Positions 1 through 64,000 of a stretch of 64,000 bases of DNA are shown one piece after another. A program made the translations under genes and the position numbers. How positions within the stretch are numbered: position 1 is the first letter of the stretch; every line of letters begins with the position of its first letter. Under the pieces are notes generated by a model that did not search any database, was not told where the DNA came from, and saw only the letters and a program-made list of their open reading frames with translations. Source of the DNA: Escherichia coli (lineage in GTDB: Bacteria > Pseudomonadota > Gammaproteobacteria > Enterobacterales > Enterobacteriaceae); NCBI RefSeq assembly GCF_003790525.1, contig NZ_CP033635.1; one strand, given 5' to 3'.

Positions 1-1
1 A

Positions 2-3000
2 ACAACCACCATCAAAAATGGCGGTGAGCAAAGAGTATATGAGAGCCGTGCGCTGGACACTACGATTGAAGGCGGAACTCAGTCTCTGAATAGTAATTCA
101 ACGGCAAAAAATACGCAGATCTATTCTGGTGGTACGCAAATTGTTGATTACACCAGCACCTCGGATGTTATTGAAATTTATTCCGGTGGCGTGCTTGATG
201 TTAGAGGTGGTATGGCAACAAATGTTACTCAGCACGATGGAGCCGCTTTAAAAGTAACGACTTACGATTTGACGGTGAGCGGTACGAATAGTGAAGGGGC
301 ATTCTCCATCCACAATAACGTGGCAGACAATGTGTTGCTGGAAAACGGTGGTCATTTAGACGTATATGGTTCGGCAACCAGGACGATAATTAAAGATAAA
401 GGAACAATGTCAGTTTTAACGAATGCTAAAGCTGATGCGACCCGAATAGATAATGGCGGGGTTATGGATGTCGCCGGAAACGCGACCAATACCATAATCA
501 ATGGTGGTACACAGAATATTAATAATCATGGTATTGCCACTGGCACCAATATCAACAGTGGAACGCAAAATATCAAGAGCGGCGGGAAAGCTGACACGAC
601 AAATATATCCTCCGGGAGCCGGCAGATTGTTGAGAAAGATGGTACGGCAACTGGCAGCAATATTAGCGCTGGAGGCTCGCTGATTGTCTATACCGGCGGT
701 ATTGCACATGGGGTTAACCAGGAGACGGGCAGTGCTTTAGTTGCCAACACGGGCGCAGGGACTGATATCGAAGGATACAACAAGCTCTCTCGCTTCACTA
801 TTATCGGAGGAGAGGCTAATTATGTTGTGCTGGAAAATACCGGCGAACTGACGGTAGTGGCTAAAACCTCGGCGAAAAATACTACCATTGATGCTGGCGG
901 TAAGCTGATTGTCCAGAAGGAGGCTAAAACAGATAGCACCAGACTTAATAATGGCGGCGTTCTGGAGGTTCAGGACGGTGGTGAGGCTAAGCATGTTGAG
1001 CAACAATCCGGCGGCGCATTAATTGCTTCCACGACCTCCGGAACACTTATCGAAGGAACCAACAGTTATGGTGATGCTTTCTACATCAGGAATTCAGAAG
1101 CTAAAAATGTAGTGCTGGAAAACGCTGGCTCATTAACAGTCGTCACTGGTTCCCGGGCAGTTGACACGATTATTAATGCCAACGGCAAAATGGATGTTTA
1201 TGGAAAAGATGTTGGTACTGTACTTAATAGTGCGGGTACCCAAACAATATATGCCAGTGCCACTTCTGAAAAAGCAAATATCAAAGGTGGCAAGCAAACG
1301 GTATATGGTTTAGCCACTGAGGCAAATATCGAAAGTGGTGAACAAATTGTTGATGGTGGGTCAACAGATAAAACGCACATCAAAGGCGGCACGCAAACCG
1401 TTCAGAATTATGGTAAGGCGATCAATACCGATATCGTCTCTGGCCTACAACAAATTATGGCAAACGGGACAGCGGAAGGTTCCATTATTAATGGCGGTTC
1501 ACAGGTAGTTAATGAGGGCGGTCTGGCTGAAAACTCGGTACTTAATGACGGCGGCACACTCGATGTGCGGGAGAAAGGCAGCGCTACGGGGATACAGCAG
1601 AGTAGCCAGGGCGCGTTGGTGGCAACCACCAGAGCGACGCGGGTCACAGGGACACGCGCTGATGGCGTCGCGTTCAGCATCGAGCAGGGTGCGGCGAACA
1701 ATATCCTGCTGACAAATGGCGGCGTGTTAACCGTGGAGTCAGACACCTCTTCCGCCAAAACACAGGTCAATGCGGGCGGGCGGGAGATCGTCAAAACAAA
1801 AGCCACTGCGACAGGCACGACGCTCACCGGCGGCGAACAAATCGTCGAGGGTGTGGCGAATGAGACAACGATTAACGACGGCGGAATACAAACAGTTTCG
1901 GCTAACGGTGAGGCAGTAAAAACAACGATTAATGAAGGCGGTACGCTGACAGTCAACGATAATGGCAAAGCGACAGATATCATCCAGAACAGCGGTGCCG
2001 CTCTCCAGACGAGCACGGCTAACGGTATTGAAATCAGCGGTACTCACCAGTACGGCACCTTTTCCATTGCCGGAAATTTAGCGACCAATGCGTTGCTGGA
2101 AAATGGCGGTAATTTATTGGTATTAGCAGGTACCGAAGCCCGTGACTCCACGGTTGGCAAGGGTGGTGCAATGCAAAACCTGGGTCAGGACTCCGCCACA
2201 AAGGTTAACTCTGGCGGGCAATATACCCTTGGGCGGTCAAAAGATGAGTTTCAGGCTCTGGCCCGGGCAGAAGATCTCCAGGTCGCTGGCGGGACGGCAA
2301 TCGTCTATGCAGGTACGCTGGCGGATGCATCGGTCAGTGGCGCGACAGGAAGCCTGTCGTTAATGACGCCACGGGATAATGTTACGCCAGTTAAACTCGA
2401 AGGGGCGATCCGGATTACCGATAGCGCGACATTAACTATCGGAAATGGCGTCGATACGACGCTTACCGACCTGACGGCTGCCAGCCGGGGCAGTGTCTGG
2501 CTTAACAGCAATAATTCCTGTGCAGGTACCAGCAACTGCGAATATAGAGTAAACAGTTTGCTCCTCAACGACGGTGATGTTTATTTATCAGCACAAACAG
2601 CAGCGCCTGCCACAACTAACGGTATCTACAATACGCTGACAACCAGTGAACTTTCCGGCAGCGGTAATTTCTACCTGCATACCAACGTTGCAGGCTCCCG
2701 GGGCGATCAACTGGTCGTCAACAACAACGCCACTGGTAATTTTAAAATCTTTGTTCAGGATACCGGCGTCAGCCCTCAGTCTGACGACGCGATGACGCTG
2801 GTGAAAACAGGGGGAGGGGATGCTTCGTTTACGCTGGGTAATACCGGCGGTTTCGTTGATCTTGGGACCTATGAGTATGTCCTGAAAAGCGACGGCAACA
2901 GCAACTGGAACCTGACCAATGATGTCAAACCCAACCCGGACCCCAACCCAAATCCGAAGCCGGATCCAAAACCAGACCCAAAACCGGATCCGAAACCAGA

Positions 3001-3955
3001 CCCGACTCCCGATCCAACGCCGACACCCGTCCCGGAGAAACGCATCACGCCTTCTACGGCAGCCGTACTCAATATGGCAGCAACATTACCGTTGGTCTTT
3101 GATGCTGAGCTAAACAGTATTCGCGAGCGGTTGAACATAATGAAAGCGAGTCCACACAACAATAATGTCTGGGGGACGACGTATAACACCCGTAATAATG
3201 TCACCACCGATGCGGGTGCCGGGTTTGAGCAGACGCTGACCGGAATGACGGTGGGGATCGATAGCCGTAATGATATTCCTGAGGGGATTGCGACGCTGGG
3301 CGCTTTTATGGGTTATTCCCATTCACATATCGGTTTTGATCGTGGAGGACATGGCAGTGTGGGCAGTTATTCTCTGGGGGGCTATGCCAGCTGGGAACAT
3401 GAAAGTGGTTTCTATCTGGACGGTATCGTGAAGCTGAACCGCTTTGAAAGTAACGTAGCCGGTAAAATGAGCAGCGGTGGAGCCGCCAACGGCAGTTATC
3501 GCAGCAACGGGCTGGGCGGTCACATTGAAACCGGGATGCGATTTACCGATGGTAACTGGAACCTGACGCCGTATGCATCGTTAACGGGGTTCACCGCTGA
3601 TAACCCCGAATATCATTTATCCAATGGCATGGAATCGAAATCAGTCGATACCCGCAGTATATATCGTGAACTGGGCGCAACGCTGAGTTACAACATGCGT
3701 CTGGGGAACGGCATGGAAGTTGAGCCGTGGCTGAAGGCGGCTGTGCGCAAAGAATTTGTCGATGATAACCGGGTGAAAGTGAATAATGACGGTAATTTTG
3801 TCAATGATTTGTCGGGCAGACGTGGAATATACCAGGCAGGTATTAAAGCCTCATTCAGCAGTTCGTTAAGCGGGAATCTCGGGGTGGGGTATAGCCATGG
3901 TGCCGGTGTGGAATCCCCGTGGAACGCAGTGGCTGGTGTGAACTGGTCGTTCTGA
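2..3955 (+). CDS. AIDA-I-type autotransporter adhesin, 5'-partial (reading frame open to the window edge)
   Basis: Frame is open from position 2 with no stop, so the gene starts upstream of the window. Repetitive Gly/Thr/Asn-rich beta-helix-like passenger, Pro-rich PNPDPK linker, C-terminal beta-barrel domain ending in ...NWSF. By position next to ssrA it may be the ypjA ortholog, but that is inferred from context only. Confidence 0.8.
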   Translation, partial: TTTIKNGGEQRVYESRALDTTIEGGTQSLNSNSTAKNTQIYSGGTQIVDYTSTSDVIEIYSGGVLDVRGGMATNVTQHDGAALKVTTYDLTVSGTNSEGAFSIHNNVADNVLLENGGHLDVYGSATRTIIKDKGTMSVLTNAKADATRIDNGGVMDVAGNATNTIINGGTQNINNHGIATGTNINSGTQNIKSGGKADTTNISSGSRQIVEKDGTATGSNISAGGSLIVYTGGIAHGVNQETGSALVANTGAGTDIEGYNKLSRFTIIGGEANYVVLENTGELTVVAKTSAKNTTIDAGGKLIVQKEAKTDSTRLNNGGVLEVQDGGEAKHVEQQSGGALIASTTSGTLIEGTNSYGDAFYIRNSEAKNVVLENAGSLTVVTGSRAVDTIINANGKMDVYGKDVGTVLNSAGTQTIYASATSEKANIKGGKQTVYGLATEANIESGEQIVDGGSTDKTHIKGGTQTVQNYGKAINTDIVSGLQQIMANGTAEGSIINGGSQVVNEGGLAENSVLNDGGTLDVREKGSATGIQQSSQGALVATTRATRVTGTRADGVAFSIEQGAANNILLTNGGVLTVESDTSSAKTQVNAGGREIVKTKATATGTTLTGGEQIVEGVANETTINDGGIQTVSANGEAVKTTINEGGTLTVNDNGKATDIIQNSGAALQTSTANGIEISGTHQYGTFSIAGNLATNALLENGGNLLVLAGTEARDSTVGKGGAMQNLGQDSATKVNSGGQYTLGRSKDEFQALARAEDLQVAGGTAIVYAGTLADASVSGATGSLSLMTPRDNVTPVKLEGAIRITDSATLTIGNGVDTTLTDLTAASRGSVWLNSNNSCAGTSNCEYRVNSLLLNDGDVYLSAQTAAPATTNGIYNTLTTSELSGSGNFYLHTNVAGSRGDQLVVNNNATGNFKIFVQDTGVSPQSDDAMTLVKTGGGDASFTLGNTGGFVDLGTYEYVLKSDGNSNWNLTNDVKPNPDPNPNPKPDPKPDPKPDPKPDPTPDPTPTPVPEKRITPSTAAVLNMAATLPLVFDAELNSIRERLNIMKASPHNNNVWGTTYNTRNNVTTDAGAGFEQTLTGMTVGIDSRNDIPEGIATLGAFMGYSHSHIGFDRGGHGSVGSYSLGGYASWEHESGFYLDGIVKLNRFESNVAGKMSSGGAANGSYRSNGLGGHIETGMRFTDGNWNLTPYASLTGFTADNPEYHLSNGMESKSVDTRSIYRELGATLSYNMRLGNGMEVEPWLKAAVRKEFVDDNRVKVNNDGNFVNDLSGRRGIYQAGIKASFSSSLSGNLGVGYSHGAGVESPWNAVAGVNWSF

Positions 3956-4115
3956 CCATCAACGAAAAAGCCCACATCTGTGGGCTTTCATATCACCAGG
4001 AGCCGCGGCTCCTTTGCGTATCCTTTTTTGTCTCCTCACCGTCTGGTCGGTGTCCTGCTGAGACTGCTAACTTCCTGTTTTTATTGGTGTTGTCCTTACA
4101 CCGTCCAATCATGAT

Positions 4116-4478
4116 TGGTGGAGCTGGCGGGAGTTGAACCCGCGTCCGAAATTCCTACATCCTCGGTACTACATGCTTAGTCAGTCTTTACATTCGCTTG
4201 CCAGCTGCGGACGGACACGCCACTAACAAACTAGCCTGATTAAGTTTTAACGCTTCAACCCCAGGCAGGGCTTCCACGCGATCTCTTTTGGGTTTGACCT
4301 CTCTTGATCCCCGTCCTAAGAGCGGAGGCTAGGGAGAGAGGGCTCTAAGCAGGTTATTAAGCTGCTAAAGCGTAGTTTTCGTCGTTTGCGACTATTTTTT
4401 GCGGCTTTTTACGAGGCCAACCGCCCCTCGGCATGCACCTTGGGTTTCGCAAATCCCGTCGAATCCAGAATCAGCCCC
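4116..4478 (-). ncRNA. ssrA: tmRNA (SsrA), 363 nt
   Basis: Reverse complement reads GGGGCTGATTCTGGATTCGACGGG ... CCAGCTCCACCA and contains the tag reading frame encoding ANDENYALAA; sits downstream of smpB as expected. Confidence 0.95.
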
Positions 4479-4692
4479 AATGTGTGACGGTAAGTATACC
4501 AGATTCATGAGTGCCATGACCAGCCTCAATGGCGTTATCATTAAAGATTTAGCACCCATGTAGCCTGATTTTTATTCGATTAAGCAATGGGATGGCAACA
4601 TTTGTGTCGGAAGTGATAGCCAATAAGATGTTCATTCGCGCCGCCGGAGAGGGAGGCGCGGTGAGGAACTGGTCAATAATTGCAGTGCAGGT

Positions 4693-5175
4693 TTAACGGT
4701 GGGCGTTTTTCATGATACGCGCTTTATCCACCTGCCATTCGCGTTCTTTGATATCTGAACGTTTATCATGCTGTTTCTTACCTTTGGCGACGCCGATTTT
4801 TACTTTGCACCAGGCATTTTTCCAGTACAGGGAGAGCGCCACTACGGTATAGCCTTCTCGATTGACGCGACCGTACAATGAGTCCAGTTCGCGCTGGTTG
4901 AGAAGTAACTTGCGGGTACGGGTAGGATCGCACACCACATGCGTGGAGGCCACAGCCATTGGCGTGATGTTAGCGCCAAACAGAAATGCCTCTCCGTCAC
5001 GCAGAAGGACGTAGCTGTCGCTGATATTGGCTTTTCCTGCGCGCAGGGATTTAACCTCCCAGCCTTGCAGGGCAAGTCCCGCCTCGAACTCTTCTTCGAT
5101 AAAGTATTCGTGACGGGCGCGCTTGTTAAGCGCGATGGTCGCTGAACCAGGTTTATGTGCTTTTTTCTTCGTCAT
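4693..5175 (-). CDS. smpB: SsrA-binding protein SmpB
   Basis: 160-aa [51 protein letters not shown]... recognised as SmpB; adjacent to ssrA. Confidence 0.95.
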
Positions 5176-5306
5176 AAGCGTCGTGAATCATCGGTAATCT
5201 GAAATCGAAAACACCCCATATCAATCCTGCGGGGGACAAGGCTCTATCTTAGCATGAACCCGATGTTACCCAGCGCCGGGATAGCGTTTTTTTTACAGCA
5301 GGATAA

Positions 5307-5783
5307 ATGATATTATTTGTTGGATTTTTGTTGATGGAAATTGTTATGCCTCAGATTAGCCGGACCGCACTGGTACCCTACAGCGCGGAGCAAATGTATC
5401 AGTTAGTGAATGACGTTCAGTCTTATCCTCAGTTTTTGCCGGGTTGTACCGGAAGTCGGATTCTGGAGTCCACTCCTGGGCAGATGACTGCGGCGGTAAA
5501 TGTCTCTAAGGCTGGGATCAGCAAAACGTTTACTACCCGCAACCAGTTGACCAGTAACCAAAGTATTCTTATGAATCTGGTGGATGGGCCGTTCAAGAAA
5601 TTGATCGGTGGATGGAAGTTTACGCCGCTGAGCCAGGAGGCGTGTCGTATCGAGTTTCATCTCGACTTTGAGTTTACCAATAAGTTGATTGAACTCGCCT
5701 TTGGTCGCGTGTTTAAAGAGCTGGCGGCTAATATGGTCCAGGCTTTTACGGTTCGTGCGAAAGAGGTTTACAGTGCCAGGTAA
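5307..5783 (+). CDS. ratA: ribosome association toxin RatA (SRPBCC family)
   Basis: 158-aa ORF divergent from smpB; conserved ratA-ratB pair in this position. Confidence 0.8.
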
Positions 5784-6063
5784 AATTGCCGTTGAGGTGG
5801 CTTATGCGCTACCTGAGAAGCAGTACCTGCAGCGTGTGACGCTGCAGGAGGGTGCGACGGTTGAAGAAGCTATTCGCGCCAGTGGCTTGCTGGAATTGCG
5901 TACCGATATCGATTTAACTAAAAACAAAGTCGGCATTTACAGCCGTCCGGCCAAACTGAGCGATACGGTGCATGATGGCGATCGGGTGGAGATTTATCGT
6001 CCTCTCATTGCCGATCCGAAAGAGCTTCGCAGGCAACGAGCAGAAAAATCAGCGAATAAATAA
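5773..6063 (+). CDS. ratB: RatB (YfjF), small protein co-transcribed with ratA
   Basis: ORF-track frame 5689..6063; likely GTG start at 5773 giving about 96 aa ([22 protein letters not shown]...), overlapping the ratA 3' end. Start position is inferred. Confidence 0.65.
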
Positions 6064-6070
6064 CAGACAG

Positions 6071-6099
6071 AAAAAAGGTGCTCATTGAGCACCTTTTTT
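6071..6099. terminator. bidirectional intrinsic terminator between convergent ratB and bamE
   Basis: AAAAAAGGTGCTCATTGAGCACCTTTTTT: hairpin flanked by an A-run and a T-run. Confidence 0.7.
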
Positions 6100-6124
6100 A
6101 ACCTCTTTGAGAGCAACTTTATTA

Positions 6125-6466
6125 TTAGTTACCACTCAGCGCAGGTTTGTTATCAATGTTGGCCAACACACCGCTACTGTTAAAGGTCAGCGTCAGCGTT
6201 TGCTGCGTTACACCTTCATGACCAGGTTGCTGGCGGAAGACATAGAACCAGGTATTCGTACCAAATGGATCGGACATCAGCGGTGTACCCAATGCGTACG
6301 CAACTTGTTGTTGCGTCATGCCAACACGTATTTTGGATACGTCGTTAGCGGTCAGATAATTCCCCTGGTTGATGTCAGGACGGTAAACCACTCGCTCCAG
6401 AGTGGAACAGCCTGCGGTCAACATCAATAGTACTGCTGCTGCAGCAGTCAGCGTTTTACAGCGCAT
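6125..6466 (-). CDS. bamE: outer membrane protein assembly factor BamE (SmpA lipoprotein)
   Basis: 113-aa ORF with lipoprotein signal ([24 protein letters not shown]...); synteny. Confidence 0.9.
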
Positions 6467-6614
6467 AGTGATTTGATTCCTTTTCGGGCCCGAGCAGTAC
6501 GTGGCTCATCTGTAATATGCCGATGATAATAGACCTTTCATCACTTTAAAACCTTTTGCTTTCCGGTCCTACGGCGTTTTGCTGTTTACTCTGACCGTGA
6601 AGCAGGAAAAAAGT

Positions 6615-8276
6615 TTACGCCGCAAGCAGTTCTTTCGCATTCGCCAGTGTGTTACGTGTGACTTCACTGCCACCAAGCAGGCGCGCCAGCTCTTGTAACC
6701 GCGCTTTTTTGTCCAGCGACTCCATATGCGTTTCTGTCATCGCACCATCGGTTTCTTTGCTGACAAAATAGTGTTGATGACCACATCCCGCGACTTGTGG
6801 CAGGTGGGTAACACACATCACCTGAGTTGATTCGCCGAGTTGACGCAGCAGTTTGCCAACAACTGCCGCTGTTGGGCCGCTAATCCCTACATCCACTTCA
6901 TCAAAAATCAGTGCCGGGGTTTCCATTTTACGCGCCGTGATGACCTGAATTGCCAATGCGATGCGTGACAATTCACCACCGGATGCGACTTTGGCAATAG
7001 GCTGCATTGGCTGACCTGGGTTGGTGGTTACCCGAAATTCAATACGATCAGCGCCGTCAGCGCCCAGGTGATGCTCGTCAAATTTAACATCAATCGTAAA
7101 CTGCCCATGCGGCATAGAGAGTGCATGCATACTGTCGGTGATCAGCTGTGCAAGTTCTTCTGCATAGTGCTGGCGTTGCTGGTGTAATGCGTTCGCGGTT
7201 TCCAGTGCCTGCTGATGATGTTTCGTTACCGCCAGCGCGAGCGTTTCTTGTGAGTCGGCCTGATCGTCCAGTTGCTGCTGTTCTTCCAGTAGCGACTGGT
7301 AATACTGTGGCAATGCCTCAGGGCTGACGTGATGTTTACGTGCCAGCGAAATCTGTTTTGAGATGCGCTGTTCAAGTTCAAACAGTCGGTTAGGATCGAG
7401 GTCCAGACGATCGCAGTAGTGGCGCAGTTCATCGCTGGCTTCAGCAATCTGGATGGTAGCTTCTTCCAGCATATCAAGTACGCCGGACAGTTTGCTGTCC
7501 ATGCCAATCAATTCGCTCACCAGTTGTTTAGCCGTGTAAAGCTGACTTTGCAGGTTTGCGTCTTCACCGTCGGCCATTAATGCCAATGCATTCTGGCTGG
7601 TGGTCAGCAATTGACCGCTGTTCGCCAGACGTTTGTACTCTTCGTCGATTTGCTCAAACTCTCCGGGCTGCGGATTAAATTCGTTAAGTTCTTTTAATTG
7701 GTATTGCAGCAGTTCTGCACGGGCGGCGCGTTCCTGACTTAACTGTTGATGATGCGCGAGGTCACGGCAGCTTTGATGCCACAACTGATAACGTGCGGTC
7801 ATTTCCTGGAGTAGAGAGGTTTCATTGGCATAGCCATCAAGCAGGAATTTTTGGTGCTCGGGTTTGGTGAGTAACTGATGAGCGTGCTGACCATGGATCT
7901 GAATCAGCAACTGACCCAGTTCGCGCAGTTGTGAAAGAGGAACCGCTGTACCGTTGATAAAACCACGGGAGCGACCATCGCTGCTGATTACGCGACGAAG
8001 CAAACATTCATGCCCGTCTTCAAGCTGGTTTTCTTCCAGCCAGCGCAGGGCCGCTGGCGTATCTTTCAGAGAAAAACGGGCGCACAGGTCAGCGCGAGCA
8101 GCGCCGGTACGCACCATGTCGGCTTCAGCGCGACCACCGAGACAAAGACCGAGGGCATCTATTGCAATAGATTTACCCGCGCCGGTCTCGCCAGTTATTA
8201 CGGTCATGCCGCTATGAAAATCAATCTCAAGCTCACGAACGATAGCAAAGTTGCTGATGGTCAGTTGTGCCAACAT
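6615..8276 (-). CDS. recN: DNA repair protein RecN
   Basis: 553-aa SMC-like ORF with Walker A (GETGAGKS); LexA boxes upstream. Confidence 0.95.
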
Positions 8277-8284
8277 AGTTGTTT

Positions 8285-8344
8285 TCCTGTATGAAAAACC
8301 ATTACTGTTATTGTGTACAGTATAAACTGGTTTTATATACAGTA
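8285..8344. promoter_or_regulatory. three tandem LexA (SOS) boxes in the recN promoter
   Basis: CTGT-N8-ACAG-type palindromes: TACTGTTATTGTGTACAGTA (8303..8322), AACTGGTTTTATATACAGTA (8325..8344), and a weaker third overlapping 8285..8304. Confidence 0.8.
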
Positions 8345-8361
8345 AAGAGGCTGGCGTGAAA

Positions 8362-9240
8362 TTAGAATAATTTTTTTGACCAGCCGAGCTTGGTGCTTAA
8401 TGTATTGAAATAACTGTAATCTTTCGGATGAATCAGATTCAGATGGTAATCACAGCGACGAATCAGGACATCTTCACCTTCCTGAATCGGCAGTGCTATC
8501 TGGCTGTCGCAACTGATTTCCAGGTCGTTACGGCGATGCGAAAAACGCAGACGGATCGTGCTGCTGCTGTTTATGACCAGTGGTCGTGCTGACAACGTAT
8601 GCGGGAACATGGGCACCAGGGTAATCGCATCCAGAGAGGGTGTGAGAATAGGACCGCCCGCAGAGAGGGAATAGGCGGTGGAGCCTGTTGGCGTCGAAAT
8701 AATCAGTCCATCGGAACGCTGAGAAAACGCAAAGATCTCGTCGATATACACTTCGAACTCAATCATATGCGCCACTTTGCCAGGATGAAGTACCACTTCG
8801 TTAATCGCGGTGCTGATGCGTTTCTGGCAATCTTGCTGACAAACTTGCGCTTCCAGCAAAAAACGTTTCTCGCTGATGTAGTGGCCTTCCAGCACATCGG
8901 CTAATTGTTGCTGGGCGTTATCGGGGTCAAGGTCAGTCAGGAAACCCAGGTTGCCACGGTTGATTCCAATAACTTTAATATCGTAACGGGCGAGTGTGCG
9001 CGCCGCGCCCAGCATATTACCGTCGCCACCAACAACTACCGCGAGATCTGCCAGTTGCCCAATCTCCGCGAGCGTGCCAGTTTTCACATTCTTCAGTTGC
9101 AGTTCGTGAGCGATTTGTTGCTCAACGATGACCTCGTAACCTTTTGCGCACAGCCAGCGGTAGAGCATTTCATGTGTTGTCAGTGCAGTGGGGTGCCGTG
9201 GGTGTCCCACAATGCCAATACACTTGAAATGATTATTCAT
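8362..9240 (-). CDS. nadK: NAD kinase
   Basis: 292-aa ORF with GGDGN motif; divergent from grpE. Confidence 0.95.
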
Positions 9241-9286
9241 TTTTCCGAGGTCCTTGTTGCGAAGATTGATGACAATGTGAGTGCTT

Positions 9287-9317
9287 CCCTTGAAACCCTG
9301 AAACTGATCCCCATAAT
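9287..9317 (+). promoter_or_regulatory. sigma32 heat-shock promoter of grpE
   Basis: CCCTTGAAA (-35) ... CCCCATAAT (-10), matching the sigma32 consensus, upstream of grpE. Confidence 0.7.
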
Positions 9318-9329
9318 AAGCGAAGTTAG

Positions 9330-9953
<624 letters not shown>

Positions 9954-9960
9954 ATATCTG

Positions 9961-9990
9961 ATGGCCGACGCGAAGTCGGCCATTTTTTTA
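9961..9990. terminator. intrinsic terminator shared by grpE and the convergent acidic ORF
   Basis: ATGGCCGACGCGAAGTCGGCCAT hairpin followed by TTTTTTT on the plus strand; the stop codon of the minus-strand ORF lies in the T-run. Confidence 0.75.
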
Positions 9991-10629
9991 GCTTAAAAAA
10001 TCCTGTACTTCCAGCCACGGCGTGTTGAAATCATCTATTTTTTTATATTCGTTCATTGGCAGAACGACCACGTTATAGGTGTCAGATCCTTCATTCAGAT
10101 CAAAAATCTGAAAGCCCCTTTTATTGAGTTCGGTTTGGATGCGTTCAAAGATTTCGTCAAGGTAACGGTCTCCGGCTTCACAGACATCGGAGATTTCATC
10201 CTCTTGGGTTATTTCGACAAGAAGACTCCTTAATTCCTCAGAAGCTGTCAGGTTTTTTGTGAGCTCATAAAAGCGATCTGCAGCAAAATTAGCCAGCTCA
10301 CCTTCTTCATCTTCACCTTTCCAGTCAACGAGTTGAATTAGTCCTTCACCGCGCAGAACCTGTAAAAATGCCTGCGCCAGGTCATGATTTCCGAGATCGC
10401 CTCCACTGCAATCGAGAACGTCTTGTAATCCATATTCGTCTTCATCTTCGTCTTCAAAGATTTCAGGTTGCGTCGAAAGTTGAGAGAAAATAGTGGGCCA
10501 TAAGGTTGGGGTGTGCTGTAAAAAAACGCTGGCGACGACGTTGAGATCGTCTGCAAAATCCTTATCCCATTCAATTAAATAATCTTCTGACATAACATCA
10601 ATATCCTTTCCGAATGTTTGAAAAGACAT
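9988..10629 (-). CDS. hypothetical highly acidic cytoplasmic protein (213 aa), unrecognised, probably accessory
   Basis: Intact ORF; 51 Asp+Glu versus about 13 Lys+Arg; EDEDEDE run; no signal peptide or TM segment; no motif I recognise. Not part of the K-12 grpE-yfjD arrangement as I recall it. Start may be 10629 (no Shine-Dalgarno) or the Met at 10593 (AAGGA about 10 nt upstream). Confidence 0.6.
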   Translation of the reverse strand: MSFQTFGKDIDVMSEDYLIEWDKDFADDLNVVASVFLQHTPTLWPTIFSQLSTQPEIFEDEDEDEYGLQDVLDCSGGDLGNHDLAQAFLQVLRGEGLIQLVDWKGEDEEGELANFAADRFYELTKNLTASEELRSLLVEITQEDEISDVCEAGDRYLDEIFERIQTELNKRGFQIFDLNEGSDTYNVVVLPMNEYKKIDDFNTPWLEVQDFLS

Positions 10630-10682
10630 TATTACATTGCTAAGTAAATGACAGGAATTGATGGAATCCTAAAAGACGGCGA

Positions 10683-10709
10683 TAAAAAAAAAGGCGAACC
10701 GGAGTTCGC
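10683..10709 (-). terminator. intrinsic terminator downstream of yfjD
   Basis: Minus strand reads GGCGAACTCCGGTTCGCC hairpin followed by a T-run (A9 on the plus strand). Confidence 0.7.
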
Positions 10710-10716
10710 CATTGCG

Positions 10717-11979
10717 TTACTCCGCCACGCTCTCGCGTAGCGGTTTCACAGGAAAAACTTTTACCTGCTTAATCATATTGTCCTGAACGTCGAGAATATC
10801 AATATCGTACTCGCCAATACGCACGCGGGTGCCTGCTACCGGGATCTCCTCCAGCGCTTCCAGAATGACGCCGTTAACAGTACGAGCATCATCTTCCGGT
10901 AGATGCCAGTTAAAGGCTTTGTTAATTTCTCGCACGTTGGCAGTGCCATCAATAATCACCGAACCGTCGTTTTGTGGCGTAACTTCTTCGGCAAGTGTTG
11001 GCGACATCGACGTGGTGAAATCGCCGACAATCTCTTCCAGAATATCTTCAACCGTCACCAGCCCCTGAATGTCTCCATACTCGTTGACGACCAGGCCGAC
11101 TTTCTTTTTGTTGCGCTGAAACTTCACCAACTGCGTGCTGAGCGGCGTACCTTCCGGGACAAAATAGATCTCGTCCGCGGCGCGTAGCATGGTTTCTTTG
11201 GTGAACTCTTTTTTCTCCGACATGAGTCGCCAGGCTTCACGCACACGCAGCATACTGATGGCGTCGTCCAGCGAATCACGGTAGAGCACGATGCGCCCGT
11301 GAGGTGAGTGGGAGAGTTGGCGCAGAATCGATTTCCAGTCATCGTTGATATCAATACCGATAATTTCACTGCGCGGCACCATGATGTCATCAACGGTCAT
11401 TTTTTCCAGATCGAGCACCGACAGCAGCATATCCTGATTGCGACGGGAAATTTGTGAGCGCGATTCGTGCACGATAGTGCGCAACTCTTCTTTGCTCAAA
11501 GAGCCGCTAACCACGATATCGGTTTTGATACCCATCATGCGCATCAGCATACGGGTGATAGCATTCAGCAACCAGACCAGCGGCATCATCAAAATTTGCA
11601 GCGGAGCCAGCAGAAAACTACTCGGATAAGCGACTTTTTCCGGGTACAGCGCGGCAATGGTTTTCGGCAATACCTCAGCAAAAACCAGCACGACAAAAGT
11701 CAGCACACCAGTCGCAATTGCCACGCCCGCATCGCCGTACAAACGCATCCCAACAATAGTGCCTAGCGCGGAGGCAAGAATATTGACCAGGTTATTGCCG
11801 ATTAACACCAGGCTAATCAGGCGGTCTGGCTTACGCAGCAATTTTTCGACGCGTTTGGCCGAGCGATTACCCTGTTTCGCCATATGTCGCAGACGATAGC
11901 GGTTGAGGGTCATCATTCCGGTTTCGGACCCGGAAAAATAGGCTGAAATGACCACCATGATGATCAGAATAATGATCAA
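10717..11979 (-). CDS. yfjD: CNNM/CorC-family inner membrane protein (DUF21, CBS pair, CorC-HlyC domains)
   Basis: 420-aa ORF with N-terminal TM helices and C-terminal transporter-associated domain; frame stays open upstream, so the true start is uncertain. Confidence 0.85.
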   Translation of the reverse strand: MIIILIIMVVISAYFSGSETGMMTLNRYRLRHMAKQGNRSAKRVEKLLRKPDRLISLVLIGNNLVNILASALGTIVGMRLYGDAGVAIATGVLTFVVLVFAEVLPKTIAALYPEKVAYPSSFLLAPLQILMMPLVWLLNAITRMLMRMMGIKTDIVVSGSLSKEELRTIVHESRSQISRRNQDMLLSVLDLEKMTVDDIMVPRSEIIGIDINDDWKSILRQLSHSPHGRIVLYRDSLDDAISMLRVREAWRLMSEKKEFTKETMLRAADEIYFVPEGTPLSTQLVKFQRNKKKVGLVVNEYGDIQGLVTVEDILEEIVGDFTTSMSPTLAEEVTPQNDGSVIIDGTANVREINKAFNWHLPEDDARTVNGVILEALEEIPVAGTRVRIGEYDIDILDVQDNMIKQVKVFPVKPLRESVAE

Positions 11980-12023
11980 CGTAGTAGTAGAAATGTGTTC
12001 CAGGGGAAACTCCTTTTCTGGGT

Positions 12024-12815
12024 TTAGCTGATTAACTGCTGGACAATTCGGCTGCCGAAGTAGGCCAGTGTCAGAATGACTGCACCCGCAACGTTAAACC
12101 AGACGACGCGGCGTCCACGCCATCCTTCATGATAATGTCCCCACAGCAGCACAATATAGACAAACCACGCCACGATAGAGAGCACGGCCTTGTCGATATT
12201 TTCCATGCTAAATAAGTTGTGCATGTAGAACAGGCCAGTGCAAAGCGTGAGCGTTAGCAGCACCACGCCAATCTGCGTGATGTGGAACATTTTACGCTCG
12301 ATACTCATCAATGGCGGCATTTCCTGGTTAAACGCCAGCTTCTTGTTCTTCAGTTGGTAATCAATCCACGCCAGTTGCAGCGCGTACAGGGCGGCGATAA
12401 TCAGCGTGGCATAGGAAAAGAGCGATAAGCCAATGTGCACCAGCATCCCAGGCGTTGCTTCCAGATGGGTGATGTATTCATTGGGCATGAAGGTCGCCAG
12501 CGCCAGGTTGATAAGCGCAAAGGCATAGACAATGGGTAGCAGCAACCAGCCACGATTGCGAGAAGCCACAATGGTCATTACCGTACAGATCATCAAACTG
12601 ACCAATGAACCAACGTTCAGCAGGCTGAGGTTTTGTCCGCTATCACCGTCGGGCAGGATGCGGGCTTCCAGAGCGATTGCGTGGCAGACCAGCGCAATGA
12701 CCGCAGAAATAATAGCCATGCGCCGCCAGCCGCCGTTTTTTTGCAGCAGACCGGGAACAATCAGCGCAAGACTGACGGAGTAGGCGACAAGCGCGAGCAG
12801 AGCAAAAACGGGCAT
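12024..12815 (-). CDS. ypjD: inner membrane protein YpjD (cytochrome c assembly-like family)
   Basis: Polytopic membrane ORF divergent from ffh; start taken at MPVFALLALVAY... Confidence 0.8.
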   Translation of the reverse strand: MPVFALLALVAYSVSLALIVPGLLQKNGGWRRMAIISAVIALVCHAIALEARILPDGDSGQNLSLLNVGSLVSLMICTVMTIVASRNRGWLLLPIVYAFALINLALATFMPNEYITHLEATPGMLVHIGLSLFSYATLIIAALYALQLAWIDYQLKNKKLAFNQEMPPLMSIERKMFHITQIGVVLLTLTLCTGLFYMHNLFSMENIDKAVLSIVAWFVYIVLLWGHYHEGWRGRRVVWFNVAGAVILTLAYFGSRIVQQLIS

Positions 12816-12981
12816 AGTAATGTCGACAGTTTGAGCAATAAGAAAGAGAAGCAGTATAGCGTCAGGTGAACGCTGCTCCAACCGTTGCATAACAACAAAG
12901 ACGCCTTCATGTTATACTGCGGCAAAATACTGATGATGTGTCGCGATTGCGGCCAACCGTTTCCACCCCAGGCGAGAGACA

Positions 12982-14343
12982 ATGTTTGATAATTTAACCG
13001 ATCGTTTGTCGCGCACGCTGCGCAATATCAGTGGCCGTGGACGCCTCACTGAAGACAACGTAAAAGATACGCTGCGCGAAGTGCGCATGGCGCTGCTGGA
13101 GGCGGACGTCGCTCTGCCGGTAGTGCGTGAGTTTATCAATCGCGTAAAAGAGAAAGCGGTTGGTCATGAAGTTAATAAGAGCCTGACGCCGGGGCAGGAG
13201 TTCGTCAAAATCGTCCGTAACGAACTGGTTGCGGCGATGGGCGAAGAGAACCAGACCCTGAATCTGGCTGCGCAACCGCCAGCGGTGGTACTGATGGCGG
13301 GCCTGCAAGGTGCCGGTAAAACAACCAGCGTGGGCAAGCTCGGTAAGTTCCTGCGCGAGAAGCACAAGAAAAAAGTGTTGGTGGTTTCTGCCGACGTTTA
13401 TCGTCCGGCGGCAATCAAACAGCTGGAGACGCTGGCAGAGCAGGTGGGCGTTGATTTCTTCCCTTCTGATGTTGGTCAGAAGCCGGTAGATATCGTTAAC
13501 GCGGCGCTGAAAGAAGCCAAACTGAAATTCTACGACGTGCTGCTGGTGGATACCGCCGGTCGTCTGCACGTTGACGAAGCGATGATGGACGAGATCAAAC
13601 AAGTCCATGCGTCGATTAATCCGGTTGAAACCCTGTTTGTGGTTGACGCCATGACCGGTCAGGATGCGGCCAATACGGCAAAAGCATTTAATGAAGCGTT
13701 ATCGCTTACCGGCGTAGTGTTGACCAAAGTGGACGGCGATGCCCGCGGCGGTGCGGCGCTGTCTATTCGTCACATCACTGGCAAACCGATCAAGTTCCTC
13801 GGTGTTGGCGAGAAAACTGAGGCGCTGGAGCCGTTCCATCCGGACCGCATCGCGTCGCGCATTCTCGGCATGGGCGACGTACTGTCACTGATCGAAGATA
13901 TTGAAAGCAAAGTTGACCGCGCGCAGGCAGAGAAATTAGCCAGCAAGCTGAAAAAAGGCGACGGCTTCGATCTCAACGATTTTCTTGAGCAACTGCGCCA
14001 GATGAAAAATATGGGCGGCATGGCCAGCCTGATGGGCAAACTGCCGGGCATGGGGCAGATCCCGGATAACGTCAAGTCGCAGATGGACGATAAAGTGCTG
14101 GTGCGTATGGAAGCCATCATCAACTCGATGACGATGAAAGAGCGCGCTAAGCCAGAAATCATCAAAGGTTCGCGTAAACGCCGTATCGCTGCCGGTTGCG
14201 GTATGCAGGTGCAGGACGTTAACCGTCTTCTGAAACAGTTCGACGACATGCAGCGCATGATGAAGAAAATGAAGAAGGGCGGAATGGCAAAGATGATGAG
14301 AAGCATGAAAGGGATGATGCCGCCGGGATTTCCTGGTCGCTAA
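12982..14343 (+). CDS. ffh: signal recognition particle protein Ffh
   Basis: 453-aa ORF with GTPase motifs (GLQGAGKTT, DTAGR) and Met-rich M domain. Confidence 0.97.
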   Translation: MFDNLTDRLSRTLRNISGRGRLTEDNVKDTLREVRMALLEADVALPVVREFINRVKEKAVGHEVNKSLTPGQEFVKIVRNELVAAMGEENQTLNLAAQPPAVVLMAGLQGAGKTTSVGKLGKFLREKHKKKVLVVSADVYRPAAIKQLETLAEQVGVDFFPSDVGQKPVDIVNAALKEAKLKFYDVLLVDTAGRLHVDEAMMDEIKQVHASINPVETLFVVDAMTGQDAANTAKAFNEALSLTGVVLTKVDGDARGGAALSIRHITGKPIKFLGVGEKTEALEPFHPDRIASRILGMGDVLSLIEDIESKVDRAQAEKLASKLKKGDGFDLNDFLEQLRQMKNMGGMASLMGKLPGMGQIPDNVKSQMDDKVLVRMEAIINSMTMKERAKPEIIKGSRKRRIAAGCGMQVQDVNRLLKQFDDMQRMMKKMKKGGMAKMMRSMKGMMPPGFPGR

Positions 14344-14401
14344 ATGACCTTATGCGACAGAGTTATTAACTGCTGATTGCATTTTCTCCAGAAATCAGTA
14401 A

Positions 14402-14728
<327 letters not shown>

Positions 14729-14746
14729 TCTGTCACGGTGGTCATG

Positions 14747-15295
14747 ATGAGCAAACAACTCACCGCGCAAGCACCTGTTGATCCCATCGTTTTGGGAAAA
14801 ATGGGTTCGTCTTACGGTATTCGTGGGTGGCTCAGAGTGTTTTCTTCCACCGAAGACGCCGAAAGCATTTTTGACTATCAGCCCTGGTTTATCCAGAAGG
14901 CGGGTCAGTGGCAGCAAGTCCAGCTGGAAAGCTGGAAGCACCACAATCAGGACATGATCATCAAGCTGAAAGGCGTTGACGATCGTGATGCGGCGAACCT
15001 GCTGACGAATTGTGAAATTGTCGTGGATTCATCGCAGTTGCCTCAGCTTGAAGAGGGTGACTACTACTGGAAAGACCTGATGGGCTGCCAGGTAGTAACC
15101 ACTGAAGGCTACGATCTCGGTAAAGTCGTCGATATGATGGAAACCGGATCTAATGACGTTCTCGTCATTAAGGCAAACCTGAAAGATGCGTTTGGTATCA
15201 AGGAACGTCTCGTACCGTTCCTCGATGGGCAGGTTATCAAGAAAGTCGATCTCACTACTCGTTCAATCGAAGTAGATTGGGATCCTGGTTTTTAA
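14747..15295 (+). CDS. rimM: ribosome maturation factor RimM
   Basis: 182-aa ORF starting [29 protein letters not shown]... Confidence 0.95.
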
Positions 15296-15325
15296 ACCAC
15301 CGGATAAACGGTAAAAGACGGCGCT

Positions 15326-16093
15326 ATGTGGATTGGCATAATTAGCCTGTTTCCTGAAATGTTCCGCGCAATTACCGATTACGGGGTAACTGGCCGGGCA
15401 GTTAAAAATGGCCTGCTGAGCATCCAGAGCTGGAGTCCTCGCGACTTCACGCATGACCGGCACCGTACCGTGGACGATCGTCCTTACGGCGGCGGACCGG
15501 GGATGTTAATGATGGTGCAACCCTTGCGGGACGCCATTCATGCAGCAAAAGCCGCGGCGGGTGAAGGCGCAAAGGTGATTTATCTGTCACCACAGGGACG
15601 CAAGCTTGATCAAGCGGGCGTCAGCGAGCTGGCAACGAATCAAAAATTGATTCTGGTGTGCGGTCGCTACGAAGGTATAGATGAGCGCGTGATCCAAACC
15701 GAAATTGATGAAGAATGGTCAATCGGCGATTACGTTCTCAGTGGTGGTGAGTTACCAGCAATGACGCTGATTGACTCCGTTTCCCGGTTTATTCCGGGAG
15801 TACTGGGACATGAGGCCTCGGCAACGGAAGATTCCTTTGCTGAAGGATTGCTGGATTGCCCGCACTATACGCGGCCTGAGGTGTTAGAAGGGATGGAAGT
15901 TCCGCCAGTGTTACTGTCGGGCAACCATGCCGAGATACGTCGCTGGCGTTTGAAACAGTCGCTGGGCCGTACCTGGCTTAGAAGACCTGAACTTCTGGAA
16001 AACCTGGCTCTGACTGAAGAGCAAGCAAGGTTGCTGGCGGAGTTCAAAACGGAACACGCACAACAGCAACATAAACATGATGGGATGGCGTAA
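15326..16093 (+). CDS. trmD: tRNA (guanine37-N1)-methyltransferase TrmD
   Basis: 255-aa [34 protein letters not shown]... Confidence 0.97.
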
Positions 16094-16131
16094 GCCCCCG
16101 AGATATCAGTTTACCCAGGATAAGAGATTAA

Positions 16132-16482
<351 letters not shown>

Positions 16483-16508
16483 GATTTCGCTTAAGCGACA
16501 TCCTGTTA

Positions 16509-16545
16509 AGAAGGGCTGGCCAATTGGCTGGCCCTTTTTTTATCT
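16509..16545. terminator. intrinsic terminator after rplS, shared with convergent yfiB
   Basis: GC-rich palindrome AAGGGCTGGCCAATTGGCTGGCCC followed by a T-run. Confidence 0.7.
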
Positions 16546-16558
16546 ATCAAAATTGCGT

Positions 16559-17041
16559 TTACGGTGCACTAATCACCACAGCGACGCGGCGGTTCTCGGC
16601 GCGGCCCTGGGCGGTCTTGTTACTGGCTATGGGATATTTTTTTCCTAAACCCTGTGTGGTGAGATTGCTGCGCGGAATTTGTCCACCCATAGCCCATGCA
16701 TCGGCCACGACATTCGCCCGTTTTAATGATAAGACTTCGTTGTAACTGTCTTCACCATAGTTGTCGGTGTGTCCATCCATACGGGCATGTGTTAGCCCTG
16801 TCGAGGCCAATTTGGCTGCCATGGTTTGGATTTGTTGCTGGCTTTCCGGGAGCAATTTGTAGTCATTTTTTGCGAACAGAATGGCATCTGATAAGCCCAG
16901 CGACCAGTCGCCGGCGGATTCAGTAAATCCATAAGATTGCATAGCGGCGACTTGCTCAGGAGTAAACTTTCCCTGAGGGGACTGGCAGCCAGTAAGTATT
17001 AGCGAGGTGAAAATCAGGGGTGCTACCAGGTGCTTTATCAT
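16559..17041 (-). CDS. yfiB: OmpA-family outer membrane lipoprotein YfiB
   Basis: 160-aa ORF with lipobox (LTGCQS) and OmpA-like peptidoglycan-binding C-terminus. Confidence 0.9.
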   Translation of the reverse strand: MIKHLVAPLIFTSLILTGCQSPQGKFTPEQVAAMQSYGFTESAGDWSLGLSDAILFAKNDYKLLPESQQQIQTMAAKLASTGLTHARMDGHTDNYGEDSYNEVLSLKRANVVADAWAMGGQIPRSNLTTQGLGKKYPIASNKTAQGRAENRRVAVVISAP

Positions 17042-17056
17042 ATCGATATATCCTTG

Positions 17057-18283
17057 TTATCTCACCAGCTTTTCGGCACGCTGGTGTTTGGCCTGATACA
17101 TATTGTGATCGGCAAGCTCTTGTAAATTTTCCGCAGAGGCGTGCTCAATGGTCATCGCGTAACCAATGCTTAATGTCATGGTAGTCTGATGGCCATTATG
17201 AAGATCAAACGGGAGATTAAAAATTTGTGTCAGTGCTGAGCATATCTGCTGCACTTCAGATTCCGATTGTACATCATAGAGCACCATAGCGAATTCATCG
17301 CCGCCCAGGCGGTATGCTTTATGTCGCAGCCCGCCAAATTCAGTTAACCGTTTTGCTATTTCAATCAAGACTCTATCGCCCGTCGCATGACCCCAGGTAT
17401 CATTGATATATTTGAAATTATCGCCATCAAGAAATAGTAACGCCGACGTTTTTCGGGCATCGGAACTGTTCATCAACGTGTTGATACCGCTACGAAACGC
17501 TGCGCGGTTAGCCAGCCCGGTTAATGGGTCATGTAGTGCGGTACGTAGAAGCTGCGCATTTTTGGCCTGTAAACGAAGCTGCCACTCTTCCATTTCATCC
17601 AGCAGACTGTTGAAGTCGAGAGCGAAGCGGTGAAACTCTGCGATACGTTCTTCCGAAACTCGTCGGGAAAAATTGCGGTTGGAACGCACATCATGTACGA
17701 CATCGGTGATGTTTTTTAACGCTTCAACCAGACCATTGTGCAAATGGCGGGTGAGGGTAATTGCGATGCCTGACGCTAGCAGAATGCAGGCGGTCAGGAC
17801 AGCGAGCGAAAACCAGATGAAATGGCTGATTGAACTGTCGCGAGCGGTTAAGCGAACTTCGCCAATGGTTTCACCATTGTGACGAATCGGCTGAATGATG
17901 GGGGCAGGGAAGAGCCAGTGGCTTATGAAATTACTGAAAGTATCGCCTGGATCCTTACGGGTGTAATGCCAGGATGCCAGAATATTTTGCTGCTTATCAC
18001 GCACTTCTGCAGTTGAAAATTGGCCTTGCTGCCCCAGCGCTGCCAGTGTTTCAGTTGCTGCAGGGCCATCGGCAAAAACGACCGCTGCTTCCAGACTGTA
18101 AGTCATTGTTGCTGCTGTCAGTGCCAGGTTTTTTTGCGCGTACTGTTTCAGGGTCAGCACCGAGGTCACGGAAAGCAGCAACCAGATCAGCATCATAGTG
18201 ATAAATATGCTGGTCATACTGATGTTGCGTAATGCTCTTTTAAACGTGGGGCGCTTATGAAGAGAATTATCGTTATCCATCAT
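17057..18283 (-). CDS. dgcN: membrane diguanylate cyclase DgcN (YfiN), GGDEF domain
   Basis: 408-aa ORF with TM segments, HAMP-like region and a GGDEF motif (RLGGDEF). Confidence 0.9.
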
Positions 18284-18791
18284 TTTTCTTCCGTGCGAGC
18301 ATTAAGACATCCGGGTTGACCTTTACACCGCTACGCGATAAGGCATCCAGGTTTACGGCAAATCTGACGTCATTATTGTGGATGATTAGACAAAAGGCGC
18401 TACCAATAATGCACTCGGTATTTTGTTCGGCAATTAATAATAACGCCTTTGACGGATATTGTTCGGTTAATTCCATCTGGAATGTCGGTGACTCGTTGCC
18501 AAAATAAAAACCATTGCAGCCTGAAATCATCGCCTCTTGTTGAGTGTGAATGATGACAGGTAGATAAGGCAAAGATGTCGTGCCATTCTCTTGTAGGGCG
18601 TTACTAAAATGTGAAGATGAAAAGATACATAACTTTGGTGGCCCTGATAGCGCAGGCCAGCGGGTGTAACTGACAATACCGGAAACCATCATACGCACGT
18701 TTTTCGCAACGTCAGAAGGTTCCTGAGCGAGTATTGGTGCTCCCGTCAGCAGGAGAATCAGCAGTAAGAACAGTCGGTGAGAAAAACGCAT
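18273..18791 (-). CDS. yfiR: periplasmic repressor of DgcN, YfiR
   Basis: 172-aa ORF with signal peptide; 11-bp overlap with dgcN start, operon order yfiR-yfiN-yfiB. Confidence 0.85.
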
Positions 18792-18940
18792 TCAGGGATC
18801 CTCACCATCTTCGCTCGAAATGCATCGATATTTTTTCAGAATGCTCATTAAAATATCATTCTTTCATGCGGTCGTCATCAATGTGAGAAATAAAACACAA
18901 TGAGTAGAATCTCATGTTTAATTTATTTGTGGGGGTTTAA

Positions 18941-19306
18941 TTAATTTAATCGTATTGTGCTGGCATTTTCATCAGCCCCTTTTTGCCATACTTCATGCAG
19001 TTGGCTGGCATTTTCAACATTGTTGCAGCTGGCAGGAAAGCTTTTACCGGAAAGTCCTCGGGCATAAGTAAAATCGGTCTGGCAAGTTTTCTTTTGTCCT
19101 TCGGCATATCCTTTAAGGTATAGACCGCGATCCGCCTGTGAATCGCTAAATGCATCGTCATCTTTTATGGCGTTGCCCGATATCGCATCTTCCATACCAA
19201 CATCATACCAGTCGGTGCTGGTCAAGGTTGGCGCGTGAGTATAAGGATCAATCTGACATCCGCTAACCAGTAAAGCCAACAAGGGGGCGATAAACTTTTT
19301 CATCAT
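18941..19306 (-). CDS. yfiL: lipoprotein YfiL
   Basis: ORF with lipobox (LLVSGCQ); start taken at MMKKFIAPLL. Confidence 0.7.
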   Translation of the reverse strand: MMKKFIAPLLALLVSGCQIDPYTHAPTLTSTDWYDVGMEDAISGNAIKDDDAFSDSQADRGLYLKGYAEGQKKTCQTDFTYARGLSGKSFPASCNNVENASQLHEVWQKGADENASTIRLN

Positions 19307-19351
19307 TTCTTTCTCCTTTTTCAAAGCATAGCGGATTGTTTTCAAAGGTGG

Positions 19352-19421
19352 TGTAAATTTATTTATACATAAACAAGGGTTAAAAGCGCGAATAAATTGC
19401 TTGTGTAAAGAAAAATGTACG
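19352..19421. promoter_or_regulatory. TyrR boxes in the aroF promoter
   Basis: TGTAAATTTATTTATACA (19352..19369) and TGTAAAGAAAAATGTAC (19404..19420) fit TGTAAA-N6-TTTACA. Confidence 0.7.
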
Positions 19422-19515
19422 AAATATGGATTGAAAACTTTACTTTATGTGTTATCGTTACGTCATCCTCGCTGAGGATCAACTATCGCAAACGAGCATA
19501 AACAGGATCGCCATC

Positions 19516-20586
19516 ATGCAAAAAGACGCGCTGAATAACGTACATATTACCGACGAACAAGTTTTAATGACTCCGGAACAACTGAAGGCCGCTTTTCCAT
19601 TAAGCCTGCAACAGGAAGCCCAGATTGCTGACTCGCGTAAAACCATTTCAGATATTATCGCCGGGCGCGATCCTCGTCTGTTGGTAGTATGTGGTCCTTG
19701 TTCCATTCATGATCCGGAAACTGCTCTGGAATATGCTCGTCGATTTAAAGCCCTTGCCGCAGAGGTCAGCGATAGCCTCTATCTGGTAATGCGCGTCTAT
19801 TTTGAAAAACCCCGTACCACTGTCGGTTGGAAAGGGTTGATTAACGATCCCCATATGGATGGCTCTTTTGATGTAGAAGCCGGGCTGCAGATCGCGCGTA
19901 AATTGCTGCTTGAGCTGGTGAATATGGGACTGCCACTGGCGACGGAAGCGTTAGATCCGAATAGCCCGCAATACCTGGGCGATCTGTTTAGCTGGTCAGC
20001 AATTGGTGCTCGTACAACGGAATCGCAAACACACCGTGAAATGGCCTCCGGGCTTTCCATGCCGGTTGGTTTTAAAAACGGCACCGACGGCAGCCTTGCA
20101 ACGGCTATTAACGCTATGCGTGCCGCCGCCCAGCCGCACCGTTTTGTTGGCATTAACCAGGCAGGGCAGGTGGCGTTGCTACAAACTCAGGGGAATCCGG
20201 ACGGGCATGTGATCCTGCGCGGTGGTAAAGCGCCGAACTATAGCCCTGCGGATGTTGCGCAATGTGAAAAAGAGATGGAACAGGCGGGACTGCGCCCGTC
20301 TCTGATGGTAGATTGCAGCCACGGTAATTCCAATAAAGATTATCGCCGTCAGCCTGCGGTGGCAGAATCCGTGGTTGCTCAAATCAAAGATGGCAATCGC
20401 TCAATTATTGGTCTGATGATTGAAAGTAATATCCACGAGGGCAATCAGTCTTCCGAGCAACCGCGCAGTGAAATGAAATACGGTGTATCCGTCACCGATG
20501 CCTGCATTAGTTGGGAAATGACCGATGCCTTGCTGCGTGAAATTCATCAGGATCTGAACGGGCAGCTGACGGCTCGCGTGGCTTAA
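19516..20586 (+). CDS. aroF: Tyr-sensitive DAHP synthase AroF
   Basis: 356-aa ORF from [29 protein letters not shown]... Confidence 0.95.
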
Positions 20587-20596
20587 GAGGTTTATT

Positions 20597-21718
20597 ATGG
20601 TTGCTGAATTGACCGCATTACGCGATCAAATTGATGAAGTCGATAAAGCGCTGCTGAATTTATTAGCGAAGCGTCTGGAACTGGTTGCTGAAGTTGGCGA
20701 GGTGAAAAGCCGCTTTGGACTGCCTATTTATGTTCCGGAGCGCGAGGCATCTATGCTGGCCTCGCGGCGTGCAGAGGCGGAAGCTCTGGGTGTACCGCCA
20801 GATCTGATTGAGGATGTTTTGCGTCGGGTGATGCGTGAATCTTACTCCAGTGAAAACGACAAAGGATTTAAAACGCTTTGTCCGTCACTGCGTCCGGTGG
20901 TTATCGTCGGCGGTGGCGGTCAGATGGGACGTCTGTTCGAGAAGATGCTGACACTATCGGGTTATCAGGTGCGGATTCTGGAGCAACATGACTGGGATCG
21001 CGCGGCTGATATTGTTGCCGATGCCGGAATGGTGATTGTTAGTGTGCCAATCCACGTTACTGAGCAAGTTATCGGCAAATTACCGCCTTTACCGAAAGAT
21101 TGTATTCTGGTCGATCTGGCATCGGTGAAAAATGGACCATTACAGGCCATGCTGGCGGCGCATGATGGTCCGGTGCTGGGGTTACACCCGATGTTCGGCC
21201 CGGACAGCGGTAGCCTGGCAAAGCAAGTTGTGGTCTGGTGTGATGGACGTAAGCCGGAAGCATACCAATGGTTTCTGGAGCAAATTCAGGTCTGGGGCGC
21301 TCGGCTGCATCGTATTAGCGCTGTCGAGCACGATCAGAATATGGCGTTTATTCAGGCTCTGCGCCACTTTGCTACTTTTGCTTATGGGCTGCACCTGGCA
21401 GAAGAAAATGTTCAGCTTGAGCAACTTCTGGCGCTTTCTTCGCCGATTTACCGCCTTGAGCTGGCGATGGTTGGGCGACTGTTTGCCCAGGATCCGCAAC
21501 TGTATGCCGACATTATTATGTCGTCAGAGCGTAATCTGGCGTTAATCAAACGTTACTATAAGCGTTTCGGCGAGGCGATTGAGTTGCTGGAGCAGGGCGA
21601 TAAGCAGGCGTTTATTGACAGTTTCCGCAAGGTGGAGCACTGGTTCGGCGATTACGCACAGCGTTTTCAGAGTGAAAGCCGCGTGTTATTGCGTCAGGCG
21701 AATGACAATCGCCAGTAA
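20597..21718 (+). CDS. tyrA: bifunctional chorismate mutase / prephenate dehydrogenase TyrA
   Basis: 373-aa [33 protein letters not shown]... Confidence 0.95.
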
Positions 21719-21724
21719 TAATCC

Positions 21725-21756
21725 AGTGCCGGATGATTCACATCATCCGGCACTTT
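21725..21756. terminator. bidirectional terminator between convergent tyrA and pheA
   Basis: GTGCCGGATGATTCACATCATCCGGCAC hairpin followed by TTTTT. Confidence 0.75.
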
Positions 21757-21760
21757 TTCA

Positions 21761-22921
21761 TCAGGTTGGATCAACAGGCACTACGTTCTCACTTGGGTAA
21801 CAGCCCAATACCTTCATCGAACGGGTGATTTCCCCTAACTCTTTCAATGCTTTTTGCATTTCCGCTGATTCAAGATTGGCCTGAATATCCAGATAAAACA
21901 TCTCTTCCCACGGATTACCGTGAATCGGACGTGATTCCAGACGGGTCATAATTAGACTGTGGTTGCGCAGTACCAGCAACGCTTCAACCAGTGCACCAGC
22001 TTGTTGTCCGGTCGCCATTAACAACGTCGTTTTCGCCGGAACCTGGTCAGAAACGTTAATGGCTTTACGTGCCAACACCACAAATCGGGTGAAGTTTTGT
22101 CGCTGATTCGCTTCAATACGCTCCAGTACCTGCAAACCGTACAAAGTGCCGCCAGCTTCGCTTCCCAACGCAGCAACATGCGGTGATTTTGCCTGTGCAA
22201 CCTTTTCCATTGCCGCAGACGTACTTTCGGTATATTCAATCTTCCAGTGCGGATAACGATTAAGGAATTTGCTGCATTGCTGGAATGGCTGCGGATGGCT
22301 GTAGACCGTATTAATGGTGGATAAATCAGTAGTGCCGGAGACCAACAAACAATGATCGATAGTTAACGTCATCTCGCCAACAATCGACAAACTGGTATGT
22401 TGCAGCAGATCGTAAACGTCGTTTATGGCACCGGAGCTGGTATTTTCAATCGGTACGACGGCATAGTCGGCCTGGCCGGTTTCCACCTGATTAAAAATAT
22501 CGGCAAATTTGGCGCAGCCACTTTCAATGAATTGCTCAAAGTGACGCGCAGCGTACTGACGAGCGGCAAGATGTGAATAGGAGCCTTTGGGGCCGAGAAA
22601 AGCGATGCGTGCTGAGTGCGGATTAATTTTATTGAGATGTTGCTGGAGCAAAGCCTGCTGAGTTAATACGGAATCTTCAATGATGAGCTGGAACAGGCGA
22701 GTAATGTAATGGGCGTCCAGATGGTGCGCTTTACCGAGCGTAATTAATCTTTCCAGCAAATCGCGTTCACGATCAATATCACGTACCGGGCGATGCGAGA
22801 GTAGTTTGGCTTTTCCCACCTCGACGGCCAGTTCGCGTCGCTCTGCCAGTAATGCTAATAATTTTTCATCCAGCGCGCTGATTTTCTCTCGCAGCGCCAG
22901 TAACGGGTTTTCCGATGTCAT
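21761..22921 (-). CDS. pheA: bifunctional chorismate mutase / prephenate dehydratase PheA
   Basis: 386-aa [35 protein letters not shown]... Confidence 0.95.
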
Positions 22922-22943
22922 AGTGTTGCCTTTTTGTTATCAA

Positions 22944-22972
22944 TAAAAAAGGCCCCCCGATTTGGGAGGCCT
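22944..22972 (-). terminator. pheA attenuator terminator
   Basis: Minus strand reads AGGCCTCCCAAATCGGGGGGCCT followed by a T-run, between pheL and pheA. Confidence 0.75.
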
Positions 22973-23019
22973 TATTGTTCGTCTTCGCATTCTGTTTCAC
23001 ACGACGAAACGCCTCCCAT

Positions 23020-23067
23020 TCAGGGGAAGGTAAAAAAGAATGCGAAGAAAAACGGTGTGTGTTTCAT
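23020..23067 (-). CDS. pheL: pheA leader peptide PheL (15 aa, Phe-rich)
   Basis: Minus strand ATG AAA CAC ACA CCG TTT TTC TTC GCA TTC TTT TTT ACC TTC CCC TGA = [15 protein letters not shown]. Confidence 0.9.
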   Translation of the reverse strand: [15 protein letters not shown]

Positions 23068-23120
23068 GTTTGTTTCCTTAAGTGACTTTAGTACAGTACC
23101 CGTACTGTTTTCACGCTGTC

Positions 23121-23147
23121 AACAAAAAACGCGCCCGAAGGCGCGTT
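23121..23147 (-). terminator. intrinsic terminator after raiA
   Basis: AACGCGCCCGAAGGCGCGTT hairpin with an A-run on the plus strand (T-run on minus). Confidence 0.7.
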
Positions 23148-23170
23148 GGCGATACACTCAATATAAAGGA

Positions 23171-23566
<396 letters not shown>

Positions 23567-23734
23567 TCAAAATGTGTGATGGAAATCTCATAATCTTGTC
23601 ACTTTTTGTCAACGAATCTTTTTTGTGAGAAATCGCAGGAAGAGGTGTTTTTTTACTTGAGGAATATCTCAAAGCGAGCCATATTTGATGAGATCGATAG
23701 TGACTAAATCGCTTCAGTTTCACAACTAACAGAA

Positions 23735-23768
23735 TAAAAAAACGGCAGCTCAAGGGCTGCCGTTTTGT
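23735..23768 (-). terminator. intrinsic terminator after bamD
   Basis: AACGGCAGCTCAAGGGCTGCCGTT hairpin preceded by A7 on the plus strand. Confidence 0.65.
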
Positions 23769-23782
23769 GTTTCAGGTTTTTG

Positions 23783-24520
23783 TTATGTATTGCTGCTGTT
23801 TGCAGCGATGATTTTCGCTACTTTTTCAGCTTGCGCATTCATCTGCATCTGACGGTATGCATTTTCCATCAGCGGCAGCGCATCACGCGTAGCCTGGGTA
23901 TCCGGGTAGTCGCGCAACATGCCTTCTACGCGGTTAACGACGGCAACCCATGCACCACGTTCTGTATAGTACTCGGCAACGGAGTATTCATATTTCGCCA
24001 GACGATCTTTCAGGAATACCAGACGTTTGGTGGCATCGGTGGTGTACTGACTGTTCGGATAGCCGCGCACCAGTTTGGAAAAGTCACTAAACGCAGCTCG
24101 TGCATGTTGAGGATCGCGATCGCTACGGTCAACGCCAAAGAACCCTTGCAGCGCACTGTCATCCAGCGCCATATTGGTCAGGCCACGCATGTACATGACA
24201 TAATCGATATTCGGATGGGTCGGGTTAAGGCGAATAAAACGATCGATGGCAGCCTGTGCTAACGGCAAATCGGCGTTTTTATAGTAGGCGTAGATGAGAT
24301 CCAGCTGCACCTGCTGCGAATACGGACCAAACGGATAGCGATTATCTAACGCTTCCAGTTGCGTTATTGCCTGTCTCCAGTTACCGTCCTGCAGCTTTTG
24401 TTGTGCAGTCGCGTAAATTTCATTTGGCGGATTATCAGGTACTTCTTCCTTTGACCCCGAGCAACCCGCCAAAAACAGGCTTAGTGTGGCGGCTGCCACC
24501 AGATATTTCATGCGCGTCAT
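23783..24520 (-). CDS. bamD: outer membrane protein assembly factor BamD (TPR lipoprotein)
   Basis: 245-aa ORF with lipobox (LFLAGCSG) and TPR-like repeats. Confidence 0.95.
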
Positions 24521-24654
24521 GACGTTTTGACTTTCCTCAAAATGTAATACGGGAGATTCTCTGTTCCTGCTCCCGGTTAAGACCAGCTACAATAGCACAC
24601 TATATTAAACGGCAAAGCCGTAAAACCCCAACGATAAACGAAGAAGCAGTATAT

Positions 24655-25635
24655 ATGGCACAACGAGTACAGCTCACTGCAACGGTGTCCGAAAACCAAC
24701 TCGGTCAACGCTTAGATCAGGCTTTGGCCGAAATGTTCCCGGATTATTCACGTTCGCGGATAAAAGAATGGATCCTCGACCAGCGCGTGCTGGTTAACGG
24801 CAAAGTTTGTGATAAGCCGAAAGAAAAAGTATTGGGTGGCGAGCAGGTTGCCATCAACGCTGAGATTGAAGAAGAAGCGCGTTTTGAACCGCAGGATATC
24901 CCGCTGGATATCGTCTATGAAGATGACGATATCATCGTCATTAATAAACCGCGCGACCTGGTGGTACATCCTGGCGCGGGTAACCCGGATGGCACGGTAC
25001 TGAATGCATTGCTTCATTATTATCCGCCCATTGCCGATGTACCGCGTGCAGGCATCGTCCATCGTCTGGATAAAGACACCACTGGCCTGATGGTTGTGGC
25101 AAAAACCGTTCCGGCTCAGACGCGTTTAGTCGAATCTTTGCAAAGGCGTGAAATTACTCGTGAGTATGAAGCGGTGGCAATTGGTCATATGACCGCTGGC
25201 GGTACAGTAGATGAACCAATCAGCCGCCACCCGACCAAACGTACCCATATGGCGGTGCATCCGATGGGCAAACCAGCGGTGACTCACTATCGCATCATGG
25301 AACACTTCCGTGTGCACACGCGTCTGCGGTTGCGTCTGGAAACTGGACGTACGCACCAGATCCGCGTGCATATGGCCCATATCACTCATCCGCTGGTGGG
25401 CGATCCGGTTTATGGTGGCCGTCCGCGTCCGCCAAAAGGTGCTTCGGAAGCGTTTATCTCCACGCTGCGTAAATTTGACCGCCAGGCGCTTCATGCAACC
25501 ATGCTGCGTCTTTATCACCCGATCTCCGGTATCGAAATGGAATGGCATGCGCCTATTCCACAAGATATGGTGGAGCTGATTGAGGTGATGCGCGCCGATT
25601 TCGAAGAGCATAAAGATGAAGTGGACTGGTTATGA
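24655..25635 (+). CDS. rluD: 23S rRNA pseudouridine synthase RluD
   Basis: 326-aa ORF with S4 domain and RluA-family catalytic motif (HRLDKDTTGL). Confidence 0.95.
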   Translation: MAQRVQLTATVSENQLGQRLDQALAEMFPDYSRSRIKEWILDQRVLVNGKVCDKPKEKVLGGEQVAINAEIEEEARFEPQDIPLDIVYEDDDIIVINKPRDLVVHPGAGNPDGTVLNALLHYYPPIADVPRAGIVHRLDKDTTGLMVVAKTVPAQTRLVESLQRREITREYEAVAIGHMTAGGTVDEPISRHPTKRTHMAVHPMGKPAVTHYRIMEHFRVHTRLRLRLETGRTHQIRVHMAHITHPLVGDPVYGGRPRPPKGASEAFISTLRKFDRQALHATMLRLYHPISGIEMEWHAPIPQDMVELIEVMRADFEEHKDEVDWL

Positions 25636-26363
25636 GTAAGCTGATTGTCCCGCAGTGGCCGCTGCCAAAAGGTGTTGCGGCCTGTAGCTCTACTCGTATC
25701 GGCGGCGTGAGCTTGCCCCCGTATGACTCGCTCAACCTCGGTGCCCATTGTGGCGATAACCCGGATCACGTTGAGGAGAATCGCAAGCGACTTTTTGCTG
25801 CGGGCAATTTGCCTTCTAAACCGGTCTGGCTTGAGCAGGTACACGGCAAAGATGTGCTTAAGCTTACTGGCGAACCTTATGCCTCAAAACGAGCAGATGC
25901 CTCTTATAGCAATACGCCCGGCACGGTTTGCGCAGTGATGACTGCCGACTGCCTCCCTGTGCTGTTTTGCAATCGAGCGGGAACGGAAGTCGCCGCCGCT
26001 CATGCTGGCTGGCGTGGACTGTGCGCAGGCGTGCTGGAAGAGACAGTTTCCTGTTTTGCTGATAATCCAGAAAATATTCTCGCCTGGTTAGGGCCGGCAA
26101 TTGGTCCACGCGCGTTTGAAGTGGGGGCGGAGGTTCGCGAGGCGTTTATGGCAGTAGACGCCGAAGCGAGTACAGCTTTCATTCAGCATGGTGATAAGTA
26201 TCTGGCGGACATTTATCAGCTTGCCCGGCAGCGTCTGGCGAGCGTTGGTGTTGAACAAATTTTCGGCGGCGACCGTTGTACATATACGGAAAATGAGACT
26301 TTCTTCTCTTATCGTCGCGACAAGACCACCGGTCGTATGGCAAGTTTCATTTGGCTGATATAA
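25632..26363 (+). CDS. pgeF: YfiH/PgeF (peptidoglycan editing factor family)
   Basis: 243-aa ORF overlapping the rluD stop by 4 bp; conserved rluD-yfiH pair. Confidence 0.9.
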   Translation: MSKLIVPQWPLPKGVAACSSTRIGGVSLPPYDSLNLGAHCGDNPDHVEENRKRLFAAGNLPSKPVWLEQVHGKDVLKLTGEPYASKRADASYSNTPGTVCAVMTADCLPVLFCNRAGTEVAAAHAGWRGLCAGVLEETVSCFADNPENILAWLGPAIGPRAFEVGAEVREAFMAVDAEASTAFIQHGDKYLADIYQLARQRLASVGVEQIFGGDRCTYTENETFFSYRRDKTTGRMASFIWLI

Positions 26364-26424
26364 CCTAAAGAATCAAGACGATCCGGTACGCGTGATTTTC
26401 TTTTCACATTAATCTGGTCAATAA

Positions 26425-26460
26425 CCTTGAATAATTGAGGGATGACCTCATTTAATCTCC
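26425..26460 (+). promoter_or_regulatory. sigma32 heat-shock promoter of clpB
   Basis: CCTTGAATAA ... GACCTCATTTAAT, resembling the sigma32 -35/-10 consensus. Confidence 0.55.
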
Positions 26461-26492
26461 AGTAGCAACTTTGATCCGTTATGGGAGGAGTT

Positions 26493-29066
26493 ATGCGTCT
26501 GGATCGTCTTACTAATAAATTCCAGCTTGCTCTTGCCGATGCCCAATCACTTGCACTCGGGCACGACAACCAATTCATCGAACCACTTCATTTAATGAGC
26601 GCCCTGCTGAATCAGGAAGGGGGTTCGGTTAGTCCTTTATTAACATCCGCTGGCATAAATGCTGGCCAGTTGCGCACAGATATCAATCAGGCATTAAATC
26701 GTTTACCGCAGGTTGAAGGTACTGGTGGTGATGTCCAGCCATCACAGGATCTGGTGCGCGTTCTTAATCTTTGCGACAAGCTGGCGCAAAAACGTGGTGA
26801 TAACTTTATCTCGTCAGAACTGTTCGTTCTGGCGGCACTTGAGTCTCGCGGCACGCTGGCCGACATCCTGAAAGCAGCAGGGGCGACCACCGCCAACATT
26901 ACTCAAGCGATTGAACAAATGCGTGGAGGTGAAAGCGTGAACGATCAAGGTGCTGAAGACCAACGTCAGGCTTTGAAAAAATATACCATCGACCTTACCG
27001 AACGAGCCGAACAGGGTAAACTCGATCCGGTGATTGGTCGTGATGAAGAAATTCGCCGTACCATTCAGGTGCTGCAACGTCGTACTAAAAATAACCCGGT
27101 ACTGATTGGTGAACCAGGCGTCGGTAAGACTGCCATCGTTGAAGGTCTGGCGCAGCGTATTATCAACGGCGAAGTGCCCGAAGGGTTGAAAGGCCGCCGC
27201 GTACTGGCGCTGGATATGGGCGCGCTGGTGGCTGGGGCGAAATATCGCGGTGAGTTTGAAGAACGTTTAAAAGGCGTACTTAACGATCTTGCCAAACAGG
27301 AAGGCAACGTCATCCTGTTTATCGACGAATTACATACCATGGTCGGCGCGGGTAAAGCCGATGGCGCAATGGACGCCGGAAACATGCTGAAACCGGCGCT
27401 GGCGCGTGGTGAATTGCACTGCGTAGGTGCCACGACGCTTGACGAATATCGCCAGTACATCGAAAAAGATGCTGCGCTGGAACGTCGTTTCCAGAAAGTG
27501 TTTGTTGCCGAGCCTTCTGTTGAAGATACGATTGCGATTCTGCGTGGCCTGAAAGAACGTTACGAGCTGCACCACCATGTGCAAATTACTGACCCGGCAA
27601 TTGTTGCAGCGGCGACGTTGTCTCATCGCTACATTGCTGACCGTCAGCTGCCAGATAAAGCCATCGACCTGATCGATGAGGCAGCATCCAGCATTCGTAT
27701 GCAGATTGACTCAAAACCAGAAGAACTCGACCGACTCGATCGCCGTATCATCCAGCTCAAACTGGAACAACAGGCGTTAATGAAAGAGTCTGATGAAGCC
27801 AGTAAAAAACGTCTGGATATGCTCAATGAAGAACTGAGCGACAAAGAACGTCAGTACTCCGAGTTAGAAGAAGAGTGGAAAGCAGAGAAAGCATCGCTTT
27901 CTGGTACGCAGACCATTAAAGCGGAACTGGAACAGGCGAAAATCGCTATTGAACAGGCTCGCCGTGTGGGTGACCTGGCGCGGATGTCTGAACTGCAATA
28001 CGGCAAAATCCCGGAACTGGAAAAGCAACTGGAAGCCGCAACGCAGCTCGAAGGCAAAACTATGCGTCTGTTGCGTAATAAAGTGACCGATGCCGAAATT
28101 GCTGAAGTGCTGGCGCGTTGGACGGGGATTCCGGTTTCTCGCATGATGGAAAGCGAGCGCGAAAAACTGCTGCGTATGGAGCAAGAACTGCACCATCGCG
28201 TTATTGGTCAGAACGAAGCGGTTGATGCGGTATCTAACGCTATTCGTCGTAGCCGTGCGGGGCTGGCGGATCCAAATCGCCCGATTGGTTCATTCCTGTT
28301 CCTCGGCCCAACGGGTGTGGGGAAAACTGAGCTTTGTAAGGCGCTGGCGAACTTTATGTTTGATAGCGACGAGGCGATGGTCCGTATCGATATGTCCGAG
28401 TTTATGGAGAAACACTCGGTGTCTCGTCTGGTTGGTGCGCCTCCGGGATATGTCGGTTATGAAGAAGGTGGCTACCTGACCGAAGCGGTGCGTCGTCGTC
28501 CGTATTCCGTCATCCTGCTGGATGAAGTGGAAAAAGCGCATCCGGATGTCTTCAACATTCTGTTGCAGGTACTGGATGATGGGCGTCTGACTGACGGGCA
28601 GGGGAGAACGGTCGACTTCCGTAATACGGTTGTCATTATGACCTCTAACCTCGGTTCCGATTTGATTCAGGAACGCTTCGGTGAACTGGATTATGCGCAC
28701 ATGAAAGAGCTGGTGCTCGGTGTGGTAAGCCATAACTTCCGTCCGGAATTCATTAACCGTATCGATGAAGTGGTGGTCTTCCATCCGCTGGGTGAACAGC
28801 ACATTGCGTCGATTGCGCAGATTCAGTTGAAACGTCTGTATAAACGTCTGGAAGAACGTGGTTATGAAATCCACATTTCTGACGAGGCGCTGAAACTGCT
28901 GAGCGAGAACGGTTACGATCCGGTCTATGGTGCACGTCCTCTGAAACGTGCAATTCAGCAGCAGATCGAAAACCCGCTGGCACAGCAAATACTGTCTGGT
29001 GAATTGGTTCCGGGTAAAGTGATTCGCCTGGAAGTTAATGAAGACCGGATTGTCGCCGTCCAGTAA
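26493..29066 (+). CDS. clpB: disaggregase chaperone ClpB
   Basis: 857-aa ORF from [35 protein letters not shown]... with two AAA+ modules. Confidence 0.97.
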
Positions 29067-29072
29067 ATGATA

Positions 29073-29100
29073 AAACGAGCCCTTCGGGGCTCGTTTTTGT
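29073..29100 (+). terminator. clpB intrinsic terminator
   Basis: AAAACGAGCCCTTCGGGGCTCGTTTTTGT. Confidence 0.8.
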
Positions 29101-29181
29101 CTATAAGTTAGACGGGAAAGACTATATTTAAGATGTTTTGCCTGAAAAATGAGCGAACGATAAAGTTTTTATATTTTCCTC

Positions 29182-29210
29182 TTGTCAGGCCGGAATAACT
29201 CCCTATAATG
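29182..29210 (+). promoter_or_regulatory. rRNA operon promoter P1
   Basis: TTGTCA -17 bp- TATAAT followed by GC-rich discriminator GCGCC, with an AT-rich UP-like region upstream. Confidence 0.75.
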
Positions 29211-29299
29211 CGCCACCACTGACACAGAACAACGGCAAACACGCCGCCGGGTCAGCGGGGTTCTCCTGAGAATCTCAACAGAGAAAGCAAAAATAAATG

Positions 29300-29328
29300 C
29301 TTGACTCTGTAGCGGGAAAGCGTATTAT
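29300..29328 (+). promoter_or_regulatory. rRNA operon promoter P2
   Basis: TTGACT -17 bp- TATTAT. Confidence 0.75.
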
Positions 29329-29509
29329 GCACACCCCGCGCCGCTGAGAAAAAGCGAAGCGGCACTGCTCTTTAACAATTTATCAGACAATCTGTGTGGG
29401 CACTCGAAGATACGGATTCTTAACGTCGCAAGACGAAAAATGAATACCAAGTCTCAAGAGTGAACACGTAATTCATTACGAAGTTTAATTCTTTGAGCAT
29501 CAAACTTTT

Positions 29510-31051
<1,542 letters not shown>

Positions 31052-31136
31052 CCTTAAAGAAGCGTACTTTGAAGTGCTCACACAGATTGTCTGATAGAAA
31101 GTGAAAAGCAAGGCGTCTTGCGAAGCAGACTGATAC

Positions 31137-31212
31137 GTCCCCTTCGTCTAGAGGCCCAGGACACCGCCCTTTCACGGCGGTAACAGGGGTTCGAATCCCC
31201 TAGGGGACGCCA
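31137..31212 (+). tRNA. gltW: tRNA-Glu (spacer tRNA)
   Basis: GTCCCCTTCGTCTAGAGGCCCAGGACACCGCCCTTTCACGGCGGTAACAGGGGTTCGAATCCCCTAGGGGACGCCA. Confidence 0.95.
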
Positions 31213-31405
31213 CTTGCTGGTTTGTGAGTGAAAGTCACCTGCCTTAATATCTCAAAACTCATCTTCGGGTGACGTTTGAGATATTTGCTCTTTAAAAATC
31301 TGGATCAAGCTGAAAATTGAAACACTGAACAACGAAAGTTGTTCGTGAGTCTCTCAAATTTTCGCAACACGATGATGAATCGCAAGAAACATCTTCGGGT
31401 TGTGA

Positions 31406-34309
<2,904 letters not shown>

Positions 34310-34401
34310 ACAACGCCGAAGATGTTTTGGCGGAAGAGAGAAGATTTTCAGCCTGATACAGATTAAATCAGAACGCAGAAGCGGTCTGATGAAACAGAAT
34401 T

Positions 34402-34521
34402 TGCCTGGCGGCCGTAGCGCGGTGGTCCCACCTGACCCCATGCCGAACTCAGAAGTGAAACGCCGTAGCGCCGATGGTAGTGTGGGGTCTCCCCATGCGA
34501 GAGTAGGGAACTGCCAGGCAT
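34402..34521 (+). rRNA. rrfG: 5S ribosomal RNA
   Basis: TGCCTGGCGGCCGTAGCGCGGTGGTCCCACCTGACCCCATGCCGAACTCAG ... CTGCCAGGCAT; 120 nt. Confidence 0.97.
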
Positions 34522-34533
34522 CAAATTAAGCAG

Positions 34534-34562
34534 AAGGCCATCCGTCAGGATGGCCTTTTTGC
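34534..34562 (+). terminator. rRNA operon terminator
   Basis: AAGGCCATCCGTCAGGATGGCCTTTTT immediately after the 5S gene. Confidence 0.85.
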
Positions 34563-34843
34563 ATTGGTGCAGAAAAAAATGCCTGATGCGATGCTGCGCG
34601 TCTTATACTCCCACATATGCCAGATTCAGCAACGGATACGGTTTCCCCAACTTGCCTACTTCCATACGTGTCCTCCTTACCAGAAATTTATCCTTAAGCT
34701 CCTCAATAACCATTTTCCTGCTAACTAAATTCATGGTTAAGGTTGCATAATGATACGCAACAAATGTATAACATTTTTTTACCAAAAAAAATAAACAACA
34801 GCGACTGACAAAAGCATCGGATTACGGCAGGAGACATAATGGC

Positions 34844-36142
34844 ATGGCTGAAAGTACTGTAACGGCAGACAGCAAACTGACAAGTAGTGATACTCGTCGC
34901 CGCATTTGGGCGATTGTGGGGGCCTCTTCAGGTAATCTGGTCGAGTGGTTCGATTTCTATGTCTACTCGTTCTGTTCACTCTACTTTGCCCACATCTTCT
35001 TCCCTTCCGGGAACACGACGACTCAACTACTACAAACAGCAGGTGTTTTTGCTGCGGGATTTCTGATGCGCCCAATAGGCGGTTGGCTATTTGGCCGCAT
35101 AGCCGATAAACATGGTCGCAAAAAATCGATGCTATTATCGGTGTGTATGATGTGTTTCGGCTCACTGGTTATCGCCTGTTTGCCAGGCTACGAAACAATC
35201 GGTACCTGGGCTCCGGCATTATTGCTTCTTGCTCGTTTATTCCAGGGATTATCCGTTGGCGGAGAATATGGCACCAGCGCCACCTATATGAGTGAAGTTG
35301 CCGTTGAAGGGCGCAAAGGTTTTTACGCATCATTTCAGTATGTGACGTTGATCGGCGGGCAACTGCTAGCTCTACTGGTTGTCGTGGTTTTACAACACAC
35401 CATGGAAGACGCTGCACTCAGAGAGTGGGGATGGCGTATTCCTTTCGCGTTAGGAGCTGTGTTAGCTGTTGTGGCGTTGTGGTTACGTCGTCAGTTAGAT
35501 GAAACTTCACAACAAGAAACGCGCGCTTTAAAAGAAGCTGGATCTCTGAAAGGATTATGGCGCAATCGCCGTGCATTCATCATGGTTCTCGGTTTTACCG
35601 CTGCGGGCTCCCTTTGTTTCTATACCTTCACCACTTATATGCAGAAGTATCTGGTAAATACTGCGGGAATGCATGCCAACGTGGCGAGTGGCATTATGAC
35701 TGCCGCATTGTTTGTATTCATGCTTATTCAACCACTCATTGGCGCGCTGTCGGATAAGATTGGTCGCCGTACCTCAATGTTATGTTTCGGTTCGCTGGCA
35801 GCCATTTTTACCGTTCCTATTCTCTCAGCATTGCAGAACGTTTCCTCGCCTTATGCCGCTTTTGGTCTGGTGATGTGCGCCCTGCTGATAGTGAGTTTTT
35901 ATACTTCAATCAGTGGAATACTGAAGGCTGAGATGTTCCCGGCACAGGTTCGCGCATTAGGCGTTGGTCTGTCATATGCGGTCGCCAATGCTATATTTGG
36001 TGGGTCGGCGGAGTACGTAGCGTTGTCGCTGAAATCAATAGGAATGGAAACAGCCTTCTTCTGGTATGTGACCTTGATGGCCGTGGTGGCGTTTCTGGTT
36101 TCACTAACATTGCACCGTAAAGGAAAAGGGATGCGGCTTTAG
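34844..36142 (+). CDS. kgtP: alpha-ketoglutarate:H+ symporter (MFS)
   Basis: 432-aa 12-[46 protein letters not shown]... Confidence 0.95.
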
Positions 36143-36483
36143 TGACGAGTCAGTTGCCAGACGGTATAGCCGGTGCTTGCACCGGCGATATCCCAGGCAA
36201 AATCCTTCCAGCTCCAGCCGCTCCCCTCAGGGCGGCTATCCCAAAGCTCTTTTGACGCCCCCAGACTGACAGAGAACATCAATCCAAACATGGCACTGCG
36301 ATCCCGGCTCATCCCCTGATGCTGTGCATATTCATTTCCGGCGGCGGAAAGCATCGCCGAGGCGATAAAGTGTTGAGCTTTATCCTGCCCGCTCCAGCTA
36401 TCGTTAGCCATATGGCTGCATCCAGAAAGTAACAATAGCGAGCAGACAAAAAGAATACGCAAAACGTGGCCTCCAAAAAACAA
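36139..36483 (-). CDS. yfiM: lipoprotein YfiM
   Basis: Small ORF with lipobox (LLSGCSH); exact start uncertain. Confidence 0.7.
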
Positions 36484-36507
36484 ACCCCGTACAGGACGGG
36501 GTTGTGA

Positions 36508-37863
36508 TTACAGGATGCGGCTAATTAATCGGTCGATGCGGATACGGCGCAAACGACGGATGAGTTTACGAACCTTCACCGGATAATCGGCAATACTTTG
36601 CAGATCGCGATAGTGCTTAACGATGGTGGTATGCTCGCGGATCAGCTCCAGTTCTTTCTCTCGCTGTGGCGCAAGCTCCAGTTGCGGATCGTGGATCAAA
36701 ATGGCGTTTTCCAGATCCAGACGCCAGGCGCGCGGGTTCAGGTTATTACCGGTGATCAACATCCACTTATCATCAACCCACATCCCTTTCAGGTGATAGG
36801 TGTTGTCGTCATCTTTCCATAACCGAACCACTAATTGGTCAGTATTGACGTAATACTGCAAACGGCTCAGGAAACGACGCAGATTGATCTCATAGAGATA
36901 AGGCAATGCGCCAATTATCTTGAAAGGTTCATCTTCCGGAATGTAGAAGTCATTCGCGGTTTTATCACCAACAATAATTTCGACCTTTTTCCCTTCGCGC
37001 AGCAACTGGATAATATTGCGCACAAGGATTGCTGGCAGGTTGAAGTAAGGTGTGCAGATGGTTAGTTTCTGCTCGGCACAAGGCATAAGATGGAAAATAG
37101 TCTTGTTCAACAGACTCGATTTCCCCAGCCCCACTAGCGGCGTTACGGAAAGCTGATCGTTGTCGGCATCGCCCTGGAAATGATAAGCGGCATCACGCAG
37201 CTCCTGGCGGAACAGGCGAATGTCGTTCTTGATTTCCGGGCTTTTTGGCCGATTAACATCATCCAGACGATTAACGCCGCGGCCATTCATAATATTCTGT
37301 GTAACCCATTCAAACATAATGTCTGACATCTTACGGTTACGGATCAGATGATAACGGTCGTAGCGATATTTATCGTGCTGATGCAGGTAAACATCGTTCA
37401 GGCTGGCACCGCTATAAAGTACGCTATCGTCGATGATAAAGCCTTTAAAGTGCAGAACACCAAGGGCTTCACGGGTATTGATTGGAACGCCATAAACCGG
37501 AACATCTACGCCCGGATTTTCCTGCGCCATGCGGCAGTACCAGTCAGCGTTAGTGTTAGATGCCGCAGCGCCAATGCGTCCACGTTGTGCACGATGCCAG
37601 TCGACCAGCACCCGCACATCCAGTTCCGGACGCTGCCTTTTAGCCTCATACAACGCGTTCAGAATGCCTTTGCCACCGTCATCCTGTTCGAGATACAGGG
37701 CGACAATGCAAATGCGCTGCTTCGCGCTGGCTATTTTTTCCAGCAGCGTCTCCCGGAAGTCGGCGGGAGCGTAAAAGAAATCGACATCATCAACTGATTG
37801 AGAAATCTTGGGTAGTTGGGCAAGGTGTTGTTGATGTTTATTACGCTTAAATTTTGACAACAT
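36508..37863 (-). CDS. pssA: CDP-diacylglycerol--serine O-phosphatidyltransferase
   Basis: 451-aa ORF MLSKFKRNKHQQHLAQLPKISQSVDDVDFFYAP... with two PLD-like HKD motifs. Confidence 0.95.
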   Translation of the reverse strand: MLSKFKRNKHQQHLAQLPKISQSVDDVDFFYAPADFRETLLEKIASAKQRICIVALYLEQDDGGKGILNALYEAKRQRPELDVRVLVDWHRAQRGRIGAAASNTNADWYCRMAQENPGVDVPVYGVPINTREALGVLHFKGFIIDDSVLYSGASLNDVYLHQHDKYRYDRYHLIRNRKMSDIMFEWVTQNIMNGRGVNRLDDVNRPKSPEIKNDIRLFRQELRDAAYHFQGDADNDQLSVTPLVGLGKSSLLNKTIFHLMPCAEQKLTICTPYFNLPAILVRNIIQLLREGKKVEIIVGDKTANDFYIPEDEPFKIIGALPYLYEINLRRFLSRLQYYVNTDQLVVRLWKDDDNTYHLKGMWVDDKWMLITGNNLNPRAWRLDLENAILIHDPQLELAPQREKELELIREHTTIVKHYRDLQSIADYPVKVRKLIRRLRRIRIDRLISRIL

Positions 37864-37976
37864 CACAGTGCATTTCTTCTCTGTTCATTGAAGGGTCCTC
37901 TGTGCAATGCAGACGACATAAGCGGGCAATAATAACACCAGTCCCGATTAAGTGGTCAACATTTCCAGTACCTTAC

Positions 37977-40637
37977 TCATGATTCCTCGCGCTGGGCAAG
38001 ATTTAGCGTAAGCCCAACGATCCCCTCTTCGAGCTGGATATCAACGTTAAACCCGAGCTTGCGGGCCAGCGCCACCATGCCACGATTGTTTGGCATCGTA
38101 ATACCATTCAGACGTTGCAGTCCGTGATCTCGCGTATAGGTAATCAACTTTTCCATTAAGCGTCGACCTAAGCCTAACCCTTTGAGATCCGAGCGAACCA
38201 GCACGGCAAATTCGGCATCGATGTTATCAGGGTCGGAGATCGCACGCGTGACGCCGAGGATCTCTTCCGTTTGATCAATACGTCGTACCGCTACAAATGC
38301 CATTTCCCGATCGTAGTCGATCTGCGTCATGTTGGCTAAATCTTCATGGGTAAATTCGTTGATCTCGCTAAAGTAGCGGTAATAAAGATCTTCTTTGGTG
38401 ACTCGCGAAATGAACTGCTGAAGTTGTGGCTCATCTTCTGGCAAAATCGGGCGGAACAAGCAGCGTTCACCGTTTTTCAATTCTACCCACTCTTCCAGCT
38501 GATGCGGATAAGGGCGCACTGCCAGCCGGCTCTCGTTATCGCCTTCAAACGGCGCGATATCCAGCGTGACATCCAGCGCGGTAAATTCACTGCCAGAAGC
38601 CAGCAAAGGATGAATATCCAGACGTTGAATTTCCGGACAATCGACAATCAAGTTGGAAACCTGTACCAGAAGCTGGCTCAAGCCTGCAACATCCAATGGG
38701 CGTAGCGCACTGCGCGCACGAATCTTTTTACTTTTGATCCCCTGAATAACCAGATAGCGGGCCAGGTTCATGTTCAGCGGTGGTAACGCGACGACGGCTT
38801 GATCTTCAGGACGCCACTCCACACCGCCTTCGCCCAGCATGATCAACGGCCCGAAAACCGGATCGTGCTCAACCACAACCCGCAACTCCTGAGCGCCAGC
38901 ACGGTTAGCCATACTTTGCACCAACAGGCCGTGGATCCGCGCCTGCGGCCAGGCCATTTTTACGCGATCGAAAATAGCGTTTGCCGCTTGCTGGACTTCA
39001 TTAGCTGTACGCAGGTAGAGCATGACGCCCTGAACTTCCGATTTATGTGGAATATCCGGCGAACGCAATTTCAGCGCCACCGGATAACCAATCTGTTCGG
39101 CAATATGCACCGCTTCGGTGCTATCGCTGGCAATCCAGGTGGGGAGCGTGTTCATGCCATATGCTTGCAGGATGGGCTGAACTTCATGGGTATCGAGTGA
39201 CGTTGCTCCTTCGGCAATCGCCTGTTGCAACAGAAGATGCGCTTCTGCGGTATTGGAGGTCAGATTGCTGGGCAACGCCGGCGTTTCGCGTAGTTGCTTC
39301 TGATTACGCCGGTACTCCACCATATGCATAAAAGCAGTGATGGTTCCTTCCGGCGTGCGATAGGTCGGCAGCCCGGCTTCACTGAATAATCGTCGTGCCT
39401 CTTGCGAGGAGTGCTCGCCACACCAGTTCGTCAGCAGAGAAACATACTTGCTGCGGGGATGATGCTTTACCGCTTCAATTAATGCTTGCGCGCTTTCTGT
39501 TGCGGGAGCAGCGGCGCTGGGCGAATGAATAACCATCAGCGCGTCAAAATCCTGGCTGTGGAGCAGGATATCCAGCGTTTTAATATAGTGCTCACTGCTG
39601 GCGTCATCGCGTAGATCGAGCGGGTTAGAGATTGCCACATGTTCTGGCAGTGCATCGCGCAGTTTCTGGCAGGTTTCTTCGCTTAGCGTTGCCAGCTTGC
39701 CATTGCGTGACCATAAGGCATCCAGCGCCAGCGCGGCAGGCGCAGCACCGTTGCTGATAATCATCAACCGGTCACCACGCAGCGGGCGCATATGGCTAAG
39801 GGTTTCCACCGCCGAAAACAGTTCGTGGGTATCCTGTACCCGCAACAAACCGGCACGCTGAATAGCCGCATCCCACGCTGGATCCATTCCTGCCGTGGTG
39901 TTCAACAGACGTTGAGCCGCCGGGCTACGTCCGCTTTTAATCACCAGAATCGGTTTATTGCGCGAGGCACTACGGGCCGCCGAAACAAAGCGTCGCGCGT
40001 CGCTTAACTGTTCGAGATAGAGCAGGATGGCGCTGGTTTTACTGTCGCGCGCCAGATAGTCGAGCAATTCATCAACGTCGATATCCAGGCTGTCGCCGAG
40101 CGCAATAAAGTAGGAAAAGCCCATCTCACGCTGTTGCGCCCAGTCGAGGATGGTGTTGGAGACAGCAGCCGATTGCGAAATAAACGCCAGCTTGCCGCGT
40201 TTAATCGGCACAGGCGAAAAGCTGGCATTCAGACCTTGCCAGGGAGCCAGTAAACCCAGACTGTTTGGTCCAAGCAGGCGCATGTTATGGCGCAGGGCGC
40301 AGGCGCGGAGATCTTCGTGTTGCGATGACGGGGCGGAAAGAATAATGCAGGTTTTACAGCCTTTCTCGCCGAGCTCTTCCAGAAGAGCAAGATTACGGCT
40401 GGCATTGGTACATAAAACCGCAAGGTCTGGTGTAAAGGGCAAGCTGGCAATATCCGGCCAGGCCAACACACCCAACACTGCTTTCCAGGCAGGCGTCACC
40501 GGGAGTACCGGTCCGTTAAAGCCTCCCGCCAGCAGGTTACGCATCATCAGGTAACCTGCGCGATTGGGTTTCATCGATGCGCCAATTACCGCAATCGATT
40601 TTGGTCGCAGTAGTGCTTCCAGTCCTCGCTGACTCAT
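37977..40637 (-). CDS. patZ: protein lysine acetyltransferase PatZ/Pka (NDP-forming acyl-CoA synthetase-like + GNAT)
   Basis: 886-aa ORF with CoA-binding N-terminus and C-terminal GNAT domain; synteny. Confidence 0.9.
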   Translation of the reverse strand: MSQRGLEALLRPKSIAVIGASMKPNRAGYLMMRNLLAGGFNGPVLPVTPAWKAVLGVLAWPDIASLPFTPDLAVLCTNASRNLALLEELGEKGCKTCIILSAPSSQHEDLRACALRHNMRLLGPNSLGLLAPWQGLNASFSPVPIKRGKLAFISQSAAVSNTILDWAQQREMGFSYFIALGDSLDIDVDELLDYLARDSKTSAILLYLEQLSDARRFVSAARSASRNKPILVIKSGRSPAAQRLLNTTAGMDPAWDAAIQRAGLLRVQDTHELFSAVETLSHMRPLRGDRLMIISNGAAPAALALDALWSRNGKLATLSEETCQKLRDALPEHVAISNPLDLRDDASSEHYIKTLDILLHSQDFDALMVIHSPSAAAPATESAQALIEAVKHHPRSKYVSLLTNWCGEHSSQEARRLFSEAGLPTYRTPEGTITAFMHMVEYRRNQKQLRETPALPSNLTSNTAEAHLLLQQAIAEGATSLDTHEVQPILQAYGMNTLPTWIASDSTEAVHIAEQIGYPVALKLRSPDIPHKSEVQGVMLYLRTANEVQQAANAIFDRVKMAWPQARIHGLLVQSMANRAGAQELRVVVEHDPVFGPLIMLGEGGVEWRPEDQAVVALPPLNMNLARYLVIQGIKSKKIRARSALRPLDVAGLSQLLVQVSNLIVDCPEIQRLDIHPLLASGSEFTALDVTLDIAPFEGDNESRLAVRPYPHQLEEWVELKNGERCLFRPILPEDEPQLQQFISRVTKEDLYYRYFSEINEFTHEDLANMTQIDYDREMAFVAVRRIDQTEEILGVTRAISDPDNIDAEFAVLVRSDLKGLGLGRRLMEKLITYTRDHGLQRLNGITMPNNRGMVALARKLGFNVDIQLEEGIVGLTLNLAQREES

Positions 40638-40668
40638 ACCGGTCTCCCGCAGAAGTGACCGAATGATT

Positions 40669-41367
40669 TTAAACGCTTTCTAACTGTTCTGCTGTGATGC
40701 TACCCAGATGTTGCGTTTTTCCTGCCAGATAGCGTGTTTTAAAGCGGGTAAAATGCTCGCCTAACCCTGCCGCCGCCCCGGTATCGCCGACCATATCTAA
40801 CAGTGCGATGGCTACCTCGGCAGTACAATATTGGCCTTCAGCCTGGGCTTCACGCAGGCGATAGGCAGAAAGCCGGGAAAGATCGACGGAAATGACGGGA
40901 AGATTATCCAGATACGGACTTTTACGAAACATCTTGCGAGCTTCCGGCCAGGTACCATCGAGCATGATAAATAGCGGAGGCTTACCGGCAGGTGGTGTGA
41001 AGATCACTTCCCGTTGCTCATCAGCATACGAGGCGGGAAAGACCACCATTGGCTGATAGTCCGGGTTTTGTACCAGATCCAGCAAATCTAGCGAGGGTTC
41101 GGTACGCGACCATTGAAACGCAACGGTATCAGGCAAAATATCAGCAATCAGACGCCCGGTATTACTGGGCTTCATTGGCTCGGTGTCGAACATCAGCAAA
41201 CAGAAGCGACTTTTTGCTTGTGCTGGGGTAATTGTCGAACAGAGACATAATTTCTCTGGCAAAAGACAGCGTTGGCAGCGACGAACGCGATTACCGCGGG
41301 CAAGAAAAGGACGTGTTGCGCGCGCAATACGCTCGGCGCGTAACTGGAGAACAGCGTTTTCGGTCAT
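40669..41367 (-). CDS. yfiP: DTW-domain tRNA acp3U aminocarboxypropyltransferase (YfiP/TapT)
   Basis: ORF containing the DTW motif (MLDGTWPEARKM); start taken at MTENAVLQL. Confidence 0.8.
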   Translation of the reverse strand: MTENAVLQLRAERIARATRPFLARGNRVRRCQRCLLPEKLCLCSTITPAQAKSRFCLLMFDTEPMKPSNTGRLIADILPDTVAFQWSRTEPSLDLLDLVQNPDYQPMVVFPASYADEQREVIFTPPAGKPPLFIMLDGTWPEARKMFRKSPYLDNLPVISVDLSRLSAYRLREAQAEGQYCTAEVAIALLDMVGDTGAAAGLGEHFTRFKTRYLAGKTQHLGSITAEQLESV

Positions 41368-41435
41368 AAGAGAGCGTCGAAAAAACGCCATTGTCGCAGA
41401 GGAGAAAACGGGGCACAAGATGCGCCCCGGTAAGA

Positions 41436-41855
41436 TTAAAGAGATTCGTTCAGCCAGCTATCAAACGGCGCTTTCGGTACTGCGCCATTAAGCATGTCGA
41501 CAACCTGACCGTTTTTGAAAATCATGATCGTCGGTATACTACGAATTCCAAAGCGACTGCTTAATTCACGTTCAGCTTCGGTATTCACTTTCACAAAGCG
41601 CACTTTACCGCTACGCTCTTGCGCGACATCTTCAAAAATTGGTGCGAAATTACGGCAGGGGCCGCACCACGGTGCCCAGAAGTCGATCACCACAGGTAGA
41701 TCATCTTTCAGCAATTTGTCGAGCGTTTCACCGGTCGCATTAATCACCTCTCCGTCAAACAAGTCGTGACCGCAGCGTCCGCATTTTGCCGCATCTTCGA
41801 TCCGATCGTCGGGAATGCGATTGATGGCCTGACAATGGGTACAAACGGTATTCAT
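41436..41855 (-). CDS. trxC: thioredoxin 2
   Basis: 139-aa ORF with N-terminal Zn-finger cysteines ([11 protein letters not shown]...CGRCGH) and a WCGPC active site. Confidence 0.95.
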
Positions 41856-42061
41856 AACTAACCTCGGGATGAGTAAGGAGACTTATCGGCAACGACGCCG
41901 GTATGTTTCTAATATGTTACATATTATCGGGGACATTGTTCCAGACAACAATCTGTTTTATTCAATGGGTATGATAGACACAGGCTTTGGAACGAAATCA
42001 TGGCGAACCGCGCGGACTTCGGGTAATCTGCGCGCTTCGCGCAGCGCTGGTGGAGAAAAGC

Positions 42062-43099
42062 ATGAACGATGAAATGAAAGGTAAAAGCGGCAAGGTCAAA
42101 GTGATGTATGTCCGCAGTGATGATGATTCTGATAAACGTACCCACAACCCGCGTACCGGGAAAGGGGGCGGGCGTCCAGGAAAATCTCGTGCTGACGGTG
42201 GCCGTCGCCCCGCCCGCGATGACAAACAGAGTCAGCCCCGTGACCGCAAGTGGGAAGATTCGCCGTGGCGCACGGTTTCCCGCGCGCCGGGTGATGAGAC
42301 GCCGGAAAAGGCCGATCACGGTGGCATCAGTGGTAAAAGTTTTATTGATCCGGAAGTTTTGCGTCGTCAGCGTGCGGAAGAAACCCGCGTCTACGGAGAA
42401 AACGCCTGTCAGGCACTGTTCCAGAGCCGTCCGGAAGCGATTGTTCGCGCCTGGTTTATCCAGAGCGTAACGCCACGTTTTAAAGAAGCCTTGCGCTGGA
42501 TGGCGGCAAACCGCAAAGCGTACCATGTGGTGGATGAAGCGGAACTGACAAAAGCGTCAGGCACGGAACATCACGGCGGCGTTTGCTTCCTGATCAAAAA
42601 GCGTAACGGTACAACCGTGCAGCAGTGGGTAAGCCAGGCTGGCGCGCAGGATTGTGTACTGGCCCTGGAAAACGAATCTAACCCGCATAACCTGGGCGGC
42701 ATGATGCGTAGCTGTGCGCACTTCGGCGTGAAAGGTGTTGTGGTGCAGGATGCAGCACTGCTGGAGTCTGGGGCGGCTATCCGTACCGCAGAAGGCGGCG
42801 CAGAGCACGTTCAGCCGATTACTGGCGACAACATTGTTAACGTGCTGGATGATTTCCGTCAGGCGGGTTACACCGTAGTGACAACTTCCAGCGAGCAGGG
42901 TAAACCGCTGTTCAAAACCAGTCTGCCAGCGAAAATGGTACTGGTGCTGGGTCAGGAATATGAAGGGTTACCGGATGCCGCACGCGATCCGAACGATCTG
43001 CGCGTGAAGATTGATGGTACTGGCAACGTTGCCGGGCTGAATATCTCTGTCGCAACCGGCGTTCTTCTTGGCGAATGGTGGCGTCAGAATAAAGCCTGA
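42062..43099 (+). CDS. yfiF: SpoU/TrmH-family RNA methyltransferase YfiF
   Basis: 345-aa ORF from [22 protein letters not shown]... with Arg/Gly-rich basic N-terminal region. Confidence 0.85.
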
Positions 43100-43146
43100 T
43101 AAATCAGCCGGGTGGCAACTCTGCCATCCGGCATTTTCCCGCAAAT

Positions 43147-43836
43147 TTACTCACTCTCTGCCGGTAATACTGGCATCCAGTCAATCGGCGTCTCGCCACG
43201 TTGTTCCAGCCACTGATTTGCCAGCACAAAATGGTTGCAGCCAAAGAATCCACGATGCGCCGAAAGCGGCGACGGATGCGGTGCTTTCAGTACATGATGG
43301 CGTTGCTTATCTATAATCGCCCCTTTCTTTTGCGCATGCGATCCCCACAACAAAAACACCACGCCTTCGCGATGCTGGTTAATCAGGCTGATCACTTTAT
43401 CGGTGAAGGTTTCCCAGCCGAGGCTGGCGTGGGAATGCGCCTGACCTGCGCGTACCGTCAACACAGTATTGAGTAGCAGAACGCCCTGACGCGCCCAGCT
43501 TTCAAGATAACCATGATTAGGGCGGGTGAAACCGGGAATAGTATTTTCCAGCTCTTTATACATATTCAGCAGTGACGGCGGTGTCGCAATGCCGGGGCGA
43601 ACGGAAAATGCCAGACCATGCGCCTGTCCCGGTCCGTGATAAGGATCCTGGCCGAGAATCACCACTTTAACGTCACCCAACTCTGTAAAGCGGAACGCGT
43701 TAAAGACATCCTTTTGTGGCGGATAGATAGTGACGCCGGACTGCCGCTCGCTGGCGACGGTCTGAAGGGTATTAAGAAAATAGGGTTGCTGCTTCTCTTC
43801 AGCCAGCACATCATGCCAGGTTAATTCGTTAGCCAT
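43147..43836 (-). CDS. ung: uracil-DNA glycosylase
   Basis: 229-aa [55 protein letters not shown]... with GQDPYH motif. Confidence 0.97.
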
Positions 43837-43966
43837 CTCGCTCTCCTGCGAATCTTCAATCCGCCTAGCTTAACTGCTTCTTTCTACAGAACAAAATCAT
43901 GCTCATTTTTTAGACTTAAACGAGTGCAAAAAAATGTAAATTGGTAAAATTTCACACCTGCATAAG

Positions 43967-44033
43967 TTGATGTAAAACAATAAAATCCATTTGTGACCAC
44001 ATTCGATATGTGGTTTCTATTGATTTAAATCAA
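43967..44033. promoter_or_regulatory. FNR-type sites in the grcA promoter
   Basis: TTGATTTAAATCAA (44020..44033) is a perfect TTGAT-N4-ATCAA; TTGATGTAAAACAA (43967..43980) is a half-site match. Confidence 0.7.
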
Positions 44034-44140
44034 AGAATCAAGGGTGTTTGAGGAGTATATATACACTCAAGCAACAATGGTTTTACCAATTGGCCGCGAC
44101 AGGCTGAACAAATCAAATAATTTTGCCGGGGAGGCATCAC

Positions 44141-44524
44141 ATGATTACAGGTATCCAGATTACTAAAGCCGCTAACGACGATCTGCTGAACTCTTTCTGG
44201 CTGCTGGACAGCGAAAAAGGCGAAGCGCGTTGCATCGTTGCGAAAGCAGGTTTTGCAGAAGACGAAGTGGTTGCAGTAAGCAAACTGGGTGACATTGAGT
44301 ACCGTGAAGTTCCAGTAGAAGTGAAACCAGAAGTTCGCGTTGAAGGTGGTCAACACCTGAACGTAAACGTTCTGCGTCGTGAAACTCTGGAAGATGCAGT
44401 TAAGCATCCGGAAAAATATCCGCAGCTGACCATCCGTGTATCCGGTTATGCAGTTCGCTTTAACTCTCTGACTCCGGAACAGCAGCGCGACGTTATCGCT
44501 CGTACCTTTACTGAAAGCCTGTAA
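44141..44524 (+). CDS. grcA: autonomous glycyl radical cofactor GrcA (YfiD)
   Basis: 127-aa [40 protein letters not shown]... with C-terminal glycyl-radical motif (RVSGYAV). Confidence 0.95.
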
Positions 44525-44578
44525 GGCTTAAGTAGCAAGTTACTAAGCGGAAGAGGGCGACCTCTTCCGCTTTTTTCA

Positions 44579-45166
44579 TTAATAGAAAATGCGTACCGCG
44601 CAATAGACCAGCAGCAGCGCGAGCACGATATTTAACTGGCGACCATACTGGCGAAACAATCGCTGAAACAGGTGCCCCGCCAGCGCCCAGCACACATTGC
44701 CAAACGTCCCAATCATCGCCAGCAAAACGCTGACGCCAATCACCCAGCTTAACGCCTGCGTTTGTGGCAGGACAAATGTCGACAGTGCTGTAATGCCATA
44801 CAAAATGATTTTGACGTTCACAAACTGCAAAGCAAAGCTGGCCCAAAAACTGATTGGTTTTGTCTGAAGCCCATCTTCCTTTGTTGGACTGGTAGCGATT
44901 TTCCACGCCAGCCAGACAATATATGCCGCCCCCGCCCAACTCAAAAGGTGTACCACTGCCGGGTCAATCACTGCCAGTGAAAATGAAATGCCCGCACACA
45001 GTAACATCACAATCAAAAATCCCAGACTCATCCCTGCCAGCACGCGAGTACTTTGACGAAATCCATGCGACGTAGCAGAGCTAAGGGCGAGAATATTGTT
45101 CGGTCCTGGCGTCATGGCGGTAATCAGGGTGTAAGTCCAAAAAGCACTTAAAAGGGTCGGTGTCAC
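44579..45166 (-). CDS. eamB: LysE/RhtB-family cysteine/O-acetylserine exporter
   Basis: 195-aa 6-TM ORF; synteny (yfiK). Confidence 0.85.
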   Translation of the reverse strand: MTPTLLSAFWTYTLITAMTPGPNNILALSSATSHGFRQSTRVLAGMSLGFLIVMLLCAGISFSLAVIDPAVVHLLSWAGAAYIVWLAWKIATSPTKEDGLQTKPISFWASFALQFVNVKIILYGITALSTFVLPQTQALSWVIGVSVLLAMIGTFGNVCWALAGHLFQRLFRQYGRQLNIVLALLLVYCAVRIFY

Positions 45167-45268
45167 TTGTTATCTCCTCTGTTTTGGTAGACAGTACCCG
45201 ACACGAAACATTTAAAAAAATGAATGTTTTAATATTCTAAATTCGATATTTTCGATAGGTTTGGGGTT

Positions 45269-46150
45269 ATGGATCTGCGCCGTTTTATTACACTTAAAAC
45301 CGTGGTGGAAGAGGGTTCCTTTTTGCGAGCTTCGCAAAAATTGTGCTGCACACAATCGACGGTGACTTTTCATATTCAGCAGCTTGAGCAGGAGTTCTCA
45401 GTCCAGTTATTTGAGAAAATTGGTCGACGAATGTGCCTTACCCGCGAAGGAAAAAAGCTGCTGCCGCACATCTATGAACTCACCAGAGTGATGGATACCC
45501 TTCGTGAGGCTGCCAAAAAAGAGTCGGATCCGGACGGGGAACTACGCGTTGTTTCAGGCGAAACGTTGCTTTCTTACCGAATGCCGCAGGTGTTGCAGCG
45601 TTTTCGGCAACGCGCACCAAAAGTGTGTTTATCGTTGCAGTCTCTGAACTGTTACGTGATCCGTGATGCGCTACTGAATGATGAGGCTGATGTCGGCGTC
45701 TTTTACCGCGTAGGGAATGATGATGCTCTGAACCGACGAGAGTTGGGTGAACAATCGCTGGTGCTGGTAGCTTCACCGCAAATTGCAGATGTCGATTTTA
45801 CTGAGCCGGGAAGACATAACGCCTGTAGTTTTATTATCAATGAACCGCAATGTGTCTTCCGCCAGATATTTGAGAGCACGCTGCGCCAGCGACGGATCAC
45901 GGTGGAAAACACCATTGAGCTTATAAGTATCGAAAGCATCAAGCGTTGTGTCGCGGCAAATATCGGGGTCAGTTACCTGCCGCGCTTTACAGTGGCAAAT
46001 GAACTTGCGAGTGGCGAATTAATCGAATTGCCTTTTGGCGAACAGTCGCAGACCATTACGGCAATGTGCGCTCACCATGCCGGAAAAGCGGTTAGCCCGG
46101 CGATGCACATTTTTATTCAGTGTGTTGAAGAGTGTTTTTTGCCGGGATAA
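45269..46150 (+). CDS. yfiE: LysR-family transcriptional regulator YfiE
   Basis: 293-aa ORF with N-terminal HTH; divergent from eamB. Confidence 0.85.
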   Translation: MDLRRFITLKTVVEEGSFLRASQKLCCTQSTVTFHIQQLEQEFSVQLFEKIGRRMCLTREGKKLLPHIYELTRVMDTLREAAKKESDPDGELRVVSGETLLSYRMPQVLQRFRQRAPKVCLSLQSLNCYVIRDALLNDEADVGVFYRVGNDDALNRRELGEQSLVLVASPQIADVDFTEPGRHNACSFIINEPQCVFRQIFESTLRQRRITVENTIELISIESIKRCVAANIGVSYLPRFTVANELASGELIELPFGEQSQTITAMCAHHAGKAVSPAMHIFIQCVEECFLPG

Positions 46151-46182
46151 AAATAATGCCGGGCTTAAACCCGGCATTGAGA

Positions 46183-47517
46183 TTACTCTTCTGTCGTTTG
46201 CGGTGGCACGCCCGTTCCGCTCGGTTTACGGCGCTTACCAATATTTTTGGTGTCGCGATGGCGTTTTTTCACCCGCGGCTTCTCTTTCTCTTTAGCTTTT
46301 TTCTTCTCGGCGCGTTTTGCCAGTACTTTCTTCGATGGCTTGCCGGTCTGCTTCTCGCTTGGCGCACGCGTTTTCGGGCGTAACTCGTCAATTACGCGAG
46401 CTTTAATTGGCTCTTCAATATAGCGACCAACTTTGCCCAGCAGCAGATGGTCATGGGCTTCCACCAGCGAAATCGCGGTGCCTTTACGACCGGCGCGCGC
46501 GGTACGTCCGATACGGTGCAAATAAGTATCGCCACTGCGCGGCATATCGAAGTTAAAGACGTGGCTGACGTCAGGAATGTCGATACCGCGCGCGGCAACA
46601 TCGGTTGCAACCAGTACGTTTACGCGACCTTCGGTCAAACGCTTGATCGCTTCGTTACGCTTGCCCTGTACCATCTCACCTTCGAGATAGCAGTTGTTGA
46701 TGCCCGCTTCGCGCAGCCAGTTTGCCAGCTCATGCACACGCTCACGCTTACGCACAAACACAATTGAGCGGGTCGCTTCCGGCTGTTTTAACAGGTGCAC
46801 CAGCAATGCGGTTTTATGTTCCAGGTCATCGGCGCGGTAATACCACTGATGAATTTTTTTGCGCTCACGGGTGGACGGATTGGCAGAAACCTCCACCGGA
46901 TCTTCCAGCAGACGCTCGGCAAAGTCCTGAATCGCATCGCCTTCCAGCGTTGCCGAAAAGAGCAGGGTCTGTTTACGCCAGCGCGTTTCGCCAGCAATAT
47001 GTTCGATATCCTGAGCGAAGCCCATATCCAGCATACGGTCTGCTTCGTCGAGGATCAGCGTTTCAACCGCGCGGCAATCGAAGTTCTCTTCTTTTATGTA
47101 TTGCAGCAGACGTCCGGTCGTGGCGACCACGATGTCCTGATTTTCGCTGAACACTTCCGCGTGGTTCATATAGGCCACGCCGCCGGTGATGGTGGCGATA
47201 TCCAGATGCGTATGTTTCGCCAGTTCGCGGGCATGATCGGCCACCTGCATCGCCAGCTCGCGAGTTGGGGTGAGGATCAAAATACGCGGCGGACCGGATT
47301 TCTTACGTGGGAAATCGAGCAGGTGCTGCAACGCTGGCAGCAGATACGCCGCCGTTTTACCGGTGCCTGTCGGCGCAGAACCGAGTACATCACGGCCATC
47401 GAGCGCAGGCGGAATGGCGGCAGCCTGAATGGCGGTCGGGCGAGTGAAACCTTTATCCTGGAGGGCTTCCAGCAGGCTTTCGTCGAGTTCAAGTTCGGAA
47501 AAAGTCGTTACAGTCAT
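46183..47517 (-). CDS. srmB: DEAD-box RNA helicase SrmB
   Basis: 444-aa ORF with Q, Walker A (APTGTGKT), DEAD and SAT motifs and a basic C-terminal tail. Confidence 0.95.
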
Positions 47518-47648
47518 GTTCTACCTCTGTGTGGGGCGCTGATTATAGACGTTACGGCTGCAATCTTCATCTGTTTGTATGGATATCGCTTCTCGGGTAT
47601 TGTTCTCACCCGGTGCTATCGCCGTTTTTCCTGCAAGGTTTTATTTTC

Positions 47649-50002
<2,354 letters not shown>

Positions 50003-50290
50003 TTAATTTACTAAACATGGTTTGGTCAGCATAGCATCATGTTGTGCGAATAAACACCTGCTATTTTAATATTTGTTACAGTTGCTAAACACGCTGACGC
50101 AGGGCGGCGAGAAAAAGAGAAGTTACTGGCTGGTGGAGGATTAGGTGGTGAAATAAAAAGGCCGTTGGGTTACTCTTCAGGCAGTTAAATGGGCATTTCT
50201 ACACAGATAATGCGATGTTCAGATTCTGTAGACTTATAATGATAGATAATGATCCGTCTACAGCATGACAAACAAAAACAGATGCGTTAC

Positions 50291-50319
50291 GGAACTTTAC
50301 AAAAACGAGACACTCTAAC
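50291..50319 (+). promoter_or_regulatory. sigmaE-dependent promoter of rpoE
   Basis: GGAACTT (-35) about 17 bp from TCTAA (-10), matching the sigmaE consensus. Confidence 0.7.
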
Positions 50320-50400
50320 CCTTTGCTTGCTCAAATTGCAGCTAATGGAGTGGCGTTTCGATAGCGCGTGGAAATTTGGTTTGGGGAGACTTTACCTCGG

Positions 50401-50976
50401 ATGAGCGAGCAGTTAACGGACCAGGTCCTGGTTGAACGGGTCCAGAAGGGAGATCAGAAAGCCTTTAACTTACTGGTAGTGCGCTATCAGCATAAAGTGG
50501 CGAGTCTGGTTTCCCGCTATGTGCCGTCGGGTGATGTTCCCGATGTGGTACAAGAAGCTTTTATTAAAGCCTATCGTGCGCTGGATTCGTTCCGGGGAGA
50601 TAGCGCTTTTTATACATGGCTGTATCGGATTGCTGTAAATACAGCGAAAAATTACCTGGTTGCTCAGGGGCGTCGTCCACCTTCCAGTGATGTGGATGCC
50701 ATTGAAGCTGAAAACTTCGAAAGTGGCGGCGCGTTGAAAGAAATTTCGAACCCTGAGAACTTAATGTTGTCAGAAGAACTGAGACAGATAGTTTTCCGAA
50801 CTATTGAGTCCCTCCCGGAAGATTTACGCATGGCAATAACCTTGCGGGAGCTGGATGGCCTGAGCTATGAAGAGATAGCCGCTATCATGGATTGTCCGGT
50901 AGGTACGGTGCGTTCACGTATCTTCCGAGCGAGGGAAGCTATTGATAACAAAGTTCAACCGCTTATCAGGCGTTGA
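50401..50976 (+). CDS. rpoE: RNA polymerase sigma factor sigmaE
   Basis: 191-aa ORF MSEQLTDQVLVERVQKGDQKAFNLLVVRYQHKV... Confidence 0.97.
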   Translation: MSEQLTDQVLVERVQKGDQKAFNLLVVRYQHKVASLVSRYVPSGDVPDVVQEAFIKAYRALDSFRGDSAFYTWLYRIAVNTAKNYLVAQGRRPPSSDVDAIEAENFESGGALKEISNPENLMLSEELRQIVFRTIESLPEDLRMAITLRELDGLSYEEIAAIMDCPVGTVRSRIFRAREAIDNKVQPLIRR

Positions 50977-51008
50977 CGATAGCGGGATACTGGATAAGGG
51001 TATTAGGC

Positions 51009-51659
51009 ATGCAGAAAGAACAACTTTCCGCTTTAATGGATGGCGAAACGCTGGATAGTGAGCTGCTTAACGAACTGGCTCATAACCCAGAAATGCAGAA
51101 AACCTGGGAAAGCTATCACTTAATCCGTGACTCAATGCGGGGTGATACTCCCGAGGTGCTCCATTTCGATATCTCTTCACGAGTGATGGCCGCCATTGAA
51201 GAAGAGCCAGTACGTCAACCGGCGACATTGATCCCGGAAGCCCAGCCTGCGCCGCATCAATGGCAGAAAATGCCATTCTGGCAGAAAGTACGTCCGTGGG
51301 CGGCACAGCTTACCCAAATGGGCGTAGCCGCATGCGTATCGCTTGCAGTTATCGTTGGCGTCCAGCACTATAATGGACAATCTGAAACGTCCCAGCAGCC
51401 CGAAACGCCGGTATTTAATACACTGCCGATGATGGGTAAAGCCAGCCCGGTAAGCCTGGGAGTACCTTCTGAAGCGACCGCAAACAATGGTCAACAGCAG
51501 CAGGTACAGGAGCAGCGTCGTCGCATTAATGCAATGTTGCAGGATTACGAACTGCAACGCCGACTCCACTCTGAACAGCTTCAGTTTGAGCAGGCGCAAA
51601 CCCAGCAAGCCGCTGTACAGGTGCCAGGAATTCAAACTTTAGGAACGCAATCGCAGTAA
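51009..51659 (+). CDS. rseA: anti-sigmaE factor RseA
   Basis: 216-aa ORF MQKEQLSALMDGETLDSELLNELAHNPEMQKTWESYHLIRD... with central TM segment and Gln-rich C-terminus. Confidence 0.95.
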   Translation: MQKEQLSALMDGETLDSELLNELAHNPEMQKTWESYHLIRDSMRGDTPEVLHFDISSRVMAAIEEEPVRQPATLIPEAQPAPHQWQKMPFWQKVRPWAAQLTQMGVAACVSLAVIVGVQHYNGQSETSQQPETPVFNTLPMMGKASPVSLGVPSEATANNGQQQQVQEQRRRINAMLQDYELQRRLHSEQLQFEQAQTQQAAVQVPGIQTLGTQSQ

Positions 51660-52615
51660 TGAAGCAACTTTGGTTTGCCATGTCATTAGTGACAGGTAGC
51701 CTGTTATTCTCTGCTAACGCCTCGGCCACTCCCGCGTCCGGGGCGTTATTACAGCAGATGAACCTGGCCAGTCAGTCACTGAATTACGAGCTGTCATTCA
51801 TCAGCATCAATAAACAGGGTGTTGAGTCTCTGCGTTATCGACATGCACGCCTCGATAACCGTCCTCTTGCACAATTGTTGCAAATGGATGGCCCGCGCCG
51901 GGAAGTGGTACAGCGCGGCAATGAGATCAGCTATTTTGAACCGGGACTTGAACCGTTCACGCTTAATGGCGATTACATTGTTGATTCTCTGCCATCGCTC
52001 ATCTATACCGATTTCAAACGCCTTTCTCCTTACTACGACTTTATCTCCGTCGGGCGCACGCGTATTGCTGATCGTCTTTGCGAAGTTATTCGCGTGGTTG
52101 CCCGAGATGGTACACGCTACAGCTACATCGTGTGGATGGACACCGAATCGAAATTACCGATGAGGGTTGATCTCCTTGATCGCGATGGTGAAACGCTGGA
52201 ACAATTTCGCGTGATTGCTTTTAATGTCAATCAGGATATCAGCAGCAGTATGCAGACGCTGGCGAAGGCAAATTTGCCGCCGTTGCTTTCTGTTCCTGTA
52301 GGTGAAAAAGCTAAATTCAGCTGGACGCCAACCTGGTTGCCACAGGGTTTTAGCGAAGTTTCCAGTAGTCGACGTCCGCTACCGACGATGGACAACATGC
52401 CTATTGAATCACGTCTCTATTCCGACGGATTATTCAGCTTCTCGGTAAACGTTAACCGCGCTACGCCATCGAGCACCGATCAGATGTTGCGCACCGGACG
52501 CAGAACCGTCAGTACAAGCGTACGTGATAACGCCGAAATCACCATTGTCGGTGAACTGCCGCCGCAAACGGCGAAACGCATTGCCGAGAATATTAAGTTC
52601 GGGGCAGCGCAATGA
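51659..52615 (+). CDS. rseB: sigmaE regulatory protein RseB
   Basis: 318-aa secreted ORF; operon position. Confidence 0.95.
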   Translation: MKQLWFAMSLVTGSLLFSANASATPASGALLQQMNLASQSLNYELSFISINKQGVESLRYRHARLDNRPLAQLLQMDGPRREVVQRGNEISYFEPGLEPFTLNGDYIVDSLPSLIYTDFKRLSPYYDFISVGRTRIADRLCEVIRVVARDGTRYSYIVWMDTESKLPMRVDLLDRDGETLEQFRVIAFNVNQDISSSMQTLAKANLPPLLSVPVGEKAKFSWTPTWLPQGFSEVSSSRRPLPTMDNMPIESRLYSDGLFSFSVNVNRATPSSTDQMLRTGRRTVSTSVRDNAEITIVGELPPQTAKRIAENIKFGAAQ

Positions 52616-53091
52616 TCAAAGAGTGGGCTACCGTCGTCTCCTGGGAAAACGGGCAGGCGCTGGTTAGTTGTGATGTTAAAGCCTCATGCAGCAGCTGCGC
52701 TTCACGCGCCGGTTGCGGTAGCCGCGTGTTGAATAAACTTGGCCCGCAAACCACGCATACCATTGTCGTACCCTGTGATGAACCGTTAGTGCCGGGGCAA
52801 AAAGTAGAATTAGGAATCGCCGAAGGCAGCCTGCTTAGCTCCGCATTACTGGTTTATATGTCGCCGTTGGTGGGACTATTCCTCATCGCTTCACTATTTC
52901 AGCTACTCTTTGCTTCAGATATTGCAGCATTATGCGGTGCGATTCTCGGTGGCGTTGGTGGATTCCTGATTGCACGTGGCTGCTCTCGAAAGTTTGCTGC
53001 CCGGTCTGAATGGCAACCGATCATCTTAAGCGTGGCCTTGCCGCCTGGCCTTGTGCGATTTGAAACATCTTCGGAAGACGCGAGCCAGTGA
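52612..53091 (+). CDS. rseC: RseC (SoxR-reducing system component)
   Basis: 159-aa membrane ORF with CSSCASRAGC motif. Confidence 0.9.
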   Translation: MIKEWATVVSWENGQALVSCDVKASCSSCASRAGCGSRVLNKLGPQTTHTIVVPCDEPLVPGQKVELGIAEGSLLSSALLVYMSPLVGLFLIASLFQLLFASDIAALCGAILGGVGGFLIARGCSRKFAARSEWQPIILSVALPPGLVRFETSSEDASQ

Positions 53092-53287
53092 TTTCACTGG
53101 CTTTGTTGCATTTTGCATAACAAATGCGAGGACGTTTCCAGATACCCAATCCATACGGTATGAACATTTCCTCGCCTCAATGTTGTAGTGTAGAATGCGG
53201 CGTTTCTATTAATACAGACGTTAAGCTCAGAACAGCGACTTCTAAAAGCCTGGTTAACCGGGCATTAAGGCACAATAATCATACTTT

Positions 53288-55087
<1,800 letters not shown>

Positions 55088-55102
55088 CCCTTAGGAGTTG
55101 GC

Positions 55103-56077
55103 ATGGCGAATATGTTTGCCCTGATTCTGGTGATTGCCACACTAGTGACGGGCATTTTATGGTGCGTGGATAAATTCTTTTTCGCACCTAAACGGCGGGA
55201 ACGTCAGGCAGCGGCGCAGGCGGCTGCCGGTGACTCACTGGATAAAGCAACGTTGAAAAAGGTTGCGCCGAAGCCTGGCTGGCTGGAAACCGGTGCTTCT
55301 GTTTTTCCGGTGCTGGCTATCGTATTGATTGTGCGTTCGTTTATTTATGAACCGTTCCAGATCCCGTCAGGTTCGATGATGCCGACTCTGTTAATCGGTG
55401 ATTTTATTCTGGTAGAGAAGTTTGCTTATGGCATTAAAGATCCTATCTACCAGAAAACGCTGATCGAAACCGGTCATCCGAAACGCGGCGATATCGTGGT
55501 CTTTAAATATCCGGAAGATCCAAAGCTTGATTACATCAAGCGCGCGGTGGGTTTACCGGGCGATAAAGTCACTTATGATCCGGTCTCGAAAGAGCTGACG
55601 ATTCAACCGGGATGCAGTTCCGGCCAGGCATGTGAAAACGCGCTGCCGGTCACCTACTCCAACGTGGAACCGAGCGATTTCGTTCAGACCTTCTCACGCC
55701 GTAATGGTGGGGAAGCGACCAGCGGATTCTTTGAAGTGCCGAAAAACGAAACCAAAGAAAATGGAATTCGTCTTTCCGAGCGTAAAGAGACACTGGGTGA
55801 TGTGACGCACCGCATTCTGACAGTGCCGATTGCGCAGGACCAGGTGGGGATGTATTACCAGCAGCCAGGGCAACAACTGGCAACCTGGATTGTTCCGCCG
55901 GGACAATACTTCATGATGGGTGACAACCGCGACAACAGCGCGGACAGCCGTTACTGGGGCTTTGTGCCGGAAGCGAATCTGGTCGGTCGGGCAACGGCTA
56001 TCTGGATGAGTTTCGATAAGCAAGAAGGCGAATGGCCGACAGGTGTGCGCTTAAGTCGCATTGGCGGCATCCATTAA
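55103..56077 (+). CDS. lepB: signal peptidase I
   Basis: 324-aa ORF with S26 catalytic Ser motif (PSGSMMPTL) and GDNRDNSADSRYWG box. Confidence 0.97.
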   Translation: MANMFALILVIATLVTGILWCVDKFFFAPKRRERQAAAQAAAGDSLDKATLKKVAPKPGWLETGASVFPVLAIVLIVRSFIYEPFQIPSGSMMPTLLIGDFILVEKFAYGIKDPIYQKTLIETGHPKRGDIVVFKYPEDPKLDYIKRAVGLPGDKVTYDPVSKELTIQPGCSSGQACENALPVTYSNVEPSDFVQTFSRRNGGEATSGFFEVPKNETKENGIRLSERKETLGDVTHRILTVPIAQDQVGMYYQQPGQQLATWIVPPGQYFMMGDNRDNSADSRYWGFVPEANLVGRATAIWMSFDKQEGEWPTGVRLSRIGGIH

Positions 56078-56085
56078 TAGCCCAT

Positions 56086-56120
56086 CTTCGTTCACGTTGT
56101 CGCCGTTATGGCGACAACGT
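56086..56120 (+). terminator. perfect 14-bp inverted repeat after lepB, in the rnc leader
   Basis: TTCACGTTGTCGCC GTTATG GCGACAACGTGAA; not followed by a clear T-run, so it may be an RNA processing or stability hairpin rather than a terminator. Confidence 0.5.
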
Positions 56121-56319
56121 GAATTATTTATGAGATAAATCTCCCGTGGCTAACGACATCCCCCGTCGTTGTGTATAGAATATTCCCCCGAAGTTTAAGG
56201 TTGGCACCTCCAGGTTGCCACGGCACACGAAACAGCGTTGGTCCCCATATACCGGTAAACTGAAACTGCAGCGAAGCAGTTAGCAGAACCATGTATATCA
56301 GGTCTGTTTCGTGTGCTGA

Positions 56320-57932
<1,613 letters not shown>

Positions 57933-57943
57933 GAGTAACTCCG

Positions 57944-58672
57944 ATGGAAGGCTGGCAGCGCGCATTTGTCCTGCATAGTCGCCCGTGGAGCGAAACCAGC
58001 CTGATGCTGGACGTCTTCACGGAGGAATCGGGTCGCGTGCGTCTGGTTGCCAAAGGCGCACGCTCTAAACGCTCTACTCTGAAAGGTGCATTACAGCCTT
58101 TCACCCCTCTCTTGCTACGTTTTGGCGGGCGTGGCGAAGTCAAAACGCTGCGCAGTGCTGAAGCTGTCTCGCTGGCGCTGCCATTAAGCGGTATCACGCT
58201 TTACAGCGGTCTGTACATCAACGAACTTCTCTCCCGCGTACTGGAATACGAGACGCGCTTCTCTGAACTCTTTTTCGATTACTTGCACTGCATTCAGTCA
58301 CTTGCAGGTGCCACTGGTACGCCAGAACCCGCGCTGCGCCGCTTTGAACTGGCACTGCTCGGGCATCTGGGCTATGGCGTCAATTTTACTCATTGTGCGG
58401 GTAGCGGCGAGCCGGTAGATGACACCATGACGTATCGTTATCGCGAAGAAAAAGGGTTTATCGCAAGCGTCGTTATCGACAATAAAACGTTCACCGGAAG
58501 GCAGTTAAAAGCGTTAAACGCGCGGGAATTTCCTGACGCAGACACACTGCGCGCCGCGAAACGCTTTACCCGCATGGCGCTTAAGCCGTATCTTGGCGGT
58601 AAACCATTAAAGAGCAGGGAACTGTTCCGGCAGTTTATGCCTAAGCGAACGGTGAAAACACATTATGAATGA
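57944..58672 (+). CDS. recO: DNA repair protein RecO
   Basis: 242-aa [44 protein letters not shown]... Confidence 0.95.
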
Positions 58673-58683
58673 TGAGGATTGTC

Positions 58684-59415
58684 ATGGCTGAATTACTGTT
58701 AGGCGTCAACATTGACCATATTGCAACGCTGCGTAACGCACGCGGTACTGCTTACCCAGATCCGGTGCAGGCGGCGTTTATTGCTGAGCAGGCGGGAGCG
58801 GACGGCATTACCGTGCATTTACGTGAAGATCGCCGCCACATTACCGACCGCGATGTGCGCATCCTGCGTCAGACGCTGGATACCCGCATGAATCTGGAGA
58901 TGGCGGTGACCGAAGAGATGCTGGCGATCGCCGTTGAGACGAAGCCACATTTTTGCTGTCTGGTACCGGAAAAGCGTCAGGAAGTAACAACCGAAGGCGG
59001 CCTGGACGTCGCTGGACAGCGTGAAAAAATGCGCGATGCCTGCAAACGTCTGGCGGAGGCCGGGATCCAGGTTTCTCTGTTTATCGACGCCGATGAAGAG
59101 CAGATCAAAGCTGCGGCAGAGGTTGGCGCACCGTTTATCGAGATCCACACAGGTTGCTATGCTGATGCCAAAACTGACGCCGAACAGGCGCAAGAGCTGG
59201 CGCGTATCGCCAAAGCCGCGACCTTTGCCGCTAGTCTCGGTCTGAAAGTTAACGCTGGTCACGGTCTGACCTATCACAACGTGAAAGCCATTGCCGCCAT
59301 CCCTGAGATGCATGAACTGAATATCGGTCATGCCATTATTGGTCGTGCAGTGATGACTGGACTGAAAGATGCGGTGGCAGAAATGAAGCGTTTGATGCTG
59401 GAAGCGCGTGGCTAA
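58684..59415 (+). CDS. pdxJ: pyridoxine 5'-phosphate synthase
   Basis: 243-aa [56 protein letters not shown]... Confidence 0.97.
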
Positions 59416-59795
59416 TGGCAATATTAGGTTTAGGTACGGATATTGTGGAGATCGCTCGCATTGAATCGGTGATCGCCCGATCCGGTGAGCGCCTGGCACG
59501 CCGCGTATTAAGCGATAACGAATGGGCAATCTGGAAAACGCACCACCAGCCGGTGCGTTTTCTGGCGAAGCGTTTTGCTGTGAAAGAAGCGGCGGCAAAA
59601 GCGTTTGGCACCGGGATCCGCAATGGTCTGGCGTTTAATCAATTTGAAGTATTCAATGATGAGCTCGGCAAACCACGGCTACGGCTATGGGGTGAGGCAT
59701 TAAAACTGGCGGAAAAGCTCGGCGTTGTAAATATGCATGTAACGCTGGCAGATGAACGCCACTATGCTTGTGCCACGGTAATTATTGAAAGTTAA
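59415..59795 (+). CDS. acpS: holo-ACP synthase
   Basis: 126-aa [40 protein letters not shown]... Confidence 0.97.
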
Positions 59796-60215
59796 AAAAA
59801 TACCGTTCTCTTTATAAAGTAAAACCCCCGAACTGGTAAGGAACGGGGGTTTTACTTTACAACTTTAATTTTGTGCAGCACACGATTCCAACGGAAATGA
59901 TTATGGATCAATTTAGTTGACCTGTACAAGCAACTTGCAATCTCTGACATAAAAAACGCGAGCCTTTACGAAGAAATCGACATTGATGAAAAGATTAACG
60001 TGACCGCTTTTTGATAAGTACATTAAAATCGGTTTCGTTATTGGCAATTTTGCTGTGCTTTACACCATGCCACTGAATTCCCCCATTGAAACGAGTGGTG
60101 TCGTCAAAGCTCTGGTGTGGAGTGCAGCACTCGATTCCAATAACTCGCACGTTCAGTTTTGGGGTGATGTAAGGGCTAATCTGAACGGCTGCATTCCTTG
60201 TTTAAGGAAAAACGA

Positions 60216-60296
60216 ATGACTGATTGCCGATACCTGATTAAACGGGTTATCAAAATCATCATTGCTGTTTTACAGCTGCTCCTTTTGTTCTTATAA
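60216..60296 (+). CDS. shoB: type I toxin ShoB (26-aa hydrophobic peptide)
   Basis: AAGGA Shine-Dalgarno then ATG...TAA encoding MTDCRYLIKRVIKIIIAVLQLLLLFL, in the acpS-yfhL intergenic region where shoB/ohsC lies in K-12. Below the ORF track's size cutoff. Confidence 0.75.
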   Translation: MTDCRYLIKRVIKIIIAVLQLLLLFL

Positions 60297-60489
60297 CACA
60301 AGGAAACGTACTTAAGGTGCGTCCGGTGAACCAATCGGACGCGCCTTTAATAACTATAAATAAGTGTCTGGGCAGATACTATATAAATTTACTTAGTGAA
60401 TGATTATGCTAATTTCATCATTTAAATAAATATAATAGCGTTAAGGTTTCTCTATAAAATAATTAACACTCTACTTCCAGAGCAGAATA

Positions 60490-60786
<297 letters not shown>

Positions 60787-60805
60787 TTATACGCGCATTC
60801 TTTAC

Positions 60806-61654
60806 TCAGACCAGTTTTTTCACCAGCGCTTCACTATGACGAATACGTTCTGGTGCCAGTTCCAGATCCTGCTGAATCAGCGCAATGAACAGCAAATCCG
60901 TTAACATTCCCTGCGCGTGACAAGCAGAGATTGAAGCACTGTTTGTCGCTTGTTCTTCGGCAATGGTATACAGGCAATGAGAAGCACGCTGTTGCAGGGC
61001 ATTGGGAGTAAAGCCGGTAATCGCCAGCACTTTTCCGCCCACTCGCAGCATCTCATCTGCCGCCAGGTTTAACTCGCGTCGTACACCGGTGTAGGAAATG
61101 GCTAATAACAGATCGTCAGGGGACGACGCCTGTACTGTAGCGAGTAGCGCATGCATATCGCGCACTGCGGCAGCATTGAAGCCAATCTTCATCAGCTTCC
61201 AGGCAAAGTTTTGCGCCACCAGACCCGAAGCGCCAATACCGGTCAGAATTATCCGCCGCGCAGAGCGCAACATTGTTACGCATTCATGCAGTTTCTCTTC
61301 ACTATTAACGTTTAGCGTTGCGTACATGGCGGCAGTATTTTCTTTAATCAGTTTTTCGCCGACCAGCCGTAACGGATCATCACCGCGGATTTGGTTATGA
61401 ATGGGCACGGAGGGAGATTCCGGCTGGCTTGCCAGCGCTTCACTCAACGCCAACTTAAGTGCCGGAAAACCTTTATAGCCGAGTTTTTGCGCGAACTTCA
61501 CGACGCTGGACTGACTGACTCCGGCTTCGTTGGCCAGTTGCTGAGAGCTTAAATGGCGCGCCGTATCAGGTTGTAGCAGCAGATAATCCGCCAGTTTTTT
61601 ATCACTCTGGGCAAGCCCCTGGTAACGCTGACGGATACGAAGTAAGCCGTTCAT
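60806..61654 (-). CDS. yfhH: RpiR/MurR-family transcriptional regulator (HTH + SIS domains), YfhH
   Basis: ORF with N-terminal HTH and C-terminal SIS domain; start at MNGLL inferred. Confidence 0.75.
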   Translation of the reverse strand: MNGLLRIRQRYQGLAQSDKKLADYLLLQPDTARHLSSQQLANEAGVSQSSVVKFAQKLGYKGFPALKLALSEALASQPESPSVPIHNQIRGDDPLRLVGEKLIKENTAAMYATLNVNSEEKLHECVTMLRSARRIILTGIGASGLVAQNFAWKLMKIGFNAAAVRDMHALLATVQASSPDDLLLAISYTGVRRELNLAADEMLRVGGKVLAITGFTPNALQQRASHCLYTIAEEQATNSASISACHAQGMLTDLLFIALIQQDLELAPERIRHSEALVKKLV

Positions 61655-61862
61655 ATCTTTCCTCGCGATGAAATAGTGGCGACAACAGGCAATATGAGAC
61701 AAACGCGAGTGAATTTTATATTCCATTGCCGCTAATTGCCATGAATTAAAAATTCCAGTTAGCCATGATGCGGTCGATTGTTGCCGGAAAAGTGATGATC
61801 TATCTGTTAGGCTATGTAGTAGCGAAAATTAATCAGGATGTTTCAGTCCAGAGGAGTATGGT

Positions 61863-62498
61863 TTGGCAACTCACGAGCGTCGTGTGGTGTTTTTTGACTT
61901 AGATGGAACATTGCATCAGCAGGATATGTTCGGCAGTTTTTTGCGTTATTTACTGCGTCGCCAACCGCTGAATGCGTTGCTTGTCCTGCCGTTGTTGCCG
62001 ATCATAGCCATTGCGTTATTGATAAAAGGCCGTGCGGCACGCTGGCCGATGAGTCTGCTTCTGTGGGGATGCACTTTTGGTCACAATGAAGCGCGTTTGC
62101 AGGCGTTGCAGGCCGATTTCGTACGCTGGTTTCGTGACAATGTTACCGCCTTTCCGCTGGTTCAGGAGCGATTAACCACCTACCTGTTAAGTTCCGATGC
62201 TGATATCTGGTTGATTACCGGCTCTCCGCAGCCGCTGGTTGAAGCGGTTTATTTCGATACGCCCTGGTTGCCGCGGGTTAATCTTATCGCCAGTCAGATT
62301 CAGCGTGGCTATGGTGGTTGGGTATTGACGATGCGTTGCCTCGGGCATGAGAAGGTCGCGCAACTGGAGCGCAAAATCGGCACGCCGCTGCGGCTGTACA
62401 GTGGCTATAGCGACAGTAATCAGGACAACCCGCTGCTTTATTTCTGTCAGCATCGTTGGCGAGTAACCCCGCGCGGTGAACTCCAGCAACTGGAATAG
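61863..62498 (+). CDS. pgpC: phosphatidylglycerophosphatase C (HAD-like), YfhB
   Basis: 211-aa ORF with HAD motif I (FFDLDGTL). Confidence 0.85.
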   Translation: MATHERRVVFFDLDGTLHQQDMFGSFLRYLLRRQPLNALLVLPLLPIIAIALLIKGRAARWPMSLLLWGCTFGHNEARLQALQADFVRWFRDNVTAFPLVQERLTTYLLSSDADIWLITGSPQPLVEAVYFDTPWLPRVNLIASQIQRGYGGWVLTMRCLGHEKVAQLERKIGTPLRLYSGYSDSNQDNPLLYFCQHRWRVTPRGELQQLE

Positions 62499-62510
62499 AG
62501 TAAAGCATAG

Positions 62511-64000
<1,490 letters not shown>

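What the first reader, a model, noticed from the sequence alone, without database searches (positions are those of the whole stretch)
10717..12003. yfjD reading frame is open upstream of the first usable start, so the start site is ambiguous
The ORF track starts yfjD at a TTG (11977..11979), but the frame stays open upstream and reads L-E-H-I-S-T-T-T immediately before it, with a strong AAGGAG Shine-Dalgarno 7 nt upstream of a CTG codon. Either a non-canonical start is used (giving a protein 8 residues longer) or the true start is the internal ATG eight codons further in. This affects the predicted first transmembrane helix.
Basis: seen in the sequence. Interest (0 to 1): 0.2.

Follow-up and report, generated by a model that had tools for sequence, protein, structure and literature searches.

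The report
yfjD starts at a CTG codon
The E. coli membrane-transporter gene yfjD begins at a rare CTG start codon just after a strong ribosome-binding site; the E. coli K-12 curators had already reported and annotated this start, so the apparent ambiguity is settled and the finding is ordinary.

Summary
On the minus strand the yfjD frame is open upstream of the first canonical start (TTG, 11979..11977). An AAGGAG Shine-Dalgarno (12015..12010) lies 6 nt before a CTG (12003..12001).

The ambiguity is already resolved. RefSeq and K-12 MG1655 annotate yfjD as 428 aa starting at this CTG. The EcoGene 3.0 paper states that start-codon mutagenesis with protein fusions confirmed the CTG, and that mutating the TTG at codon 9 had no effect.

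My comparison of 79 Enterobacteriaceae species agrees:
- Codon 1 is always NTG (CTG 36, TTG 30, GTG 13) and its third base never varies.
- Codons 2-8 (E-H-I-S-T-T-T) are conserved, with changes almost only at third positions.
- Codon 9 is a canonical start in only 7 of 79.
- Most species have an in-frame stop 2-7 codons upstream of codon 1.
- 5,424 of 5,426 complete E. coli genomes keep the CTG.

The internal ATG (codon 16) has no Shine-Dalgarno, and starting there would destroy transmembrane helix 1.

One side observation: CTG lineages carry AAGGAG, GTG/TTG lineages carry the weaker AAGGA[A/C/T], and ATG is never seen. This looks like compensation between start codon and Shine-Dalgarno strength.

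Verdict: already known, low interest.

The parts
10717..12003 (-). yfjD coding sequence, 428 codons plus stop. It encodes a CNNM/CorB-type (HlyC/CorC family) inner-membrane transporter.
   Evidence: RefSeq CDS WP_010723175.1 maps exactly to these coordinates. K-12 b4461 has an identical start region. Pfam: CNNM residues 11-184 (E=8e-54), CBS, CorC_HlyC.
12001..12003 (-). CTG initiation codon (codon 1, decoded as fMet).
   Evidence: It is the annotated start in RefSeq and K-12. EcoGene 3.0 reports mutagenesis confirmation. Orthologues have CTG, TTG or GTG here with an invariant third base. 5,093 + 331 E. coli genomes keep it.
12010..12015 (-). Shine-Dalgarno sequence AAGGAG.
   Evidence: Read directly from the sequence. 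Duplex with the 16S 3' end is -8.2 kcal/mol. AAGGA is conserved in 79 of 79 species.
12004..12009 (-). 6-nt spacer TTTCCC between the Shine-Dalgarno and the CTG. It is non-coding.
   Evidence: 331 O157:H7-type genomes carry one extra C here (7-nt spacer) with yfjD still intact and annotated from the CTG. A 1-nt insertion would be a frameshift if this stretch were translated.
11977..11979 (-). TTG, codon 9 (Leu). It is the first canonical start of the mechanical ORF and the older K-12 annotation, but it is not the start.
   Evidence: No Shine-Dalgarno (+2.4 kcal/mol). It is TTG in only 7 of 79 species and another Leu codon (CTN or TTA) elsewhere. Mutating it had no effect on expression.
11956..11958 (-). 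ATG, codon 16. It is an internal Met within transmembrane helix 1 and is used as the start in the O157:H7 Sakai author annotation.
   Evidence: Invariant in 79 of 79 species but has no Shine-Dalgarno. Starting here loses helix 1 and CNNM profile positions 1-5. Sakai annotation.
11980..12000 (-). Codons 2-8 (E-H-I-S-T-T-T), the translated N-terminal tail.
   Evidence: The amino acids are nearly invariant across 79 species, and nucleotide variation is almost entirely at third codon positions.
12024..12815 (-). Upstream gene ypjD (RefSeq 263 aa). Its TAA stop (12026..12024) lies 20 nt before the yfjD CTG, so the two are probably co-transcribed and may be translationally coupled.
   Evidence: RefSeq annotation and sequence. 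Coupling is an inference.
12094..12096 (-). Nearest upstream in-frame stop (TAA). There is no ATG, GTG or TTG between it and the CTG.

Best explanation
yfjD is translated from the CTG at 12003..12001, giving a 428-residue protein that begins fMet-Glu-His-Ile-Ser-Thr-Thr-Thr.

The proposed sequence of events is as follows. The 30S subunit pairs its anti-Shine-Dalgarno with AAGGAG (12015..12010). This places the CUG, 6 nt downstream, in the P site. Initiator fMet-tRNA then reads CUG despite a first-position mismatch.

CUG is an intrinsically weak start, about 1-2% of AUG in reporter assays. The near-perfect Shine-Dalgarno, and probably ribosomes arriving from ypjD (whose stop is 20 nt upstream), partly offset this. 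The net result is a low, fixed level of a CNNM/CorB-type membrane transporter.

What is shown here or in the literature: the position of the start, the Shine-Dalgarno, and the translated status of codons 2-8. What is inferred: low expression as the selected outcome, coupling to ypjD, and the fMet identity of residue 1.
For: 1. RefSeq annotates the CDS from the CTG in all five E. coli genomes examined that carry RefSeq's automated annotation, and so does the curated K-12 MG1655 record.
2. [quoted passage not shown]
3. In 79 species loci, codon 1 is CTG 36, TTG 30, GTG 13. Only its first base varies and its third base is invariant, whereas Leu codons 9 and 13 vary freely at the third position. 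Codons 2-8 show variation almost entirely at third positions. 76 of 79 loci have no canonical in-frame start upstream before a stop, and 59 of 79 have that stop within 2-7 codons.
4. Anti-SD duplex energy is -8.2 kcal/mol before the CTG, against +2.4 before the TTG and +0.6 before the ATG.
5. In the E. coli population, 5,093 genomes have the exact SD-spacer-CTG 30-mer and 331 have it with one extra C in the spacer. None has a TTG, GTG or ATG variant of that 30-mer.
6. The N-terminus fits homologues. Pfam CNNM profile position 1 aligns to residue 11, and MtCorB (7m1u) residue 11 aligns to YfjD residue 10.
7. CUG initiates at 1-2% of AUG in E. coli reporters (bioRxiv 10.1101/063800).
Against: The mutagenesis result is cited in the paper only as 'unpublished results', so no primary data could be inspected. 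I found no ribosome-profiling or N-terminal peptide evidence for yfjD: supplements for the Ribo-RET preprint are not held, and the TetRP supplements do not mention yfjD. ATG codon 16 is invariant, so a minor internal initiation there cannot be formally excluded from sequence alone. Public records disagree on the start: the Sakai annotation begins at ATG codon 16 and older K-12 records began at the TTG.
Confidence: 0.92

Rival explanations
1. Translation starts at the TTG (codon 9, 11979..11977), giving a 420-aa protein. On this reading the upstream open frame and the AAGGAG are incidental.
For: It is the first canonical start in the ORF and was the earlier K-12 annotation. A 420-aa product would keep the whole Pfam CNNM domain and a hydrophobic helix 1.
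Against: There is no Shine-Dalgarno (+2.4 kcal/mol). Codon 9 is TTG in only 7 of 79 species and is otherwise CTG, CTC, CTA, CTT or TTA, so it behaves as an ordinary Leu codon. The eight codons upstream are under protein-level selection. Mutating the TTG had no effect on expression.
Confidence: 0.03
2. Translation starts at the internal ATG (codon 16, 11958..11956), giving a 413-aa protein, as in the O157:H7 Sakai author annotation.
For: The ATG is invariant in 79 of 79 species. It is the only ATG near the 5' end, and one public annotation uses it.
Against: There is no Shine-Dalgarno (+0.6 kcal/mol). Codons 2-15 are conserved at the amino-acid level, mostly through synonymous changes. Best 19-residue hydropathy falls from 2.43 to 0.74, so helix 1 would be lost. 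Positions 1-5 of the CNNM profile would also be lost. The invariance is explained by Met16 being a helix residue.
Confidence: 0.02
3. More than one start is used. The CTG is used normally, and the TTG or ATG is used under particular conditions, for example after MazF cleaves the mRNA at the ACA at +8..+10 (11996..11994), which removes the Shine-Dalgarno and the CTG.
For: The MazF-regulon study lists yfjD as cleaved at an ACA '17 nt from the start' and as polysome-associated. The only ACA that fits lies 17 nt upstream of the TTG, inside the CTG-started CDS.
Against: That study apparently measured from the old TTG annotation, so the site is simply an intragenic cut. The TTG is not conserved as a start and has no Shine-Dalgarno. 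TTG mutation had no effect under the conditions tested. There is no direct evidence for a shorter isoform.
Confidence: 0.03

Closest known systems
E. coli K-12 yfjD (b4461, YP_026171.3 / WP_010723175.1), the second CTG-initiated gene confirmed in E. coli K-12 (EcoGene 3.0, PMC3531124)
   Same: It is the same gene. The start region is identical base for base, the protein accession is the same as in the window's closest genome, and so are the CTG, Shine-Dalgarno and spacer.
   Different: Nothing differs at the start site. The window comes from another lineage: it is 100% identical to strain SC516 over the 1,701-bp query (window 10600-12300), and carries an extra DUF6630 gene downstream of yfjD that K-12 lacks.
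[quoted passage not shown]
   Same: Both are chromosomal genes with a CUG start codon read by initiator tRNA. In both, the true N-terminus was missed by gene finders that accept only ATG, GTG or TTG.
   Different: hda is an unrelated protein (a DnaA-inactivation factor). I did not examine its Shine-Dalgarno or its orthologue pattern here.
infC and pcnB AUU starts in E. coli (from my own knowledge of the literature)
   Same: They are near-cognate start codons that keep expression low. The class of near-cognates (AUA, AUC, AUU, CUG) initiates at 1-2% of AUG.
   Different: The infC AUU is the sensor of an IF3 autoregulatory loop. No regulatory role is known or shown for the yfjD CUG.
CorB/CNNM Mg2+ transporters: MtCorB structures 7m1t/7m1u, TpCorC 7cff, Salmonella CorB
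   Same: The domain order is the same: CNNM (DUF21) membrane domain, CBS pair, then CorC_HlyC. YfjD aligns to MtCorB from residue 10, with an N-terminal overhang of equal length.
   Different: Transport activity and substrate of E. coli YfjD were not examined here. Identity to MtCorB is modest (E=6e-44 over 317 residues).

Membership tests
Bacterial genes initiated at a non-canonical CUG codon | No ATG, GTG or TTG in frame between the nearest upstream stop and the proposed codon | tested here: met
   The in-frame TAA is at 12096..12094, and the first canonical start after it is the TTG at 11979. The same holds in 76 of 79 orthologous loci.
Bacterial genes initiated at a non-canonical CUG codon | A Shine-Dalgarno sequence at functional spacing (about 5-9 nt) from the codon | tested here: met
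   AAGGAG with a 6-nt spacer and a duplex energy of -8.2 kcal/mol. It is conserved in 79 of 79 species.
Bacterial genes initiated at a non-canonical CUG codon | Protein-level conservation begins immediately after the codon, and the codon itself behaves as a start (NTG) in orthologues | tested here: met
   Codon 1 is CTG, TTG or GTG with TG invariant. Codons 2-8 vary almost only at third positions. Upstream sequence other than the Shine-Dalgarno is unconserved.
Bacterial genes initiated at a non-canonical CUG codon | Mutating the codon abolishes expression, and mutating the alternative starts does not | not testable with these tools
   Reported by the EcoGene curators for the CTG and the TTG as unpublished results (PMC3531124). 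ATG codon 16 is not mentioned there.
Bacterial genes initiated at a non-canonical CUG codon | The mature or nascent N-terminus is (f)Met followed by the residues encoded after the CUG | not testable with these tools
   No N-terminal proteomics or initiation-profiling data for yfjD could be retrieved.
CNNM/CorB (HlyC/CorC family, UPF0053) transporters | N-terminal CNNM (DUF21) transmembrane domain | tested here: met
   PF01595 E=8e-54, residues 11-184 matching profile positions 1-174 of 181. Aligns to the MtCorB and TpCorC membrane domains.
CNNM/CorB (HlyC/CorC family, UPF0053) transporters | Cytosolic CBS-pair domain | tested here: met
   PF00571 scores 35.8 bits against a cut-off of 24. Residues 201-330 match the CBS-domain crystal structure 3hf7 (E=2e-74, nearly identical in the printed alignment).
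CNNM/CorB (HlyC/CorC family, UPF0053) transporters | C-terminal CorC_HlyC domain | tested here: met
   PF03471 E=2.3e-19, residues 344-418.
CNNM/CorB (HlyC/CorC family, UPF0053) transporters | Mg2+ (or other cation) transport activity | not testable with these tools
   No functional data on E. coli YfjD were found in the papers searched.

The most novel reading that the evidence does not exclude
The yfjD initiation region may be held at a fixed, low translation rate by compensation between start codon and Shine-Dalgarno strength. Across Enterobacteriaceae the start has switched among CTG, TTG and GTG about ten times. Nearly every CTG allele carries the full AAGGAG, every GTG allele and all but one TTG allele carry the weaker AAGGA[A/C/T], and ATG is never used. 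That would make this gene an unusually clean single-gene natural series for start-codon/Shine-Dalgarno compensation that includes a CUG start. The genome-wide study of Belinky et al. 2017 could not resolve the direction of such coupled changes.
Probability: 0.5. Interest if true: 0.3.

Novelty: already known. Interest (0 to 1): 0.12.

Why it matters
This matters mainly for annotation hygiene. Gene finders that accept only ATG, GTG or TTG truncate YfjD by 8 residues, or by 15 in the Sakai record. Three different starts for this one gene coexist in public records. At least one functional-genomics study apparently measured a '5'-UTR' cleavage site from the obsolete TTG start.

The correct start matters for anyone who clones or tags YfjD, or models the first transmembrane helix of this CNNM/CorB homologue.

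The covariation between Shine-Dalgarno and start codon is a neat illustration of a known principle and could serve as a natural test set. It does not open a new question.

Tried and rejected
- I looked for direct initiation-site evidence. No supplements are held for the Ribo-RET preprint, and the TetRP paper's held supplements contain no yfjD or b4461 entry. Full-text searches for yfjD returned 11 papers, of which only EcoGene 3.0 deals with its start codon.
- I considered ATT (codon 4) as an alternative near-cognate start and rejected it. It lies 15 nt from the Shine-Dalgarno, it varies as ATT, ATC or ATA like an ordinary Ile codon, and E2 and H3 before it are conserved.
- I considered an N-terminal extension upstream of the CTG and rejected it. 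There is no start codon there, most orthologues have an in-frame stop 2-7 codons upstream, and O157:H7 tolerates a 1-nt insertion immediately before the CTG.
- My first threshold for a 'strong' Shine-Dalgarno (-9 kcal/mol) was badly chosen and uninformative. I replaced it with presence or absence of GGAG.
The ancestral start codon is therefore unknown.

Full report
**What is in the sequence**

The region is E. coli DNA. A 1.7-kb query matches 5,425 of 5,426 complete E. coli genomes and is 100% identical to strain SC516.

On the minus strand the gene order is ffh (divergent), ypjD, yfjD, a DUF6630 gene, then grpE. The mechanical ORF for yfjD begins at TTG 11979..11977 and gives 420 aa. The frame is open for 38 further codons upstream, to a TAA at 12096..12094.

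Immediately upstream of the TTG the frame reads CTG-GAA-CAC-ATT-TCT-ACT-ACT-ACG (L-E-H-I-S-T-T-T). AAGGAG lies at 12015..12010, separated from the CTG (12003..12001) by TTTCCC. The next ATG is codon 16 (11958..11956).

**What is already known**

RefSeq annotates yfjD as 1,287 nt (428 aa) beginning at this CTG. This holds in the window's closest genome, in four other E. coli genomes carrying RefSeq's automated annotation (identity to the window down to 94%), and in the curated K-12 MG1655 record (b4461, YP_026171.3). The K-12 start region is identical to the window.

The EcoGene 3.0 paper (PMC3531124) has a section headed 'CTG start codon verification'. [quoted passage not shown] Rudd, unpublished results).

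**Independent comparative test**

A genome scan returned 80 orthologous loci from Escherichia, Salmonella, Citrobacter, Klebsiella, Raoultella, Enterobacter, Kluyvera, Kosakonia, Cedecea and others. Of these, 79 include the start region.

- *Codon 1.* It is CTG in 36, TTG in 30 and GTG in 13. Only its first base varies. Its second and third bases have zero entropy, whereas the true Leu codons 9 and 13 have third-position entropies of 1.26 and 0.87. This is the signature of a start codon, not of a Leu or Val sense codon.
- *Codons 2-8.* They encode E-H-I-S-T-T-T in nearly all species, with variation almost entirely at third positions. They are therefore translated and under purifying selection.
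- *Codon 9.* It is a canonical start (TTG) in only 7 of 79 species. Elsewhere it is CTG, CTC, CTA, CTT or TTA.
- *Upstream of codon 1.* 76 of 79 loci have no canonical in-frame start before the next stop, and in 59 that stop lies only 2-7 codons away. Apart from AAGGA, the upstream sequence is unconserved.

**The E. coli population**

The exact 30-mer spanning Shine-Dalgarno, spacer, CTG and the next 11 bases is present in 5,093 genomes. A further 331 genomes, of the O157:H7 type, have the same sequence with one extra C in the spacer. Versions of the 30-mer with TTG, GTG or ATG in place of CTG occur in none. The tolerated 1-nt insertion directly before the CTG is further evidence that nothing upstream of the CTG is translated.

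**The other candidate starts**

- Predicted pairing with the 16S 3' end is -8.2 kcal/mol upstream of the CTG. It is +2.4 upstream of the TTG and +0.6 upstream of the ATG.
- Pfam's CNNM profile begins at residue 11 of the 428-aa protein.
- The solved archaeal homologue MtCorB aligns residue 11 to YfjD residue 10, so the two have N-terminal overhangs of equal length.
- A 19-residue hydropathy window peaks at 2.43 starting at residue 4 and is still 2.21 at residue 9. It falls to 0.74 at residue 16.

An ATG start would therefore abolish transmembrane helix 1. The CTG/TTG choice only adds or removes a short polar tail. ATG codon 16 is invariant in all 79 species, but that is expected for a conserved helix residue.

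**Mechanism**

*Shown.* The position of the start, a conserved Shine-Dalgarno at 6-nt spacing, and translated codons 2-8.

*From the literature.* CUG belongs to the near-cognate class that initiates at 1-2% of AUG in E. coli reporters (bioRxiv 10.1101/063800).

*Inferred.*
- fMet-tRNA reads the CUG, so the protein starts with Met, not Leu.
- The weak codon keeps YfjD expression low.
- The strong Shine-Dalgarno partly offsets the weak codon.
- Ribosomes terminating at the ypjD stop, 20 nt upstream, may also help offset it.

In the 79 species, 32 of 36 CTG alleles carry GGAG (mean duplex -8.1 kcal/mol). Only 1 of 43 GTG or TTG alleles does; these are AAGGAA, AAGGAC or AAGGAT, at about -6.0 kcal/mol.

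On a neighbour-joining tree of the gene (start region excluded), parsimony needs 9 changes for CTG versus non-CTG and 9 changes for GGAG versus no GGAG. It needs only 11 for the joint character, so most changes fall on the same branches. Treating each clade that is uniform for codon 1 as one data point, CTG clades still have stronger Shine-Dalgarno sequences (p=0.008).

The pattern replicates in metagenome contigs: 46 of 48 CTG alleles have GGAG, against 0 of 71 GTG or TTG alleles. An ATG version of the conserved start (ATG-EHISTTTLI) was found 0 times in that collection.

This fits the compensation between start codons and Shine-Dalgarno strength described genome-wide by Belinky, Rogozin and Koonin (PMC5622118). 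They could not determine the direction of coupled switches.

There are caveats. The tree comes from a single gene. The two sites are 7 nt apart and would move together in any recombination event. No expression was measured.

**Annotation consequences seen in passing**

The O157:H7 Sakai author annotation starts yfjD at ATG codon 16, giving 413 aa. Older K-12 records used the TTG. Three different starts therefore coexist in public data.

The MazF-regulon study lists yfjD as cleaved at an ACA '17 nt from the start'. There is no ACA within about 40 nt upstream of the CTG. The ACA at 11996..11994 lies exactly 17 nt before the TTG. The site was evidently measured from the old annotation and lies inside the real coding sequence.

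**Verdict**

The 'non-canonical start' reading is correct and already curated, with the curators' own statement that it was confirmed experimentally. The 'internal ATG' reading is rejected. This is already known and of low interest. The covariation between Shine-Dalgarno and start codon is the only mildly new element.

Noticed in passing
window 12001-12015 (-); loci L004-L083 and L089-L208 at the orthologous start: Start-codon identity covaries with Shine-Dalgarno strength across Enterobacteriaceae. CTG alleles carry AAGGAG (32 of 36 species; 46 of 48 metagenome alleles). GTG and TTG alleles carry AAGGA[A/C/T] (GGAG in 1 of 43 and 0 of 71). Changes mostly fall on the same branches of the gene tree (9 + 9 changes, 11 jointly). 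This looks like compensatory evolution holding the initiation rate constant.
   Followed up: partly
window 12001-12003 (-); metagenome scans: An ATG is never found at the yfjD start. It is absent from all 79 species. This suggests selection against efficient initiation of this transporter.
   Followed up: partly
window 12004-12009 (-); L085 and L088: 331 complete E. coli genomes, mostly O157:H7 (including Sakai), have one extra C in the spacer between the Shine-Dalgarno and the CTG (TTTCCCC, 7 nt instead of 6). yfjD is otherwise intact. The effect on expression is unknown.
   Followed up: partly
L088 (NC_002695.2, O157:H7 Sakai) 216 onward; window 11956-11958 (-): The Sakai author annotation starts yfjD at ATG codon 16 (413 aa) and ypjD at the longer 288-aa start. 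Three different yfjD starts (CTG, TTG, ATG) therefore coexist in public records.
   Followed up: yes
window 11994-11996 (-): The MazF-regulon paper (PMC5001579, Table 1) reports a cleaved ACA '17 nt from the start' of yfjD as a 5'-UTR site. The only ACA that fits is 17 nt upstream of the obsolete TTG start, in codons 3/4 of the real CDS. The cut would remove the Shine-Dalgarno and the CTG rather than trim a leader.
   Followed up: partly
window 9988-10629 (-): A DUF6630-family gene (RefSeq 606 nt) sits between yfjD and grpE in this window and in strains SC516 and 23CRST046. It is absent in K-12 MG1655 and strain 2020CK-00188, where grpE follows yfjD directly. Most E. coli matches to the 1.7-kb query stop at about 93% coverage for this reason.
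   Followed up: no
window 12024-12890 (-): The start of ypjD is also inconsistent between records. The mechanical ORF and the Sakai record give 288 aa from ATG 12890. RefSeq and K-12 annotate 263 aa from 12815.
   Followed up: no
L009, L019, L024-L026, L036, about 45 nt upstream of the yfjD start: In one Citrobacter amalonaticus, the Raoultella loci (L019, L024, L025), Enterobacter sp. 10-1 (L026, same upstream sequence) and Intestinirhabdus, the sequence just upstream of the Shine-Dalgarno is not the usual ypjD 3' end and stop. In the Raoultella-type loci it is GC-rich and looks like an inserted element. The Shine-Dalgarno and the CTG are kept. Coupling to ypjD, if it exists, is therefore not universal.
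   Followed up: no

Follow-up and report, generated by a model that had tools for sequence, protein, structure and literature searches.

Signalling systems that combine a YfiR-type repressor, a YfiN-type diguanylate cyclase and, in most cases, a YfiB-type lipoprotein have been studied mechanistically in E. coli, Shigella, Salmonella, Yersinia and Pseudomonas. The YfiBNR system of Pseudomonas aeruginosa (YfiB PA1119, TpbB/YfiN PA1120, YfiR PA1121) consists of the same three protein families and follows the same operon logic as the locus analysed here, at 32–43% identity. In E. coli, YfiR represses YfiN, and the repression is relieved by DTT or by dsbA mutation (PMC4992967). YfiR binding has been assigned to the region of YfiN which is called 'PAS-like' in the literature (PMC4992967), and the label HAMP for the YfiN linker is also taken from the literature (PMC10127611). 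In Yersinia pestis, HmsCDE is a homologous tripartite system with the YfiR-like HmsC, the GGDEF cyclase HmsD and the OmpA-like HmsE (PMC5550408).

We have analysed a stretch of 64,000 nucleotides of E. coli (contig NZ_CP033635.1, assembly GCF_003790525.1), which is referred to as the window. In the open reading frame listing, yfiR, dgcN (yfiN) and yfiB are three adjacent and co-directional genes in the order yfiR-yfiN-yfiB, all on the minus strand (Table 1). We are highly confident that they form the canonical, intact yfiR-dgcN(yfiN)-yfiB operon of E. coli, with an allele identical to that of strain SMS-3-5, and there is no evidence against the operon identity. The locus itself is already known, as it belongs to the textbook E. 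coli core genome and is annotated alike in thousands of genomes.

Table 1 Features of the yfiR-dgcN-yfiB locus and its flanks, in window positions.
Feature	Position	Strand	Remarks
Hairpin between convergent rplS and yfiB	16508..16539	both	14-pair stem, U-tract on plus strand
yfiB	16559..17041	-	160 aa, ATG start
YfiB lipobox LTGC (aa 16-19; Cys19 lipidated, predicted)	16985..16996	-	+2 residue Gln
dgcN (yfiN)	17057..18283	-	408 aa, start reads ATG-ATG
DgcN GGDEF catalytic domain, cytoplasmic (aa 249-403)	17075..17539	-	PF00990, 146.9 bits, profile positions 1-159 of 161
GGDEF active-site motif (aa 327-331, within RLGGDEF)	17291..17305	-	plus strand reads GAATTCATCGCCGCC
Primary I-site position, GLRH (aa 318-321), five residues upstream of GGDEF	17321..17332	-	not RxxD
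DgcN periplasmic sensor domain CHASE8 (aa 45-146)	17846..18151	-	PF17152, 115.8 bits, profile positions 1-102 of 102
yfiR	18273..18791	-	172 aa, ATG start
YfiR signal peptide (aa 1-22, then QEP)	18726..18791	-	read from sequence; cleavage site inferred
yfiL-yfiR intergenic region, 149 bp	18792..18940	-	yfiR ribosome-binding site GAGGA 8 nt before ATG

The yfiR stop codon (18273-18275) falls within dgcN, whose start is at 18283, giving an overlap of 11 nt, while the yfiB ATG is separated from the stop of dgcN by a gap of 15 nt, nucleotides 17042-17056. By their sequence, the three genes are translationally coupled. Each protein passes the curated cut-off of its NCBIfam equivalog model, and the E-values (YfiR 3e-49, DgcN 3e-151, YfiB 1e-104) place the identities far beyond chance. 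The initial annotation had described three intact genes coupled by an 11-bp overlap and a 15-bp gap, encoding a periplasmic repressor, a GGDEF cyclase and an OmpA-like lipoprotein. The intactness is borne out by exact gene limits, K-12 lengths and equivalog scores, the spacing follows from the coordinates, and the identities agree with the Pfam and NCBIfam matches and with the identity to K-12. The positions given there are exact, while the strand was missing. Opposite-strand reading frames across the operon are all of 76 aa or less and antisense to strongly supported genes, and were treated as spurious. An in-frame stop in ypjA at the start of the window, suspected from the reading frame listing, was dismissed after direct translation. 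Rfam scans of the whole window at the gathering threshold, and of 16400-19500 at E<=1, found no RNA elements in or beside the operon.

The locus was compared with complete E. coli genomes. At least 15 of them, including SMS-3-5, share DNA that is 100% identical over 2.6 kb, with the same three genes annotated. Overall, the locus belongs to the core genome: of 5426 complete genomes, 5425 carry it, and 5405 have it in unbroken form. In K-12 (b2603-b2605), the gene order, the protein lengths (172/408/160 aa), the 11-bp overlap and the 15-bp gap are all the same, and the neighbours are also shared, with rplS on one side and yfiL plus aroF on the other. The identity to the K-12 proteins is 98% for YfiR (168/172), 99% for DgcN (403/408) and 98% for YfiB (156/160). 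The 13 amino-acid substitutions, none of which affects a motif with a known essential role, are R61H, T64N, A70G and A71T in YfiR, clustered in one loop; N9H, G165A, N273S, A314T and K386N in DgcN; and V10I, G103V, T158S and T159A in YfiB. The final 11 nt of yfiB and ~20 nt downstream have also diverged from K-12. At codon level, dgcN shows 25 synonymous and 5 nonsynonymous differences, and yfiB shows 9 and 4, respectively; the sequence is under purifying selection.

YfiR scores 166.7 bits against the NCBIfam equivalog NF053586 sequest_YfiR (cut-off 85) and 107.4 bits against Pfam PF13689 (DUF4154, YfiR/HmsC-like; cut-off 24.9), and is matched by the P. aeruginosa YfiR structure in the PDB (E 5e-17, 32% identity). 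Its N-terminus carries a basic n-region and a hydrophobic stretch at aa 3-25 (Kyte-Doolittle, 19-residue window, >1.6), and an I-L-A motif precedes Q23, where cleavage would take place. YfiR is accordingly predicted to be a Sec-exported periplasmic protein. Cys55, Cys92, Cys127 and Cys134 align with Cys71, Cys110, Cys145 and Cys152 of the P. aeruginosa protein, and the pairs C55/C92 and C127/C134 are predicted disulfides. Among the residues proposed to contact YfiN in P. aeruginosa, F151 (F133 here) and I169 (L151) are kept, and E163 (A145) and Q187 (K169) are replaced. The binding and repression of DgcN by YfiR are presumed here by carrying them over from the 98%-identical K-12 protein (PMC4992967).

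DgcN scores 503.6 bits against the NCBIfam DgcN/YfiN equivalog NF007423 (cut-off 325), with residues 11-399 covering profile positions 1-390 of 390. Two hydrophobic segments (aa 20-46 and aa 150-179) enclose the CHASE8 domain, and the protein is predicted from its sequence to cross the inner membrane twice, with CHASE8 in the periplasm, followed by a linker and by a GGDEF domain that is intact. The CHASE8 domain is presumably the one that binds YfiR. In the linker, the Pfam HAMP model gives no match even at E<=5. The GGDEF domain is 43% identical to the catalytic domain of P. aeruginosa TpbB/YfiN (7a7e). In six E. coli alleles (96.8–100% DNA identity), GGDEF at 327-331 is invariant, as are D286/D288, N294 and D303, the presumed metal/GTP-binding residues as in PleD. 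DgcN thus carries the motifs of active GGDEF cyclases, and its activity is predicted. The initial annotation had named frameshifts or loss of the GGDEF motif on realignment as what would speak against it; neither is seen, the protein alignments being free of gaps and the motif unchanged.

On the other hand, a check of the I-site, which had also been proposed there, turns out to be moot. The primary I-site position holds GLRH both here and in K-12, and a scan of the whole DgcN protein finds no R..D pattern anywhere. P. aeruginosa TpbB/YfiN has RESD as its primary I-site, whereas the E. coli protein has GLRH together with a deletion of two residues at this place. PMC10127611 gives N280 as the position of the secondary I-site; residue 280 in the numbering used here is Ser, and no meaning for this site is attached to the nearby N273S substitution. 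As E. coli YfiN is natively without both I-sites, which results in GTP depletion (PMC10127611), the missing I-site is normal for E. coli DgcN and no defect, and it is functionally important.

YfiB scores 347.3 bits against NCBIfam NF007424 (cut-off 155) and 231.4 bits against NF053585 OMP_LP_YfiB (cut-off 128), carries a PF00691 OmpA domain at aa 55-151, and is matched by the P. aeruginosa YfiB structure in the PDB (E 6e-32, 41% identity). In bacterial lipoproteins, Asp at the +2 position is the signal for retention in the inner membrane. Since this residue is Gln in YfiB, the retention signal is absent and the protein would be sorted to the outer membrane. Cys19 aligns with the lipid-acceptor Cys26 of P. 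aeruginosa, and the peptidoglycan residues N59, D93, G96 and R108 correspond to N68, D102, G105 and R117 (PMC4887326). By its sequence, YfiB is an OmpA/Pal-like lipoprotein, and its peptidoglycan-binding pocket is intact.

According to published work in E. coli and P. aeruginosa, the module would operate as follows. Oxidised, DsbA-folded YfiR would sit on the periplasmic domain of DgcN and keep the cyclase off, and under reducing conditions YfiR would misfold and set DgcN free. The freed DgcN would then make c-di-GMP without product feedback, by which cellulose and curli would be made and motility inhibited. Published work further indicates that additional envelope stress may relocate DgcN to the division site, and that its overproduction may deplete GTP and arrest growth. 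As for YfiB, the activated, peptidoglycan-anchored lipoprotein may draw YfiR off DgcN at the outer membrane, as the P. aeruginosa structures show for that species. Since all parts of this c-di-GMP module, which responds to envelope and redox conditions, are intact, one would expect the strain to be able to make cellulose and curli, to inhibit motility and to arrest division or growth in a DgcN-dependent manner.

The operon promoter presumably lies within the yfiL-yfiR spacer, which is ~95% identical to K-12. However, a sigma-70 consensus scan gave five matches in total against 4.9 expected by shuffling, with none on the coding (minus) strand of the spacer. A separate promoter match before yfiB (17065-17037) is indistinguishable from chance and was discarded. 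At the other end, the hairpin between rplS and yfiB folds on the plus strand with -28.5 kcal/mol (z -5.1), and on the minus strand, where no clean U-tract is found, with -17.1 kcal/mol (z -2.0). It is a strong terminator for rplS and a weaker candidate for the end of the yfi transcript.

Could one of the three genes be a pseudogene that the initial annotation missed? Disrupted alleles, though rare, are real in the species, as seen in an O177:H21 strain with an ISVsa5 insertion in yfiR and in strain SW07163, where an IS1-associated deletion removes most of dgcN; for the present copy we have found no such support. The reading frames are of full length, neither the listing nor the alignments to K-12 and to four further alleles, all free of gaps, show internal stops or frameshifts, the GGDEF motif is intact and the equivalog scores are far over their cut-offs, by which frameshift, premature stop and GGDEF loss are ruled out, and the chance of a hidden pseudogene is negligible. 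It could also be argued that the genes are intact yet effectively silent in this strain, with very low transcription and YfiR always dominant, in which case their integrity would carry little phenotypic weight. Apart from the lack of a consensus match on the coding strand of the spacer, this argument can draw on a native-promoter YfiN-GFP fusion that is undetectable in K-12 (PMC4992967), on the finding that yfiR deletion alone brings no growth arrest, and on yfiN-inducing signals being described as unknown (PMC4992967, PMC10127611). But a genome-wide E. coli screen found raised c-di-GMP in yfiR mutants at native expression (PMC13031359), for DgcN, expression in every growth phase, driven by a sigma-70 promoter, has been reported (PMC5897775), and the purifying selection and the retention of the unbroken locus noted above point the same way, so we regard a silent module as improbable. 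The canonical, intact operon is the reading that we prefer.

The role of YfiB is less secure than the operon identity, and in E. coli-type systems it is supported only indirectly. The initial annotation took YfiB to sequester YfiR, which was established in P. aeruginosa and is not an E. coli result; in E. coli, a yfiB knockout leaves YfiN relocation under envelope stress unchanged (PMC4992967). One may thus suppose that E. coli YfiB is not a Pseudomonas-style clamp for YfiR, but mainly a Pal-like peptidoglycan anchor that affects c-di-GMP indirectly via envelope integrity, while DgcN is controlled by the redox state of YfiR alone. Salmonella has a working YfiR-YfiN pair without yfiB (PMC4992967), the identities to the P. 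aeruginosa proteins are low (YfiB 41%, YfiR 32%), and several polar YfiB-YfiR contacts of the P. aeruginosa 2:2 complex are lost (YfiB E45 to S36 and E53 to G44; YfiR E163 to A145, H177 to N159 and S146 to I128), with others kept (R96 as R87, E157 as E149, R171 as R153, R60 as R44 and S57 as S41). Against this, three hydrophobic anchors of YfiB (F48, W55 and F57, here F39, W46 and L48 in the alignment) are conserved together with the YfiR pocket that receives them (L166/I169/V176/P178/L181, here L148/L151/V158/P160/L163). In addition, practically every E. coli genome keeps yfiB 15 bp after dgcN, and YfiB passes the OMP_LP_YfiB model. The best support in an E. coli-type system comes from Shigella flexneri, whose YfiB shares residues C19Q20, P22Q23, E29Q30 and S36, and where yfiB deletion lowers c-di-GMP from 148 to 83 pg/mL, with restoration by complementation (PMC8948675). 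We thus consider the purely indirect role unlikely, while giving it more weight than the silent module. A bolder suggestion comes from the allele itself. The YfiR substitutions relative to K-12 cluster in loop 61-71 (H/N/G/T vs R/T/A/A), which adjoins the pocket that takes up the Phe anchor of YfiB when placed on the P. aeruginosa structures, and the YfiB C-terminus reads S158-A159 where other alleles have T-T or T-P, in a strand that hydrogen-bonds YfiR in those structures. These changes might be variants adapted to each other, moving the set-point for DgcN release by YfiB or, more radically, might reflect a YfiB-YfiR contact in E. coli unlike the Pseudomonas clamp; we consider this very unlikely. 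The present sequence offers no easier way to decide if YfiB controls YfiR in E. coli-type systems, and by what means.

Two wider statements of the initial annotation need adjustment. The module cannot clearly be called the window's main signalling system, as the sigma-E envelope-stress genes rpoE-rseABC are also present, at ~50.4–53.1 kb, and the small-colony-variant phenotype attached to the module is a P. aeruginosa result.

HmsCDE of Yersinia pestis, likened here by family and description, serves flea-blockage biofilm. In Salmonella enterica, YfiN of the yfiRN pair is under repression by YfiR and has an inhibitory effect on motility (PMC4992967); there, yfiB is absent and YfiN is not relocated on envelope stress (PMC4992967), while yfiB is present here. 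With P. aeruginosa, the locus has in common the disulfide cysteines of YfiR, the lipid-acceptor Cys and the peptidoglycan N/D/G/R residues of YfiB, and the hydrophobic anchors with their pocket (PMC4887326). Small-colony variants via Pel/Psl are the Pseudomonas output, whereas in E. coli the module acts on cellulose and curli and on motility, and arrests division or growth (PMC4992967, PMC10127611).

We have listed the ORFs across 15000-20500 of the window, and yfiR, dgcN (also named yfiN) and yfiB appear with exactly the limits, the 11-nt overlap and the 15-nt gap that the initial annotation described, though it left unstated that the genes lie on the minus strand. The yfiR stop codon (18273-18275) sits within dgcN, and the overlap shrinks to 8 nt if dgcN truly starts at its second ATG; the gap between dgcN and yfiB covers 17042-17056. 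Plausible ribosome-binding sites can be read from the sequence for each gene, namely GAGGA 8 nt 5' of the yfiR start, GGAAG inside the 3' end of yfiR for dgcN, and AAGGA 9 nt 5' of the yfiB start. On the opposite (plus) strand of the operon, every ORF is of 76 aa or less.

Coordinates of the operon genes and of other features in the window
Feature	Position	Strand	Details
yfiR	18273-18791	minus	172 aa, ATG start (ORF listing)
dgcN	17057-18283	minus	408 aa, ATG-ATG start (ORF listing)
yfiB	16559-17041	minus	160 aa, ATG start (ORF listing)
ypjA/ehaD autotransporter adhesin gene	2-3955		open, cut by window start; directly after ssrA
ssrA (tmRNA)	4116-4478	minus	
Acidic ORF	9988-10629	minus	201-213 aa; Pfam DUF6630, 42 bits; between grpE and yfjD
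RyfD sRNA match	26374-26512	plus	Rfam; upstream of clpB
rpoE-rseA-rseB-rseC	~50401-53091	plus	sigma-E envelope-stress system
AsrC antisense match	52576-53406		Rfam
OhsC antitoxin sRNA match	59816-59892	minus	Rfam; partner shoB toxin annotated in SMS-3-5

The identity of the three proteins is clear from both family models and comparison with E. coli K-12 MG1655. Pfam assigns YfiR to DUF4154 (YfiR/HmsC-like), DgcN to CHASE8 plus GGDEF, and YfiB to OmpA, and the NCBIfam equivalog scores against the curated cut-offs are 166.7 vs 85 bits for YfiR, 503.6 vs 325 for DgcN/YfiN, and 347.3 vs 155 and 231.4 vs 128 for YfiB. The K-12 genes b2603-b2605 have an identical architecture (lengths, overlap, gap and neighbours), with 168/172, 403/408 and 156/160 identical residues for YfiR, DgcN and YfiB, respectively. 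At the DNA level the operon genes are 97.1-98.5% identical to K-12. Synonymous codon changes outnumber nonsynonymous ones in dgcN (25 vs 5) and yfiB (9 vs 4), while in yfiR the two kinds are equally frequent (4 each). With full-length ORFs and gap-free alignments to K-12, the earlier description of the operon as intact is borne out.

When 5426 complete E. coli genomes were searched by megablast with 16400-19000 as the query, 5425 had this region. Strain SMS-3-5 and others, at least 15 genomes in all, are 100% identical over it, and all of these annotate rplS, yfiB, dgcN, yfiR and yfiL. The 2233-bp operon itself is a single unbroken piece, at a coverage of at least 80%, in 5405 of the 5426 genomes. 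Alleles at least 99% identical to that of the window occur in only 31 genomes, and the remainder show 95-99% identity, as is usual for alleles of different lineages. Broken alleles are rare: ISVsa5 lies within yfiR in an O177:H21 strain, and strain SW07163 has lost most of dgcN, together with the 3' part of yfiR, through an IS1-associated deletion. Since the operon is near-universal in the species and seldom broken, its intactness is a real but unsurprising property. Overall, the operon is real, correctly identified and ordinary, a known piece of the core genome that is intact, as is normal for it.

Upstream of yfiR, on the same strand, lies yfiL (DUF2799 lipoprotein), and the 149-bp spacer between them is well conserved with K-12. 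A consensus scan found no promoter in this spacer, and its match count equalled the chance expectation; Rfam has no family match within or beside the operon. At the other end, yfiB and rplS are convergent and served by one hairpin (16508-16539). In the rplS direction it is a strong terminator that has a U-tract (-28.5 kcal/mol, z -5.1), while in the yfiB direction there is no clean U-tract and the fold is weaker (-17.1 kcal/mol, z -2.0), since what pairs as G-U on one strand is a C-A mismatch on the other. At 16530-16570, the final 11 nt of yfiB and ~20 nt downstream are sharply diverged from K-12, with flanks ~98% identical; from its sequence, this stretch looks like a small replaced patch. 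Most genomes' alignments begin at base 12 of the operon query, and the C-terminus of YfiB reads SAP in the window vs TTP or TPP elsewhere.

The window as a whole is colinear with SMS-3-5, as anchored by tmRNA (4116-4478), 16S rRNA (29510-31051) and rseC (~52.6 kb). As far as the 16S rRNA gene, coordinates map onto those of SMS-3-5 exactly; at rpoE there is an offset of 1 nt, which implies either a single-base indel relative to NC_010498.1 between ~31051 and ~50976, or a different, nearly identical source strain. As rpoE-rseABC, a second and arguably more central envelope-stress signalling module, is also present, it is a matter of taste to call the yfi operon the main signalling system of the window. 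The DUF6630 ORF occupies an interval that is only a 54-bp spacer in K-12; its gene is found in just 303 of the 5426 genomes, always chromosomal and single-copy, and is a small lineage-restricted insertion. In K-12 the cryptic prophage CP4-57 is integrated beside ssrA, whereas here ypjA/ehaD follows directly, so the CP4-57 attachment site is unoccupied. The OhsC and RyfD matches are ordinary E. coli features.

In DgcN, CHASE8 (aa 45-146) is bracketed by hydrophobic segments (aa 20-46 and 150-179), which gives the expected periplasmic-sensor topology. The Pfam HAMP model has no match to the linker, even at E≤5; the HAMP label for YfiN is from the literature. The GGDEF motif, whose loss would have spoken against an intact cyclase, is present at aa 327-331 within RLGGDEF (nt 17291-17305). 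Upstream of it are D286/D288, N294 and D303, which, by analogy with PleD, would be the metal- and GTP-binding acidic/Asn residues. All of these are invariant in six alleles of 96.8-100% DNA identity, and where the protein differs from that of K-12, at five residues (N9H, G165A, N273S, A314T, K386N), the changes lie outside these motifs and outside the I-site position. The I-site, which the initial annotation proposed to compare with characterised YfiN, turned out to be absent: there is no RxxD anywhere in the protein, and GLRH (318-321) occupies its usual place, five positions upstream of GGDEF. The aligned residues of P. aeruginosa TpbB are RESD, and E. coli DgcN has a 2-residue deletion at this point. 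This agrees with published E. coli YfiN, which lacks primary and secondary I-sites like >90% of YfiN homologues, and the missing I-sites underlie runaway c-di-GMP synthesis, GTP depletion and growth arrest (PMC10127611).

For YfiR and YfiB, P. aeruginosa residue numbers were transferred via HMMER alignments to solved structures, a mapping validated by its recovery of the residues that the structure paper names (PMC4887326). Compared with their P. aeruginosa counterparts, YfiB is 41% identical, YfiR 32% and the cyclase, over its catalytic part, 43%. The N-terminus of YfiR resembles a signal peptide, and all four cysteines are kept (C55/C92 and C127/C134, equal to P. aeruginosa C71/C110 and C145/C152). 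In YfiB the lipobox is LTGC, where C19 matches P. aeruginosa C26, and the peptidoglycan-binding residues are N59, D93, G96 and R108 (P. aeruginosa N68, D102, G105, R117). Its three hydrophobic anchors for insertion into YfiR (F39, W46, L48) are conserved, as is the YfiR pocket for them (L148/L151/V158/P160/L163). Polar contacts are lost on both the YfiB side (P. aeruginosa E45 to S36, E53 to G44) and the YfiR side (E163 to A145, H177 to N159, S146 to I128).

All four YfiR differences from K-12 (R61H, T64N, A70G, A71T) fall within 11 codons (aa 61-71; 18579-18611, minus strand), where the six alleles show two haplotypes only, HNGT and RTAA. This loop aligns beside P. aeruginosa YfiR Q88-N90, the cradle of the YfiB F48 anchor. 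Lineage-specific substitutions are thus clustered in the YfiR loop and the YfiB C-terminus, both near the interface of the P. aeruginosa complex. This clustering, seen in six alleles, is the operon's only mildly interesting detail and may at most serve as a lead.

As for the mechanism, studies in E. coli cover YfiR and YfiN. YfiR represses YfiN, the repression is lifted by DTT or DsbA loss, and YfiN, once active, moves to the division site when a second envelope stress is applied (PMC4992967); a genome-wide screen found c-di-GMP raised in yfiR mutants (PMC13031359). The sequestering of YfiR by YfiB (PMC4887326) and the small-colony-variant phenotype, both attributed to this operon earlier, are P. 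aeruginosa findings, whereas an E. coli yfiB knockout left YfiN relocation unaltered, and Salmonella is without yfiB (PMC4992967). Therefore the YfiR-DgcN part of the mechanism is established, while we infer the YfiB step, by analogy, as probable for the E. coli type. The nearest support for it comes from Shigella flexneri, where c-di-GMP fell from 148 to 83 pg/mL on deletion of yfiB and recovered on complementation (PMC8948675); the residues mutated in that YfiB (C19Q20, P22Q23, E29Q30, S36) are all present in YfiB of the window.

Follow-up and report, generated by a model that had tools for sequence, protein, structure and literature searches.

The pheL-pheA attenuator of an Escherichia coli strain bears a common, apparently ancestral Thr4 leader peptide that differs, most likely neutrally, from that of K-12

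Organization of the pheL-pheA locus

The leader-peptide gene pheL was analysed in a 64,000-nucleotide stretch of E. coli DNA, hereafter called the window. According to the annotation of GN03139, the closest annotated genome, which is identical to window positions 4116-64000 save for three SNPs, pheL directly precedes pheA and follows raiA, all three genes being on the minus strand. The genes and signals at the locus, with the basis for each, are the following:

21761..22921, minus strand: pheA (chorismate mutase/prephenate dehydratase), the regulated gene; collinear GN03139 annotation
23020..23067, minus strand: pheL leader-peptide ORF, 15 codons plus TGA; translation, and collinear GN03139 annotation at the same coordinates (WP_001386991.1)
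23057, minus strand: polymorphic base, C in the window (ACA, Thr) versus T in K-12 (ATA, Ile); three-way alignment and SNP list against K-12
23075..23079, minus strand: putative Shine-Dalgarno element AAGGA, 7 nt 5′ of the pheL ATG; sequence reading, same in K-12
23117..23122, minus strand: TTGACA hexamer, candidate −35 element of a pheL-pheA promoter; sequence reading, same in K-12
23128..23147, minus strand: raiA terminator, bounding the pheL-pheA transcription unit; terminator scan
23171-23512, minus strand: raiA, the upstream gene; collinear GN03139 annotation

Read on the minus strand, the pheL codons are ATG AAA CAC ACA CCG TTT TTC TTC GCA TTC TTT TTT ACC TTC CCC TGA, and translation gives seven Phe codons at positions 6-8, 10-12 and 14, with ACA (Thr) at codon 4 (23058-23056). 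Translation of the plus strand of 23020-23067 yielded no meaningful peptide, and a consensus promoter scan of 22850-23250 found no sigma-70 match and called no full promoter. The ORF terminates in UUC_CCC_UGA, the feature that defines group A of Gurvich et al. 2011.

The leader RNA and its alternative folds

The leader RNA comprises the following elements:

22943..23068, minus strand: complete Phe leader RNA (attenuator); Rfam RF01859, model positions 1-125 of 125
22977..23053, minus strand: region 1:2 (pause/anti-antiterminator) helix over the Phe codons; Rfam consensus and minimum free energy (MFE) fold, RNA positions 16-92
22963..23018, minus strand: predicted antiterminator 2:3, pairing UGGGAGGC (23018-23011) with GCCUCCCA (22970-22963); fold prediction
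22945..22973, minus strand: intrinsic terminator 3:4, a 10-pair G+C-rich stem (22973..22949) followed by a T run to 22945; terminator scan, MFE fold and Rfam

The Rfam Phe_leader model (RF01859) matched the locus over its full length with a score of 132.2 bits, well above the gathering score of 55 (E = 9.4e-25), and pheL is thus a genuine leader rather than a chance ORF. Every testable defining feature of RF01859 was found here, making the locus a textbook pheL-pheA attenuator of the ribosome-mediated type. The general layout is that of the trpL, hisL, thrL, leuL and ilvL attenuators, where the biosynthetic genes are preceded by a small reading frame full of cognate codons, by hairpins that form in alternation and by an intrinsic terminator; these systems differ from pheL in their regulatory codons and operons and bear no sequence relationship to it.

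The leader RNA folds with a predicted MFE of −51.7 kcal/mol (z = −6.8 versus shuffles), and the full-length MFE structure is predicted to hold the 1:2 and 3:4 helices, the 2:3 pairing being a mutually exclusive alternative predicted when region 1 is masked. To mimic a ribosome stalled on the Phe codons with the 3′ terminator arm still pending, region 1 and that arm were omitted from the fold, and the UGGGAGGC/GCCUCCCA antiterminator was then predicted at −23.3 kcal/mol (z = −4.6). With the 3′ terminator arm included, the predicted fold was the terminator.

The polymorphic base at 23057 corresponds to RNA and model position 12, which is unpaired and lies 5′ of the 1:2 helix, whose pairing begins at position 16. 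The ACA and ATA alleles gave an identical MFE structure of −51.7 kcal/mol each, and the ensemble energies of the two were −53.42 and −53.50 kcal/mol. An effect of the codon-4 SNP on RNA structure was considered and rejected, since the base is unpaired and both folds are identical.

Comparison with the K-12 leader

An MG1655 derivative (NZ_CP014348) served as the K-12 reference, and its translation gives ATA (Ile) at pheL codon 4. The sequence-only reading of the locus had described a one-residue difference from K-12 at this codon, ACA versus ATA, with Ile as the K-12 residue; alignment and translation agree with both statements, and the alignment showed that K-12 does not share the Thr. Within 22880-23200 the window and K-12 are the same at 320/321 bases, the sole mismatch being the second position of codon 4, and 23057 is the only K-12 mismatch between 22853 and 23582 (730 bases).

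The K-12 attenuator (RF01859; WP_010723158.1, "phe operon leader peptide") therefore differs in pheL by a single base, ATA (Ile) versus ACA (Thr) at codon 4, and shares with that of the window the raiA-pheA locus, the length, the Shine-Dalgarno sequence, the seven Phe codons, Pro5, the UUC_CCC_UGA end, the 1:2, 2:3 and 3:4 pairings including the antiterminator, the terminator and the predicted fold. The earlier statements that the seven Phe codons and the attenuator hairpin are intact are borne out, the hairpin having been placed at 22944..22972, within one base of the stem and T run found here. The enterobacterial pheL group with the UUC_CCC_UGA end, as described by Gurvich et al. 2011 (PMC3082878), shares with the window the Phe-rich core, the terminal Pro followed by UGA, and the Pro at position −10; the K-12 pheL used in that study differs from the window pheL only in the freely varying N-terminal codon 4.

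The window peptide is identical to WP_001386991.1 ("pheA operon leader peptide PheL"), found in O157:H7, BL21, S88, E2865 and GN03139, and the 321-base pheL region is present as identical DNA in many genomes with this accession. The window pheL is an already known allele, catalogued in RefSeq. Neither peptide string turned up in any paper in a full-text literature search.

Beyond pheL, the window and K-12 differ at 735 sites over about 38 kb of aligned sequence, or about 19 per kb, and ypjA abuts ssrA in the window, where K-12 bears the intA prophage. Together with the ACA codon, these differences place the strain outside the K-12 lineage, as the sequence-only reading had held.

Distribution and polarity of the codon-4 alleles

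Allele counts are exact matches of a 57-mer with the SNP in its middle; 5,426 complete E. coli genomes were searched, and 5,418 of them have the site. The ACA (Thr) form was present in 3,988/5,418 and the ATA (Ile) form in 1,383/5,418, while about 47 genomes had another change. The Thr4 carriers include BL21, O157:H7, S88, SMS-3-5-like strains and many commensal or livestock isolates; Ile4 was found in K-12 derivatives, ETEC H10407 and NCTC9100. The Ile frequency of 25% probably overstates that in nature, because laboratory derivatives of K-12 are over-represented among the complete genomes.

These counts bear on the possibility that the C in the window is a sequencing or assembly error in a strain that truly has the K-12 allele, as a difference of only one base might suggest. 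The exact 57-mer occurs in 3,988 independent complete genomes, several independent assemblies are identical to the window across the pheL region, and RefSeq lists the Thr peptide under a separate accession (WP_001386991.1); with thousands of independent assemblies showing the same allele, an error is effectively refuted, and its residual probability is negligible.

To orient the change, pheL leaders were collected in a one-genome-per-species scan with the back-translated Phe-rich core, which gave at least 120 Enterobacterales loci. E. albertii, the only Escherichia outgroup among the matches listed, has ACT (Thr) at codon 4 (MKHTP...); this single outgroup from the genus anchors the polarity, as the matches listed include none from E. 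fergusonii, E. marmotae or E. ruysiae. Neighbour-joining trees were then built from both 3-kb flanks of pheL for eight Ile carriers plus K-12 and eight Thr carriers, with E. albertii as the root. In both flank trees, all of the sampled Ile carriers (9/9, H10407 included) formed one tight K-12-like cluster nested among the Thr carriers, and BL21, O157:H7, S88, the B1-like strains and the window fell outside it.

It could be argued that Ile4 has several independent origins or was passed between unrelated lineages by recombination, such that the site tracks no clade. Consistent with this, H10407 has Ile4 yet carries PheA and TyrA protein variants unlike those of other Ile carriers, and BL21, whose pheL locus is closely related to that of the K-12 group, retains Thr. 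The grouping of all nine sampled Ile carriers with K-12 in both trees, H10407 among them, argues against such a scenario, which we regard as unlikely. The simplest reading of these sequence comparisons is that Thr4 is the ancestral and majority state and Ile4 a derived allele of the K-12 lineage, which would have arisen by a single C-to-T transition in the ancestor of the K-12-like haplotype group; the single origin is drawn from 9 of the approximately 1,383 Ile carriers. The sequence-only reading was correct that a substitution separates the two leaders, but it had ascribed the substitution to the window. Since Thr is in the majority and is present in E. albertii, and the Ile carriers are nested in one cluster, it is K-12 that appears to carry it.

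Constraint on codon 4 and its possible effect on attenuation

In the species scan, codons 1-5 and the downstream bases lay outside the search pattern, so the extent to which they vary was not dictated by the search. The constancy of the Phe core across species was set aside as evidence, as the core was itself the search pattern and the argument would be circular. Among the 120 Enterobacterales species listed, codon 4 encodes 14 different residues with an entropy of 3.19 bits, the highest of codons 1-5, and its nucleotide entropies are 1.7-2.0 bits; ATA at codon 4 was found in 0 of the 120 other species listed. In Gurvich et al. 2011 (PMC3082878), pheL codons are described as mostly variable in identity and the regulatory Phe codons as conserved. 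The same study reports about 15% incidental +1 frameshifting at the UUC_CCC_UGA site of E. coli pheL, stimulated by nascent-peptide residues at codons −1 (Phe14), −2 (Thr13) and −10 (Pro5), with Pro5 contributing about 2-fold at CCC_UGA. It also refers to Salmonella tRNA-Pro mutants suggesting that pheL frameshifting occurs without influence on pheA expression, and no effect is singled out there for codon 4, which corresponds to position −11 (PMC3082878). Pro5, Thr13, Phe14 and CCC_UGA are all retained in the window.

AUA is a very rare and specially decoded codon in E. coli, and ACA is moderately rare. The SNP, at ORF position +11, falls in the stretch that a ribosome covers during initiation, and residue 4 adjoins Pro5. 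The Thr/Ile difference might therefore be functional, with AUA or the Pro5-adjacent residue altering the speed of leader translation, the coupling of RNA polymerase to the ribosome or +1 frameshifting, and in that case basal or induced pheA expression would shift between lineages. Besides the position of the SNP and the decoding of AUA, the absence of ATA from codon 4 in all 120 other species listed and the about 2-fold effect of the neighbouring Pro5 on frameshifting (PMC3082878) speak in its favour. On the other hand, the range of 14 residues at codon 4 gives no sign of constraint, the predicted structures and energies are the same for both alleles, and both alleles persist in many healthy lineages. 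The mutagenesis described in PMC3082878 reports only codons −1, −2 and −10 as mattering, and the Salmonella frameshifting there had no effect on pheA. A small effect of AUA versus ACA on the kinetics of leader translation in the K-12 lineage is conceivable, but we hold it to be very improbable. We assign an equally low probability to the stronger proposal that the ACA-to-AUA change measurably altered these kinetics or the nascent-peptide-stimulated frameshifting in K-12. If it were true, the strain that has served as reference in essentially all work on pheA attenuation would have a set-point unlike that of most natural E. coli, the present strain among them.

The preferred reading is instead that attenuation in the window is unchanged relative to K-12. 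This prediction is well supported by the sequence and the modelled structure, because the Phe codons, Pro5, UUC_CCC_UGA, the antiterminator and the terminator are the same in both, and the earlier expectation that attenuation should be unaffected is in this sense well founded. From the identity of 320/321 bases to the experimentally studied K-12 leader, Phe-dependent control of read-through into pheA is likewise to be expected in the window.

Interpretation and marker value

Taken together, the data argue for an ordinary E. coli pheL-pheA attenuator with a common, ancestral Thr4 leader, whose difference from K-12 is most likely neutral; we put the probability of this reading at about 0.93. When charged tRNA-Phe is plentiful, the ribosome would clear the seven Phe codons, allowing the 3:4 terminator to form, such that transcription would stop before pheA. 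When Phe is scarce, the ribosome would stall on the Phe codons and mask region 1, the 2:3 antiterminator would form, and pheA would be transcribed. The codon-4 transition lies 5′ of all the paired regions and in the least constrained codon of the leader, and is most likely a neutral C-to-T polymorphism that arose on the branch that led to K-12 and the strains closest to it.

The biological weight of this difference is very small, and its main lesson is that K-12 is a reference, not a typical E. coli, at pheL codon 4. With Thr4 as the ancestral and majority state, a mismatch to K-12 at this codon should not be taken for a mutation in the studied strain. The site can serve to rule out the K-12-like haplotype group, for example as a check for laboratory-strain contamination, and offers no finer resolution. 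The proposal that codon 4 is a useful strain marker showing that the strain is not K-12 therefore holds as far as the exclusion of K-12 is concerned, whereas "useful" is generous for an allele common to about 3/4 of complete genomes.

Leader variants in other genomes

Several departures from the usual leader were noted among the loci retrieved. In E. coli MSI001 (locus L141, 1862-3066), a prophage annotated with a "phage integrase" and small phage-type genes, which we take to be P2-like, lies between raiA and pheL, immediately 5′ of the leader, and the leader itself, MKHTPFSFAFFFIFP, has 6 Phe codons versus 7. The alignments of EC556 and 1604D011 also break at query 53-60, corresponding to the raiA terminator at about 23141-23148 of the window; together with the MSI001 prophage, these breaks suggest a recurrent phage attachment site at the raiA terminator. 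In E. coli PCN061 (locus L131, 3019-3066) the pheL stop codon TGA is replaced by AGA, and RefSeq treats the gene as an incomplete pseudogene; the change may represent true read-through or stem from an error in sequencing.

In Trabulsiella odontotermitis (L094), the terminal Pro codon of the leader is not followed by a stop, which gives a 23-residue reading, a natural extension past the CCC_UGA termination region of other species. The metagenome-assembled "Enterobacter sp." UW_MP_ENTER5_1 (L014, L015) has two different pheL leaders on two contigs, MVRKP... as in Serratia grimesii and MKQTP... as in Enterobacter cloacae, which suggests a mixed bin. GTG occupies the position of the ATG start (GTGAAA...) in leaders of Kluyvera, Pseudocitrobacter, Enterobacter sp. 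JUb54, Klebsiella oxytoca and Raoultella (L027, L038, L047, L064, L069, L093, L095 and L096); the peptide parsing accepted ATG only and returned no peptide for these loci.

The surrounding window

The whole window is an approximately 100% match to SMS-3-5-like genomes, and positions 1-4600 are 100% identical to SMS-3-5 and several other genomes. In window 1-4478, the ypjA/ehaD autotransporter adhesin ORF (191-3955, plus strand), with Pfam AIDA repeats, Pertactin and Autotransporter beta-domain matches, adjoins ssrA (tmRNA, about 4116-4478, minus strand), and the ssrA attachment site is free of prophage. In K-12, intA is found at this site, in a prophage that we take to be CP4-57, and GN03139 has genes for an integrase, a "phage polarity suppression protein" and an "ogr/Delta-like zinc finger family protein" there.

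The stretch 9949-10712 has no K-12 counterpart and, according to the collinear genome, contains a gene for a DUF6630 family protein (9988-10593, minus strand) between grpE and yfjD. Two further alignment breaks reflect additional DNA in K-12, namely about 112 bases at 14343-14358 in the ffh-rpsP intergenic region, and about 86 bases at 31116-31137 in the 16S to tRNA-Glu spacer of an rRNA operon. Over 59,885 bases, only positions 30404, 53404 and 57002 set the window apart from GN03139, a bloodstream isolate from Durham, USA.

What the first reader, a model, noticed from the sequence alone, without database searches (positions are those of the whole stretch)
59796..60489. Type I toxin-antitoxin locus (shoB with presumed ohsC antisense RNA) missed by the ORF track
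A long, AT-rich intergenic region of about 690 bp between acpS and yfhL contains a Shine-Dalgarno-preceded 26-codon ORF (60216..60296) encoding MTDCRYLIKRVIKIIIAVLQLLLLFL. I recognise this as the ShoB membrane-depolarising toxin; it differs from my recollection of the K-12 peptide (…LQLILLFL) at one position. In K-12 the ohsC small RNA is transcribed divergently nearby and base-pairs with the shoB mRNA; I cannot place its exact ends from sequence alone.
Basis: partly seen in the sequence, partly recalled or inferred. Interest (0 to 1): 0.45.

Follow-up and report, generated by a model that had tools for sequence, protein, structure and literature searches.

The report
shoB–ohsC toxin–antitoxin locus, alternative pairing allele
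This is the already well-known E. coli ShoB membrane-toxin gene with its OhsC antisense-RNA antidote. The one unusual point is that this strain carries an alternative form in which the matching sequences of the RNA and its target have both been swapped, a two-form polymorphism also found in the sister species E. albertii.

Summary
The 694-bp, 38% GC spacer between acpS and yfhL holds shoB (60216-60296, +; ShoB with I22L versus K-12). It also holds the divergent OhsC sRNA, which I placed at 59892→59816 (−) (Rfam RF02495, 101.7 bits, threshold 50). The window is E. coli, 19 mismatches in 64 kb from strain SC516, where RefSeq annotates shoB but not ohsC. The locus itself is therefore already known.

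The new point is the pairing site. The OhsC 5' end (59873-59892) and its target in the shoB 5' UTR (60122-60141) both differ from K-12 at 7 of 8 central positions. They still match each other at 19 of 20 pairs, with one central U·U mismatch.

In 5,426 complete E. coli genomes the two blocks are concordant:
- W/W in 1,599 genomes
- K/K in 3,069
- K'/K in 506
- discordant in 1

Both alleles also occur in E. albertii, and the 155-bp regulatory segment beside the block groups by allele rather than by species. The held literature noted variation here but left retention of pairing unresolved. Whether the alleles are functionally orthogonal is untested.

The parts
59816..59892 (-). ohsC gene: 77-nt OhsC antitoxin sRNA, 5' end at 59892 and 3' end near 59816
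   Evidence: Rfam RF02495, 101.7 bits (gathering score 50), model 1-77. It is co-linear with the K-12 ncRNA ohsC b4608.
59873..59892 (-). OhsC 5' pairing domain, W allele (RNA 5'-GUUGGAAUCGUGUGCUGCAC)
   Evidence: Complementary to 60122-60141 at 18 Watson-Crick pairs, 1 G·U and 1 U·U. It differs from K-12 at 7 of 8 central positions.
59816..59862 (.). 15-bp GC-rich hairpin that acts as the terminator of ohsC (−) and probably also of acpS (+)
   Evidence: Fold. Partial Rfam hit on the + strand, 34 bits. PMC11264685 also notes the near-palindrome.
59900..59929 (-). ohsC promoter: −35 TTGTAC (59929→59924), 18-nt spacer, −10 CATAAT (59905→59900)
   Evidence: Promoter scan and direct sequence read. 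The hexamers match those tabulated for E. coli in PMC11264685, where TTGTAC is the 33% variant. The −10 position predicts a start at about 59892.
60000..60029 (+). shoB promoter: −35 GTGACC, 18-nt spacer, −10 TAAAAT
   Evidence: Promoter scan and sequence read. The hexamers are the same as in PMC11264685 Table 2, conserved in over 99% of strains.
60036..60350 (+). shoB mRNA, about 315 nt with a 5' UTR of about 180 nt. Both ends are inferred.
   Evidence: Ends are inferred from the promoter and terminator positions. The length agrees with the ~320-nt full-length transcript reported for K-12 (PMC5668327). The fold is strongly structured: MFE −116.6 kcal/mol, z = −7.19.
60122..60141 (+). OhsC target site in the shoB 5' UTR, W allele (GUGCAGCACUCGAUUCCAAU), 75-94 nt upstream of the AUG
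   Evidence: The central block 60130-60137 is an island of 7/8 differences from K-12. Upstream of it, 60048-60121 has 1 difference in 74 nt.
60194..60209 (+). Local hairpin that sequesters the Shine-Dalgarno sequence: UUCCUU (60194-60199) pairs with AAGGAA (60204-60209)
   Evidence: MFE pair table. Mean P(unpaired) of the SD is 0.17 in the full-length RNA.
60216..60296 (+). shoB coding sequence, 26 codons plus stop: ShoB I22L variant (WP_000128777.1)
60314..60347 (+). shoB terminator hairpin, 14 bp
   Evidence: MFE of the mRNA. The simple terminator scan did not call it because the T-run is short.
59893..60047 (.). Dimorphic regulatory segment: ohsC promoter, spacer, shoB promoter and the first 12 nt of the mRNA. 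Here it is the W haplotype.
   Evidence: It differs by 18-21% from the K haplotypes of E. coli but by only 9.6-11.4% from the W haplotype of E. albertii.

Best explanation

**Toxin transcript.** shoB is transcribed rightward from a GTGACC/TAAAAT promoter as a highly structured mRNA of about 315 nt. Its Shine-Dalgarno sequence is locked in a local hairpin. Its first ~32 nt pair with the region that contains the antitoxin site.

**Antitoxin.** ohsC is transcribed leftward, about 140 bp upstream of the shoB start, as a 77-nt sRNA. The first 20 nt of OhsC pair with the shoB 5' UTR 75-94 nt upstream of the start codon.

**Mode of action.** This part is inferred by analogy with K-12 shoB-ohsC, tisB-istR-1 and zorO-orzO. 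The duplex would block ribosome loading on the processed, translatable mRNA and be cut by RNase III, which keeps the 26-aa membrane-depolarising peptide unmade.

**The allele.** This strain carries the 'W' recognition allele. Relative to K-12 ('K'), 7 of 8 central nucleotides are replaced on both partners, so complementarity is kept (19 of 20 pairs, one fixed central U·U mismatch). W and K are two old, co-adapted haplotypes that segregate in E. coli and also in E. albertii.

**Status of each step.**
- Shown here: sequence identity, anatomy, complementarity, and the population and cross-species distribution.
- Taken from the literature on K-12: toxicity, repression, 5' processing and RNase III cleavage.
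- Inferred: that these hold for the W allele, and that W and K do not cross-react.
For: **Identity**
- The ShoB ORF differs from K-12 by I22L only and shares its synteny.
- RefSeq names the identical protein ShoB.
- ohsC is found by Rfam at 101.7 bits.
- The promoter hexamers and the RBS equal those tabulated for more than 2,000 E. coli strains in PMC11264685.

**Pairing**
- There are 6 Watson-Crick pair replacements between K-12 and the window. In the formal count against K', the commonest allele, 5 of these are scored as changed on both sides.
- On 6 distinct alleles, 99.2% of cells are paired, against 22-49% when the partner is slid. No shuffle out of 500 reached the observed value.
- Predicted duplex energies are W/W −34.2 and K/K −41.4 kcal/mol, against −21.5 and −23.0 for the two cross pairs.

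**Population (5,426 complete E. coli genomes)**
- Both W blocks occur in 1,599 genomes, both K blocks in 3,069 and K'/K in 506. W-ohsC with K-shoB occurs in 1, and K-ohsC with W-shoB in 0.
- A further 70 W genomes differ only by a terminal SNP.

**Cross-species**
- E. albertii genomes (99.2-99.6% identical to the type-strain flank; E. coli is 89%) carry either W/W with the same U·U mismatch, or K'-like pairs.
- The flanking regulatory segment groups by allele rather than by species.

**Mechanism**
- The mRNA fold has z = −7.19. It contains the SD hairpin and the helix between the 5' end and the target, and that helix is predicted in all Escherichia homologs.
- Literature: the ~320-nt form is inactive and the ~280-nt processed form is active (PMC5668327).
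- Literature: RNase III cuts within the shoB/OhsC duplex in vivo in MG1655 (PMC6212723).
- Literature: the OhsC 5' end is predicted to pair over 19 nt (PMC3919570).
- Literature: for zor-orz, 15 continuous or 17 discontinuous pairs are needed, and a 3-nt central swap abolishes repression.
Against: - There are no expression, toxicity or repression data for this strain or for any W-allele pair. OhsC from EDL933 (a W strain) has been cloned, but only as a negative control and as a chimera scaffold.
- The W duplex has a central U·U mismatch and is about 7 kcal/mol weaker than K/K.
- The transcript ends are inferred, not mapped.
- Thermodynamic modelling of 5'-truncated mRNAs only modestly opened the target (P(unpaired) 0.16→0.33) and did not open the SD. 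The activation step is therefore not reproduced in silico.
- The near-absence of discordant haplotypes could be plain linkage, since the two blocks lie 250 bp apart.
- One discordant isolate (Z1323CEC0015) exists with shoB intact, so a mismatch is not lethal.
- NCBIfam has no HMM that reaches this 26-aa peptide.
Confidence: 0.9

Rival explanations
1. The concordance of the two blocks is only hitch-hiking. W and K are two linked haplotypes, and the matching change at both sites needs no selection for RNA-RNA pairing. It could arise, for example, from a one-off templated copying event between two 20-bp direct repeats.
For: The blocks lie 250 bp apart on the same strand as direct repeats. The whole 59893-60047 segment is dimorphic too, so linkage is tight. 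Only one recombinant was found, and it is viable.
Against: - Linkage cannot explain why the same 8-nt replacement sits in both places, with the shoB block an island inside nearly invariant sequence (1 difference in the 74 nt upstream).
- Ongoing copying between the repeats is contradicted by the A/T difference between the two W copies. That difference is fixed in every W genome typed (0 repaired on either side) and is also present in E. albertii.
- Other lineage-specific single changes keep a pair through G·U or A-U: K', ET82, SCPM, and E. albertii CGCATCCT.
Confidence: 0.15
2. The W-allele locus is a decaying or silent copy. The central mismatch and the altered ohsC −35 region mean the antitoxin no longer controls the toxin, or the toxin is no longer made.
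For: The W duplex has a U·U mismatch in its centre and is weaker than K/K. The −35 is the minority TTGTAC variant, and the region that PMC11264685 reports to overlap the second CpxR box (CB2) is changed. The full-length W mRNA buries the target more deeply (P(unpaired) 0.16, against 0.32 in K).
Against: - The ORF, the SD, both −10 boxes, the shoB −35 and both terminators are intact.
- The same W arrangement is kept in about 1,670 E. coli genomes of unrelated lineages (O157:H7, ST131 EC958, UM146) and in two other Escherichia lineages.
- 18 Watson-Crick pairs plus one G·U, with one internal mismatch, exceeds the 17-discontinuous-pair threshold that suffices for OrzO.
Confidence: 0.07
3. The small ORF is a chance ORF, and the 'ohsC' hit is only the acpS terminator hairpin.
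For: Short ORFs are abundant: 39 of at least 20 aa in 2.5 kb. The 3' half of the Rfam model also matches the + strand because the hairpin is nearly palindromic.
Against: - The Rfam match covers the full model 1-77, including the non-palindromic 5' domain, at twice the threshold.
- A conserved promoter sits at the right distance.
- The ORF is conserved with synonymous and conservative changes across five Escherichia lineages.
- The 20-nt complementarity has a chance expectation of 0.00 in 64 kb.
Confidence: 0.01

Closest known systems
shoB-ohsC of E. coli K-12 MG1655 (b4687/b4608; Fozo et al. 2008, cited through PMC5668327 and PMC3919570; Rfam RF02495)
   Same: It is the orthologous locus, in the same place between acpS and yfhL. 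It has the same divergent layout, promoter hexamers, RBS, 26-aa peptide (1 substitution), terminators, long structured 5' UTR and position of the pairing site.
   Different: Seven of the 8 central nucleotides of the recognition duplex are replaced on both RNAs. The duplex has one internal U·U mismatch instead of 19 perfect pairs. The 155-bp regulatory segment between the genes is about 20% diverged, including the ohsC −35 and the region reported to hold the second CpxR box.
zorO-orzO / zorP-orzP of E. coli O157:H7 (PMC3919570, PMC5397157)
   Same: It has a divergent sRNA whose 5' 18-20 nt pair far upstream in a ~175-180-nt 5' UTR. Specificity is set by a short central variable block (V1). The 5' UTR is processed for activity, and repression depends on RNase III.
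   Different: In zor-orz the two specificities are tandem paralogs within one genome, where discrimination prevents cross-talk. Here the two specificities are alleles of a single-copy locus that segregate among strains and species. The toxin family is unrelated (29 aa ZorO). ohsC scores only 21.9 bits against the OrzO-P model, whose threshold is 60.
tisB-istR-1 of E. coli (standby-site paradigm; cited in PMC7708055, PMC11264685)
   Same: The antitoxin binds about 100 nt upstream of a sequestered RBS. The primary transcript is inert and the 5'-processed form is active. The duplex is cut by RNase III.
   Different: The sequences are unrelated, and tisB is under LexA control. A standby site has not been demonstrated for shoB, and here it is only inferred.

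Membership tests
ShoB-OhsC type I toxin-antitoxin locus | 26-aa hydrophobic ORF homologous to ShoB | tested here: met
   25 of 26 residues are identical to K-12 ShoB. The peptide is identical to RefSeq WP_000128777.1, named ShoB.
ShoB-OhsC type I toxin-antitoxin locus | Chromosomal position between acpS and yfhL | tested here: met
ShoB-OhsC type I toxin-antitoxin locus | Divergently transcribed sRNA that matches the ohsC covariance model above its gathering score | tested here: met
   RF02495, 101.7 bits against 50, model 1-77, − strand 59816-59892.
ShoB-OhsC type I toxin-antitoxin locus | About 19 nt of complementarity between the OhsC 5' end and the shoB 5' UTR | tested here: met
   18 Watson-Crick pairs, 1 G·U and 1 U·U over 20 nt, ΔG −34.2 kcal/mol. 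The chance expectation is 0.00. The sequence of the duplex is not the K-12 one.
ShoB-OhsC type I toxin-antitoxin locus | Conserved promoters and RBS (shoB GTGACC/TAAAAT; ohsC TTGTAA or TTGTAC with CATAAT; RBS AAGGAA) | tested here: met
   compared with PMC11264685 Table 2.
ShoB-OhsC type I toxin-antitoxin locus | Protein-family HMM hit | tested here: inconclusive
   NCBIfam returned no family for the 26-aa peptide. The peptide is too short for Pfam's profile_search.
ShoB-OhsC type I toxin-antitoxin locus | Both transcripts expressed: a ~77-nt OhsC, and ~320-nt and ~280-nt shoB forms | not testable with these tools
   Reported only for K-12 (PMC5668327). No transcript data exist for this strain.
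ShoB-OhsC type I toxin-antitoxin locus | Peptide toxic on overproduction, and toxicity relieved by OhsC | not testable with these tools
   Shown for K-12 (Fozo 2008, through). Untested for the I22L peptide or the W pairing allele.
Type I TA with upstream (standby-type) antitoxin site (tisB/istR-1, zorO/orzO class) | Antitoxin site far upstream of a structurally sequestered RBS | tested here: met
   The site lies 75-94 nt upstream of the AUG. The SD is paired in the UUCCUU/AAGGAA hairpin with P(unpaired) 0.17. These are predictions only.
Type I TA with upstream (standby-type) antitoxin site (tisB/istR-1, zorO/orzO class) | 5' processing frees the site and activates translation | tested here: inconclusive
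   The 5' nt 2-32 pair with nt 78-109 in all homologs. In-silico truncation raised target accessibility only from 0.16 to 0.33 and did not open the SD.
Type I TA with upstream (standby-type) antitoxin site (tisB/istR-1, zorO/orzO class) | RNase III cleavage of the sRNA-mRNA duplex | not testable with these tools
   Reported in vivo for MG1655 shoB/OhsC (PMC6212723). Unknown for the mismatched W duplex.

The most novel reading that the evidence does not exclude
W and K are two functionally orthogonal recognition codes of a single-copy type I toxin-antitoxin locus. Each OhsC silences only its own shoB. The codes have persisted as co-adapted haplotypes in at least E. coli and E. albertii since about the time those species split. 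Hybrid haplotypes would be selected against because a non-cognate OhsC cannot restrain ShoB. That would make this a natural, allelic counterpart of the zorO/zorP discrimination, and a small-scale example of a trans-species polymorphism in an RNA-RNA interaction.
Probability: 0.35. Interest if true: 0.6.

Novelty: already known. Interest (0 to 1): 0.35.

Why it matters
For annotation, the result is routine. A known 26-codon toxin gene and its sRNA sit in a spacer that length-filtered ORF callers skip, and RefSeq annotates the sRNA in K-12 but not in this strain.

The extra result addresses a point that the 2024 E. coli survey (PMC11264685) left open. That survey saw large variation in the shoB-ohsC pairing regions but could not say whether pairing is retained. 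Here pairing is retained within each genome: 19-20 of 20 pairs in about 5,240 of 5,426 genomes, and 1 discordant genome. The variation resolves into two deep allelic classes that are shared with E. albertii.

If the classes prove orthogonal, they offer three things:
- a ready-made natural pair of specificity variants for working out the pairing rules of OhsC;
- a test of whether a central mismatch modulates RNase III cleavage;
- a case study of how an RNA antitoxin and its target change recognition sequence without passing through a toxic intermediate.

Tried and rejected
- **Primary papers not held.** Fozo et al. 2008 (PMC2597788) and Fozo 2012 (10.4161/rna.22568) are not in the library. Mapped transcript ends and the original experiments are therefore cited second-hand.
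- I replaced it with a degenerate DNA pattern, which found only five Escherichia species representatives. Two of those loci were cut before ohsC, and I recovered them through the neighbouring YfhL protein.
- **No HMM.** NCBIfam has no hit for ShoB.
- **Third covarying site dropped.** I considered mRNA nt 9 opposite nt 102 (G-C in W, A-U in K-12). I dropped it because the ancestral 5' end (GGCG) already pairs by G·U, so only one side changed in W.
- **In-silico processing unhelpful.** Truncations of 28-50 nt did not give a clear opening of the SD or the target, so I do not use them as support.
- **No repaired W duplex.** I looked for W genomes with a repaired, perfect duplex and found none on either side.
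- **Indel variant is a singleton.** I suspected that the 2-nt insertion seen in strain FCI1 was a common third allele, but it occurs in one genome.
- **Not plasmid-borne.** All 5,451 matches lie on chromosomes.
- **No selection claim from recombinant rarity.** I did not infer selection from the rarity of recombinants, because no null model for crossovers within 250 bp of roughly 20%-diverged sequence was available.
- **CpxR boxes.** Only one CpxR-like box was found at 2 or fewer mismatches (60049-60063). I could not place the published CB2 from the text alone.

Full report
**1. The observation**

The spacer 59796-60489 is 694 bp and 37.9% GC, against 50.7% for the window. It lies between acpS (59415-59795, +) and yfhL (60490-60750, −). 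The ORF at 60216-60296 reads MTDCRYLIKRVIKIIIAVLQLLLLFL. An AAGGAA sits at 60204-60209, six bases before the ATG.

A 26-codon ORF is not remarkable in itself, since 39 ORFs of at least 20 aa overlap 59000-61500. The spacer, however, matches 5,425 of 5,426 complete E. coli genomes, always on the chromosome, and the ORF is annotated there as shoB.

The window as a whole is E. coli. It is collinear with strain SC516 (chicken, China) and differs at 19 of 64,000 positions.

**2. The antitoxin**

Rfam's ohsC model (RF02495) matches 59816-59892 on the − strand over its full length. It scores 101.7 bits against a gathering score of 50.

- The gene is co-linear with the K-12 ncRNA ohsC (b4608).
- A promoter, TTGTAC-18-CATAAT, lies at 59929→59900 and places the start at about 59892.
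- These hexamers, and the shoB hexamers GTGACC-18-TAAAAT at 60000-60029, are the ones tabulated for more than 2,000 E. coli strains in PMC11264685.
- The OhsC terminator hairpin (59816-59862) is nearly palindromic. It also matches the model partially on the + strand (34 bits), so it probably terminates acpS as well.
- RefSeq annotates ohsC in K-12 but not in SC516.

**3. Anatomy of the toxin transcript**

From its promoter and the 14-bp terminator hairpin at 60314-60347, the shoB mRNA should run from about 60036 to about 60350. That is roughly 315 nt, which agrees with the ~320-nt full-length transcript reported for K-12 (PMC5668327).

The RNA folds far better than shuffled controls: −116.6 kcal/mol, z = −7.19. 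Two features stand out.

- The SD AAGGAA pairs with UUCCUU (60194-60199) in a local hairpin.
- The first ~32 nt pair with nt 78-109, which contain the OhsC site. This long-range helix is predicted in every Escherichia homolog examined.

This fits the published statement that only a 5'-processed ~280-nt form is translated. My in-silico truncations opened the site only modestly and did not open the SD, so I treat that step as literature-based and not as shown here.

**4. The pairing site is not the K-12 one**

The divergence from K-12 (about 9% over the spacer) is concentrated in two places.

- The first is a segment that runs from the OhsC 5' end through both promoters (59873-60047).
- The second is an 8-nt island at 60130-60137 in the shoB 5' UTR. 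Upstream of it, 60048-60121 differs at 1 of 74 positions.

On the + strand, K-12 reads GTGCAGCATGCACCCTCAA at both sites. The window reads GTGCAGCACACGATTCCAA at ohsC and GTGCAGCACTCGATTCCAA at shoB. Seven of 8 central positions are therefore replaced in both partners.

This gives 6 Watson-Crick pair replacements and one U·U mismatch, with 19 of 20 positions still paired. The 20-mer occurs only at these two places in the window, against a chance expectation of 0.00.

On six distinct alleles, 99.2% of cells are paired, against 22-49% for slid partners. In that formal count, made against K' (the commonest allele), 5 pairs are scored as changed on both sides, a value reached by 0 of 500 shuffles. 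This covariation is essentially one evolutionary event plus several single G·U or A-U adjustments.

Predicted duplex energies:

| OhsC | shoB target | ΔG (kcal/mol) |
|---|---|---|
| W | W | −34.2 |
| K | K | −41.4 |
| W | K | −21.5 |
| K | W | −23.0 |

In the related zor-orz system, repression needs 15 continuous or 17 discontinuous pairs, and a 3-nt central swap abolishes it (PMC3919570). By that yardstick the W pair should work and the cross pairs should not. This is inference.

**5. Population test**

I used chimeric 68-nt megablast queries in which each half can seed only if its 8-nt block is exact. Counts are complete E. coli genomes carrying both named blocks.

| ohsC block | shoB block | Genomes |
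|---|---|---|
| W | W | 1,598 (+1 unjoined) |
| K | K | 3,050 (+19 unjoined) |
| K' (one G·U) | K | 506 |
| W | K | 1 |
| K | W | 0 |

- No genome has repaired the U·U mismatch on either side. With those zeros the marginal counts close exactly: ohsC-W 1,692, shoB-W 1,603, ohsC-K 3,084 and shoB-K 3,691.
- Of the 93 ohsC-W genomes without an exact shoB-W block, 70 carry only a terminal G→T next to an intact block, one has a 2-nt insertion and one is the recombinant.
- The recombinant, Z1323CEC0015, has a crossover in the spacer and an intact shoB.
- W strains include O157:H7, ST131 EC958 and UM146, so the allele is not confined to one lineage.

Because the sites are 250 bp apart, concordance alone does not prove selection. 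What needs explaining is the identical replacement at two sites, one of them an island in conserved sequence.

**6. Beyond E. coli**

A degenerate search for the ShoB N-terminus found the locus in E. albertii, E. whittamii and three other Escherichia species representatives. All of these carry K-like blocks.

Sampling more genomes through their YfhL proteins showed that E. albertii carries both forms.

- These genomes are 99.2-99.6% identical to the type-strain flank, while E. coli is 89%.
- The W form has the ohsC block identical to the window's, a shoB target that differs by one A→G which keeps a G·U pair, and the same A/T mismatch.
- The K'-like form has ohsC CGCACCCT and shoB CGCATCCT.
- A further lineage 3-4% from E. 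coli in its flanks also has W.

In the regulatory segment 59893-60047, with both pairing blocks excluded, a neighbour-joining tree splits by allele and not by species.

| Comparison | Divergence |
|---|---|
| W against K, within a species | 15-21% |
| E. coli W against E. albertii W | 9.6-11.4% |
| acpS and yfhL-yfhH flanks, E. coli against E. albertii | 8-11% |
| K-class, between species | 2-12% |

The dimorphism is thus at least as old as the E. coli / E. albertii split, or it has been exchanged between species long ago. The present data do not separate these two possibilities.

**7. Comparison with what is known**

The locus is the known shoB-ohsC system.

- ShoB is reported as toxic and depolarising, and OhsC as its repressor.
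- The 5' end of OhsC is predicted to pair over 19 nt.
- RNase III cleavage sites have been detected in the duplex region in MG1655.
- CpxR binds the intergenic region.
[quoted passage not shown] - I found no paper in the held library that describes the concordant two-allele structure or its presence in E. albertii. Fozo 2008 and the 2012 review were not available.

**8. Verdict**

The finding is real and correctly interpreted, and as a locus it is already known. The added value is that ohsC is now placed, the anatomy is given in window coordinates, and this strain is shown to carry one of two old, internally compensated recognition alleles. Functional orthogonality and any selective maintenance remain to be tested.

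Noticed in passing
window 59816-59892; SC516 annotation (L002): RefSeq/PGAP annotates the shoB CDS in the near-identical strain SC516 but has no ohsC feature there. There is a locus_tag gap (RS07015) between shoB and acpS. K-12 RefSeq does carry ohsC.
   Followed up: partly
L012 (NZ_CP148423.1, E. coli Z1323CEC0015): This is the only genome of 5,426 with a discordant pair, W-type ohsC with a K-type shoB target. It arose by a crossover in the ohsC-shoB spacer, and shoB and its promoter are intact. It is a natural test strain for cross-reactivity.
   Followed up: partly
L009 vs L024/L025; segment equivalent to window 59873-60047: The K'-class regulatory segment is only 1.7-2.3% different between an E. 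coli strain (222) and E. albertii, although the flanking genes differ by about 10%. The cause is either strong constraint or relatively recent exchange of the K' haplotype between species.
   Followed up: no
L040, L043, L045: An Escherichia lineage 3-4% diverged from E. coli in yfhL-yfhH combines three features: the W allele, the E. albertii-like target variant GTGCGGCAC, and the ShoB variant KVVIAV seen in E. whittamii and E69. The locus therefore looks mosaic across species. I did not establish the species names.
   Followed up: partly
window 60049-60063 (− strand): There is a CpxR-like box, GTAAAGCACAGCAAA, with one mismatch to GTAAA-N5-GTAAA. It lies inside the first 30 nt of the shoB transcript and is identical in K-12. 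PMC11264685 reports that the second published CpxR box overlaps the ohsC −35, and that region is changed in the W haplotype (TTGTAC against TTGTAA, with changed neighbouring bases).
   Followed up: partly
window 9988-10593 (−): A 201-aa DUF6630-family gene sits between yfjD and grpE. I do not recall a gene there in K-12, so it may be a small accessory insertion.
   Followed up: no
window 1-4478: The tmRNA gene ssrA (4116-4478, −) is followed directly by the ypjA/EhaD autotransporter gene (1-3955, cut by the window edge). No prophage is integrated at ssrA in this strain. From memory, K-12 carries CP4-57 at that position.
   Followed up: no
window 29273-29278 and 30511-30547: Fourteen of the 19 differences between the window and strain SC516 cluster just upstream of, and inside, the 16S rRNA gene (29510-31051). 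This is the pattern expected from sequence heterogeneity or conversion among rrn operons.
   Followed up: no
window 52576-53406 (−), 56190-56404 (+), 26374-26512 (+), 31290-31398 (+): Other curated RNA elements in the window scored above their Rfam thresholds: AsrC antisense RNA opposite rseC (504.6 bits), the rncO leader of the rnc operon, RyfD upstream of clpB, and StyR-44 in the rrn spacer.
   Followed up: no
L047, L048 (E. coli M1/5, CREC7837); L013 (FCI1): Minor W-type target variants exist. A terminal G→T at the first duplex position occurs in 70 genomes. A 2-nt GC insertion inside the duplex occurs in one genome (FCI1), which also carries a ShoB substitution.
   Followed up: yes
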